Below are positions 1 to 64,000 of a DNA stretch of 64,000 nucleotides, piece by piece. Position 1 is the stretch's first letter, and each line of letters opens with the position of its first letter. The position numbers and the translations under genes were made by a program. The DNA comes from Eledone cirrhosa (lineage: Eukaryota), in NCBI GenBank assembly GCA_964016885.1, contig OZ024743.1, forward strand, positions 127,534,001 to 127,598,000. Direction: 5' to 3'. The notes below the pieces were generated by a model. It was not told the origin of the DNA and did no database searches. It saw nothing but the letters and a program-made list of their open reading frames with translations.

Positions 1-159
1 TGTTTCAGTCCACTCAGATGGCGAAAATGAGTTGTACTTATAATTCAAAAGGCCAGCGTTTTTAATAATAATTGTTTCTACTTTTGGCACAATGCCAGCA
101 ATTATACTAGTGTATTACTGGTACTTTATTTTATCGACCCCGTAAGGATAAAAGTTTTT

Positions 160-2670
160 AATAATAATAATAATGAAATTATTGTGTACAGTGCTTAGGT
201 GCACTACAACTCGTCAAATGTGCATGTATAGTACATAGAATAATGTACAGATGTCAGGGAAGTGAATAGTGTATGAGTCATGATATACATGTGTGCGTGT
301 GTATGGAGGGGGAATATTAGGTGTAGTGTTGGCGAATCTCGGGAAGCATGGAGGTTTTAAAGGATGCAGTGTCTCGACAGCTAATAACTGATGCTGGGAG
401 TTTGTTCCACGCTTCAGCATCTCTGAGCGTGAAAAAATATTTCCGAAAGTCATTGGAAGTGTGCTGTTTTCTGACTTTGTTGGCATGCCCATGTGTGTTA
501 GACACATGGAAATCAAAAAGGTACTCAGGGTTAATAATTTTGTGGGTGTTTATCAAGTTAGTTGCCAGACGTCGGAGCTTCAATGTATCCATGCCCAGGG
601 AAGCAAGGCGTTCAGAGTATGGTAGATGCCTGATAGAGAGTATTTGCTTGGTTGCACGTCTCTGAACAGTTTCCAGGCAGTCAATGTTCTGAGCAAGATA
701 GGGGTTCCAGACTGGTGATGCAAATTCTAAGTGTGGCCGCACCACAGCTATATGCAGCTTTAAATAGATAGCTGGAGAGCAGCTGACAAAGGTCTTGCTG
801 AGTGATGCTAAGACCCCCTCGGCCTTCTTGACAATTTTAGAGATATGCTTTGTCCAACGCAAATCGCTGCTGACAGTAATGCCCAGGTCACGTTCACAAG
901 AAGACTTCTTGATATTAGTGTTGTGGAGGGAGTATGTGGACGCTGGGTTTTTACTCCCAAAATGCGTGGTGGTACACTTGTCCACAGACAGCTTGAGTTG
1001 CCAGTCTGTGATCCATTGTTGCATTGTGTCCAGGTCAGATTGCAAGCAAGATCTATAGTGTTCAAGATCAGTCCTTCTTATCTCAAGGTACAGCTTGATG
1101 TCATCTGCATATTTCAGTACTGTGGCATTCTTTAAGTTGGCATCTATGTCATTAATATATGCCACAAACAAAAGGGGGCCAAGAACAGATCCCTGTGGTA
1201 CACCATATAACATCTCATATGGTCAGGAATGCTGTCCTAGAACCGTGACTACCTCTCTTTGACTGAGAATGAAGGACTTCAACCAGATAAAAAGATCATC
1301 CTTCACACCCATTGGAGAGAGTTTTACCATAAGTGTTTTGTGTGGCACAGAATTGAAAGCTTTAGCAAAGTCAAGGTAAACAACATCCACCCATGAGCTG
1401 CCATCAATGATCCGGGTGATGTCTTCAAGAAACTCGATAAAGTGATCACAGCAGCTGGAGTTAGGGATAAATCCAAATTGTGAGGGCCGAATAAGACTGT
1501 GAGAGTTCCAGAAGTTCCAAAGTATTTCTCTGACACAGGATTCCATCAGTTAACCCATGCTAGCATGGAAGAACGGACGTAAAACGGTGATGATGATGAT
1601 GATGGCAATGTAGCTAGTAAGACTGACTGGACGATAGTTCACAGGTGATGTGCAGTCACCCTTTTTGAATAGAGGAATGACACTGGCAGTTTTCCACTGT
1701 TCTGGAGTAGCACCATTGTTCAGACAGAATTGGAAGTGATAGCTGGTGCAGAAGGAAGTACCCACCACGTTTGAGAAGCAGGTATGTAACACGATCAAGA
1801 CCTGGAGAGGCATGGTTGCGTTTATTTTTAAGGTGATGTCGCAACATTGCAGGTGTAAATTCCATATTTGTAATAGAATCCGGTGTCAGAGGTGGTGGAG
1901 ACGGTACGCTCTGGTCTTCAATAGTGAAAATTCCTGCATAGCATTCAGCAATGAGTTCTGCGCATTCCTTGGGGTCGTCAGTAACCTGGCTTGTGTGGGG
2001 ATTGTGAAGAGGACCAACTGGAGAGTGAGGCTTCTGCTTTGAGTGAACATACTTCCAGAACACCTTACTGTCAGGGCTGGTTGCTATGCGTTGCTCAAAT
2101 TCAAGCACTGCCTTTTTTGTCACCTGCTTGAGATGGTTGGATGATTTATTTCGTTTTTTCCTATTGATATCTGATTTATGCAGTTTGTACTCACATTCAG
2201 CATTACAACGTTCTTTTCTGGCAAGACAGACTGCTGCAGTCTCCTAAATTGCACTTTTGAGATGGTTTTTCTGCTTACGTGGCACAGATGCTGCACATGC
2301 TGTCCATATTGGTGTCAGGATGTTCTGGAGTACAGTGTTGACATCTCCAGAGTCGTAAAACTCAAGCCAGTTTAGACGTTGCAGCTCAGTGCAGTAACAG
2401 TTCCAGTCTGCTTTATTCCAGTCAAAGTGAGCAGTTTGGAGATGGTTGTGGCTTTTGTTACTGCCCATGAGGGATAGATTGGCAATGATGATAGCATGAT
2501 CAGAGTCACCTAAAGGTTCCTCAGTAGTAACACTAATAACCATTTCAGGAGTAGTGGTGAAGAGCAGATCCAAAGTGTTGTCACCTCTTGTTGGGGAGGT
2601 GACTACTTGGGACCAGTTCGAGTCCAGCACTAACTCAAGGAAATCATTTGCACCTTTCCACACTGTGTCG
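160..2670 (-). mobile_element. CR1/L2-group non-LTR retrotransposon, 5'-truncated and frameshifted
   Basis: Consecutive minus ORFs: endonuclease C-terminus (PTRGDNTLDLLFT, LGDSDH; 2244-2663), NYRPVSLTS, VVYLDFAKAFNSV, GVPQGSVLGPLLF, KYADD, ERDLGI. (ATT)n tail near 160-175. Interrupted at ~1550-1603 by a short RTE 3' tail. Confidence 0.9.
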
Positions 2671-3682
2671 CAATGAATCTCTACGAGAACAACGTAAAGA
2701 GTTCTCGTGTCTATGGAATGCTCAACTATTTACGTGTTAATCCCACGAGCCTTTCCGTTTGTAAAACAACTAGAACATTCGTTGTCGGAACCAACGGAGA
2801 AGGTCCAACATACACCTAACTGAGAAATTTACCTATTACCCACGGACGAGTTATTAAAGAGTTGTGTCGTTGACGTTTGTTTAATAACAATTTAAATAGA
2901 AATGTTGGTATCAGTATGTATAAACATCGTTACAGCATTTATTCAGTACTTAAATAAGTATAGTCCTATTTTGAAGATCCATTCATTTTTTATTCGGCCC
3001 AGAAGATTACTTATATTCCTTCTTAATTTCTGATGTACCAGGTGATGCTGGTAAGGGTTGGATATTCCAGCGTCTTAGGTGTGACCACATATTACCACCT
3101 CCCTTTCTTTTCATTCTTCACCATTGTCCTCATTCCTGTGTTTAACCACCACTTAGGATAAAAGGGTTTTTTCTGGAATAGCAACCACCCTTGATAAATA
3201 CTTCATTACAATAATCTTTGCATGGCTATGTATGCATCCGTAATTCTTGATGGAGTCATAGGGGCACTGTCCTGACATATGGCAGCATGTCTTGGGCACA
3301 TCCAATCTGGTGGAGCCCATCTCTCCAGAAGAGAACACAGCTACACAGCTAATTTCTTCCACAGAAAGAGAGAGGAAATGAGAAAGCAATATAGAGAATG
3401 AATCAACCCCATTACTTGAATGGTTCTTTTTTTTATCGACTTTGAAAGGATGAAAGGCAGGATTTGAACTCAGAGATCACAGAAGTCCTGAAATTAATAC
3501 TTTAAGGCATTCTATCCGATGTTCTAATGACTGTGCCAATTCGCTACATATAACAATGGATAGTAATTTGAATTTCTAGGACCAAAGATTTCTGAAATCT
3601 TTGGTAGGAAAAATATAAATGAAGCATTTCTGTTTCTATGGCTATCAATCTGGGGTCTATTAGTTATAGGGAACTATAATTA

Positions 3683-3871
3683 GGGCGGTGGATTGGCAGT
3701 ATCGGTAGAGGGTCGGACGTCATGCTTTGCAGCAAAGAGTTACGACCCTTTATGATCTAAGTTCAAATCCCACTGAGGTTAACTTTGCCTTTCATCCTTA
3801 CGGGGCCGATAAAATAAAGTATCAGTAATGCACTGGGTAATTGCTGGCCTTGTGCCAAAAGTAGAAACAAT
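3683..3871 (+). mobile_element. tRNA-derived SINE with a Meta-domain-like core (family copies also at ~70-155 -, 7277-7460 +, 13175-13365 -, 29469-29657 +, 56635-56757 -, degenerate 33980-34490)
   Basis: A-box-like TGGCAGTATCGG and B-box GTTCAAATCCC, followed by GCCTTTCATCCTTACGGGGYCGATAAAATAAAGTAYCAG; several near-identical dispersed copies. Confidence 0.75.
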
Positions 3872-4860
3872 TAATTATAGGGAACTGATTGAATTGACTC
3901 TCACCCTCAATCTAATTACCTCTAACCCCTATCTCTAATTTGGAATATATGAGTTTAGATTATATTATTTTCTTATGTATATTAATTTACTATAAGGAAG
4001 TGGGTCTATTCTGGAAAAGCACAAGATAAGATATCAATGACTGTTTGTAATTCACCTCTAACAGAAACAATGAGAAATTGCTGGAGATATGTAAATGAGA
4101 CACACCACCTAGTTGTTGTTTAGCTCTAGGTGAATCCTGGCTGAGCAGACCTGTAAACAAAGCTGTTCCAACCATAACTACATATACCTCTTAGGCATTG
4201 TATGTCATGGACTACATTACATGAGTCCCTTATATAGTTTGCTATATCAAGGTACATCATTTGAGAATCACTACAGTAGAGTGTAGAGAGATTTGGTTAC
4301 CATTTCTAGCATGTTGATTAATCATGAGTTGGGGATCTTTTTATGTATTTATCTTTGTTGAGATAAAATGCACCCAATACACTCTGTAAAGTAGTTAGTG
4401 TTAAGAAAAAACATCCAGCTGTAGAAACAATGCCAAACAAAGTTTAGAGATGACTTTTCAGTTACATCAGGGACACAACAAACTTCTTAGTGCTGGTGCC
4501 AGAATCAAATGCATCCAGTAGAAACTTGCTAAAATAAAAAAACAAAGGGTGGAGAGGACTTTTGAGTTGTATCTAAGACATGACAACCTTCCTAGTGCTG
4601 GGGCTACAATGAAATGCACCCAGTACACTTTGTAAAGTGGTTGGTGTTGGAAAGAGCATCCAGCCATAGAAACCATGCAAACACTGAGACATGTGTAAAT
4701 GAGATGTGGTCCGCTGACTTCTGCAGGAAAACAGTAACTCAGATTGAATCATCTTCATCAGTAATGATCTGTCCAACACATGTTAGAATGGACAAACAAA
4801 TATAGCAAATCACTACAAAATCTAGTTAGTAACTAAGAAATGTTCAATTAGTATTGTCAT

Positions 4861-6818
4861 TCTAGTAGTAAGTAAGGCAATCAAAGATATGAAGATGGAG
4901 AAGGCAACCGGTCCATCGGGTATAGCTGCCGAGATGCTGAAGGCATCTGGGTCTGTAGGTCACACTATAACCACACGTATTGTTAACCAGGTAATACTAG
5001 AAGGTGTCATACCAAAAGATTGGTGCAGTAGCATCATTGTCAACTGCTACAAAGGTAAAGGTGATGCACTAGATAGAGGAAACTATAGAGGTATAAAGCT
5101 GATGGACCAGGTCATGAAAGTAACAGAAAGAGTTATAGCACAGTTGATTAGGGACCGAGTGAAACTAGATGAGATGCAATTTGGGTTTGTACCAGGAAGA
5201 GGCACCATTGATGCCCTCTTCCTTGTGAGGCAGTTACAGGAAAAGTACCTAACTAAAAGTAAGCCACTCTACCTGGCATTCGTCGATCTTGAGAAAGCCT
5301 TTGACAGTTCCACGTGCTGTAATCTGGTGGGCTCTTAGAAAACTAGTAGATGAATGGCTTGTGAAAGCGGTACAAGCCATGTATAGGGGAGCAGTCAGCA
5401 AAGTTAGGATTAGCAATGAGTAAAGTGAGGAATTTAGCGTACAGGTTGGGGTCCACCAGGGCTCTGTTCTTAGCCCCCTCCTGTTCATCATAATCCTGCA
5501 GGCAATAACGGAGGAGTTTAAGACCGGATGCCCATGGGAACTCCTGTATGCTGATGACCTCGCACTTATAGCTGAATCTATGGTAGAACTAGAGAAGAAA
5601 TTCCAAACTTGGAAGCAGGGACTAGAAAGAAAGGGTCTCAAAGTCAACATGACAAAGACTAAGGTCCTTGTAAGTAGACGAGAAGACAGAACCCAGATCC
5701 CCTCAGGGAAATGGCCTTGCTCAGTATGTAGGAAAGGTGTAGGTAGGAACTCCATTCTCTGCCCCAAATTTAAACAATGGGTACACAAGAGATGTAGCGG
5801 GATCTCAGGAAGCTTAATTAAGAATGTAGGCTTCACATGCAGCAGCTGTGCTGGGACAGCAAGCAGCAAACAGCCACAGGAAACAAGTACCACCAATCTC
5901 TGGGAGGGCTCTGTAGAAACAGTAGACAGCTTCTGCTACCTAGGTGACCGAATTAGCAGCGGAGGTGGGTGTTCAGAAAGTACAATAACTACGGTAAGAA
6001 CGGGATGGAAGAAGTTTAGGGAACTACCACCATTGCTAGCTGCAAAAGGCTTCTCCCTCAAAATGAAAGGCAGACTGTATGATGCGTGTATCCGAACAGC
6101 GATGTTGCATGGTAGTGAGACCTGGGCGCTGAAGGTGGAAGACTTACGTAGATTAGAGAGAAACAAAGCCTGCATGCTCCGATGGATGTGTAATAGTAAT
6201 ATACACGAACGACAAAGCATAAATGAATTGAGAGAGAGACTGAGCATAAGAGGAATCAAATGCTGTGTGCAGGAGAGGCGGTTGCGTTGGTATGGACATG
6301 TGATGCGTATGAAGGATGACAGCTGCATAAAAAGGTGCAGAGCACTAGAAGTCGATGGAAACCGCAGAGTTGAGAGACCCAAGATGACCTGGGATGAGGT
6401 GATAAAAGCCGACCTTACCCAATTACACCTCTCAAAGGCGATGACACACGACCGTGACCTCTGGCGTCACGCAGTAATACAGAGTACCCGACCTCCCATG
6501 GGTACAAGCTGAAGCATATAGACAATATGTCCCCACACCCCTCACTGCAAGGTGGTCGTGGAGGTGCCACGGCAAAAAAGCACCCAGCCCACACTGTAAA
6601 GTGGACGTGTAGGCGCCACGAAAAAGCACCCAGCACTCACTGTAAATGAGGTTGGTGTTAGGAAGGGCATCCAGCTGTAGAAATCAAGCCAAAATCAGTT
6701 CCTGTATGAGCAAGGCATGGTCAGCCGACCAGACACTGCCCTCAACAGGGCAACCCGTCTAACCCATGCTAGCGTGGAAGAACGGACGTAAAACGGTGAT
6801 GATGATGATGATGATGAT
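4861..6818 (+). mobile_element. RTE-clade LINE (subfamily A), 5'-truncated, with stops/frameshifts
   Basis: RT motifs NYRGIKL, QFGF, FVDLEKAFD, GVHQGSVLSP, LYADD, FCYLG, RLRWYGHV; ~300-nt 3' UTR ending in (GAT)n. Confidence 0.92.
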
Positions 6819-7626
6819 TCTAGTGTGTTTTTTTCAAATGAAAATTTGTATTTTTTCTTTCATTGTTACTGATTAAGGCAGTGAATTAGGGTTTCAGATT
6901 GAATGCCTCAGTATTTATTCCAACTTACTGCATTTTGAGGTTGATATCTTACCTAGGTCAGTCTTGCCTTTCATCTTTTTGAGGTTGATAAAGTACCAAT
7001 CCTCCCTCCCGTCTCTCTCTCTCTCAGATATTGGCGATGTTCAGACATGGCGAGGAAGACTAACTTTTGGCAGTTCCTTGTGCATATATATGCACACATC
7101 AATTTTAGCCCTTGACACAAATATGCATATATGCGCTGGAAAAAGCTTGACAACCACTTAATATACTTTTGTAAATCCGGGCCATTGGAGATATAACAAG
7201 TTATAGTAAACTTTATTCTTTTCAATACGTCTTATTAAGGCAACCATACAACTTGTTAGTATATATTTCTATCTCGTGGATGGATTGGCACTATCGGTAG
7301 AGGGTCGGACGCCATGCTTTCAAGCATAGTTACGTCCCTTTACGATCTGAGTTCAAATCCCGCCGAGGTTGACTTTGCCTTTCATCCTTACGGGGTCGAT
7401 AAAATAAAGTACCAGTAATGCACTGGGTAATTGCTGGCCTTGTGCCTAAAGTAGAAACAAGTATATATTTCTATCTCTAATCTTAAATAGCTATACTCCC
7501 CTTTAATTACTGTCATGGTAGACTGACTTGCCTGTTAAGTAATTCTGTGGATGACACCTTATGAGATTGTCCTGTCTTGCATCATAATTGGATGATGGAG
7601 TTGGGCCATCAAAATATGTAGAGTGA

Positions 7627-7830
7627 AGGCACATGGCTTAGTGGTTAGAGCATTGGGCTTGCAATCGAAAGGTTGTGAGTTCAATTCTCAGACCGGGTGA
7701 TGTGTTGTTTCCTTGAGCAAGACACTTTATTTCACATTGCTCCAGTTTACTCAGCTGTAGAAATGAGATGATAAGGACTGGGGTCCCTATCATTCCACTG
7801 CAAAGTGGTCATGGAGGTGCCACGGCAAAA
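7627..7830 (+). mobile_element. second tRNA-derived SINE family (copies also at ~21510-21705 -, 38090-38265 -, 53160-53280 +, 61160-61340 -)
   Basis: TGGCTTAGTGG A-box, GAGTTCAATTC B-box, central TCCTTGAGCAAGACACTTTA core, and a 3' part shared with the RTE 3' UTR (GGTCATGGAGGTGCCACGGCAAAAAAGCA). Confidence 0.7.
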
Positions 7831-8321
7831 AAGCAAGTCTTTGACTAACCAATACACATTCCAAAACACGTCCACACGTGCACATACACACACACACGTA
7901 TCCTTAATTGCTTGCTTGCTCATGTAAATATACACATGAATACTGGTGAATACACACCCGCATTGCCGCACCACCAAAATATAGACATACACCCACACAC
8001 AAAAAAATAGAGACATTGCCTATATATATATATATATACCTTCTCAGTCCACATACCACAGCAAAAATATGTCTTTTGTCGCATCACCAGTCCGAAGAGC
8101 AGATCGATACTGGAGTCAGGTCCATAACTTCTATAGGTCACCTTGAGCCAATTCTCTGCGAAATGCACGTAACAGGTCGATATGCAATAAATATTTTTTA
8201 TATGTAAATGAAACTTCCTCATTTTTCTATTATATACACTCTGCCTGTGCATAGTGCTTGATTTGGTACTAACACCAGTATTTCACTGTACTACTTTTAC
8301 CGTACTGTATATATATATATA

Positions 8322-9613
8322 CGAGGGAGGATCAAAAAGTTCGCGGAATTTTATCGTAGTAAGAAAAAAATAGGTTAAAACAATATTAAACATGTCAGAA
8401 CATTGTCACTGAGTGTTTACCTTGCTATTAGTCACTTGCAGTCAGTTATGCGTGGACTATTGTACAGTACTGACACTTTAAAAAACCTCTTTTTGGAACA
8501 ATGGAAAATAGTTATTTTGAGATAAGATCGAATATCAAGTTTCTGGTGAAACTCAAATGCAAAGGGACACAGATTATGGAGGCTTTAGTTAAAGTTTACG
8601 GTACTACTGCTCCAAAGAAAACTGCTGTCTACAAGTGGATTCAGCGATTCAAACAAGGGAGAGACGACCTTGAAGACGACCATCGCAGTGGAAGACTAGG
8701 AACATCAAAAAATTACCAAACGTTGAGGCTACTCAGACTTTAATTGAAGAAGATCGAAGAATAACAGTTAATCAGTTAGCTAAGTCCCTAGACATTTCAT
8801 ATGGTTCGGCAAATTCAATTCTGCACGATAATTTGGGACTAAGCAAGCTTTCAGTGCGTTGCGCCCTGATCAGCTGATTCTTCGAAGTGATCTGTCTTTG
8901 GCGATATTAAACAAAATTGAAGTTGATGAAGAGCATTTCCTGACCAGAATCATCACCGGAGATGAAACCTAGATCTACCAGTATGATCCTGAATCCAAAC
9001 AGCAGTCAAAACAGTGGCTTCCACGTGGATCATCGGGGCCAATCAAGTTCAAATCTCAAAAGTTGGATAAAAAAGTGATGGCCACCATTTTCTGGGATTC
9101 AGATGGGGTGATACTAATAGATTATCTTGAAGGTCAAAGAACTGTGACAGGAGCTTATTATGCAAATGTTTTAAGGAAACTGAAAGAGGCATTAGTCAAG
9201 AAACGAAAAGGGAAACTTCATGGTGGGATCTTGTTTGACCATGACAATGCACCAGCGCATTCTGTGCGGGTTGCAAAAGAAGTTCTTTGAGAATTTCGAT
9301 AGGAAGAGCTTCCTCACCCGCCTTATAGTCCAGATTTAGCCCCATCAGACTTTTTCCTCTTTCCAAAACTCAAAGAAATGCTAAAAGGAACCCGTTTTAG
9401 TGGTGTTAAAGAAGCTAAAAACACTGCCAACACATGGCTTCGAACAAGGCCTTCAACTTTCTTTAGAGACGGCTAACGAAGCTGGAAGCATCGCCTTGTG
9501 AAGTGTATTGACCTGGATGGCAACTATGTAGAAAAATAAATTGAAGGTAAATCATATTTTTTGAAAAATAGAATATTTTCTGAAAAATTCCGCAAACTTT
9601 TTGATCCCCCTTG
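8322..9613 (+). mobile_element. full-length mariner (DD34D) transposon with an inactivated transposase (~8501-9538)
   Basis: TIRs CGAGGGAGGATCAAAAAGTTCGCGGAATTT / AAATTCCGCAAACTTTTTGATCCCCCTTG, 5' TA. Motifs TGDET, KVMATIFWD, HDNAPAH, HPPYSPDLAPSDFFLF; several in-frame stops. Confidence 0.93.
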
Positions 9614-12570
9614 TCATCATCATCATCATCATCATCAACGTTTAACGTCCGTGTTCCACGCTTGCATGGGTTTGGACGGGGGTAGTCCCACTTGAGGCAA
9701 GAGTGATTGTCTTGCTCGCATAGGACTGTCTGGCAGGTTTTCTACAGTTGGATGCCCTTCCTAACACCAACCACATTTACAGTGTGGGTCTGGGAGGTTT
9801 TTACCGTGTTGCCTACACGGCCACATTACAGCGTGGACTGTGTGTTTTTTTGTCGTGACACCTACACGATCTCATTTGTTTCGGCCTCGAAGGCGCGGCA
9901 CCAACATAACTTTACATAGAACGGGGTGGTGTGGATCGGGTGGGGGTGGGGGTGGTGGGACGGGGTGTATTTTGTTAGAGATGCCTACTGGCTGGAGTAG
10001 GTTTTACTATATATTTAGGTAAGGCGGGTCTTCTCTGTTACTGAGTACCGCCAAAGGTCTCGGTCCAGTGACATTGTCTTGGAGAGGTGTAAGTGTGTGA
10101 TGTCGGAGTTTATCAGCTCGTCCCAGGTTTTTCTAGGTCTGCCTATTCCGTGACTACCGTCTATCTTTATTGCCCTGCACTTTGTTATACAGCTATCGAC
10201 TTTCATGCGCATCACGTGTCCATACCAACGTAGCCTTCTCTCGAGTAAACAACATCTGATCCCTCTTATCTCTAATTTTTTCCTTAGTTCGTTTATGCTT
10301 TGCCGTTCACGTATATTACTGTTACACATCCAGCGGAGCATGCAAGCTTCGTTCCTCTCTAGTCTGCGTATATCCTCTGCACACAATGCCCAGGTCTCAC
10401 TGCCATGCAGCATTGCTGTTCGTATGCAGGCATCGTACAACCTGCCTTTCATTTTTAGTGAGAACCCTTTAGCAGCTAATAGTGGTATAAGCTCTCTGAA
10501 CTTTTTCCAACCAGTTCTGACTCTAGCTACAGTACTTTCAGAGCACCCTCCCCCACTGCTGATTTTATCGCCCAGGTAACGGAAGCTGTCCACTATTTCT
10601 ATAGAACCCTCTGCGCAATTGAAAGAGCTAGTAGTTTGTGGGCACTTGCTGCTACTTATTGCACCAGAGCACCGGCCACATGTAAAATCTATGTTCTTAG
10701 TTAGCTTACCTGTGATCCCACTACATCTTTTATGCACCCATACTTTGCATTTAGGACATAAAATGGAGTTTCTACCTACGCCTTTCCTACACACCGAGCA
10801 CGACCATTTCCCAGAAGGGACCGCCGCCTTGTTTTCTTTCCTACAAACTAGCACTTTGGTCTTAGCCAGGTTAATTTTAAGTCCTTTTGACTCTAGGCCG
10901 TGCTTCCATGTTTGGAATTTCTTCTCTAGCTCGGCCATTGATTCCGCTATGAGTGTCAGGTCGTCTGCGTATAGGAGTTCCCATGGGCAGCCTGTCTTGA
11001 ACTCCTCTGTTATAGCCTGAAGGGCAATAATAAATAGTAGTGGACTGAGAACAGAGCCCTGATGGACGCCAACTTTTACGCTAAACTCTTCACTATATTC
11101 GTTGTTAATTCTAACCTTGCTGACTGTTTCTTTATACATGGCTTGTATAGCCCTCACAAGCCATTCGTCAACGCCTAGTTTTCTAAGAGCCCACCAGATA
11201 ATGGAGCGGGGGACTCTGTCGAAGGCTTTCTCCAAGTCGACAAAAGCTAAGTAGAGGGGTTTACCTTTAGCTAGGTACTTCTCCTGTAGTTGTCGTACTA
11301 TGAAAAGAGCGTCTGTGGTACTTTTGCCTGACACAAACCCGAACTGCATTTCATCTAGGTCAATTCTCTCTCTGATTAGTTGCGCTATTACTCTTTCCGT
11401 GACCTTCATGACCTGGTCGATTAATTTAATGCCTCTATAGTTACTCCTATCTAGGGCGTCTCCTTTACCCTTATAACAGTTAACGATGATGCTGCTATGC
11501 CAGTCCTTCGGAACAACCCCATTCTGTACGACTTGGTTAACTATGCGGGTGACCATGGTGTGTCCCACCGTGCCAGATGCCTTCAGCATCTCAGCAACTA
11601 TTTCCGAAGGCCCAGCCGCCTTACCAGTCTTCATATCCTTGATTGCCTTACTTATTATACTCCCCTCGACTAACACTGCTGGTCCCTCTATTGGGTCGAT
11701 ATGGGGGAGACTGCCTTTCTCCCAATTATTCTCCTCATTTAGAAGCCTTTCATAGTGACACTTCCAAGCTACCTTCTTATCAGCGTCGGTGATGGCAAGT
11801 GTGCCATCGTCGTTTAGTACACACTTCTCCCCGACAATATCACGGTTTTCCTTGACGCATTGCCTAGCAATCCTGAACACCTCACGTTTTTGGTCATCGC
11901 GTTGTAGAACATGCTTGAACTTTCTTTCCTCAGCTTCCCTTCTTGCTAAGTACACTTGTCTCCTAGCTTCCCTCCTGGCCACTTGATAGTCCTCTCTACT
12001 TCCCCCATCCCGCCATACTTTCCAAGCCTGCTTTTTGGCCTTAATTGACCCCTCCACCTTACTGTTCCACCACCATGTTACTCTCCTCCTGCCTACAGGC
12101 CTGCTCCAGCCACAGACTTCGTCTGTCGCCAACAGCAGGTTTGCTTTCAGAAATTCCCACTCTCCCTCTATATTGTCCGACTCTAAATGTTCTTCCTTAC
12201 TGTCGAAAGCATCAAGTAATATGCTTTGAAATTTATTCCTGGCTGTGGGGTCCTTTAGCTTCCATATTTTCCTCCTGAGGATAGTCCTCTTCTGTTGTCG
12301 AGTACGTCTCGTCCTGACTATGAGGTCGCTAATTATCAGTCTATGTTGGGAGGTGCATTCTTCATGGGGGAGGGATTTAGTGTTAACAACAGACACTCTG
12401 TCACGTCTTCTGGTAAGGATATAATCTACCTGGCTTGTGTGTTCCCCGGATCTATAGGTGATCAGGTGATTGTCACGTTTTTTGAAGTTAGTGTTACAGA
12501 TAGTTAGGTTATTTGCATCACAGAATTCCAGGATTCTGGAGCCTTCCTCATTTCTAGTACCAAACCCATA
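9614..12570 (-). mobile_element. RTE-clade LINE (subfamily B), young, 5'-truncated inside the endonuclease
   Basis: Uninterrupted 793-aa ORF 12396-10015 (SQH endonuclease end, complete RT, PHD-like finger), 3' UTR, and a (GAT)n tail abutting the right TIR of the mariner. Confidence 0.95.
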
Positions 12571-13377
12571 GTATATATATATATATATATATGTATGTAT
12601 ATATTCCTCCTCATCTAGTACCGGGCCCCAAAACTGTGACTACACTGTGAAGATGGGTTAGGCTCCTTGTATCAGTGCTATCCAGTACCAGTACTAAACT
12701 ATGGTTCTGCTGTGAGATGGGTTGGGCTCCAAAATTGTGGTTCCTTTGTGAGATGGGTTTGGCACAGCCCACTGGCCTGTCCCTCCTCAAGACAGAGCCA
12801 TCCAGTCCCACACTGTAAATGTGGTTGGTGTGAGGAAGGGCATCCAGCTGTAGAATACCTGGCCAAATTTAGAGTCCTTGCCGGAGCAAGGTACAGCATG
12901 GTCAGACTTGCCTCAAGGCATGGATGACCTGTCTAACACATGCAAGCATGGAAAAATTGATGCTAAACAAAAATGATGAGGATATATATATATATCTACT
13001 AATATATAATACCTTTCTGTATTTGTTCGTCACAAGACAGGACTGAGGAAGGAAGGGGTGGCAGCACCTAATATTCTCTACACCTGTGTGTGTCTAAGAA
13101 TAACGAATTGGCTACACACATTGGCTGTTATGATTGTGTGTGTATGTGTGTTTGTGTAAATTATGTTTATATATAATTGTTTCTGCTTTTGGCACAAGGC
13201 CAGCAATTATACCAGTGTATTACTGGTACTTTATTTTATCGACCTCGTAAGGATGAAAGGCAAAGTTAACCTCGGCGGGATTTGAACTCAGACCATAAAG
13301 GGCCGTAACTCTTTGCTGCAAAGCATGGCGTCCGAGCCTCTACCGATACTGCCAATCCACCACCAAATTATGTTTAT

Positions 13378-14755
13378 ATATATAAAACTGAGGATGTCTG
13401 TCTGTGTGTGTGTGTGAGTTTGAATCCCTAAAACTCGAGAAGCACCCAACCGACTGTTTTCAAACTTTACACATGTAATACTTATGTTTCAGGGAGTGAA
13501 AAAAATTTCAAATTTTCAATGCTCTAGGGACCGCATTAGGCGATTTAGCGATCTATAATTCTTAGTCTTTCTCTTTTTAGATAGATACATACATATAACG
13601 TTGTGCCCTTATAATATCTGTCTGTATGTCTGACTGTCTGAATTATGTCACTTCCCTGAGAATGTCTGTCTGTGTGTGTGTGTCTGTGAGTTTGAATCTC
13701 TAAAACTCGAGAAGTACCCAACCGACTTTTTTCAAACTTTACATGTGTATTACTTATGTTTCAGGGAGTGTTATGCACATAAAATTCAACTTTTTGATCC
13801 TCTGGGGCCTGCATTAAGTGAAAAACTGCGTTTTTTCAGGTCTTCAGGGCTTGAGGCGTTAAATCAGACTGATTTCCTTGAAATTGTAACTATGTATTAG
13901 TTAGTCTCTTCTTCATACCGTGAGCAAAGAAAATCCAACTTTTTTATGGCCTAGGGCCTGCATTAGGTGAAAAACTTCATTTTTTCAGCTTTTTAGGGCT
14001 TTTTTGAGGCGTTACGTCTAGCTGATTTTCCTGAAATTTCAAGGCATATTATGCACATAAAAAAAATTCATTTTCTTGATCTCCTAGGGCCCGCATTAGG
14101 TGAAAACCTGCATTTTTCCTGCTTCATCGAGGAAATCATCATCACCATCATCATCACCGTTTTACGTCCGTTCTTCCATGCTAGCATGGGTTAGACGGGT
14201 TGTCCTGTTGTGAGCAGTGTCTGGTCGGCTGACCATGCCTTGCTCATACAGGAACTGATTTGGCTTGATTTCTACAGCTGGATGCCCTTCCTAACACCAA
14301 CCTCATTTACAGTGAGTGTTGGGTGCTTTTTCCGTGGCGCCTACACGTCCACTTTACAGTGTGGGCTGAGTGCATTTTTGCCATGGCACCTCCACGACCA
14401 CCTTGCAGTGGGAGGGTGAGGGGGCATATTGTCTATATGCTTCAGCTTATACCCATGGGAGGTCGGATACTCTGTATTACTGCGTGACGCCAGAGGTCAC
14501 GGTCGTGTGTCATCGCCTTTGAGAGGTGTAATTGGATAAGGTCGGCTTTTATCACCTCATCCCAGGTCATCTTGGGTCTCCCCACTCCGCGGTCTCCATT
14601 GACTTCTAGTGCTTAAAGATTATCCAGCCATCAGAGTATTTTGGTTTATTTTCTTTACATATTCTCCAGGCATGCAGTTTTTCCACGACTAGGTCTGTTG
14701 GCGGCCCGCATTCCAAAATACCTTATCCCTTGCAACACTGGGTACCACTGCTAGT
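13378..14755 (+). mobile_element. non-autonomous Helitron-like element, interrupted by an RTE 3' fragment
   Basis: 5' TATATAAAACTGAGGATGTCTGTCTG(TG)n resembles the 5' end of the helicase-bearing element at 24723; internal ~60-120 bp subrepeats; 3' CCC-TTGCAACACT-GGG hairpin followed by CTAG|T. Confidence 0.6.
14137..14610 (-). mobile_element. RTE subfamily A 3' fragment
   Basis: Near-identical reverse complement of 6340-6815, with (CAT)n tail. Confidence 0.88.
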
Positions 14756-15191
14756 ATATAATATTTGTGTGAGTGTATATGTGTTTGTGTGTGTTTATTT
14801 AGAAAGATACATCGACAATAGAATTACAAACACACACGAATCTACATATATAAACAAGCACACTTAAAAAAATAATTATTACATGCACAAACATCTATGT
14901 GATGACTGAGAAAGGAGGTGGGCATGAGAAACTATAGAAGTCCAGCGTTCTAAGATTCATCACAGCTGTGTGTGTGTGTATGTGTAGCGATTTACCTACA
15001 CACATTGACTGTGTGTTTGTATGTTTGTATCACTTGTGTGAGTGAGCATGAAGGAACCAACCAACAAACAAACAAACATCTCTTTTTTATATTATGTATA
15101 CATATTACAATTATCCATCATCTTTGACGACATGGGGCTAGCATGGAAGATGATGATGAGATGATGATAAATGTATATATATATATATATA

Positions 15192-16165
15192 TGGGGTGTA
15201 TTCAAAATGTTCATGGAAAAATGGAATGAAAAGAAAACTCTCCACATAAGCATCATCAACATCAAGGCACTTTTGTAAGTTATGATACCAGCCATTATAC
15301 TGTCCTAATAGAACTGAGGATTCTGAGAATTTAACCATATCAAACTAGCTATTTTAAAATTATTAATGGTCTCAAATTGGGTTTAGGAAATAAAAAAAAA
15401 TCAGAAAGTGCTAAATCAGGATTAAAGGGTGGATGTCTAATAATTTCCCATTAAAATTCCCACAAGGTCCCCCTTGTTTGACAAAGGAATGGGGAGGGGC
15501 ATTGTCTTGTTTGAAAAGAACTCTCTCAAGAAGTTTTTCAGGGTGCTTTTCTGCTAAATTTCTGGCAAATCTCAAAACTTTTTCATAATAAGCAGATGTT
15601 ACTGTTTTTCTTCCCTCTAAGAAGTCAACTAACAAAAGCCCTCAGCATCCCAAAAGACTGTTGCCATAATGGTTCATTCTTGCTTTAACTGGACCCTTTC
15701 CACCTTTGGGTAACCATTGCTTTAACTGAGTTCTATCTTTAGGATTGGACTGGTAAAGCCACGTTTCATCTCCAGTCAACAATTTGCCTCAGAAAACCTT
15801 CTGGATTTTGACCCCATTTGTTTAAACTTTCAAAGAAAGCTCTGCTCTTGTTTGTAAATTTTGATTTTTAAGGGAAGTATCTCTATAAACAATTCTCAAA
15901 GTTTCAACCATATCCTTTTTCTTCCAACCAATTTTTACCATAAATTTGATGTTGGTTTTTGCTTCAGTTTTAACAGAACTCATGTTGCTTTAAGGTTAGT
16001 TGCTTTTAAAATGGCATAAATTTCAATTTATAACTTCAAATTACTTCCGGATAATACAGGTTAGAACATGTATGTACACGTTTAAGTTGCTACAAGCAAG
16101 TAGCAAAATGTTTTAATAGTGTTTCTATAAAAGACATTTTCCACAAACTTTTTTAATTTCCCTTG
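15192..16165 (-). mobile_element. degenerate mariner transposon
   Basis: ORF remnant LVDFLEGRKTVTSAYY...QDNAPPH; decayed TIRs GGGGTGTATTCAAAATGTTCATGGAAAA / TTTTCCACAAACTTTTTTAATTTCCC. Confidence 0.75.
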
Positions 16166-16181
16166 TTGATGTGTGTGTGTA

Positions 16182-16236
<55 letters not shown>

Positions 16237-16318
16237 GAGAGAGATGAGATTTAAAAATAAAATTGTTATTGATTAACAAATGATGAAATGATTTCTAATA
16301 TATTTTGCTATGTTCCAG

Positions 16319-16513
16319 GAACTGAACCCTAACATAGAAGCACCGATTTCTAAAATCCTGGAACATATTAAATTGAATGTAGATAAAAGCCCTTCTGACA
16401 ACCTGAGAATATCCAAAGATGACAAAGGAACCATGCATATCTGGATTAATTCCGAACTTTCTGATTACCCATTTACCTGGGAGTTAATTGGGGAACCAGC
16501 ACATGAAGAAATG
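16319..16513 (+). CDS. NHEJ1: NHEJ1/XLF internal coding exon (head domain), phase 0/0
   Basis: ttccag|GAA acceptor and ATG|gtaatt donor; 195 nt. ELNPNIEAP...INSELSDYPFTW aligns to XLF ELNKRLTAP...VRSELSGLPFYW. Confidence 0.88.
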
Positions 16514-16719
16514 GTAATTCCACGTTTTTTATATCTTTATATCTTTTTGTTGGTGCAGGCATGGCTGGGTATTAAGAGATTTGCTTTTCAATTTCATAAT
16601 TGAGTTCTATAGTTGAGTTCTATCCCACTGTGGCACCATGGGCAAGTTTCTTCAGGTTGACCAATGTCTGCTAAGAGAATGTGATTGAAGGAAACTTTAC
16701 GAAGCCTGGATGGGAGGCA

Positions 16720-18520
16720 TCATGTCTTCCTATAGAGATAAGTGTCAGAGGATTTGTTGATAACAGAGTTACCTTACTGGACAGCTGTATATATTTTCCA
16801 TTATGCTCTGACTCTCCAGTAGCAAGGAATCCATAATGACATTCTAACAAGATCTTCGATCTGTCATTGCCAAAGTCCCAAAAACAGACAAGATTCTTCT
16901 CCTTGGTTATTTTAATGTCAGGGCTGGTAAGGATCACGAGACTTGGGAAGCATTGGGGAAGTACGGTCTTGGAAACGTGAATGGCAATGGGTTGCACCTT
17001 CTTCAGCTCTGCACTGAATTTGAACTAGCCATTTGCAACTTCTTTTTCCACTAGAAGGACGTTCATAAGGTTATTTGTATTCACCCAAGATCCAAACATG
17101 GGCATATTCTTCATTATGTCATTTGTCTAAAATGAGTTGTTCAGGATGTCTGCACTGTCTGGGCTTTGCATGGTTCTGAGTGTGGGACAGACCATGCACT
17201 AGTACGTGGAAAAAGGAAATTTCGCATCAAACGTAATATAAGATCTAATGGGACAAGGCTTCCTTGACACATAAATATGTCAAGATTGCAGGACATGGTA
17301 GTTGGTAAGGATCTGAGGAGGGATTTTGAAGAAACAGAATTTGACGGCTCATGGGATCAGTTTAAGACGGTGGTCTACAATAATAGTGTTTAAGTCCTAG
17401 GTCTCAGGAAAAAGAAACATCGGGATTGGTTTGATGAAAATGATTCTCAGATCAACCAGTTATTGAGGGCAAAATATGATGCTCATCAAGTTTTTGAGTG
17501 TTTCAGATAAAATCTTTGCTCCAGCATGGATGAAAAATAAATAGTGGTCAGACATTTCAATATAGATTCAGAGTGCCCATGATGGAAAGGACTCCACCAG
17601 ATCAATTATGCCTTTGGCCCTCAATCCATGTTCATGGTACCATTCAGGTCCAAAGATGGGTTTGTTCTTTTCAAAGACTCAAACAGTATAATGGAATGCT
17701 GGAGCAAGCATTTTACTGATCACTTTTTATAATTCCTCAGCGTTTAATGTAGATATCATCAATAATTTGCCTCAGTTGGATATGATTCATGAGATGACAG
17801 ATCATCCTACTTTGGTAGACGTCCAACACACTAGGGAAGATTAATACTGGGAATGCCCCAGGTTTGATAGTTCCTGTCGAGATCTTGCTTCATGGGTGTG
17901 ACAGAATAGCTGTGGAGATTTACCATTTGATTTCTGATATTTGGTTGGGTGCTACTGTTCCTCAAGACTGGATTGATATGATCATTATTTTCTTCAAGGG
18001 AAAGGTGTCAAAGTTGGTGTGTGGCAACTATTGGAGAATAGGCCTTCTTGAAGCAGTGGGTAAAGATTTTGAAAAACTTCTCCTTAATAGGCTTACCAAG
18101 TCGATTTGCCCTCAAGTGATTCCGGTGACACAGTATGGCTTTAGGTTGGGCAGGGGCACAATAGACATGATCTTGGCCTGCCAGCTGCAGGAGAAATGTT
18201 AAGAACATTGCGTGGCTTTGTACCAGGTTTTTGTTGACCTTACTAAAACTTTTGATTCCGTAAAAAGGGATGCCCTGTAGACCATACTTAGTAAGGTGGC
18301 ATGCCTTCCAGATTTCATGAAATTGTTCAAACAGTTACATGGAGTATGAAAGGGAGGCTTGACTTCGATGGTTCTCTGGCTGAACCCATATCTATTGACA
18401 ATGGAGTTAAACAAGGAGACATCCCAGCACCAACTCTGTTCTCTATCATCTTTGCCGTGACTCTCACAAATGCATTTCAGATTTGTGACGTCAGTGTGTA
18501 TCTGCGTTTCAGGGCTTTAG
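16720..18520 (+). mobile_element. old RTE (BovB-like) LINE fragment
   Basis: Degenerate endonuclease (NGNG..LL, HPRSKH, CGTDH) and RT (KGK..CGNY, QYGFR.GRGTIDM, QLQEKC, GVKQG..PAPTLF). Confidence 0.8.
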
Positions 18521-19419
18521 GGTACAATTTAGGGTTGAATCAAAGACTTTCCATATATTGTTTGAGAAACACATAGTATTTTGTACACACTCAAAGCACA
18601 TAATATTTAGGCAAAATATGTACTTCAAAGCGTAAAAAGTTCTTCTTTCCTAATAGTGCCATTTCATGGCTCTAGGAAGTATATGTATATATAATAATAC
18701 TGAAACAAAGTCATCGGATATGACCGAATAATCTTTGATCGTTTTCCCCACTCACTTGATGTTTTAATTAAGCTAGTATTTTTAAGATACCAACCCAAAT
18801 GAAAACAGTGCACACTAATACGTTAAATAGTGAGAAGAACGTTTTCGTGTGGGTAGGGAATTAGATTCTCTCTTTCCAGACTAATTAATTAGTTTCCACT
18901 ACTATGTATATATATGTATATATATATATCAGCCCCACACTGTAAATGTGGTTGGTGTTAGGAAGGGCATCCAGCTGTAGAAAACCCGCCAGACAGTCCT
19001 ATGCGAGCAAGACAACCACTCTTGCCTCAAGTGGGAAAACCCCCGTCCAAACCCATGCAAGCGTGGAACACGGACGCTAAACCTTGATGATGATGATGAT
19101 GATGTATATATATATATTTCGTTTCTGAATTTGTTTAGCAAGATTCTTTATCTGAAAACGTGTGTTGAAACCGATATTGTTATACTTTGGGAGGGTCATG
19201 TTGCCAATAAGAAACACACGCACCAGTTGCTTTCACTTCAATTTATTATAATAAATTTATAAATTTAGGAATTTATAAATTTCCAGTTGGTTGGTTGGTT
19301 CCACAACCAGATGGTTGTTTATATATTGTCAAAGTTCTTTCATCACACATTCTGTGACCTCTTCAGTGACTGGGGATTCTTTTCTTTGCTTTTGTGCCTC
19401 TCCTTTGTTCTGTCCTCTG

Positions 19420-20442
19420 TACAGTAGCTAGAGTCAGAACTGGATGGAAAAAGTTCAGAGAGCTTATACCACTATTAGCCACTAAAGGGTTCTCCCTAAA
19501 AATGAAAGGCAGGTTGTATGATGCCTGCATACGAACAGCAATGTTGCATGGCAGTGAGACCTGGGCATTGTGTGCAGAGGATATACGCAGACTAGAGAGG
19601 AACGAAGCTTGCATGCTCTGCTGGATGTGTAATAGTAACATACGTGAACGGCAAAGCATAAGCGAACTAAGGAAAAAATTAGAAATAAAAGGGATCAGAT
19701 GTTGTTTACTCGAGAAAAGGCTATGTTGGTATGGTCACGTGATGCGCATGAAAGATGACAGCTGTATAACAAAGTGCAGGGCAATAAAGATAGACGGTAG
19801 CTACGGAGTAGGCAGACCCAGAAAAACCTGGGACGAGCTGATAAATTCCGACCTCACACACTTACACCTCTCCAAGACAATGTCACTGGACCGAGACCTT
19901 TGGTGGTACTCAGTAATAGAGAAGACCCGCCTTATCTAAATACAAAGTAAAACCTACTACAGTCAGTAGGCATCTCTAACAAAATACCCCCCCCCCCCGT
20001 CCCACCACCCCCACCCCATCCACACCGCCCCTTTCAATGTAAAGTTATGTTGGTGCCACAACATCCAGGCCGAAACAAATGAGATCGTGTAGGTGTCACG
20101 ACAAAAAAACACACAGTCCACGCTGTAATGTGGTCGTGTAGGCAACACGGTAAAAACCTCCCAGCCCCACACTGTAAATGTGGTTGGTGTTAGGAAGGGC
20201 ATCCAGCTGTAGAAAACCCGCCAGACAGTCCACGCTGTAATGTGGCCGTGTAGGCAACACGGTAAAAACCTCCCAGCCCCACACTGTAAATGTGGTTGGT
20301 GTTAGGAAGGGCATCCAGCTGTAGAAAACCCGCCAGACAGTCCTATGCGAGCAAGACAATCACTCTTGCCTCAAGTGGGAAAACCCCCGTCCAAACCCAT
20401 GCAAGCGTGGAACACGGACGTTAAACGTTGATGATGATGATG
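19420..20442 (+). mobile_element. RTE subfamily B 3' fragment with a tandem duplication in the 3' UTR (isolated tail also at 18930-19103)
   Basis: Closely matches the reverse complement of 9615-10535; (GAT)n tail. Confidence 0.9.
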
Positions 20443-20589
20443 TATATAGATGTATATATATATGTGAATGTATGTATATGAGGTGTTTCTGAAAAGTAAC
20501 AGGACTTAGTGTGCTGTGTGAGCTATGAATGGGGTAGGGATTAGTGGGTTGTGTCATGGTGTGATGTAATATCCAGGGAGTATATAACT

Positions 20590-21356
20590 GTGATCTCAAC
20601 TCTCTGCAGCCATTGTATGTTTTTTGGCGTGCTTTTGTTAAAAGCTACTTAGTTTTAGGCTGTCAACTGATTGTTACAGAGCAACAAACCAACCTGAAGT
20701 TTCTGGTCCAGCTGGGGATAACTCTATCAGAAGTACTTGGAATACAGCAGCAAGTGTACATAGAGATGATGATGTTGTGCTCATGAATTTTCAAGTGGCA
20801 CAAAAGGTTTAAAGGGATGCGAGTACATGGAAGATGACCCTAGGAGCAGGAGGTCTTCAGCGAGTAAGACTGAGGCCAACGTTGAGTGCATGAGGCAGGT
20901 GGTGTGTGGCAATCTTCGGCTGACTGTTTGACTGATCGGAAGTGAGATGGACATGAACTGCGACAGCGTTTGGAAGATTATCACCAAAGATTTGGGCATG
21001 TGGAAGGTCACCGGCTTACAACGCACTGAGCATCTGTCAGTTCCTGGCCAAGAAGAACATCACCGAACTGGAACAACCTCCTTATTCAACTGATCTTACT
21101 CCGTGTGATATTTTTTTCTTTTCCCTTAGCTCAAGAGGTTATCAAGGGGACCCGTTTTGAAGGCATGGAGGCCATCAAGAGGGCCATCTCGAAGGAGCTG
21201 AGGGGCATCCCAAAAGAATCCTTCCAGCAGTGCATAGAAACATGGTAGAGAAAGATTTGGGAATTACTTTGAAGGGGAAACCATGTAGTTTCTCGGTTGG
21301 AATTGAATTGAATTGTTTGTGACACCAGTCCCGTTACTTTTCAGACAAATATCGTA
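20590..21356 (+). mobile_element. degenerate, internally deleted mariner
   Basis: Remnants of the EDDPRSRR and QPPYSTDLTPCDIF motifs; 3' TIR-like GTCCCGTTACTTTTCAGACAAATATCG|TA. Confidence 0.7.
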
Positions 21357-22327
21357 TATATATCATCATCATTCATCATTTCATTTTACGTCCACTTTTC
21401 TCTGCTTGCAAGGGTGGGACGGGAACTGATTCTGGCTTGATTTCTACAGCTGGATGCCCTTCCTAACACCAACCTCATTTACAGTGAGTGCTGGGTGCTC
21501 TTTTGTCGTGGCACCTCCACGACCACTTTGCAGTGGAATGATATGGACCTCAGTCCCTATCATCTCATTTGTAAAGCTGAGTAAACTGGAGCAATGTGAA
21601 ATAAAGTGTCTTGCTCAAGGAAACAACACATCACCCGGTCTGAGAATTGAACTCACAACCTTTCGATTGCAAGGCCAATGCTGTAACCACTAAGCCATGT
21701 GCCTATATATATATATATTTATAAGTAATTTCAAGAATTACTTCACTCATGGATATCAATAAATGGTGAAAAAAAAAAATATATATATATATATATATCT
21801 GTCTCCGTGGCCTAATGGTAGGTATTAGAGACGGTGGAGAACCTGCTCTGGGTTTCGATCTCAGTCAAAGTCTATAGATAATAATTTCATTTTCAAGGGC
21901 GGTGCCCCAGCATGGCCTCAGCCCGATGGCTGAAACAGGTAAAAGAGTAAAAGAGTATATATACATATCCTCTTGGTCGAGAAAAAATCTGGTCATTCTG
22001 ACTGCTGCTAGTTATAGTGGTAGTAGACTGACCTCCCTGCCTTTGCTTCTATCTTTACACACGGCACTGGACGGAATTGATTCCACATCATTTATTCTCA
22101 TCTCGGGAACAATTTTGAATAGCGCCAGTTCGTAATTTGAACTCGGGAATTTTATATTCTCCGAGTGAAAAGATCCTTCTGACGAGAGTTTATCTTTGCA
22201 ATGGACGGCCGTAAGGACTGTCCATTTGTTTTTGAGACTCGAAACCAATTCGGTAACGGTAACCATAGTGAGTACAGTTAATTTTTTAAAATTTATTTTG
22301 AAACTTTTTCTTATTTGCTAAACCTTG

Positions 22328-22370
<43 letters not shown>

Positions 22371-22374
<4 letters not shown>

Positions 22375-23170
22375 ATAATAATAAATTTGAAGACTAAAAT
22401 CCAAAGAGGGCTCGATAAGGATAAATATATATCAAATATATAAGAACCGTAGAGCAAATATTTATTAAAATAACAGATTAAAGTTTAAGCAAAGAATCGC
22501 TGCTTTCACCCTTAACGGGATCTTCTGAAACTAACAAAGTCAATCTGTAAACGCAGAAGTGGATATTTCAAAAAACGTTGCAACCGGAGGAAGACAGGAA
22601 GACGATACTTTGGTTCGTGGAAACGTTCCCTATGCAAATAAGTAATGGTATAAACAAAACATATACTTAGCTACCACATCAAGACGTAAACAATCCACGT
22701 ATAGATCGTACTATCCGTTAGGGTATAATGTAGGGCTGTAATACAGGAAAGTTTTGTGCAATTTATGTTTACAAGCCGAAATTGCCTCAGATTTTTTGTT
22801 TAAGATGTAGTCTGTGGTGTAGAGTATTTCCAGGGCCTCAGCGGCTCAGAGGTCACATGGTCTTTTATTTCCGTTATACGATCTAGCCCTAGCTAGGATC
22901 TCACAGTGTAACTTAAATTGGGTGTGGTTGTCTTTTAGACTCCAGATATAAGCTGAAAGTGACGTCATATTCCTTCTAAGAGGGTAACAAAAAGAATGGG
23001 TATGCATGTAAAGACGCTGCTTGAATCTATTGGCGGTTAACCCTATGTAGGCCCTACGGGACGTGGGTGTTTCAACCTTACATTTGTAGACAATGTTACT
23101 AGAGAGGCATTTCCCGGATAGGGGGCAATCAACCCGATTCCTACAATTACAGTTAGTACTAACAGGATGT
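22371..23170 (-). mobile_element. Penelope-like element 3' part (GIY-YIG endonuclease plus 3' UTR/pLTR)
   Basis: Reverse complement of 36605-37400; CNCRNRVDCPLSGKC...VYKC...YIGLT...CDL; ends at a (TA)n array. Confidence 0.85.
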
Positions 23171-23199
23171 AGTTATACAAATACAAATGATACAAATGT

Positions 23200-24720
23200 A
23201 GTTATACAAATGATCAAAGACAATACACGTTGCAAATCTGTAAAAAAACAAGCAGTTTTGCTAAAGTACAAAAAGTTGTAATGAAAGCAGAGTTGTATAC
23301 AAACAAAAAAACAATGAGAGTAGAATAAGACAAAATCTATTCTTTGAGAGCATCCTTTGCTGTGTATGGTTAAATTTTGAACTTATAATCCAAAATATCC
23401 TGCATGACATATTCATTGGTATGTTTTATAATGAGTAAGGTGAAGTCAAGGCAGAGCTGTAAGTTTTTTTGATAACACTAAAGCACTTCAGGATAGACGA
23501 TATTCTTTGTTTTTCTTTTCGGAACAAATGCAAAGAGATTATCTCGACTGCCAACTCGTGAGCAGGCAACGTAGAATTGTCCGTGTGAAAAGCAAGGTTC
23601 ATCCAAGTGAATTCCAGCAACGGACAGAGTTTGACCTTGCGACTTGTTTATGGACATCGCAAAGGCAACGCGAAGGGGAAATTGGGTTCGGTGAAAGGGG
23701 AAGGGAGTATCCACGCCTGATGTAGTCAGGCTAATTTTTGTTATTATTACATCCTCGCCTTTTCCACATCCGGATAGAATGGTAGCGTCAATACTAAGTG
23801 GAGACAGTTTTTTAACCACAAAGCGTGTACCATTGCATAGTTTTGGAGGAGTGATATTTCTCAGCAAAATAACTGGTGTTCCCTCTTTCAGAACCAATGT
23901 ATTAGGAGGTAAACCAGGAGGATTTAAAGAATTTAGAAATTCAACTGGATAATTGACCGCATCCTGTGGATCACATACAGTATCAATAGATTTATATATC
24001 CATGGACATCCAGGAAGAAGCTGAAGAAGCTGATCGTTAATACAGCTAACCGTGATACTTTTGGGTGCAAGAATGACTCTTTCGCATAGCCAATCAAGAT
24101 TTGTATAGTTATCACGCAAGTTCGGGAATACACTTGCCTTGAGATCATTGACAGTTTCAACTACATTGCAGATGTGATCAATTGCTATGTGTCCATCTGT
24201 ATCCGGAGGTAGGTTACCATCTCCTATTGTAAGAATGTCTCCAGAAAATGTTGATGACATAGGGTCCCCATGTAACCTTGCACGCGTGTTGGTAGTTAGT
24301 CTTAATGATGTCACTTGTCGCCACAATGGTGAAGACTTAAGACATGCATTTACCGCATCTGCTCTTGTTCCTTTCGGTATTATAGGAAGAGTCTGTCTGA
24401 AGTCTCCTGATAGCAGAAGGGTGACAACCCCCCCATAACATCACTGCAATACCGTATGTCTTGCAAAGGTTATCTCCCTTTTTTATAAGGATTGTCAAAG
24501 TTTGTTATCTCCCTTACATCAATTTTTCTACCGATAATTTTGATATCGATTTTTTATTGCTCAACGTAGGTCGATTTGAAAAATGTTCGTGATGTGACAA
24601 TCTTAGCGACCAGTGCAACGTGCACAGAAAATTTGGTCAAATTCAGTTGGTAATTGTGAAAGCCTTAAGCATGCAAAGTTGTACACAGACACACACACAT
24701 CCTCGCTTTTATATATATAA

Positions 24721-24723
<3 letters not shown>
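23200..24723 (-). mobile_element. Helitron with internal deletion retaining the PIF1-type helicase C-terminus
   Basis: ORF region 24438-23478: GDFRQTLP, ILAPK, ILLRNITPPKLCNGTR, QFPLRVAFAMSINKSQGQTL, FSHGQFYVACSRV, TKNIVYPEVL. 5' TC terminus at 24723; Rep domain absent; 3' end not located. Confidence 0.88.
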
Positions 24724-24754
<31 letters not shown>

Positions 24755-25580
24755 TTTGGTGGATATTTGCATGAATTTAAAACAAGATGCATAGCGCATC
24801 AAAGAAATGCTGTATTTAGATACAGATTAGTACAAATATTATTTACAATACATTTATTATATCTATTTAATGTAACCTTTATTAGCTTCAATGACCTCTA
24901 TCAATACTGGACATTGTGCTGGTAATGGCAGACTTTAGAGATTCTATAGTGTTGTGGGGGTTATGATTGACCTCTCTTTCAACTATGCCCCATAAATAAT
25001 AGTCCAGGGGATTGAGGTGAGCTAGGAGGCCATGTCTGGAAGAACGTGGTTATATAGATTGTCAGGCATCCATGCTTGTGTCATTCTGGCCTTATGAGAG
25101 GGCACGAAGCCTTGGAAGACAAATCGTCTTCTGTTGCTTGCCCTGTTTATCCAGGGCTTCACAACTGTCTCCAACACCTCTTCGTAGACAGCAGCATTGA
25201 CTCTGAAGCCCTGAGTAAAAAAATGAGAAGGCATGACATCTCCTTCATTACTGATGACACTCAGAGCCTCTACAGTCACTGGAAATTTGATGTGCATGAC
25301 TGTTGGATCCTCATTTGGGTTTCTGCATAGCCATCTATCGTTCCTTTGGTTTACATTTTGGTCCTGATCAAAGTTTTTCTCATCAAAAAAGAACCAAAGC
25401 ATTCAAACTTCTTAATGTTTTATTTCATTTAGTAAGTGCTTTGCACGGACCAAATGATTTTCTTTTGTCACATCCAACATAAACTGGCCTCTCCGCATCA
25501 CTTACGACTTGTATTGAATGTTTTCATGGACAACTCTTCTGATGGTGTATTCTGAAAGCTTAAGATCCTTTGTGATGTAC
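24755..25580 (-). mobile_element. Tc1/mariner superfamily (maT/DD37D-like) remnant
   Basis: FFDEKNF, NQRNDRW, VISNEGDVM, SHKARMTQAW, SPQSPGL/NPLDY-type C-terminal motif. Confidence 0.75.
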
Positions 25581-26300
25581 ATTAAACAGTGATGATGACA
25601 ATGATAAGGCTGTGTGTGTATGCCAGTCACCACAAACATTATATCAACATCTCTTATAAAGCCTGTGGTGACAATTGTTTATGTCTTCCATAAGCAATAC
25701 ATCTAGCAGCATAGCAGTTCAATAAACACCAGCAGCAGTACACTCTGCAAACTGGCTGTTGCCAGGAAAGGCATACAGATGAGAAAAACATGCTAAAAAA
25801 AGATTTCATCCAAACCATACAAATGTGGAAAAACTGACGTAAAAATGATGATGACGCTTTTCTTGGAAACATCTTTGAAACTCTATTTGGTGGAGTAGAT
25901 AAGAAATTCATTTACCAGAGCTGCAGAGATTTTGTTGTGTATTTTAGCTTACACCTGCTTCTAAATTGCTCTTATATATATTTCTGATGAAAGATATTCT
26001 CTAAGTAACTTTAATCCTATCATTACCATATTTCTAATGAAAGGCACTACTATTATTTTCAAATCATTTTGAAAGTAGTCATGATTTTGGAAGGATTTAG
26101 TAATATAACTAACTAACTTGTTATATAACTGGTGTTTGGCACATAATGGTTCTTATATAAAATTATGATGGAAGGTTTTTAGATAGATATAACACTTTAA
26201 TATATACATTTTTTTTTAATAATAAACCACAGACAGTTTGGAATAATAGGGTTGATTCTAAACGTTTTCACCTATTGTGTATTTCTTTCTTTTCAACTAG

Positions 26301-26439
26301 ATCTCTGAGAACATGACTATTCCACTTTTGTTGATGGTGTCCGAATTGTATCACCGACAAAGAGAACTAATTCATATTATTTCCAAAAAGGATTCAGAAA
26401 TTGAAGACTACAGATCCCAATCAGTTAAACTTACTCAAA
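26301..26439 (+). CDS. NHEJ1: NHEJ1/XLF coding exon (coiled coil), phase 0/1
   Basis: Pyrimidine tract + aactag|ATC acceptor; CAA A|gtaaag donor; 139 nt. ISENMTIPLLLMVSELYHRQRELIHIISKKDSEIEDYRSQ aligns to XLF [40 protein letters not shown]. Confidence 0.9.
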
Positions 26440-27223
26440 GTAAAGCATTTTCAATATTATTTATTAATTTTGTAAAATTGAGAAAGAAAAGGGCCACAGG
26501 TCCTCCATTTCTGCTGATAGTCATATGCTTTTCTCAAATTTAAGTTATGATGTAAATTTTTTTTTGTTTAGTCATGGAAAAGAGGGCAAGGCAGTACCCA
26601 TGACCCTCATCTGGGTTTCCAAAACTGTTGGGAGGGAAGATGGTATCCTCAAACTGAAGATCTGATCTGAATGCATGCAGCAGAATGAACTCTGCTAAAG
26701 GCACCCAAGGACTGGATGGTAATGTTAGCCCAGGCAATGGCATAAGGTGGATAAAATGAGGTGCATGACTGATAGGTGCAGTTATTTTGCACTATTGTAG
26801 TACAGAACAAATTAATGAATGAAACAATTTGTATTGTAAACGTGTAAGATTTGTACTTCTGATTAAATGACATTCAATTTTGCAAATTATGGCATCGAAT
26901 GTTATTGCTCTTTATATATCTTTTTCACCCTAACATGTAATATATATGTGTGAGTGTGTTTAAAACCATACCAATTTATATTGGTGAAGGTTTTAAACAT
27001 TATTGAGAAAAGCAAACAAGCAGTACTTTTCATACAAAGTTCCTTGTGATATTTATTCTGCACTAAATTACACTGACACTCCCTTGTCACTCTAGCCATT
27101 GACAGTACAAGGAACTAGTAATTGGCATGTTATAAAACTGTAATCAACAAAACTATTGGTTACCAATTGTGATGTAAAATACATAATCTTCACCTGCTAA
27201 CATTATCTGTTCTGTGATTTCAG

Positions 27224-27285
27224 AACAACTAGCGACTGTCTGCTTTGATAAAACAACTTTTGAAAACAATATGGTGTTATCTAAG
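27224..27285 (+). CDS. NHEJ1: NHEJ1/XLF coding exon, phase 1/0 (not in the ORF track)
   Basis: ctaac branch point, tttcag|AA acceptor, AAG|gtgagt donor; 62 nt. (K)QLATVCFDKTTFENNMVLSK aligns to XLF [20 protein letters not shown]. Confidence 0.85.
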
Positions 27286-28078
27286 GTGAGTGGTATCATC
27301 ATTATCATCCTCCTCATCCTCATATATCCACTTTCCCTGCTGTCATGGGTTGGATTGGTCACCACAGACCAAGATTGTATTTAACTCTTAACATGAAATA
27401 ACATTAGCAAATCTTTCTTAAAGCTTACAAAATAGTACTATCATTACAGCATATTAAAAATTAAAACCTTTAGTTTAACACTGTTCCAATGATCTGACCA
27501 GTAGTAATGATACTATAAACATTTGAACTAACAAACCTGTTTTTAGATGTTTTCTGCAACCAGAAGAGGGCACTTTTAATGCCTGTGAGGTAACATAGTA
27601 ATCTGGGGTTTTGTGTGGGGTTTCTTCCTAGAATTACCCTAAAGTATAGTCCCCCAATATTGGTGAACTTGTCCTTGTTGACATTTGTTATTGTTTTCTC
27701 ATGTTATGTATATATATTACAGTTTCTATTATTGTTATTTCTTCCGTTTTCTCTTTGGTGATGTTCCCTTTCCTTTACTCTGTGTTGTTTTTGTCCTTGT
27801 GGCCAATAAAAGAAATTATTTTTTGCTGGCCTTGTGCCTAAATCAGAAACCATTATTATTATGTTTGGATTTTGCTTTGTGTTTGTACGAGCTCACTCCA
27901 AGTCCTATTCAGAGACTGCAAGAGACATCATACTATAAGTTCAAGTAGACATTATAACTAGGATAGTTGATAACTGCCATGTTTTTGGGAAGAATGTAGT
28001 TTAGTGATAGGGATTTGTGTTTCAATTGTTTTAGAAAATGTCTGTCAAAATATAAGAAAATTAAAAGTTTATTTAAAA

Positions 28079-28241
28079 CAGTCATGGGCAAACTATGGCC
28101 TATGCTCCACATGCAGCCCATTTGGCTTTCTGAATGGCACACCTAATTTAAAACTGCCTTGAATTTTTTAATAGTGCGGTCCGCCATATGATGAGCCACA
28201 TCCTATGCGGCCCACTGCTTGAAAAAGGTTGCCCATGCCTG
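28079..28241. mobile_element. hAT (Charlie-like) MITE, 163 bp
   Basis: TIRs CAGTCATGGGCAAAC / GGTTGCCCATGCCTG with a perfect 8-bp TSD ATTTAAAA at 28071-28078 and 28242-28249. Confidence 0.85.
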
Positions 28242-28479
28242 ATTTAAAAGTAGTTGTGTGGTGCTAAAATAATAGTATGACTTTGAAAAAAATTGTTTTG
28301 GAGTTACATAGACAATGTTTCATAGGATATGAGCTGTCCCCATGAGTACTATTTTCTGAATTTCCTCTATTTTTTTGATTTCCTGGTATTTGGGATAGGT
28401 AATGTTTAGCCCCTTTCACTATTATTCCTAAAGCAACTACTACATGTAGCCAATTTCTATTTCAAGATCTTTGCACTTG

Positions 28480-29430
28480 CTCAATTTTTGGTAGGTCATT
28501 ATATCAATTGGGCTGTTATATCAAACATGTGCTGAGGCTATGACATCTCCAATGTTAACTTGACAGTGAACAGGTGTGCCAAGCAAGTATTTCCACAGCT
28601 CATCTTCTTGACAGAGCTGCTGTCCTGGGTTAAGCGAAGACCAGGAGGGAGCGCTTGGAAACTGGAATGTCTTTGAGTGTTTACAGCCCTCAGTCAATCA
28701 GGCAGTATGATCAGTGGAAACTCCACCTTGCCTTTCTATAGAGGGTTAGTGGTGGGTAACTCTTTTCCAGAGGTTTTTCAGTCCAGGATTCATAGATAAC
28801 ATCCAGAAATCCCTGGCCTGGAAAGTGCCACTGTGGTGCTTTGCTAGTTTTAGATAAACTCTACAGGGATGGAAGTGCTGTCAGCCGACCCTGTCCGAGA
28901 TGTGTGCAGGGCAAAGAAACTATCCTACATGCACTCGTCGAGTGTCCAAGTATTACTGACTTGTAGGTATATATTGAACACCTGCTGTCACATGTGGGAC
29001 ACATCCAGCTATTAACTGAATCCATTGTGAAGATCGCCCCACCACCTTTATTTTGCTAGAAAGGGCATGCTGTTTTTATCTGTTTGGCTGGAAGAGGAAA
29101 ATCAGAGTACAGAGGGAAGTGCTGCCTTTCAGCCATTTTGTTGAAATGTGGACGAGAGTGACAAGCATGGTCTAAATGAATGGACCAGCTCTAAGTATAC
29201 ACCCATAAATCAGAACTGAAGAACTGAGAGGGCACTTGCCTTAGCGGTCAGAGCAACTGTGGTTTATGGGATTTTTCCACAAGCAGCCTTTGGATATCTC
29301 CTCCCTATTGAGGAATACTTATTGTTGAAATTATAATAATTACCTCCCTTATTATATTAAACCAGTTTACACACTCAATATTTTGTCCTTAATATTTTTC
29401 TTGATGTAAACCCTTTGTGGTTAATAAAGA
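28480..29430 (+). mobile_element. L1/Tx1-like LINE 3' fragment
   Basis: CPRCVQGKETILHALVEC zf-RVT CCHC knuckle at ~28890-28950; AATAAA near 29423. Boundaries approximate. Confidence 0.6.
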
Positions 29431-29726
29431 AATCATAATCTTTATTATTATCATTATTTCTTTTGTTACGGCGGTGAATTGGCAGTATCGGTAGAGGGTC
29501 GGACGTCATGCTTTGACGTATAGAGTTACGGCCCTTGCCATTCTGAGTTCAAATCCCGCCGAGGTTAACTTTGCCTTTCATCCTTATGGGGTCGATAAAA
29601 TAAATTACCAGTAATCTTCTGGGTAATTGCTGGCTTTGTGCCAAAAGTAGAAACAATTATTTCTTTTGTTACTTGTTCTCATATTTCCTTTTTTTTTGCT
29701 TTCGTTTTTAAAAACTGTATAACTAG

Positions 29727-29847
29727 GAATTTGAGGACAGAGTGAAATTGTTGGGGACAACTGCTTTTGACAGTTTTGGGCAGGATCTTTACCAACAAAT
29801 CATGACAAAGTATACATGGCTGCACAAATGTAGCAAAGCTGATCCAG
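29727..29847 (+). CDS. NHEJ1: NHEJ1/XLF coding exon, phase 0/1 (not in the ORF track)
   Basis: aactag|GAA acceptor and CCA G|gtagag donor; 121 nt open frame EFEDRVKLLGTTAFDSFGQDLYQQIMTKYTWLHKCSKADP (F...Q.LY helix typical of XLF). Confidence 0.8.
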
Positions 29848-29899
29848 GTAGAGTTGCCTAATTTATTTTGTACAATGTTGTCATCACTTCCTGCTATTA

Positions 29900-30175
29900 T
29901 CTCTTTCATCACCATCATCATCCTCACTATTATCATCATTACCATCACCATCTGTTATTATCATCATTATCATTACCACTGCAATCTTCATCACAAACAT
30001 TATCATCATCATCCTCTATCACCATTGCCACTACCACCTTGGTTACCATTTTTACCACCATCACTATGCTCATTCTCACCATCACTACCTGTTACTGTCA
30101 TCATCATCATCACCATCATCATAGTCTATCACTATCAACATCACAATAATCATGGTCACCATCATCATCATAGCC
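29900..30175. repeat. degenerate (CAT/CAC)n trinucleotide microsatellite
   Basis: Visible catcat/caccat runs; source of the His/Ile/Ser-rich spurious ORFs. Confidence 0.85.
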
Positions 30176-31913
30176 ATCTGTATTTCAGCTCCATGTTGGT
30201 GACTTCTGTTACTTTTGTTATGTCACATTATTTCTGTCTACCATTGTATGATGTTTTATGACCATTGACATGGCCAAGTAGTGAAGTTTACTTCACAATC
30301 ACAAATTTCTTGGTTCAATCTCACTGTACATCTTAAAGAAGTGTCTTCCAAGTCATGTTGGATAAATGACAGGTGTTATATGCTATGTCACACTGACTCT
30401 GCTTTATGTGGGATTACATTAAGGATACAAGTGTGTGGAATACTTAACCATTACTTTGTTATTCAATGAGTAGGTAGTTCTGTTGATCTAATGAGAAATT
30501 TGTCCCTGCTTTCTGAAAAAGTCTCTTCTATACAAAAGAAAATATTATCCTCAGCTTTATCTACATTGTTTACCATTTACCTGTGTTACCATTGCACATA
30601 CATACATGCTTACATATACATATACTCCAGTATACATTGTAAATTGGTTGGTGTTAGGAAGAGCATCCAGCATTAAAAATCATGCTCCCAGTACATGCAG
30701 TAAAGTGAATGGTATTAGGAAAGGCATCCAGCCATAGAAACCAAGCCAAAACAAAGTGTACTAGCAGGACCTAATCACCTGACCAGTCAGGCCTCAGTAT
30801 GCATCAGCTGTCTAACCCATGCAAGCATGGAAAATAGATGTTAAACGGTGATGATGATGATGATATACATCATCATCTCCATTTAACATCCACTTTCTCA
30901 GCTAGCAAGAGTTGAACAGACCTTCATAGACAGAGTCAGTACTGAAGTGGGGCTCACATCTTGTATACATACAGTTCCATGTTCTACCATGTGCATTTTA
31001 TTGTGGCCCCAGCACTAGAGAAGTTATCATGTCCTTGACACAACTGAAGGGTGCTCCCAACCCTTTGTTTGGCAAGCGTTCTATAGCTGAATGTCCTTCC
31101 TGTCACTAACCACTTTACAGTGTGTACTGGGTTCATTTATCGTATAGATCACTAGCACTAGGAGAGGTTGTCATGTCTTTAACACAATTGAAGAGTCCTC
31201 CCAACCTTTTTAAGCATGATTTCTACAGCTGGGTGCCTTTCTTCTCGCCAACCACCTTCCAGAGTGTACTGGCTGCATTTTCATGGCAAAGTCACTTGAG
31301 AAGTTGTTGGTCATAGTCCTTACTTAAGAGCCCTCCCTGCTTTGTGGGATTTAGAGGTGGGGGAGGGCAGAAGAGAAGAGAAATAGGTATGATGCTATGG
31401 GTGTATGATGAGTGTGGTGATGTGACTAGATGATGAGTAGGGAGAATGGGTGACTAGTATAGTATGTTAATCCCAGGCTATAGTAAACGTGTAATTTTCT
31501 ATAACCTGAGGTTGACCTATGCCTTGTGAGGTAAATTTGGGTAGATGGCAATTGTCTAATGAAATGTACTTATAATTCAAAGGGCTAGCCTTGCTGTACA
31601 TGTGTCTGGGGAATGCTCATCCACTTGCATGTTGATTTTTTGAGCAGCCTATTCTGTTAGTCAAAACAATGGTAGCACTCATTATCAAAACTGATGGAGT
31701 TCCGCTCTCTTTGTCTGTTGTTTTGTGAGATGAATTATTTGTATTGAGGTGTAGATATGGCTGTGGGATTAAGAAGTTTACTTCAGAAGCTTTGGACTTC
31801 AAGTTCAGTCTAACTGCATAGCATATTGGGCAAGTCTTTCATTATAGCCTTCCATTAATCAGTGTCTTGTGAGTGATTTTGATAGACGGAAAATGTAAAG
31901 CCCATTTGTATGA

Positions 31914-31963
<50 letters not shown>

Positions 31964-32224
31964 TCAGTATTTAATCAGATCTACTATCTTCCCAGGAACC
32001 ATGTCCCATTTATATATATATATGTGTGTGTGCGCGCGTACTAGTTGCCAAGAACATCATTTTGACTTCATTATGAAATCTGTAGTGACAGTTGTTTATG
32101 TCATCCATAAATAATACATTGGGCAGCATTTGACCACAGTATGGGTTGACATCAGGAATAACATTCATCTCAGATTGTTATTATCTCTGATGGTGACTCA
32201 ATGTTTTAACCAATATTGTCTTAA

Positions 32225-32463
32225 CCCTTTTGATACCAAGCCACTTGAAACCACTTTTGATTCTATGATACAAAACTGTTTGTTTTAAAGTGTTTTTCTT
32301 TATTTAAAAACCTTCCATCATAATTTTATGTAATAGCTTTTGTTAAGTTCCAAACTCCAGCTTAATAATGAGATATTACTAAATTCCTCTAAATTCTTGA
32401 TTACTTTCAAAATTATTTTACAATTATGCTCAGTCTTTCATTAGAAATATGGCAATGAAAGGA
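32225..32463. mobile_element. piggyBac-like MITE (~240-255 bp; copies also at ~26015-26250, 51744-51998, 59892-60101, partial 34686-34840)
   Basis: TTAA|CCCTTTTGATACCA ... TGGCAATGAAAGGA|TTAA; the 51.7 kb copy ends AAAGGG|TTAA; shared internal sequence. Confidence 0.65.
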
Positions 32464-33065
32464 TTAATTGTCATCTTATGATATATGTTTATTACTTAAC
32501 CAAGGAAGAAAATGAACCTGTAACATCATTACTCTACTCCTCTAACATTGATTTTTATGAAATATTTTTGCAGTTTAGCCTCAAGTCAGGCCAGACCAAG
32601 TAGACATATGATCAAAGGTACCCAAGCAGTAACCATTTAGTCTTATTTACTAGAACTACATTAGAATATGGCAGTTGAATATGGCTCAGTCTTTAGTTAT
32701 ATAGCAGTGGAACGTGATTCAAAGTCTTTAGCAATATTACAGTTGAATGTGGCTTAAAGACTTTGGTAATATGACAATAGAATGTGAATCCATCTTTAGT
32801 TATATGACAGTGTTTTAATAAGAATATGATTCAAAGTCTTTTAGTAGGATATTAATAAAATAACTAATATTGTGGTGTTAATTCAAATGACTTTACTCAC
32901 TCCCTCTCCATAAAAATTAGCCTCGTGATTAGTAAAAGAAAGCAACGCTGTTATAATATTTTAATTGAATAGTTAATTATCTGTTTGTTTTTTTGGCTAA
33001 TATCCTTTCATATTTTGGAATAATTAATATTTATATTCCATCTCACATTTCATTTCCCATTCCAG

Positions 33066-33835
33066 AAACCTTTGAAATTACAAAACCTTTAGAAGAATCT
33101 TCCAATGTGTTTACAGAGCTTGCAGAACTGTCAACTGCTGTGGAAGAACATGAGCAGAAGGTTAACATTAGCCCTGACATCTATGATTGCAACCAGTGCA
33201 TATTTTCAACAAGTTCCCAAGAACTTCTGCTCCATCATATCAGCATGTACCATGAAGACTCTGCTCTAACTATCAATGCCAACTTTGCTGGCCAGCTCCA
33301 GCAAACAGTTCTAGCTGATCCATTGCCTTTGTTTAATGCTGGTAATATCGCCTGTCCACAGTGTGGTCAACACTATAAGACTCAATATGGATTGCAGAGT
33401 CATATGAACTCTAAACACCTTGGAAAGTTTCTGTTTAACTGCTCAATATGTGGTCGTGGTTTTGATAGTTTCTGGACGTACAAATCCCACATCGACAAGC
33501 ATCACATACTAGAAGAAAAATGTGACCGATGTAATTTGACGTTTCGTTTTAAAAAAAGCTTGTTATCTCATAAACGTTTTTGTGGTCGTACAAAACACCA
33601 TGGTGGGGAGTTGTTTCGTTGTAACATCTGTGAACAGACTTGTTCATCAAAAGACTCTCTTTCCACCCACATGCGTGGGCAACATGGCAGCCAACACTAT
33701 CGATGTAGACGCTGCAACAAAATCTATAAATGGCGTTCATCATTGAGGTATCACACTGAGAAATGTTTTAATCAGCCGGTTATTCTCAATACAGACAATC
33801 CGGAACCACAATCTATGTTGTTGATGGCTGTTTAA
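33066..33835 (+). CDS. terminal exon encoding six zinc fingers (4 C2H2 + 2 C2HC); candidate alternative last exon of NHEJ1, or last exon of a nested ZNF gene
   Basis: Intact ~256-codon frame: CNQC..H..H, CPQC..H..H, CSIC..H..H, CDRC..H...C, CNIC..H..H, CRRC..H...C. No ATG before finger 1; tctcac branch point, pyrimidine tract and ttccag|AA acceptor in phase 1. Confidence 0.82.
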
Positions 33836-35465
33836 TTAGTTAACATTCTAGAGTCACATTGTATATATAATATATATATATATATATCACCATCATCATC
33901 ATTTAAAATCCATTTTCCCTGCTAACCAAGGCTGGGCAGGTCATCACAGACCATGTTAGTACTTAGTTGGAGCTAGTAGTGGGTTGGTAGAATCATTAGA
34001 AATTCAGATAAAATGCATTGCAGCATTTAGTTATATGTTCAAATCCTGCTGAGGTCAATTTTTGCCTTTCAACCCTTTGGGGCTGATAAAATAAAGTACC
34101 AGTTAAGTATTGGGATTGATATATTTCTTCTCATTCTTTGTGTTCTGAGTTCAAATCCCACTGAGGTCAACTTTGCCTTTCATGTTTCCTAGGTTGATAA
34201 AATACCAATTAAGTTATGGGGTCAATTTCATCGACTAACCTCATCTCTCAAAATTGCTGGACTTTTGCCTAAATTGGAAACTATTATTAGTTAAGAAAAT
34301 AGTAGTAAGGTGGCAGAAATAATATTTTGTTAGGTATAAGTTTAACTCCTGTCAAAGTTAACATTGATTTTCATCCCTCTGGGGTTGATAAATATAAATA
34401 CTAATCAAATACTAAGAGTCAGTTCAGTTGACTATTTTCCCTGTTTCCTACAAATTTGTGGACTTGTGCTAAAGTTAGAAATTATTATTAGTTAAAGGAC
34501 GAAGCTGAAACTATATGTCACACTGTTTGTCTTGACATATCATCTGTTTCACACCTTGAGCATAACATGATCCACCAACCCTTCTAGGAGGGCTGTAACT
34601 CTGAATAAAAACTAACTTGGATTGTGATGACCCCCTCCAACTCATGCCTGTGTGGAAAGTGGACATAAAATGATGACTAGGATTAACCTCTTCATTACCA
34701 TATTTCTGCTTATGTTTTCAAATTAATTTTGTGAATAAAAATTAAATTGGAAGGAATTTAATTAAGTGTTGATAGTAAGCTGGTGTTTAGGGCTTACTTT
34801 AACAAAATATTCTTTGATAAAATTATGAAGGATGGTTTTATGTAATTGAAAAATTGGTGGATGGCATTAGGAAGGGGGCATCCAGTCATAGAAACCAGGC
34901 CAGAAACAGTTCTGTATGAGGAAGACATCTGATCTGATTTGTCTCACAACAGGACAACTTGTCTTACCCATGCTAGTGGAGAAAATGGACATTAAACGCT
35001 GATGATGATGATAATGATGGTATCAAAAGCATTGAACTTATTCTTAAGATTCACTTTATCTGTTATTCCAGTGGAAAAATATTGATTTTTCCTTTCTAAA
35101 ACTGGCTCTCTTTTACGGAAATACCACCATCTGAAGACATACACAACACTCATTCTTCAGCCGACAGAGCCTCTTAAATTTGTTTTCAAATAAATCCTAC
35201 TATTCCTTATATAAATCCAGTTACAAGAAAAGTTAAACTCCTTAACTTTGTAGCTATTTATTCAAGATATAAAATGATTATTTATTTTTTCTTAGAGAAA
35301 TGATTTGGTTCTTAATTTAAAAAAAAAATTTCCTTCCAGGTAAAAAGTATATTTTCAAACTAATTTTGGTGTTTTGTTAAAACAATCTATTGTCTTTTCC
35401 TCAACAAATGTGCCTTGGGAGTTGTCTTCAGATCGCTCTCCTGTATATATATAACACATGCACAT

Positions 35466-35500
<35 letters not shown>

Positions 35501-35694
35501 CATATGAAAGACAAATTTAAATTTTGAAAACCAACACAATGCGTATGGAGAATGTTAAATTGAAGAATTTGCTAAGGTAAGATTCTTTTGTTATCTTGGC
35601 AATTTAACATTCTCCATACGCATTGGGTTGGTTTTCAAAATTTAAATTTGTGTTTCCTATTAAATAATGCTTCAAGCAAGCTACAAAACTCTGT

Positions 35695-35734
<40 letters not shown>

Positions 35735-35756
35735 CACACACACATATATATATATA

Positions 35757-35788
<32 letters not shown>

Positions 35789-35827
35789 CATACATATATA
35801 TGTGTGTGTATATATATATATATATAT

Positions 35828-37400
35828 ATTTATTAAAATAACAGATTAAAGTTTAAGCAAAGAATCGCTGCTTTCACCTTTAACGGGATCTTCTGAAACT
35901 ATAAAGTCAATCTGTAAACGCAGAAGTGGATATTTCAAAAAACGTTGCAACCGGAGGAAGACAGGAAGATGATACTTTGGTTCGTGGAAACGTTCCCTAT
36001 GCAAATAAGTAATGGTATAAACATAACATATTCTTAGCTACCACATCAAGACGTAAATTATTCGCGTATAGATCGTACTATCCGTTAGGGTATAATGTGG
36101 GGCTGTAATACAGGAAAGTTTTGTGCAATTTATGTTTACAAGCCGAAATTGCCTCAGATTTTTTGTTTAAGATGTGGTCTGTGGCGTAGAGTATTTCCAG
36201 GGCCTCAGCGGCGCAGAGGTCACATGGTCGTTTATTTCCGTTATACGATCTAGCCCTAGCTAGGATCTCCCAGTGTAACTTATATTCCACATATTACAAT
36301 GAAGCTCTTGCTCGGAGTGGATTTGTCGATAAGGTAGCATATACAGAGTACGAGAATAGACCTAGAAGAAATAGATCCCGACGCATTATATGGTATAACC
36401 CACCATATAATATGGAGGTGGCCACACCATTAGCTAAGATCTTTCTATCCCTTATTACGAAGCATTTCCCCCTACACATAAATATAGTAAAATTTTTAAT
36501 AGAAATACTATTAAAATTTCTTACTCTACGACTCCTAACCTTGCACATAACATCACAGCTTCAAATTTAGCCAAACTACCTGGCTGTAGGAACACGTGCA
36601 ACCCTGTAGTTAGTACTAACTGTAATTGTAGGAATCGGGTTGATTGCCCCCTATCCGGGAAATGCCTTTCTAGTAACATTGTCTACAAATGTAAGGTTGT
36701 AACACCCACGTCCCGTAGGGCCTACATAGGGTTAACCGCCAATAGATTCAAGCAGCGTCTTTACATGCATACCCATTCTTTTCGTTACCCTCTTAGAAGG
36801 AATATGACGTCACTTTCAGCTTATATCTGGAGTCTAAAAGACAACCACACCCAATATAAGTTACACTGGGAGATCCTAGCTAGGGCTAGATCGTATAACG
36901 GAAATAAAAGACCATGTGACCTCTGCGCCACTGAGGCCCTGGGAATACTCTACGCCACAGACCACTTCTTAAACAAAAAATCTGAGGCAATTTCGGCTTG
37001 TAAACATAAATTGCACAAAACTTTCCTGTATTACAGCCCCACGTTATACCCTAACGGATAGTACGATCTATACGCGGATAATTTACGTCTTGATGTGGTA
37101 GCTAAGTATATGTTATGTTTATACCATTACTTATTTGCATAGGGAACATTTCCACAAACCAAAGTATCATCTTCCTGTCTTCCTCCGGTTGCAACGTTTT
37201 TTGAAATATCCACTTCTGCGTTTAGATTGACTTTGTTAGTTTCAGAAGATCCCGTTAAGGGTGAAAGCAGCGATTCTTTGCTTAAACTTTAATCTGTTAT
37301 TTTAATAAATATTTGCTCTACGGTTCTTATATATTTGATATATATTTATCCTTATCGAGCCCTCTTTGGATTTTAGTCTTCAAATTTATTATTATTACTA
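35828..37400 (+). mobile_element. Penelope-like element (Hydra-like clade, C-terminal GIY-YIG) with an inverted duplicated 3' end
   Basis: 36290-37061 + encodes RT thumb remnant (IIWYNPPY, KHFP), CNCR..CPL.GKC linker and GIY-YIG (VYKC...YIGLT...FKQR...CDLC...NKKSE..CKH). 35828-36288 is an inverted copy of ~36850-37312. Both ends abut (TA)n. Confidence 0.87.
37238..37288 (+). ncRNA. type I hammerhead-ribozyme-like fold with variant core (CAGAAGA) in the PLE 3' repeat
   Basis: AGTTT-CAGAAGA-T-CCC gttaa GGG-T-GAAA-GCAG cgattct TTGC-TT-AAACT; all three stems pair. Copies at 22482-22532, 35850-35900 and 44722-44772 (all -), partial at 45134-45175. Confidence 0.55.
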
Positions 37401-37589
37401 TTATTATTATTATTGTAACTATATATATATATATATATACATATACACACACATATATATGTGTGTATGTATATATATACACATATACACACATATATGT
37501 GTGTGTGTATATATATATGTATATATATATATATGTATACATATATATATATATCATCATCATTATCATTATCATCATCATTTTACATT

Positions 37590-38278
37590 GGGACTGGCCT
37601 TACCTAAATACAAAGTAAAACCTACTACAGTCAGTAGGAACCTCTAACAAAATACACCCCGTCCCACTATCCTCACCCCATCCACACCACCCCCTTCAAT
37701 GTAAAGTTATGTTGGTACCACAACATCCAGGCCGAAACAAATGAGGTCGTGTAGGTGTCACGACAAAAAAACACACAGTCCACGCTGTAATGTGGCCATG
37801 TAGGTAACACGGTAAAAACCTCCCAATCCACACTGTAAATGTGGTTGGTGTTAGGAAGGGCATCCAGCCGTAGAAAACCCGCCAGACAGTCCTATGCGAG
37901 CAATACAACCATTCTTGCCTCAAGTGGGAAAACTCCCGTCCAAACCCATACAAGCGTGGAATATGGATGTTAAACGATGATGATGATGATGATGATGATG
38001 GCGGGAACTGATTCTGGCTTGATTTCTACAGCTGTATGCCCTTCCTAACACCAACCTCATTTACAGTGAGTGCTGGGTGATTTTTTGCCGTGGCACCTCC
38101 ACGACCACTTTACAGTGGAATGATAGGGGCCCAAGTCCCTATCATCTCATTTCTACAGCTGAGTAAGCTGGAGCAATGTGAAATAAAGTGTCTTGCTCAA
38201 GGAAAAAACACATCACTCGGTCTGAGAATTGAACTCCCAACCTTTCGATTGCAAGGCCAATGCTCTAAATATATATAC

Positions 38279-38313
<35 letters not shown>

Positions 38314-38655
38314 TGTATATATCATCATCATCATCATCATCACCGTTTTACGTCCGTTCTTCCACGCTAGCATGGGTTAGACGGGTTGTCCTGTTGTGGG
38401 CAGTGTCTGGTCGGCTGACCATGCCTTGCTCATACAGGAACTGATCTGGCTTGATTTCTACAGCTGAATGCCCTTCCTAACACCAACCTCATTTACAGTG
38501 AGTGCTGGGTGCTTTTTCGTGGCGCCTACACGTCCACTTTACAGTGTGGGCTGGGTGCTTTTTTGCCGTGGCACCTCCACGACCACCTTGCGGTGGGGGG
38601 CATATTGTTTATATGCTTCAGCATGTACCCATGGGAGGTCAGGTACCCTGTATTA
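37590..38655. mobile_element. cluster of RTE 3' ends and a SINE in both orientations
   Basis: 37590-38000 + (subfamily B UTR), 38000-38265 - (SINE), 38320-38655 - (subfamily A UTR); (GAT)/(CAT) tails. Confidence 0.8.
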
Positions 38656-38894
38656 TATATATATACATATATATATAACTGCTCTGTAAAACAACTGATG
38701 TTATTACATTGAGCTATTTATCTTACTGGTAATAGGATAGTAATTAATGACTATCTTTCACTATTTAAGGTTTGTATATATAATATATTACCATCAATGG
38801 TTTTATTACATACATAACCATAAATAGTACCCTTAATACTATATATATATGTATATATATATGTATATATACACATATATATATATATGTATAT

Positions 38895-39980
38895 ACTCTT
38901 TTACCTGTTTCAGCCATCCGGCTGAGGCCATGCTGGGGCACCACCCTTGTTGCTACACATTTTATCTCCAGCCTGTATAGGTTGGCCACTGGTGTAAGAG
39001 GAAGTTTGTTGCTGCTGCCCTTAGGTTTCCCTCGTGCCTTGCTGTGGGCTCATCCGTGATCCTGGATAACAAGGTGTCGAGATGTTTCTTGAAGACATCC
39101 ACCTCCACATCATGCAAATCTCTCAGATCCCTCGGCAGCTTGTTGAAGAGTTGAGGGCCCTTGAATCCCAGGCTATTGCAATACCTGCTCCTTATTCTAG
39201 ATGTGGAAGACGGGACCTTTGGCACCACACAGTGACGTCCTGTTCGACGGTTGGTCCAGCTCCCAATGCCAAAGTTTGGTGCTAGTCCCTCCAGGATTTT
39301 CCACATGTAGATCACTGCGTATCTCTCCTGTCTTCGTTCCAAGGAGTAGAGGTTCAGTTCCTTTAGCCTCTCCCAGTAGCTTGCCTCCTTCATCGTGGCA
39401 ATCCTCTTGGTGTAGCTTCGCTGGATTGCCTCAAGCTCCGTGGTTTAGTTTGGCACTATGGGGTGACCACAACTGGGAGCAGTAGTCCAGGTGGCTTAGG
39501 ACAAATGTCCTCCATAGTGTCAACATGGTGGCTCGGTCTCTTGTCCGGAAAGTCCTCAAGATCCAGCCAGCGAGTCGTCTGCACATTGTCGCCACTTTCA
39601 TGATGTGTGAGGAAAAAGATACATCATCGCTCATGTCTATGCCCACGTCTCGTATCGATTTTGACACAGGGATATCGGTCCCTCCTGGTCCTATGTAGTT
39701 GTGTTGTACTATATTTGTGTTTGCAGGTTTGTATTGTAGGGCTTGGAATTTGCCAGCATTAAACTGCATGTTGTTTTCTTCCGCCCATTTGTATATGGCA
39801 TCCAGATCTTGTTGTAAAAGGGCAGCGTCAGCCAGGTTTTTGATTGCCTGTGCTACCTTAGTGTCATCAGCATAGCTAGTAGGGGATGTTGTTGTATGTA
39901 CTACAGAGGGCATTTCTGAGAGAGCCACCAAAAACAGTAGTGGTCCCAGGACTGTCCCCTGGGGCACCCCACTTGTTATT
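38895..39980 (-). mobile_element. CR1-group LINE 3' fragment (second family)
   Basis: [55 protein letters not shown]; 3' tail GGTGCCCCAGCATGGCC...GAAACAGGTAAAAGAGTA. Confidence 0.88.
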
Positions 39981-40038
39981 GGTGTTTCCTTTGAGAGGGC
40001 CCCATTTGCTGCAACTGTCTGGCTTGTCCTTTACATAC

Positions 40039-40070
<32 letters not shown>

Positions 40071-40083
40071 GTATATACATATA

Positions 40084-40126
<43 letters not shown>

Positions 40127-40340
40127 GTATATATATATACAAGAAAATTATAAACGTAAACATGTAAGTATGTTTTTGAAACGGTGCACGCGTTTGAAAT
40201 TAGAAATTATAAGCTTTCACCGTATTTTAGACTAAAGAAATTTCTAGCCTGATAGTGCGGTTTAGAACCCTCGGAGGAATGGAAAAAGATGAGTATTGAC
40301 GTACATGAGAGTCGAACCCACATCTTTGGTTATATATATG

Positions 40341-40387
<47 letters not shown>

Positions 40388-40526
40388 CTATATATATATA
40401 TGTATATATATATGTATATATATATATGTATATATATATATCATCATCATCATCATCATCATTTAACGTCCATCTTCCATGCTAGCATGGGTCATATATA
40501 TATATATACATATATATATGGGTCAC

Positions 40527-40591
<65 letters not shown>

Positions 40592-40801
40592 CATACATAC
40601 ATACAATAGACAATTATTAAATATATAAATAAATAAATAAATGCCATTGTTAATTAATAAATAAATCAACTAATACCTTAACACTTCACACAATGTAAAA
40701 TATTTTGTTTTAATCATTTTCTAACCCAGAAAAAAGAGAGAAATAAATAAAAAGGGAAAAAAATATATTTTTGTTCCTAATAATTGTCTTTTTCTCCCTG
40801 T

Positions 40802-40849
<48 letters not shown>

Positions 40850-40850
<1 letters not shown>

Positions 40851-41055
40851 GAAGGAAATGTGGTAAGGAACCAGATGGACCATAACGCACCAAAGTACTC
40901 AATACTTAGTGTAGTAGAGTGGGTAATAGGAACGAGTAGGACCCCGACAGCTGAGCTCAAGCCGTTTCGACGGCTAATTCTGGACTAAATTAGTTAGTCC
41001 AGAATTACCCGTTGAAACGGCTTGAGCTCAGCCGTCGGGGTCCTACTCGTTCCTA

Positions 41056-41056
<1 letters not shown>
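40850..41056. repeat. hairpin-plus-tail repeat element, copy 1 (63-bp inverted arms)
   Basis: Arms 40926-40988 and 40994-41056 with a 5-nt loop; tail 40850-40925 is homologous to 62936-62988; flanked by (TA)n on both sides. Confidence 0.8.
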
Positions 41057-47905
<6,849 letters not shown>

Positions 47906-48084
47906 GGGTTTGGACGATATTTGTTCGCAATTTTCAACTGCTAATTTTATGCAATTTCTTTTACTTCCGTTGTCACTCTTGTCTTCATAAAAACAGTGAC
48001 TATATTTCCATTATTTATTTTCAGAATAATTGATTATGAATAATTTTGAACCTCCAAATTTGTGGAAGAGACACAGAGTTCTTC

Positions 48085-48545
48085 TTGGAATCCGCGCTGG
48101 GAGGATTTCTCATCAGTTCTGCATAAATGTTCTCCTTGTCACTAATCTTTGATATTATATTGGCATCTGCTGGGCAGCTAACTTCCACTACTGTGCATGC
48201 TTTCTTCTCCCTGTCCCATATCATAATATCTGGTCTGTTATACCTGCATTTTATTGGGGATTTTAATGGAACATTCCACCAGTACTCTTTCATATTATGT
48301 ACATGTATGTCTTCCACATTGTTGTAGCTTTTAATGTGTTTATTATCGGGGCTATCTTTTTTACGAACTGCATTGTACAGTGTTTTGGCCACTACATCAT
48401 GCCTCATAGGTAGATAGTACCGTGATGACATCTTTGGACAGCTGCTGATGACATGGGTGATATCCTCGATGTTAGTTCTGCAGAGTCTGCACTTGCTATC
48501 ACATCTAGGTGTTTTGCCTGCATCCCTATCTCTTTTGTGAATCTG
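48085..48545 (-). mobile_element. R4/Dong-like (RLE) non-LTR retrotransposon fragment
   Basis: CRLC....EDITHVISSC knuckle, RHDVVAK, NRPDIMIWD..K...VVEVSCP restriction-like endonuclease. A further C-terminal remnant (GTARILKTVL) lies at ~51180-51300 +. Confidence 0.82.
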
Positions 48546-48599
48546 TATATGCACACATATGTAATATGTATGTATGTATGTATGTAAAAGGTAAGCAAA

Positions 48600-49910
48600 T
48601 AACAACACAATTGGTACAGTATATGGAAGGGATATATTAGATTAACGCTTGATATAACAGGAAGAGGGTCTTAACGTTTCGGACGTTAGTCCTTCGTCGG
48701 AAGAAAGAATGAGCAATAAGATAGATTGAGGGGATGGGCGGGTTGGAATTGGAAAAAATGTCTTTAGATAAAAATAACAGGTCCATTCATGTTGACATCT
48801 CTTGCAAAACTGTTGGTGCTGGCGTTTTGTGTATGATTTATTTTTTTAGAAAAGTGGATGATGGAGCACGTCTACCTGAAGTGGAAAAAAAAAATCGTTT
48901 TGTAAAAAGAGCTATACTTGTGCACGTGTGCGTGTGTGTTATTATACGTCAGTACGAAGCTAAGAAGAAATGTGTGTGTATATGTGAGTAAAAGAGTGTG
49001 TGTGCATGTAAGTACGAAGCTATGAGCAAAAGTATGTTAATATAAAGGTGTGTATGTGTGTTTACAGAGCAGTGAAGGGAAAAGTGGAGTGAACATATTT
49101 AGTCAGCCTGTATTAGTTGTAAGAGAAGACGTTAATGATCAAGAGAAAGTGATAGGAATCTAGGCGTGTGGTAATGGACGGGGTATTAGAGAAATTGGGG
49201 AGGTGAGTGCAAGAGGGGAATAGGACCCAAGGTGGTGAATCAGACTTTGTTCAGTCCTGGTGCATGAGGCCTGTCAGTCATGGTGCGCGAGGCCTGTGAT
49301 CCATGATGTAAAAGGACACCCAGGACTGAAACATATAGGGAAGAATGACCAGGAGAACAGAATTGATGAGTGACAGGAGTATCCAAACCGAGTCATATGT
49401 CCCTCAAATGCTTGGCAAAACGGTCCACCATACGGCGTCCTATTTGTCCGATATATAAAGACCTGCCAAGAGAACATCGGAGTGCATAGACAATGTGGGT
49501 GGTTGTGCAGGTGAACGAGTGGCGGATATGGAAAGACCCGTTAGGGCCTGTAAGAGTGGTGAGGGTGGAAATGAAGGGACAAGTGTTGCAGTGGGAACAA
49601 GGACGAGAGCCGGGTGGAGTCGTGGTAGAAGACGAGAAGGAACTGCAAACCAGGAGGTTGTGGGTGCGCTTAAAAGCAGTAATGGGTGGGTTTGGAAAAA
49701 AGCGAGAAGTGACGTGGTGAGAAGAGAGGATGCGGAAGGAACGGAGGATATGTCGCCAAAGTGGTAGGGTGATGAGGTGGTAGGTGAGAGGGAAAGGAAC
49801 GTGGGTGTTGGGAGGGCGGGGGTGAGGTGAGAGGGCTGTGGTGCAGTCTGTTTCATGGGCGCGAATGAGAGCAGCTTGGATCAGGGTGGGGGATATCCAA
49901 GCTGAAGCAG
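48600..49910 (-). mobile_element. Penelope-like element (Neptune-type) 3' fragment
   Basis: PPITAFKR..NL, PGSRPC..CNTC, FTCTTTHIVYALRC...LYIGQ.GR...RF.KH GIY-YIG; downstream hammerhead motif. Confidence 0.82.
48669..48704 (-). ncRNA. minimal type I hammerhead ribozyme motif
   Basis: Minus strand TCTT-CCGACGA-A-GGAC taac GTCC-GAAAC-GTT-AAGA; palindromic, loop-less stem III. Confidence 0.6.
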
Positions 49911-50039
49911 GAAGCCATGCGAAGCATAAGCTATTATTTTTTTTTTTTAATATTACATACAGGGAGATAGCTTTATGTAACATTCGCTTTGCTTTGAATG
50001 TCTTAGGAGAATGATGAAGTAAGGACCAATTAGAATACT

Positions 50040-51042
50040 GGATTAATATTAAGATGCATTACCATATATGCTTGAATATAACCTGAGGAAAAAGAAGTGA
50101 CCAAAAGATCGATGGTAAAATGGGGATCGACTTATATTCAGGGTCAATATTTTCACCAACTTCCAATTCTACGTAATTAAGGTGCTCAAATATCTGGAGT
50201 GATTATTTTATAATGAAACACTGTTTTTCTACATCGCTGTTGGTGTTATTTATGTGTTCCCTTGAAAATGTTTTCAACCAATTTTTTTAACTTGTATTTT
50301 TTAATACATAAATATCACATACACTCACATACATGCACACAATTACATACATGCACGCTTTATAATATTTTTTCTTTCAATCTTACTTGATTTTAATTTA
50401 TTGCTCTCGCTCTCTTCCTCCTATCACTCTTGCCCTTCTTTTTCTTGCTTTGCCTCTCCTCTCTCTTACTTGTTTCTCCCTAGTTGTCTTATTCGATCTT
50501 CTGCTTTCAAAGTACTCCTAACATGTGTATGGCCGGAAATAAACTAAAATTCGAGAAACATGTTGAAATAACAATGAAAACTTATTATATAATGGAGTTG
50601 TGAATCAAAAATTATACTCTAAACACTTAAAATATTTTAAACATCAAAATAGTAAAACTCATAAATTCTGTCCAGTGATTCTTTCCTGAGACATTCTAAC
50701 GACATGCAGGAAACCCAGGGGTAGACCCCGAACGAGATGGTTGGATAATATCTATGTGCCGGATCAGTTGGAGACAGTTCTTTCTGACAGGACCTACTGG
50801 AAGCAGTCTTTGAGGACTCTTCCCCACGGCCCTCTCGGGAATAAGTGGGTGAAGAAGAAATTAGTAAAACTTCATAAATATATTTTATACTCATGAGAAT
50901 TTCAAAACCATGCCATCTAAACATAATGTGTTGATGAGTTGCCTCGGCTTATAAACAGAGTTTGTATTTTTGTTCATTTCTCAGACATAAAATTGGGGAT
51001 CAGCTTATAATTGGATCCACTTATATTCGAGTATATACGGTA
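50040..51042. mobile_element. pogo/Tigger-like non-autonomous remnant with inserted sequence
   Basis: 3' end CTTATATTCGAGTATATACGG|TA and a decayed 5' TA|CCATATATGCTTGAATATAA at ~50061; repeated subterminal CTTATA motifs. Confidence 0.45.
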
Positions 51043-52313
51043 TGTGCTTGTTTCTTTTCGTGACAGGACTGGGGCCCCTACCCTTAAAACACTTGAGAAA
51101 TCTTGTATGAGTTGTTAGATGTAACTGTAACAATAGTTGCAAGAGTGTGGAGTATAAAAGAAGGTTGAAAGTTGTGATAGTAGGTAGGGGCACTTTTGGT
51201 ACAATCATGAAAAATCATTAAATTGGGATCGAAATTTGAGCAAATCTATTACAAAAGGTTATATTAGGAACTGCAAGGATCCTAAAAACAGTGCTAGAAA
51301 ATTGGATTGTTGTAAAAATACAAGGATGCATTGGATGATGTAATCATAGTTATATAATGACCAAGAAAGGGGCAGCATGGCAACTGCTGGATTTCTTTTG
51401 ATCTTAAGTATGTTCAGTCAGGCTAAACAACAACTGTCTTATGTTTGTGTGAATATAATTATGTTTAATAGTAGTAATACTAAATACTTTCATTGTTTGA
51501 GTTTCCATCAACATAAATGTCTGTGTTGGTTATGGGATGTTCTACACTAGTGGTATTCCTCTTTTACATTACCAAGGATCTTTTTTATTTAAATGAATTT
51601 TCCCATAGACCCCTAGGCTTTTGAAAGTTTTTCTATTTAACAAGCTGGCTTTATTAGCTGACAATAAACCTGTTTTTTTTTTCTTCATCTTAGTTGAAAA
51701 GTATGTGTAACTGGATATGCAGTTAAATAATTGGAAGTATTTACCCTTTTGATACTAAACAACTTGGAATTGACAATAGTTCTGTGATATGAAACTGTTT
51801 ATCTTGAAGTATTTATATTTGTTTGAAAACCTTCCATTATAATTTTATGTAAGAACCTTTGTTAAGATATGTTTCAAACACCAACTTAATAATAAGAAAG
51901 CTAGTTATATTATAAAATCGTTACTAATTCTTGATTATTTGAAAATTATTTGAAAATCATAGGCAGTGCCTTTCATTAGAAATATGGTAATTAAAGGGTT
52001 AAACAAAAACAATCTTGTTTAATGAGATGGTTGATGTTGCATTGTTGATTCTATGTTCTAAAGTTCAAGTTCAAAGATTGATATTTTAAAGTCTAGATCA
52101 CATTCTAAAAAGTGTTTCAAACTATTTGTATAGGTTTTGGAAAAGATTTTGACACTTTTTAAAGTTTATTTTGTCAGCATTATCATGAGTACATACATTC
52201 TACACTGCAGCTGCTTGAAATTTTTAGCTCACAGTATTACTTTTTGGTTCCCTTGGGAATTCTGAACCACAGGTTGGTAATTATTATTCTAAATTCAGCT
52301 TCTGCCTATTATT

Positions 52314-52383
52314 GTACATAGGTTCAGTGGTAGAATGCTTGCCTGGTATGCAGGCAGACCAGCTGTGATTCCTTGGTGATGCA
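52314..52383 (+). pseudogene. tRNA-Gly(GCC)-derived pseudogene
   Basis: GGTTCAGTGGTAGAATGCTTGCCTG..ATGCAGGC...GATTCC..GG.GATGCA follows invertebrate tRNA-Gly-GCC, but the anticodon, T loop and acceptor stem are mutated. Confidence 0.6.
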
Positions 52384-53378
52384 CAATTTGATATTACTGT
52401 ATAGAAATATTGTTTTTCTAGCTGTCCAAAGAGGATATTTTGTGTGACCTTCCATCATTGACCATTTATAGGAGTTGCAACCAAAAGTCAGCAATGGAAA
52501 GACAAACGGAAACATTTTTCCTTTAATCTGGTCTGACAATTGGCTTCTTTTCTTTTTGATTTGTTATAATCAGTTCATGTTTCTGTATTTCTTCCTCTGT
52601 TATAATTCTCATTCGACTGCAATATGCTGTTATATATTATTCTCAGGCTATGGAAATATACTGTTATATGTAATTCTCACCCAACTGAAATATATTGTCA
52701 ACTATGCAACTTATTTTGTAGCTAAAATGTTCCCAGATAAAGTTTAATTTTTCTTAACACCACTTTTTCTCTTCTTTCACTTTCTTTACTCTTTTTGCAA
52801 CCATATTGCTGTCTATGTGTTTCAGTTAATTTTAAAACTGCTTAAGAATTTGGAAGAATTTGAAAGAAAATAATTCACATTTTCATTAAGCTGCTTTATA
52901 GTATTTGTTCTATCTTTTTATACTGAGTTATAATCCTGTCAAAACCAACTTTGTATTTCATCCTTCTGAGGTCAACAAAATAAAGTATAAGTCAAATACT
53001 GGGGTTGATTTAATTGCCCTTTTTCTCTCAATTGCTAGCACAGTGCCTAAATTAGAAATCATTCTTAACCCTTTTGTTATATTTCAAATGAAATACATTG
53101 AATGGGAGGGATTTACTTAAATTAGTAATTATTTTGGTATTATTTATGATATAATAGTGAAGGCGTGTTGCTGATTGCTTAGAGAACTGGATTCACAATC
53201 GTGAGGTTATTAGTTTGATTCCTGGACCAGGCGATGCGTTATGTCCTTGAGGAAGACACTTTATTTCATGTTGCTCCTTCTACCTGGAGTTGTGACCGAT
53301 AGATAGTATTAGCAATTGGAAAGACCATCAGAAACATTGTTTCCTTGGTCCAATTTGACGAAAGTCAATTCGACTTAT

Positions 53379-56300
53379 ATCATCATCACCGTTTTACGTC
53401 CGTTCTTCCATGCTAGCATGGGTTAGATGGGCTGTCCTGTTGTGGGCAGTGTCTGGTCGGCTGACCATGCTTTGCTCATACAGGAACTGATTTTGGCTTG
53501 ATTTCTACAGCTGGATGCCCTTCCTTACACCAACCTCATTTACAGTGAGTGCTGGGTGCTTTTTCCGTGGAGCCTACACATCCACTTTACAGTGTGGGCT
53601 GGGTGCTTTTTTGCCGTGGCACCTCCACGACCACCTTGCAGTGGGAGGGTGTGGGGGCATATTATCTATATGCTTCAGCTTGTACACATGGGAGGTCGGG
53701 TACTCTGTATTACTGCGTGACGCCAGAGGTCACGGTCGTGTGTCATCGCCTTTGAGAGGTGTAATTGGGTAAGGTCGGCTTTTATCACCTCATCCCAGGT
53801 CTTCTTGGGTCTCCCCACACCGCGGTTTCCATTGACTTCTAGTGCTCTGCACTTTTTTACGCAGCTGTCATCCTTCATACGCATCACATGTCCATACCAA
53901 CGCAACCGCCTCTCCTGCACACAGCATTTGATTCCTCTTATGCTCAGTCTCTCTCTCAATTCATTTATGCTTTGTCGTTCGCGTATATTACTGTTACACA
54001 TCCATCGGAGCATGCAGGCTTTGTTTCTTTCTAATCTACGTAAGTCTTCCACCTTCAGCGCCCAGGTCTCACTACCATGTAACATTGCTGTTCGGATACA
54101 CGCATCATACAGTCTGCCTTTCATTTTGAGGGAGAAGCCTTTTGCAGTTAGCAGTGGCAGTAATTCCCTGAACTTCTTCCATCCCGTTCTTACCCTAGTT
54201 ATTGTACTTTCTGAACACCCACCTCCGCTGCTAATTCGGTCACCTAGGTAGCAGAAGCTGTCTACTGTTTCTACAGAGCCCTGCCAGAGATTGGTGGTAC
54301 TTGTTTCCTGTGGCTGTTTGCTGCTTGCTGTCCCAGCACAGCTGCAGCATGTGAAGCCTACATTCTTAATTAAGCTTCCTGAGATCCCGCTACATCTCTT
54401 GTGTACCCATTGTTTGCATTTGGGGCAGAGAATGGAGTTCCTACCTACACCTTTCCTACATACTGAGCAAGGCCATTTCCCTGAGGGGCTCTGGGTTCTG
54501 TTTTCTCGTCTACTTACAAGGACCTTAGTCTTTGTCATGTTGACTTTGAGACCCTTTCTTTCTAGTCCCTGCTTCCAAGTTTGGAATTTCTTCTCTAGTT
54601 CTACCATAGATTCAGCTATAAGTGCGAGGTCATCAGCATACAGGAGTTCCCATGGGCATCCGGTCTTAAACTCCTCCATTATTGCCTGCAGGACTATGAT
54701 GAACAGGAGACTGGTGGACCCCAACCTGTATGCTAAATTCCTCGCTATACTCATTGCTAATCCTAACTTTGCTGACTGCTCCCCTATACATGGCTTGTAC
54801 AGCTTTCACAAGCCATTCATCTACTCCTAGTTTTCTAAGAGCCCACCAGATTACAGCATGTGGAACTCTGTCAAAGGCTTTCTTGAGATCGACAAATGCC
54901 AGGTAGAGTGGCTTACTTTTAGCTAGGTACTTTTCCTGTAACTGCCTCACAAGGAAGAGGGCATCAGTGGTGCCTCTTCCTGGTACAAACCCAAATTGCA
55001 TCTCATCTATTTTCACCCGGTCCCTAATCAACTGTGCAATAACTCTTTCTGTTACTTTCATGACCTGGTCCATCAGCTTTATACCTCTATAGTTTCCTCT
55101 ATCGAGTATATCACCTTTACCTTTGTAGCAGTTGACAATGATGCTACTGCACCAATCTTTTGGTATGGCACCTTCTAATATTACCTGGTTAACAATATGT
55201 GTGGTTATAGTGTGACCTACAGACCCAGATGCCTTCAGCATCTCGGCAACTATACCCGATGGACCGGTTGCCTTCTCCATCTTCATATCTTTGATTGCCT
55301 TACTTACTACGCTGCTGCTGACTTGTACTGCTGGCCCCTCTATAGGGTCTACTTGGGGTAGGGTCTCTTCTTCCCATGCATTCTCCTCATTTAGTAATCT
55401 ATCATAATGGTTCTTCCATGCATCTTTCTTCTCAGCACTTGTGAGAGCAAGCTCACCTTTATCATTCCGGATACACTTCTCTCCAATGACATCACAATTC
55501 TCTCTGACACACTGCCTCGCAATCTTGAACACCTCCTGTTTCTGGTCCTCATGTTGCAAAACATGCTTGAATTTTCTATCCTCTGCTTCCCTCCTAGCTA
55601 AGTATACTTGTCACCTAGCTTCCCTCTTGGTCTCTATGTAATGTACCCTGCTTCCCCCGTTCTTCCATTCTTTCCATGCCCGTCTCTTGGCCTTAACTGC
55701 CTCATCTACCTTATTGTTCCACCACCAAGTCACTCACCTCCTGCTTGTGGTCTTACTCCAGCCACAGACCTCATCCGTCGCCTCTAGTAAGTTATTTTTT
55801 AGGAACTCCCAGTGCTCTTCTACATGGAATGTCTCTATCTGTTCTTCTTTACTGTCATAGGCATTGAGTAAAATATCTTTAAATCTGTTACTGGCTGAGG
55901 GGTCTTTCAGCTTCCAGATCTTTCTTCTCCAGGTTGGCCTCTGTTTCCAGGTTTGTCTAGTTCTGACCGTGAGGTCGCTGACAACTAAGCTATGTTGGGA
56001 GGTACATTCCTCACTAGGGTAGGCTTTTGTGTTTACGACCGTCCATCTGTCACGTCCCTCTGATGAGGATAAAATCTATTTGACTAGAATGCTCCCCTGA
56101 TCTATAGGTGATCAGATGGTTGTCGCGTTTTTTAAAGTTTGTGTTCGACATGTCATTGGCGTCGCAGAATTCTAGAAGTCTGAATCCTTCTTCATTTCTT
56201 GTGCCAACCCCGTGGCCTCCATGGACTCTATTGAAGCCGTCATAGTGTTTACCTACGTGTCCGTTAAAATCTCTTGCGATGATTAGGAAGTCATTGTCGT

Positions 56301-56615
56301 TTGTTAGAGCAGTAGTGTGCATTAGGGACTCGTAAAATCTATCCTTAAGTTCGTCTGGCAACCCCGATTGGGGTGCGTAAGCTGATATTATTGTGGTAAT
56401 TGTTTTATTCAGGACTAGTCTGAGTTTAATGATTCTTGCATTTACCCTGTAGACTGAGATTACTTTATCTACCCATTTGTCAGCTAGTAGTATACTTACA
56501 CCACCCATCCCATCGTCATTTCCCACCCAGAAAAATTTGTAGCACTGACTTTTTCCTACAAGGTCTCTAGCAGACTCTTCTCTCCATCTAGTCTATTGCA
56601 CACAGCATACATCAA
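53379..56615 (-). mobile_element. RTE subfamily A LINE, nearly full length, disrupted
   Basis: APE endonuclease (ISAYAPQ, DFNGHVG, SQIDFIL), RT with a small deletion/frameshift at GVHQ (~54710), PHD-like finger, 3' UTR and (GAT)n tail. Confidence 0.94.
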
Positions 56616-57389
56616 AAAGGTTCTTATATAAAATAATTGTTTCTACTTTTGGCACAAGGCCAGCAATTAACCAGTACATTACTGGTACTTTATTTTATCG
56701 ACCCCGTAAGAATGAAAGGCAAAGTTAACCTCGGCGGAATTTGAACTCAGAATGGCATATAAAATAATGGGAAGTTTTTAATTTAGCTAGGAACACTTTA
56801 AAATGGGTAATTTTGCTTCACAGATCCTGAATCATTTTGGATGGGTTTGTATCAAAAGAGTTAACACAACAAAATATTGTATAAATTTACATTGCGATGG
56901 TGGTGTTAATTTAGATATAATTTTAAATGCAAAGATTGTCACAGAAGGGGTGGTTTCAGGTAGATCAGTATCAAAAGTTATGTCCCTTTATATTCCAAAG
57001 TTGACCTTACATTTTTGTCTTCCCTGGGTTGGAAAAAATAGTTCCTAGTGTCTTATGATTCAGTAAGTCAAGTATATCTTTCACCAACATTTGTGGTCTT
57101 GTGCCTATTTAAAAAATTATAATATTGAAAATAGACATTTTTCAAATCTTAGGTGCAAGCATGACTATGGTTAGGAATTTAAATTCCTCTTTGACCTTTC
57201 TATCCTTATCCTTTGTGTCCTTAAGTAATCTACTGCAGAAACTATCTATCAGAAAATTAACCTTGGATACCCCTTTTTCACAACTTCTCATCAAATCCTT
57301 TAGCTTGCACTTGTAACAGACCCTAAGCAACACAAAACATTGGTAAAAATCTCCGGATCTATAGAGTTTGACCAGTTTCCTCTACCCTT

Positions 57390-57980
57390 ATTCCATAACA
57401 CATTCATCTCTCCTTATTTTTCTTAACTTTCTATTACTGTGACTATATTTCCTTCTTAGCACAGGCTGAGAAAAATAGACATTGGTATCTCTATCTTCCT
57501 TCTTATCAGAGCCTGCTATTCTATCATTCAACCCTAGTCGATTCACACCCCACATAATCTTTATCCAGTAATTCTCCCTAGCAAGTAATTGCTGTTTAGC
57601 CATAGTTCCTTCCACCTCAATCTGGTCAATGATCTGGATTCTACCACAACTGAAACCCTCCCTATGCCACCTAAAGAAAGCCTGCATTCTGCATGTGAGT
57701 GGAATTCGACTGAAGCAGGTGGAGAAGTTCAAGTATCTCAGGCCCATTTTCACAAGTGATGGAAGACGAGGCTGAAAGGAGTGTAAGAATTGCAGGAGCT
57801 GGTACAGAAATATGCCAGCTTCAGCATTGGTCATCAGAAGAAAGGGAGTAGGTGTAAAAGCCAAACTCGCTCTCTTTAATTTGGTATTCATGCAACCCTT
57901 ACCTATGGTCATGAATCTTGGTAATTATTGAAAGAATATGATCGCAAATACAAGTGACTGAAATGTCGTTCCTCCAAATT
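57390..57980. mobile_element. composite of a PLE GIY-YIG C-terminal remnant (-, ~57400-57650) and an old RTE RT fragment (+, ~57670-57980)
   Basis: IQIIDQ...LLARENYWIK......GLND on -, and LKQVEKFKYL on +. Confidence 0.55.
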
Positions 57981-59635
57981 ACAAGTGCAACTCATTTTTT
58001 GCCAGCTGAGTGAACTGAAGCAACATGAAAATAATGTGTCTTGCTTAAGGACACAATAATGCTACTTGCTATTGAACTCAAAATGTTAGGATTGTGAGCC
58101 AAACACCCTCACACACTAAGCCACACACAATATATATATATATACATATTGGACGTTGTTCACATAAATAGTATGATATATTGGTGCTATTAAGTTAAAC
58201 ATGGCCTGGGCCAATACTTTATATATATATATATATATACATATATACATATATATATATCGTATTCCACCTGGTTGCTTTGAGTGTTTCTAAAGAAGAC
58301 AGTCGATTGAACAGGAACTTAGAGACTAGTAATATGTAGTAGTCTAACCACTACTATGTTAGCTGATACATTGATCTTCCACGATCAATTGACCCTCTGA
58401 AACGATCATAAAAACAATGAACTCATTAACTACCTACCTCTAACTTCTGCCATTTTTTTCATTGTTCTATACACATCCACACGCACATATATGTAGCGAA
58501 GTCTATCCACACCTTGACTCCTGGGTGACATTTAACGGTCAAATTTTGGGTTATCTCCTTTTTGGCTTAAACAAGTCTATGCGTGGGTGATTTCTCGAGG
58601 CAGGGGACAGAGGAAGCAACAGATATAAATAGACTGTCTTAGACCAGGCAAAAAGGCAGTTCGGAGCAGTTCCTAATAGAGTAATGATGTAAAACATTTG
58701 CTTTCTACAGACCCCTTGGGGTCACCAATTCTTTCTCTCTCTCTCTCTTGGCCTTACAGACTCTCACCTTCTCTTGCTACAGACTATTTTAGCATAACGA
58801 AATAACAGCAAAAACATTGTCAACCTTTATGACTTGTAGTAATCTATTTTTTGTTCCTTTATTCACTGAAGTGAAGAAAATTTTATATTTAAGCGAAACC
58901 ATTTATTTAGTCGTGTTATTTTACCTCTAACAACATTTACTAACTTTGCTTCTCTTCATATATATATCACATTGTTTATGTGAACAGTGGCCAATATGTT
59001 CAGGCAAGCTAAGCGTCATCCCTATTATTATCCTCTGTCTGGACAGGCCTGTAAAAGTCATAGACATCATCCCTTCTTTCTTGATTTGTTTTCATGGCTT
59101 AGTCAGAAGGACAGACGGTGCCCATGACCCTTTTTCAAAGCCCCTGAGACTGGTGTAAAAATGTTTAAAATAGAAACCTAGACAGAATGCTTGAAACAGA
59201 ATGGAGACTGCTAAAGGTACCCAAGGGCCAAGTGGTATAGAATTTGAACTCATAAAACTCAAAGGGCTTGAACAAATACTGCAAGGCATACTATCTGGTT
59301 CACTTATGGATATTCCTGTCCATTCCCATAAACTAATACTTTATTTATTGACACCAGAATGATGAATTAGCAAAGTTGACCTTGGTGAGATTTGAAATCA
59401 TAATCCAAGAAATCTCATATGAGATGCAGCTTTATAGGAGGCGAGCTAAGTCTATGCAGATGTGAGTCATAACAACAGCAGCAACAAAAACACTACCATA
59501 TAGGCATAAAGAAGAGTATAAGATAAGAACCCAGTTCCTTGAACTGGGGGTACAGCAGCTTAAACACTAACATTTTAATTTCTTAGATTTGACTTCTTTT
59601 GATTTTTGCTTTTAATCTTTACAATTTGTATCCAG

Positions 59636-59799
59636 GTGGCACTAGTGGTGACAGTGGAAGTTCTGAATGTAATTACAGAGCAGATGGTCCCAGTTGGCTG
59701 AATGGTACCTCATACCTGAATAAAAAGGATCCAGTAGAGAATGAGGTAGTAAAAACTCCTCTTCTGTCTTCACCATCCATGTTAAAGGTTTTGGAGAAG
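59636..59799 (+). CDS. NHEJ1: NHEJ1/XLF penultimate exon (disordered C-terminal region), phase 1/0, probable GC donor
   Basis: Long T-rich tract + atccag|GT acceptor; open frame GTSGDSGSS...GPSWLNG...KTPLLSSPSMLKVLEK; AAG|gcaagt donor; in frame with both neighbouring exons. Confidence 0.7.
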
Positions 59800-60103
59800 G
59801 CAAGTATATCTTTTCTTTGTTTTTTGACCCTTTTAATACCAACCCACATGAGACCACCCATGGTTTTATGAAATAAATCTGTCCATTTTCACCTTTTCAT
59901 TGACATATTTCTAATGAAAAACATCACTTATGATTTTCTAATCCTTTTGAAATTTGGAAAGATTTAGTAGTATAACTAACTTTGACATTATGAAGCTGGT
60001 GTCAAATATTTTTAATGTTTTAAATAAATATAAATACTAAAAAAAAACAGCTTTGTATCACAGAACCAGGGCTGATTTCAGGTGGTTTGGTATCAAAAAG
60101 GTT

Positions 60104-60215
60104 AACAACAACAATCACAATAAAATCAACAGTGACACTGACAACAACAATGGCACTAACAACAACAATGGCACTGACAATAACAATAACAACAACAATA
60201 GTACCGATGACAATG
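60104..60215. repeat. degenerate (AAC)n microsatellite
   Basis: aacaacaac runs in the last intron. Confidence 0.8.
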
Positions 60216-60286
60216 AATTAGATATAAGAGAGAAGAAACGATTGTAGATTCTGTTTCACTGACATGGTCCATTTTTGTTTTCCCAG

Positions 60287-60379
60287 GAGAAAGAGGAAGA
60301 ACGAAGGCTGCAACTTCGACAACGACTACTACTGGAAAGAAAGAAGAGGAGTTCAAAACTTAGGAAGAGAATGGTGTAA
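60287..60379 (+). CDS. NHEJ1: NHEJ1/XLF last coding exon with basic C-terminal tail (not in the ORF track)
   Basis: ctgac branch point, tttttgttttcccag|GAG acceptor; EKEEERRLQLRQRLLLERKKRSSKLRKRMV*. A basic extreme C-terminus is where XLF carries its Ku-binding motif. Confidence 0.75.
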   Translation, partial: EKEEERRLQLRQRLLLERKKRSSKLRKRMV

Positions 60380-60694
60380 ACGTGAATTCCAGGGCGACTG
60401 ACGTTACTTCAGCAGCTCTTACTTCTCATATAACCATGGAACTCATATTTCTTACTCAGTCACCTATCACTTATACAAATCTCTGTGTCACACTCCTCAC
60501 ACAGTTTTCTAAGCCAAGGTATATAATGTGCCACACAGTGAGATTGAACCAGAAACCATGTGGTTGCAAGCTTACACATTCTGCTAATCTATACTCTTAG
60601 CACAGAAATATACTCATTTAAATATATCTTGGATAAGATTTTTCTATGACATAGAATTGATGAAATATATATTTTATTTAAAATTAATGAAGTC

Positions 60695-60700
60695 AATAAA
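60695..60700 (+). terminator. candidate polyadenylation signal for NHEJ1
   Basis: First AATAAA ~315 nt after the stop codon, followed by T-rich sequence. Confidence 0.4.
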
Positions 60701-61339
60701 GAAATAATATTTAATACATTAATTTCAAGGTTTTCTCTTCATACGAAATACTTAAAAAATTAAACTAAACACCCATCATCTAGGTTAACACCATCAACTG
60801 ACATTTGGCTTTTGTAAACAGTCAGACTAGGTCTCTGATGTAAGAATATCTTTTCGTTTTTCAACAACCTGGAGACTCTGGAAAAGGTTGACACTGCCTT
60901 TACCATGCTGATTCATCATCATCACCATTTTACGTCCGCTTTTCCCTGTTTGCAAGGGTGGGACGGGAACTGATTCTGGCTTGATTTCTACAGCTGGATG
61001 CCCTTCCTAACACCAACCTCATTTACAGTGAGTGCTGGGTGCTTTTTTGCTGTGGCACCTCCACGACCACTTACTTTACAGTGTGGGCTGGGTGCTTTTT
61101 TTTGGCGTGGTACCTCCAAGACCACTTTACAGTGTGGGTTGAGTGCTTTATTTTTTTACCGTGGCACCTACACGTCCACTTTAGAGTGGAATGATATGGA
61201 TCCCAGTCTCTATCATCTCATTTCTACAGCTGAGTAAACTGGAGCAATGTGAAATAAAGTGTCTTGCTCAAGGAAACAACACATCACCCGGTCTGAGAAT
61301 TGAACAAGGCCAATGCTCTAACCACTAAGCCATGTGCCT

Positions 61340-61370
<31 letters not shown>

Positions 61371-61373
<3 letters not shown>

Positions 61374-62591
61374 TCATCATCATCATCTTCGTTTAACGTC
61401 CATTTTCCACGCTAGCATGAGTTAGACGGGAGTTGTCCCACTTGAGGCAAGGTTGGTCGGGTGACCATGTCTCGCTCATATAGGACTATCTGGCAGGTTT
61501 TCTGGATGCCCTTCCTAACACAAACCACATTTACAGTGTGGAACTGGGAACTTTTTACCGTGTTACCCACACGGCCACATTACAGCGTGGACTGTGTGTT
61601 TTTTTCTCGTGACACCTACACGATCTCGATCTCCATCTGATTTATCTCATTTATTTGGACTGGATGTTGTGGTACCAACTTTATAGAGAGAGAGTGGTGT
61701 TGGTGGGAGTGAGAGGATAGGGTAGGGGTAGTGGATTGGGGTGTATATTTGGTTAAGAGGTGCCTACTGACTAGGTTTCGCTTTGTACATAGGCAAGGCG
61801 GGTCTTCTGTATTACTGCGTAGCGCCAAAGATCTCGGTCCAGTGACATATATATATATATATATATATATACGAAGCTTGCATGCTCCGCTGGATGTGTA
61901 ACAGTAATATACGTGAACGGCAAAGCATAAACGAACTAAGGACAAAATTAGAAATAAGAGGGATCAGATGTTGTTTACTCGAGAAAAAGCTACGTTGGTA
62001 TGGACACGTGATGCGCATGAAAGTCGATAGCTGTATAACAAAGTGCAGGGCAATAAAGATAGACGGTAGCCACGGAATAGGCAGACCTAGAAAAACCTGG
62101 GACGAGCTGATAAACTCCGACCTCACACACTTACACCTCTCCAAGACAATGTCACTGGACCAAGACCTTTGGCGGTACTCAGTAACAGAGAAGACCCGCC
62201 TTACCTAAATACATAGTAAAACCTACTACAGCCAGTAGGCATCTCTAACAAAATACCCCCCCCCCCCACCCCATCCACACCACCCCGTTCTATGTAAAGT
62301 GATGTTGGTGCCACACCATCCAGGCCGAAACAAATGAGATCGTGTAGGTGTCACGACATAAAAACACACAGTTCACGCTGTAATGTGGCCGTGTAGGCAA
62401 CATGGTAAAAACCTCCCAGACCCACACTGTAAATGTGGTTGGTGTTAGGAAGGGCATCCAACTGTAGAAAACCTGCCAGACAGTCCTATGCGAGCAAGAC
62501 AATCAATCTTGCCTCAAGTGGGAAAACCCCTTCCAAACCCATGCAAGCGTGGAACACGGACGTTAAACGTTGATGATGATGATGATGATGA
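61371..62591. mobile_element. two RTE 3' fragments in divergent orientation separated by (TA)n
   Basis: 61371-61847 (-) diverged subfamily; 61872-62591 (+) subfamily B with ORF end and (GAT)n tail. Confidence 0.85.
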
Positions 62592-62628
62592 TATATATAT
62601 ATATATATATATATATAGGAAAAGAGCC

Positions 62629-62988
62629 AGAACCCTGACGGCTGAGCTCCAGCAGTTTCGACAGCTATATCCGAACTAAGCCAGCAGTATTGGAATGGTG
62701 GGAATCTAGCTGAACTTATCAAGAGGTACAGTCCATATATGGGCATGCAGTCAAAACAAAGAGAACAGAAATATCAAAGCAAATGATATTTCTTTTTTTT
62801 TTTGTTTTGACAGCATGTCCATATATGGACTGTACTCCGTGATAAGTTCAGCTAGATTCCCGCCGTTCTAATACTGCTGGCTTAGTTTGGATCTAGCGGT
62901 CTAAACAGCCGGAGTTCAGCCGTCGGGATCCTACCCTGAGTATCGAGTACTCTGGTGCATTATGGTCCACCTGGTATCTTACCACACC
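62629..62988. repeat. hairpin-plus-tail repeat element, copy 2 (~150-bp inverted arms)
   Basis: 62629-~62775 is complementary to ~62785-62932; tail 62936-62988 is homologous to the reverse complement of 40858-40910. Confidence 0.8.
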
Positions 62989-63233
62989 TTTGTTTTAACG
63001 ACATCACAACTTTCTCCGGCTTAGCCTGTTCCCCCCCTTTTTGGAGCTTTCCCCCGTTGATGGGCGTGAGCCCGAAATATTGGGATTAAATCTCCACTAC
63101 AGTAACCCTTCTACCTTTGTTTTGTTTTCATCTTTGTCTCTCTCAATTTTCACTTTCTCCTATTTCTCCTATCTATCATTCACTTCCTACCTCGAGATTT
63201 CCCATCTGCATTGTTGTGGCTTTCTAAACTACG

Positions 63234-63277
<44 letters not shown>

Positions 63278-64000
63278 AAACAGCAGTTGGAAGCAAGAGG
63301 ACTGAGAGTGAACCTAGCTAAGACAAAAGTGTTGATGAGTAGAAAAGAGGACAAAACTCAGATTCCGTCAGGGAAATGGCCATGTTCGATATGCAGAAAA
63401 GGAACTGGCATAAATTCTATAAAATGCACACAATGCAGATCCTGGGTACAAAAGAGATGTAGTGGGAGAGCAGGCAAACTAACAGGTAGGGAGAAATATG
63501 TATGCAGTAGATGTACATGGAAATTAGACAGTAGAAGTCGCATTGATAGACACATTTTTCAAATGCATGCGGGTGCTATAGAAGTGGTGGATAGCTTCCC
63601 GTACCTAGGAGATCAGATTAGCATGGGAGGGGTGTGTTCCGAGGCCATAGTATCTAGAATAAGGATGGGTTGGAAGAAGTTTAGCGAGCTGCTTCCTCTG
63701 CTGACGAAGAAGGGTTTCTCCTTGCGTACGAAAGGCCGGTTATATGATGTCTGTGTGAGGAGTGCGATGCTGCATGGTAGTGAGACATGGGCAGCAACTG
63801 CAGAGAATATGCGACGGCTGGAGAGAAATGAGGCAAGCATGCTCCGTTGGATGTGCAGTGTCAATGTGTGTGAACGACCCAGCATGAATGTGTTGAGAGA
63901 GAAATTGTGTCTGAGAGGGATAGAATGTAGTGTACGGCAGAGGAGACTGAGGTGGTATGGACATGTGATGCGCATGGAGGATGACCGATGGGTGAAGAAG
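63278..64000 (+). mobile_element. RTE LINE fragment (third subfamily), runs off the window
   Basis: GLRVNLAKTKV, KWPCSICRKG, YLGD, AMLHGSETW, RRLRWYGHVMR. Confidence 0.88.

Follow-up and report, generated by a model that had tools for sequence, protein, structure and literature searches.

An alternative last exon of cephalopod NHEJ1 replaces the XLF tail with six zinc fingers

Introduction

Alternative last exons that add zinc fingers to a dimerizing protein are known from Drosophila, in which the dimerizing front part of lola and mod(mdg4) is joined to alternative last exons that encode zinc fingers, some of them of the C2HC type. In CSB-PGBD3, a DNA-repair gene has an intronic alternative last exon that gives rise to a fusion protein beside the full-length protein. 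Like lola and mod(mdg4), the cephalopod NHEJ1 gene described here has same-phase alternative last exons on a common front part. However, its front part is XLF rather than BTB, it has one finger cassette rather than an array of them, and its other ending is a repair tail. The alternative exon of CSB-PGBD3 encodes a piggyBac transposase, whereas Pfam detects no transposase domain in the NHEJ1 finger exon.

According to a study in Xenopus extract and mouse cells, the Ku-binding motif of XLF is required for joining, and the terminal XLF residues enter a hydrophobic pocket of Ku80 (PMC7744095). The same study reports that one Ku-binding tail per XLF dimer is enough, with one-tailed dimers being somewhat less efficient, that tail-less dimers fail to join, and that XLF subunits hardly exchange (PMC7744095). 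Zinc finger proteins can also contribute to end joining. ZNF384, ZNF281 and ZBTB24 are reported to have C2H2 arrays that reach breaks and help to load Ku or XRCC4-LIG4; human ZNF384 reaches breaks via its C2H2 fingers and loads Ku (PMC8589989), and human ZNF281 binds XRCC4 through its fingers (PMC6976523). These are separate proteins, whereas the cephalopod array is built into the core scaffold of non-homologous end joining (NHEJ). No sequence orthology is claimed.

Relative to XLF/Cernunnos (NHEJ1; human structures 2R9A and 7LSY), the head and coiled coil are the same in cephalopods and an isoform with the basic tail is kept. The second cephalopod isoform has an acidic linker and six zinc fingers instead of the whole tail.

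Results

The window, the whole stretch of 64,000 nucleotides of Eledone cirrhosa DNA that was analysed, carries most of the cephalopod NHEJ1 (XLF) gene on its plus strand (Table 1), and a genome search found this to be the only NHEJ1 locus. The shared exons align to human XLF with E=2e-18, with Tyr or Phe opposite the human head-loop Leu. Pfam places both the XLF head (PF09302) and the XLF coiled coil (PF21928) above their cut-offs, and finds no BTB domain in the front exons. Exon 5 has AG/GT borders, and its phase 1 donor is used for both endings. Exons 2 to 5 followed by the finger exon, which lies in cis on the same strand, read without an internal stop; the canonical chain through its two tail exons is likewise stop-free to its own stop codon. 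The same window contains a retroelement with an 874-codon open frame on the minus strand (10015-12639), so that the description of the surrounding repeats as uniformly decayed in the initial annotation was overstated.

Table 1. Coding features of the NHEJ1 locus (window positions unless stated otherwise)
Feature	Position	Strand	Evidence
NHEJ1 coding exon 1	contig positions 127533237-127533434, ~0.6-0.8 kb upstream of window		genome search
NHEJ1 coding exon 2, XLF head	16319..16513	+	PF09302 E=1.1e-7; tblastn; splice borders; upstream exon
NHEJ1 exon 3, dimerization coiled coil	26301..26439	+	PF21928 E=9.1e-9; frame check
NHEJ1 exon 4	27224..27285	+	tblastn; splice borders
NHEJ1 exon 5, last shared exon, end of folded XLF part	29727..29847	+	junction contig; tblastn; human XLF alignment; borders
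Finger exon, used as alternative last exon (coding part only); acidic linker followed by six zinc fingers and a short hydrophobic end	33066..33835	+	junction contig; RefSeq XP_014769226.1, XP_029633395.1; Pfam
Conserved acidic amphipathic stretch VFxxLxEL ahead of finger 1	33107..33148	+	alignment; predicted helix, low confidence
Finger 1, C2H2, separated from array	33188..33253	+	motif scan
Fingers 2-4 (C2H2, C2H2, C2HC)	33353..33583	+	Pfam; alignment; motif scan
Fingers 5-6 (C2H2, C2HC)	33620..33766	+	Pfam; alignment; motif scan
Canonical exon 6, disordered tail	59636..59799	+	tblastn; database proteins; phase 1 acceptor, GC donor
Canonical last exon, basic C-terminus without terminal L/I/F	60287..60379	+	database proteins; tail comparison

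At the finger exon, a pyrimidine tract and an AG directly precede position 33066, and the frame of 770 nt comprises 2 nt, 255 codons and TAA. It had been annotated with four C2H2 and two C2HC fingers, and these are indeed found (C2H2 at 33188, 33353, 33440 and 33620; C2HC at 33521 and 33704), with a Pfam match to zf-C2H2 (PF00096) at E=8.7e-16 and 57.8 bits against a cut-off of 25.2. Also as annotated, no ATG precedes finger 1: the first Met of the frame is codon 60, within finger 1, which begins at codon 41. The linker is acidic (10 D/E vs 2 K/R) and the finger array basic (26 K/R vs 9 D/E). A structure model of the fusion places a helix (251-265) at the acidic stretch with pLDDT <50, in a model whose mean pLDDT of 42 and pTM of 0.23 are too low for it to be relied on. 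None of the five inter-finger linkers is of the TGEKP type, and the recognition helices have aromatic residues at position -1 or 2 and no Arg at -1 or 6. The C-terminus of this isoform has no basic run, and thus the Ku-binding motif (basic run plus hydrophobic end) is absent. In a six-frame motif scan, the window contains this one finger cassette and two isolated motif matches elsewhere.

The splice from exon 5 to the finger exon (29847 to 33066), a prediction of the initial annotation, is confirmed. Four sequencing runs were aligned to 32100-33860. An 820-base contig from run X1, which derives from a related organism, spans 33061-33835 with 73 differences over 775 bases, and the 25 loose letters ahead of this span differ from the end of exon 5 at 2 positions. 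In run X7, which shows no difference from the window, an 852-base contig spans 33061-33860 and its first 25 letters do not align to the intron; because their offset equals that of X1, we suspect that they are the end of exon 5 here as well. Letters 33061-33065 are compatible with either side of the junction. Both contigs begin 30 letters before it, as would be expected if the assembly graph forks at the donor. Run X6 covers 33145-33794 only, and X5 does not cover the exon. The library kind of X1 and X7 is not on record, and that X1 is RNA is a guess only. The junction is also present in database proteins, and the only upstream join seen in the contigs is to XLF exon 5. Given its presence in a contig and in proteins, a chance match of splice phases is disfavoured. 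The canonical junction (29847 to 59636) rests on database proteins.

Both endings occur as isoforms in octopus and decapodiform lineages, in agreement with the annotated alternative last-exon switch. In RefSeq, the finger form is XP_014769226.1 in O. bimaculoides (isoform X1, "zinc finger protein 112") and XP_029633395.1 and XP_036356896-8.1 in O. sinensis (X1-X3, "zinc finger protein 112/69-like"), and the canonical form is XP_014769227.1 and XP_029633396.1, respectively. The octopus models have the same fusion and junction as the window, and fingers 2-6 of O. bimaculoides are identical to it at 137/138 residues, but the last residues of the models are frameshifted relative to the window and to decapodiform proteins. 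For Argonauta, only a canonical protein was returned, labelled isoform X2. Full-length fusions were also found on Logan contigs of ~1.9-2.2 kb from two lineages besides octopus. Complete Logan fusions have 550-586 residues (P0003, P0012, P0013, P0165) and canonical forms 377-404 (P0173, P0174 and others), and a tree of the shared part gives full support to a grouping of the Logan proteins with Sepia pharaonis, separate from the octopods.

The two isoforms diverge at the same residue in two decapodiform lineages; loss of the canonical form in decapodiforms was considered and rejected, as the form is found there. Five of eight isoform pairs are identical over 238, 238, 284, 285 and 300 residues and then diverge at the junction; the remaining three already differ in a variable extension at the N-terminus and say nothing on this point. 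Given that both endings, with the same junction, occur on both sides of the octopod-decapodiform split, the switch is, judging from these proteins, older than the split, which occurred roughly 270-300 million years ago. A longest contig of the same length (195,913 bases) is reported for P0001, which has the finger exon, and for P0071 and P0141, which have XLF exons, suggesting, although not showing, that in decapodiforms too the finger exon and the XLF exons lie at one locus.

Beyond the cephalopods, no comparable protein was recovered. The XLF profile matches 121 of the 217 collected proteins, 10 with a finger motif and 111 without, and all 10 finger-bearing XLFs are named cephalopod proteins or group with them in the tree. 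None of the named XLFs from bivalves, gastropods, nemerteans and hemichordates has fingers. A search aimed at longer relatives yielded three proteins from 643 candidates, two of them combining XLF, XLF_CC and zf-C2H2. With the O. vulgaris fusion as query, no second protein matching both the XLF and finger parts was found among the best 150 of 7554 matches (50%-identity representatives). This distribution suggests that the XLF-finger isoform is a coleoid innovation, in a sample that does not include Nautilus and in which isoform annotation elsewhere may be incomplete.

Between O. bimaculoides and decapodiforms, fingers 2-6 are identical at 115-118 of 138 residues (83-86%), compared with 76-82 of 127 (60-65%) in the XLF head, 32-33 of 50 in the coiled coil and 15-18 of 38 in the linker. 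Third codon positions account for 32 of the 40 listed X1 differences (33112-33541; 73 in total), and simple counting on this one pair, with 40 of the 73 differences, gives a dN/dS of 0.047 overall and 0.019 in fingers 2-4. Further X1 differences within 33112-33541 are probably silent, because the seven replacements are those that separate the window from P0005 in the same stretch. Across the five sequences compared, fingers 2-6 are invariant at helix positions -1, 2 and 3, with position 6 varying in fingers 3 and 4. Selection on the exon had been proposed from its intact frame; these sequence comparisons show purifying selection on it, with the array kept more strictly than the XLF head.

The likeness to folded human XLF stops at the junction, and so the finger exon replaces the whole flexible tail, including the Ku-binding motif. 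Of 86 XLFs without fingers and with 280 residues or more, 80 end in L, I or F, those of decapodiforms among them. This terminal residue is missing from the canonical tail of the window and from those of O. bimaculoides, O. sinensis and Argonauta, all of which keep the basic run. The three remaining sequences that lack it have no basic end at all and look like incomplete models. Given that the terminal XLF residues are stated to enter the Ku80 pocket (PMC7744095), Ku tethering by the canonical form may be weakened in octopods. The initial annotation called this the Ku-recruited form, a designation that is less certain for octopods, in which the hydrophobic end is missing. The finger exon predates the loss of this end in octopods.

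The genome has one full copy of the finger exon. The only close second match is a 169-base piece, 94% identical to its 3' end and far off on the same contig. Other genomic matches are generic fingers, 27-44% identical, and the donor gene was not found among these candidates (the best 149 of 7507 and 150 of 11937). Among the collected proteins, the best non-cephalopod match is 35%, and Atlas searches returned generic C2H2 clusters only. Pfam detects no transposase family in the exon, and there is no close full-length genomic copy. A transposon-borne multicopy exon is rejected on the basis of the single full copy; the many dispersed, transposon-flanked copies that the initial annotation had considered were not seen among the scored candidates.

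Discussion

The alternative last exon that adds fingers to a dimerization domain is a known kind of switch with a new and unexpected partner. Our literature searches, whose coverage excluded most subscription papers, found no published description of an XLF-zinc-finger fusion, and the main text of a 2025 survey of cephalopod C2H2 genes does not mention XLF, NHEJ or a fusion (PMC12513265). The claim that the fusion is undescribed holds for print, but the isoform is already present in annotation, as RefSeq and UniRef models.

The reading that we favour, tentatively and at somewhat less than an even chance, is that, in the finger form, the array takes over the role of the Ku tether and holds the XLF dimer on DNA or chromatin. 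The one NHEJ1 gene gives rise to two proteins with a common head and coiled coil and either the basic tail or six fingers. Since the dimerization domain is identical in both forms, mixed dimers would be expected upon co-expression, giving three kinds of dimer: canonical, mixed and finger-only. The mixed dimer would have one Ku tail, which is enough for joining in vertebrates, and would gain the finger array; the finger-only dimer would have no Ku tail and would reach DNA through its fingers. Anchored in this way, a finger dimer would still have its heads available to bind XRCC4 in end joining. As the recognition helices are nearly fixed, a single defined ligand seems likelier than general stickiness; it could be DNA, recognized by sequence or by structure, or else RNA, poly-ADP-ribose or a protein. 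We favour the tether exchange because one Ku tail suffices and because C2H2 arrays can feed end joining, as in ZNF384 and ZNF281.

Several observations weigh against the tether exchange or are neutral to it. Fingers that read the major groove do not usually lack TGEKP linkers and Arg at -1 or 6, or have aromatics at -1 or 2, and a transcription factor would be served equally well by the acidic stretch and the fixed helices. Finger-only dimers may not repair, given that vertebrate XLF without the Ku motif repairs poorly (PMC7744095). Conservation of the head is uninformative on the finger isoform because its exons are common to the canonical form. More doubtful is an extension in which coleoids have sequence-guided end joining, with the XLF-finger isoform pre-positioning or recruiting XRCC4-LIG4 at defined sites in a partly Ku-independent manner, so that ends there are joined preferentially. 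Transposon insertions and fragile gene clusters could be such sites, as could programmed breaks in neurons. In octopods, with the hydrophobic end missing from the canonical tail, the finger form might even be the main route of XLF to DNA.

A substantial minority chance must be given to an alternative without any role in repair, in which the finger form acts on transcription or chromatin in a sequence-specific manner. The XLF head and coiled coil would then be no more than a dimer module, comparable to BTB in fly lola, and NHEJ1 would lend a promoter and start codon to a captured exon. The near-invariant recognition helices and the dN/dS of about 0.02 in fingers 2-4 would be expected of such a factor, the conserved acidic amphipathic stretch resembles an activation or cofactor helix, the Ku-binding motif is missing, and hundreds of C2H2 loci in the genome are possible sources of the exon. 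However, the linkers and helix residues are non-canonical, the window has a single cassette instead of a lola-like array, and mixed dimers, still having one Ku tail, would be recruited to breaks. The missing Ku motif could also belong to a brake, in which XRCC4-LIG4 is sequestered by finger-only dimers, or canonical XLF by mixed dimers, on chromatin without damage, with the result that NHEJ is reduced in some tissues or at some loci. This is distinctly unlikely. Although tail-less vertebrate dimers cannot join and one-tailed dimers are somewhat less efficient, the latter still rescue joining (PMC7744095), which also weakens the initial suggestion of a dominant-negative heterodimer partner and makes it unlikely in its simple form. 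Furthermore, truncation would suffice for a brake, and six strongly conserved fingers would be superfluous.

Aromatics at helix positions -1, 2 and 6, with the mixed C2H2/C2HC composition and irregular linkers, might instead indicate fingers that bind RNA or a protein partner and connect XLF with a process that is neither DNA targeting nor transcription control, but we consider this very improbable because the array has no specific likeness to an RNA-binding finger family, and Atlas matches are generic C2H2 clusters. Finally, the exon could belong to a nested gene that has a separate first exon, or could be a processed copy, with the XLF junction being noise or an artefact of gene models. Most octopus fusion proteins are indeed gene models, the kinds of run behind X1 and X7 are unrecorded, and X7's first 25 letters are identified by their offset. 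Against this stand the junction letters of X1 and the full-length Logan fusions in two other lineages. A nested independent gene would lack a start of its own, given that no Met precedes finger 1 and that the contig joins the exon to XLF exon 5, and a processed DNA copy is an unlikely source of the join in a genome with one NHEJ1 locus and one full finger exon. This reading is largely refuted, and we give it next to no chance of being correct.

One practical consequence is a corrected annotation, as octopus NHEJ1 is partly hidden under zinc-finger names. From the perspective of repair, the XLF architecture of head, coiled coil and flexible Ku-binding tail is constant in the other animals sampled, and the exchange of tail for fingers is a natural experiment on whether a changed tether can steer end joining to chosen DNA. 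For coleoids, which are known for their expanded C2H2 repertoire and rearranged genomes, the finger isoform may represent a concrete innovation.

Gene models that depart from the finger isoform

Two gene models enter the finger exon and do not read it to its end. The Octopus vulgaris model CAI9719355.1 leaves the exon past finger 4 (window ~33607) for the canonical tail, giving four fingers and a basic end. At the matching window position there is no GT, and contigs from the sequencing runs X1 (a related organism), X6 and X7 (identical to the window) run unbroken across it. From sequence comparison, this four-finger form could be either a model artefact or a third form specific to the species. 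In the Sepia pharaonis protein CAE1323626.1, the frame is lost past finger 1, while all six fingers are read through in its cluster-mate P0165, a decapodiform fusion protein from Logan. The early loss is probably an error of assembly or model.

The finger isoform closes with a QS(M/L)LL..V/A motif that is conserved in the window, a Logan octopus protein and the decapodiform proteins. Over this same end, the O. bimaculoides and O. sinensis models are shifted in frame, and a single gap is present in the contig from X1.

Repeats and a distant partial copy

Transposon-like frames and repeats are listed in the table. The short repeat near the finger exon is present in very high copy, with matches in hundreds of X7 contigs. 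A 169-base inverted copy, 94% identical to window 33715-33880, lies ~93 Mb away on the same contig; it covers the exon end and the start of the 3' UTR, and stops at a TA repeat.

Coordinates of repeats, transposon-like frames and other features
Feature	Position	Strand	Remarks
Mariner-like transposase pieces	8973-9473	+	presumed, by motifs
Open frame, 874 codons	10015-12639	-	window; presumably LINE reverse transcriptase-like, by motifs
Open frame, 320 codons	23478-24440	-	window; presumably Helitron-type helicase-like, by motifs
Short repeat	32220-32470		~600 bases 5' of finger exon
Finger-isoform end	33790-33835	+	closing motif
Last canonical intron	59799-60287	+	GC-AG; donor GC
Octopod canonical tail end	60287-60379	+
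Partial finger-exon copy	L002:1450-1618		G000:C4, near 220365400

The canonical XLF tail

The canonical tail of octopods (Eledone, two Octopus species and Argonauta) lacks the terminal L/I/F. By comparison, this ending is found in 80 of 86 finger-less XLFs, decapodiforms among them. Judging from these sequences, the Ku-binding motif may be eroded in octopod canonical XLF.
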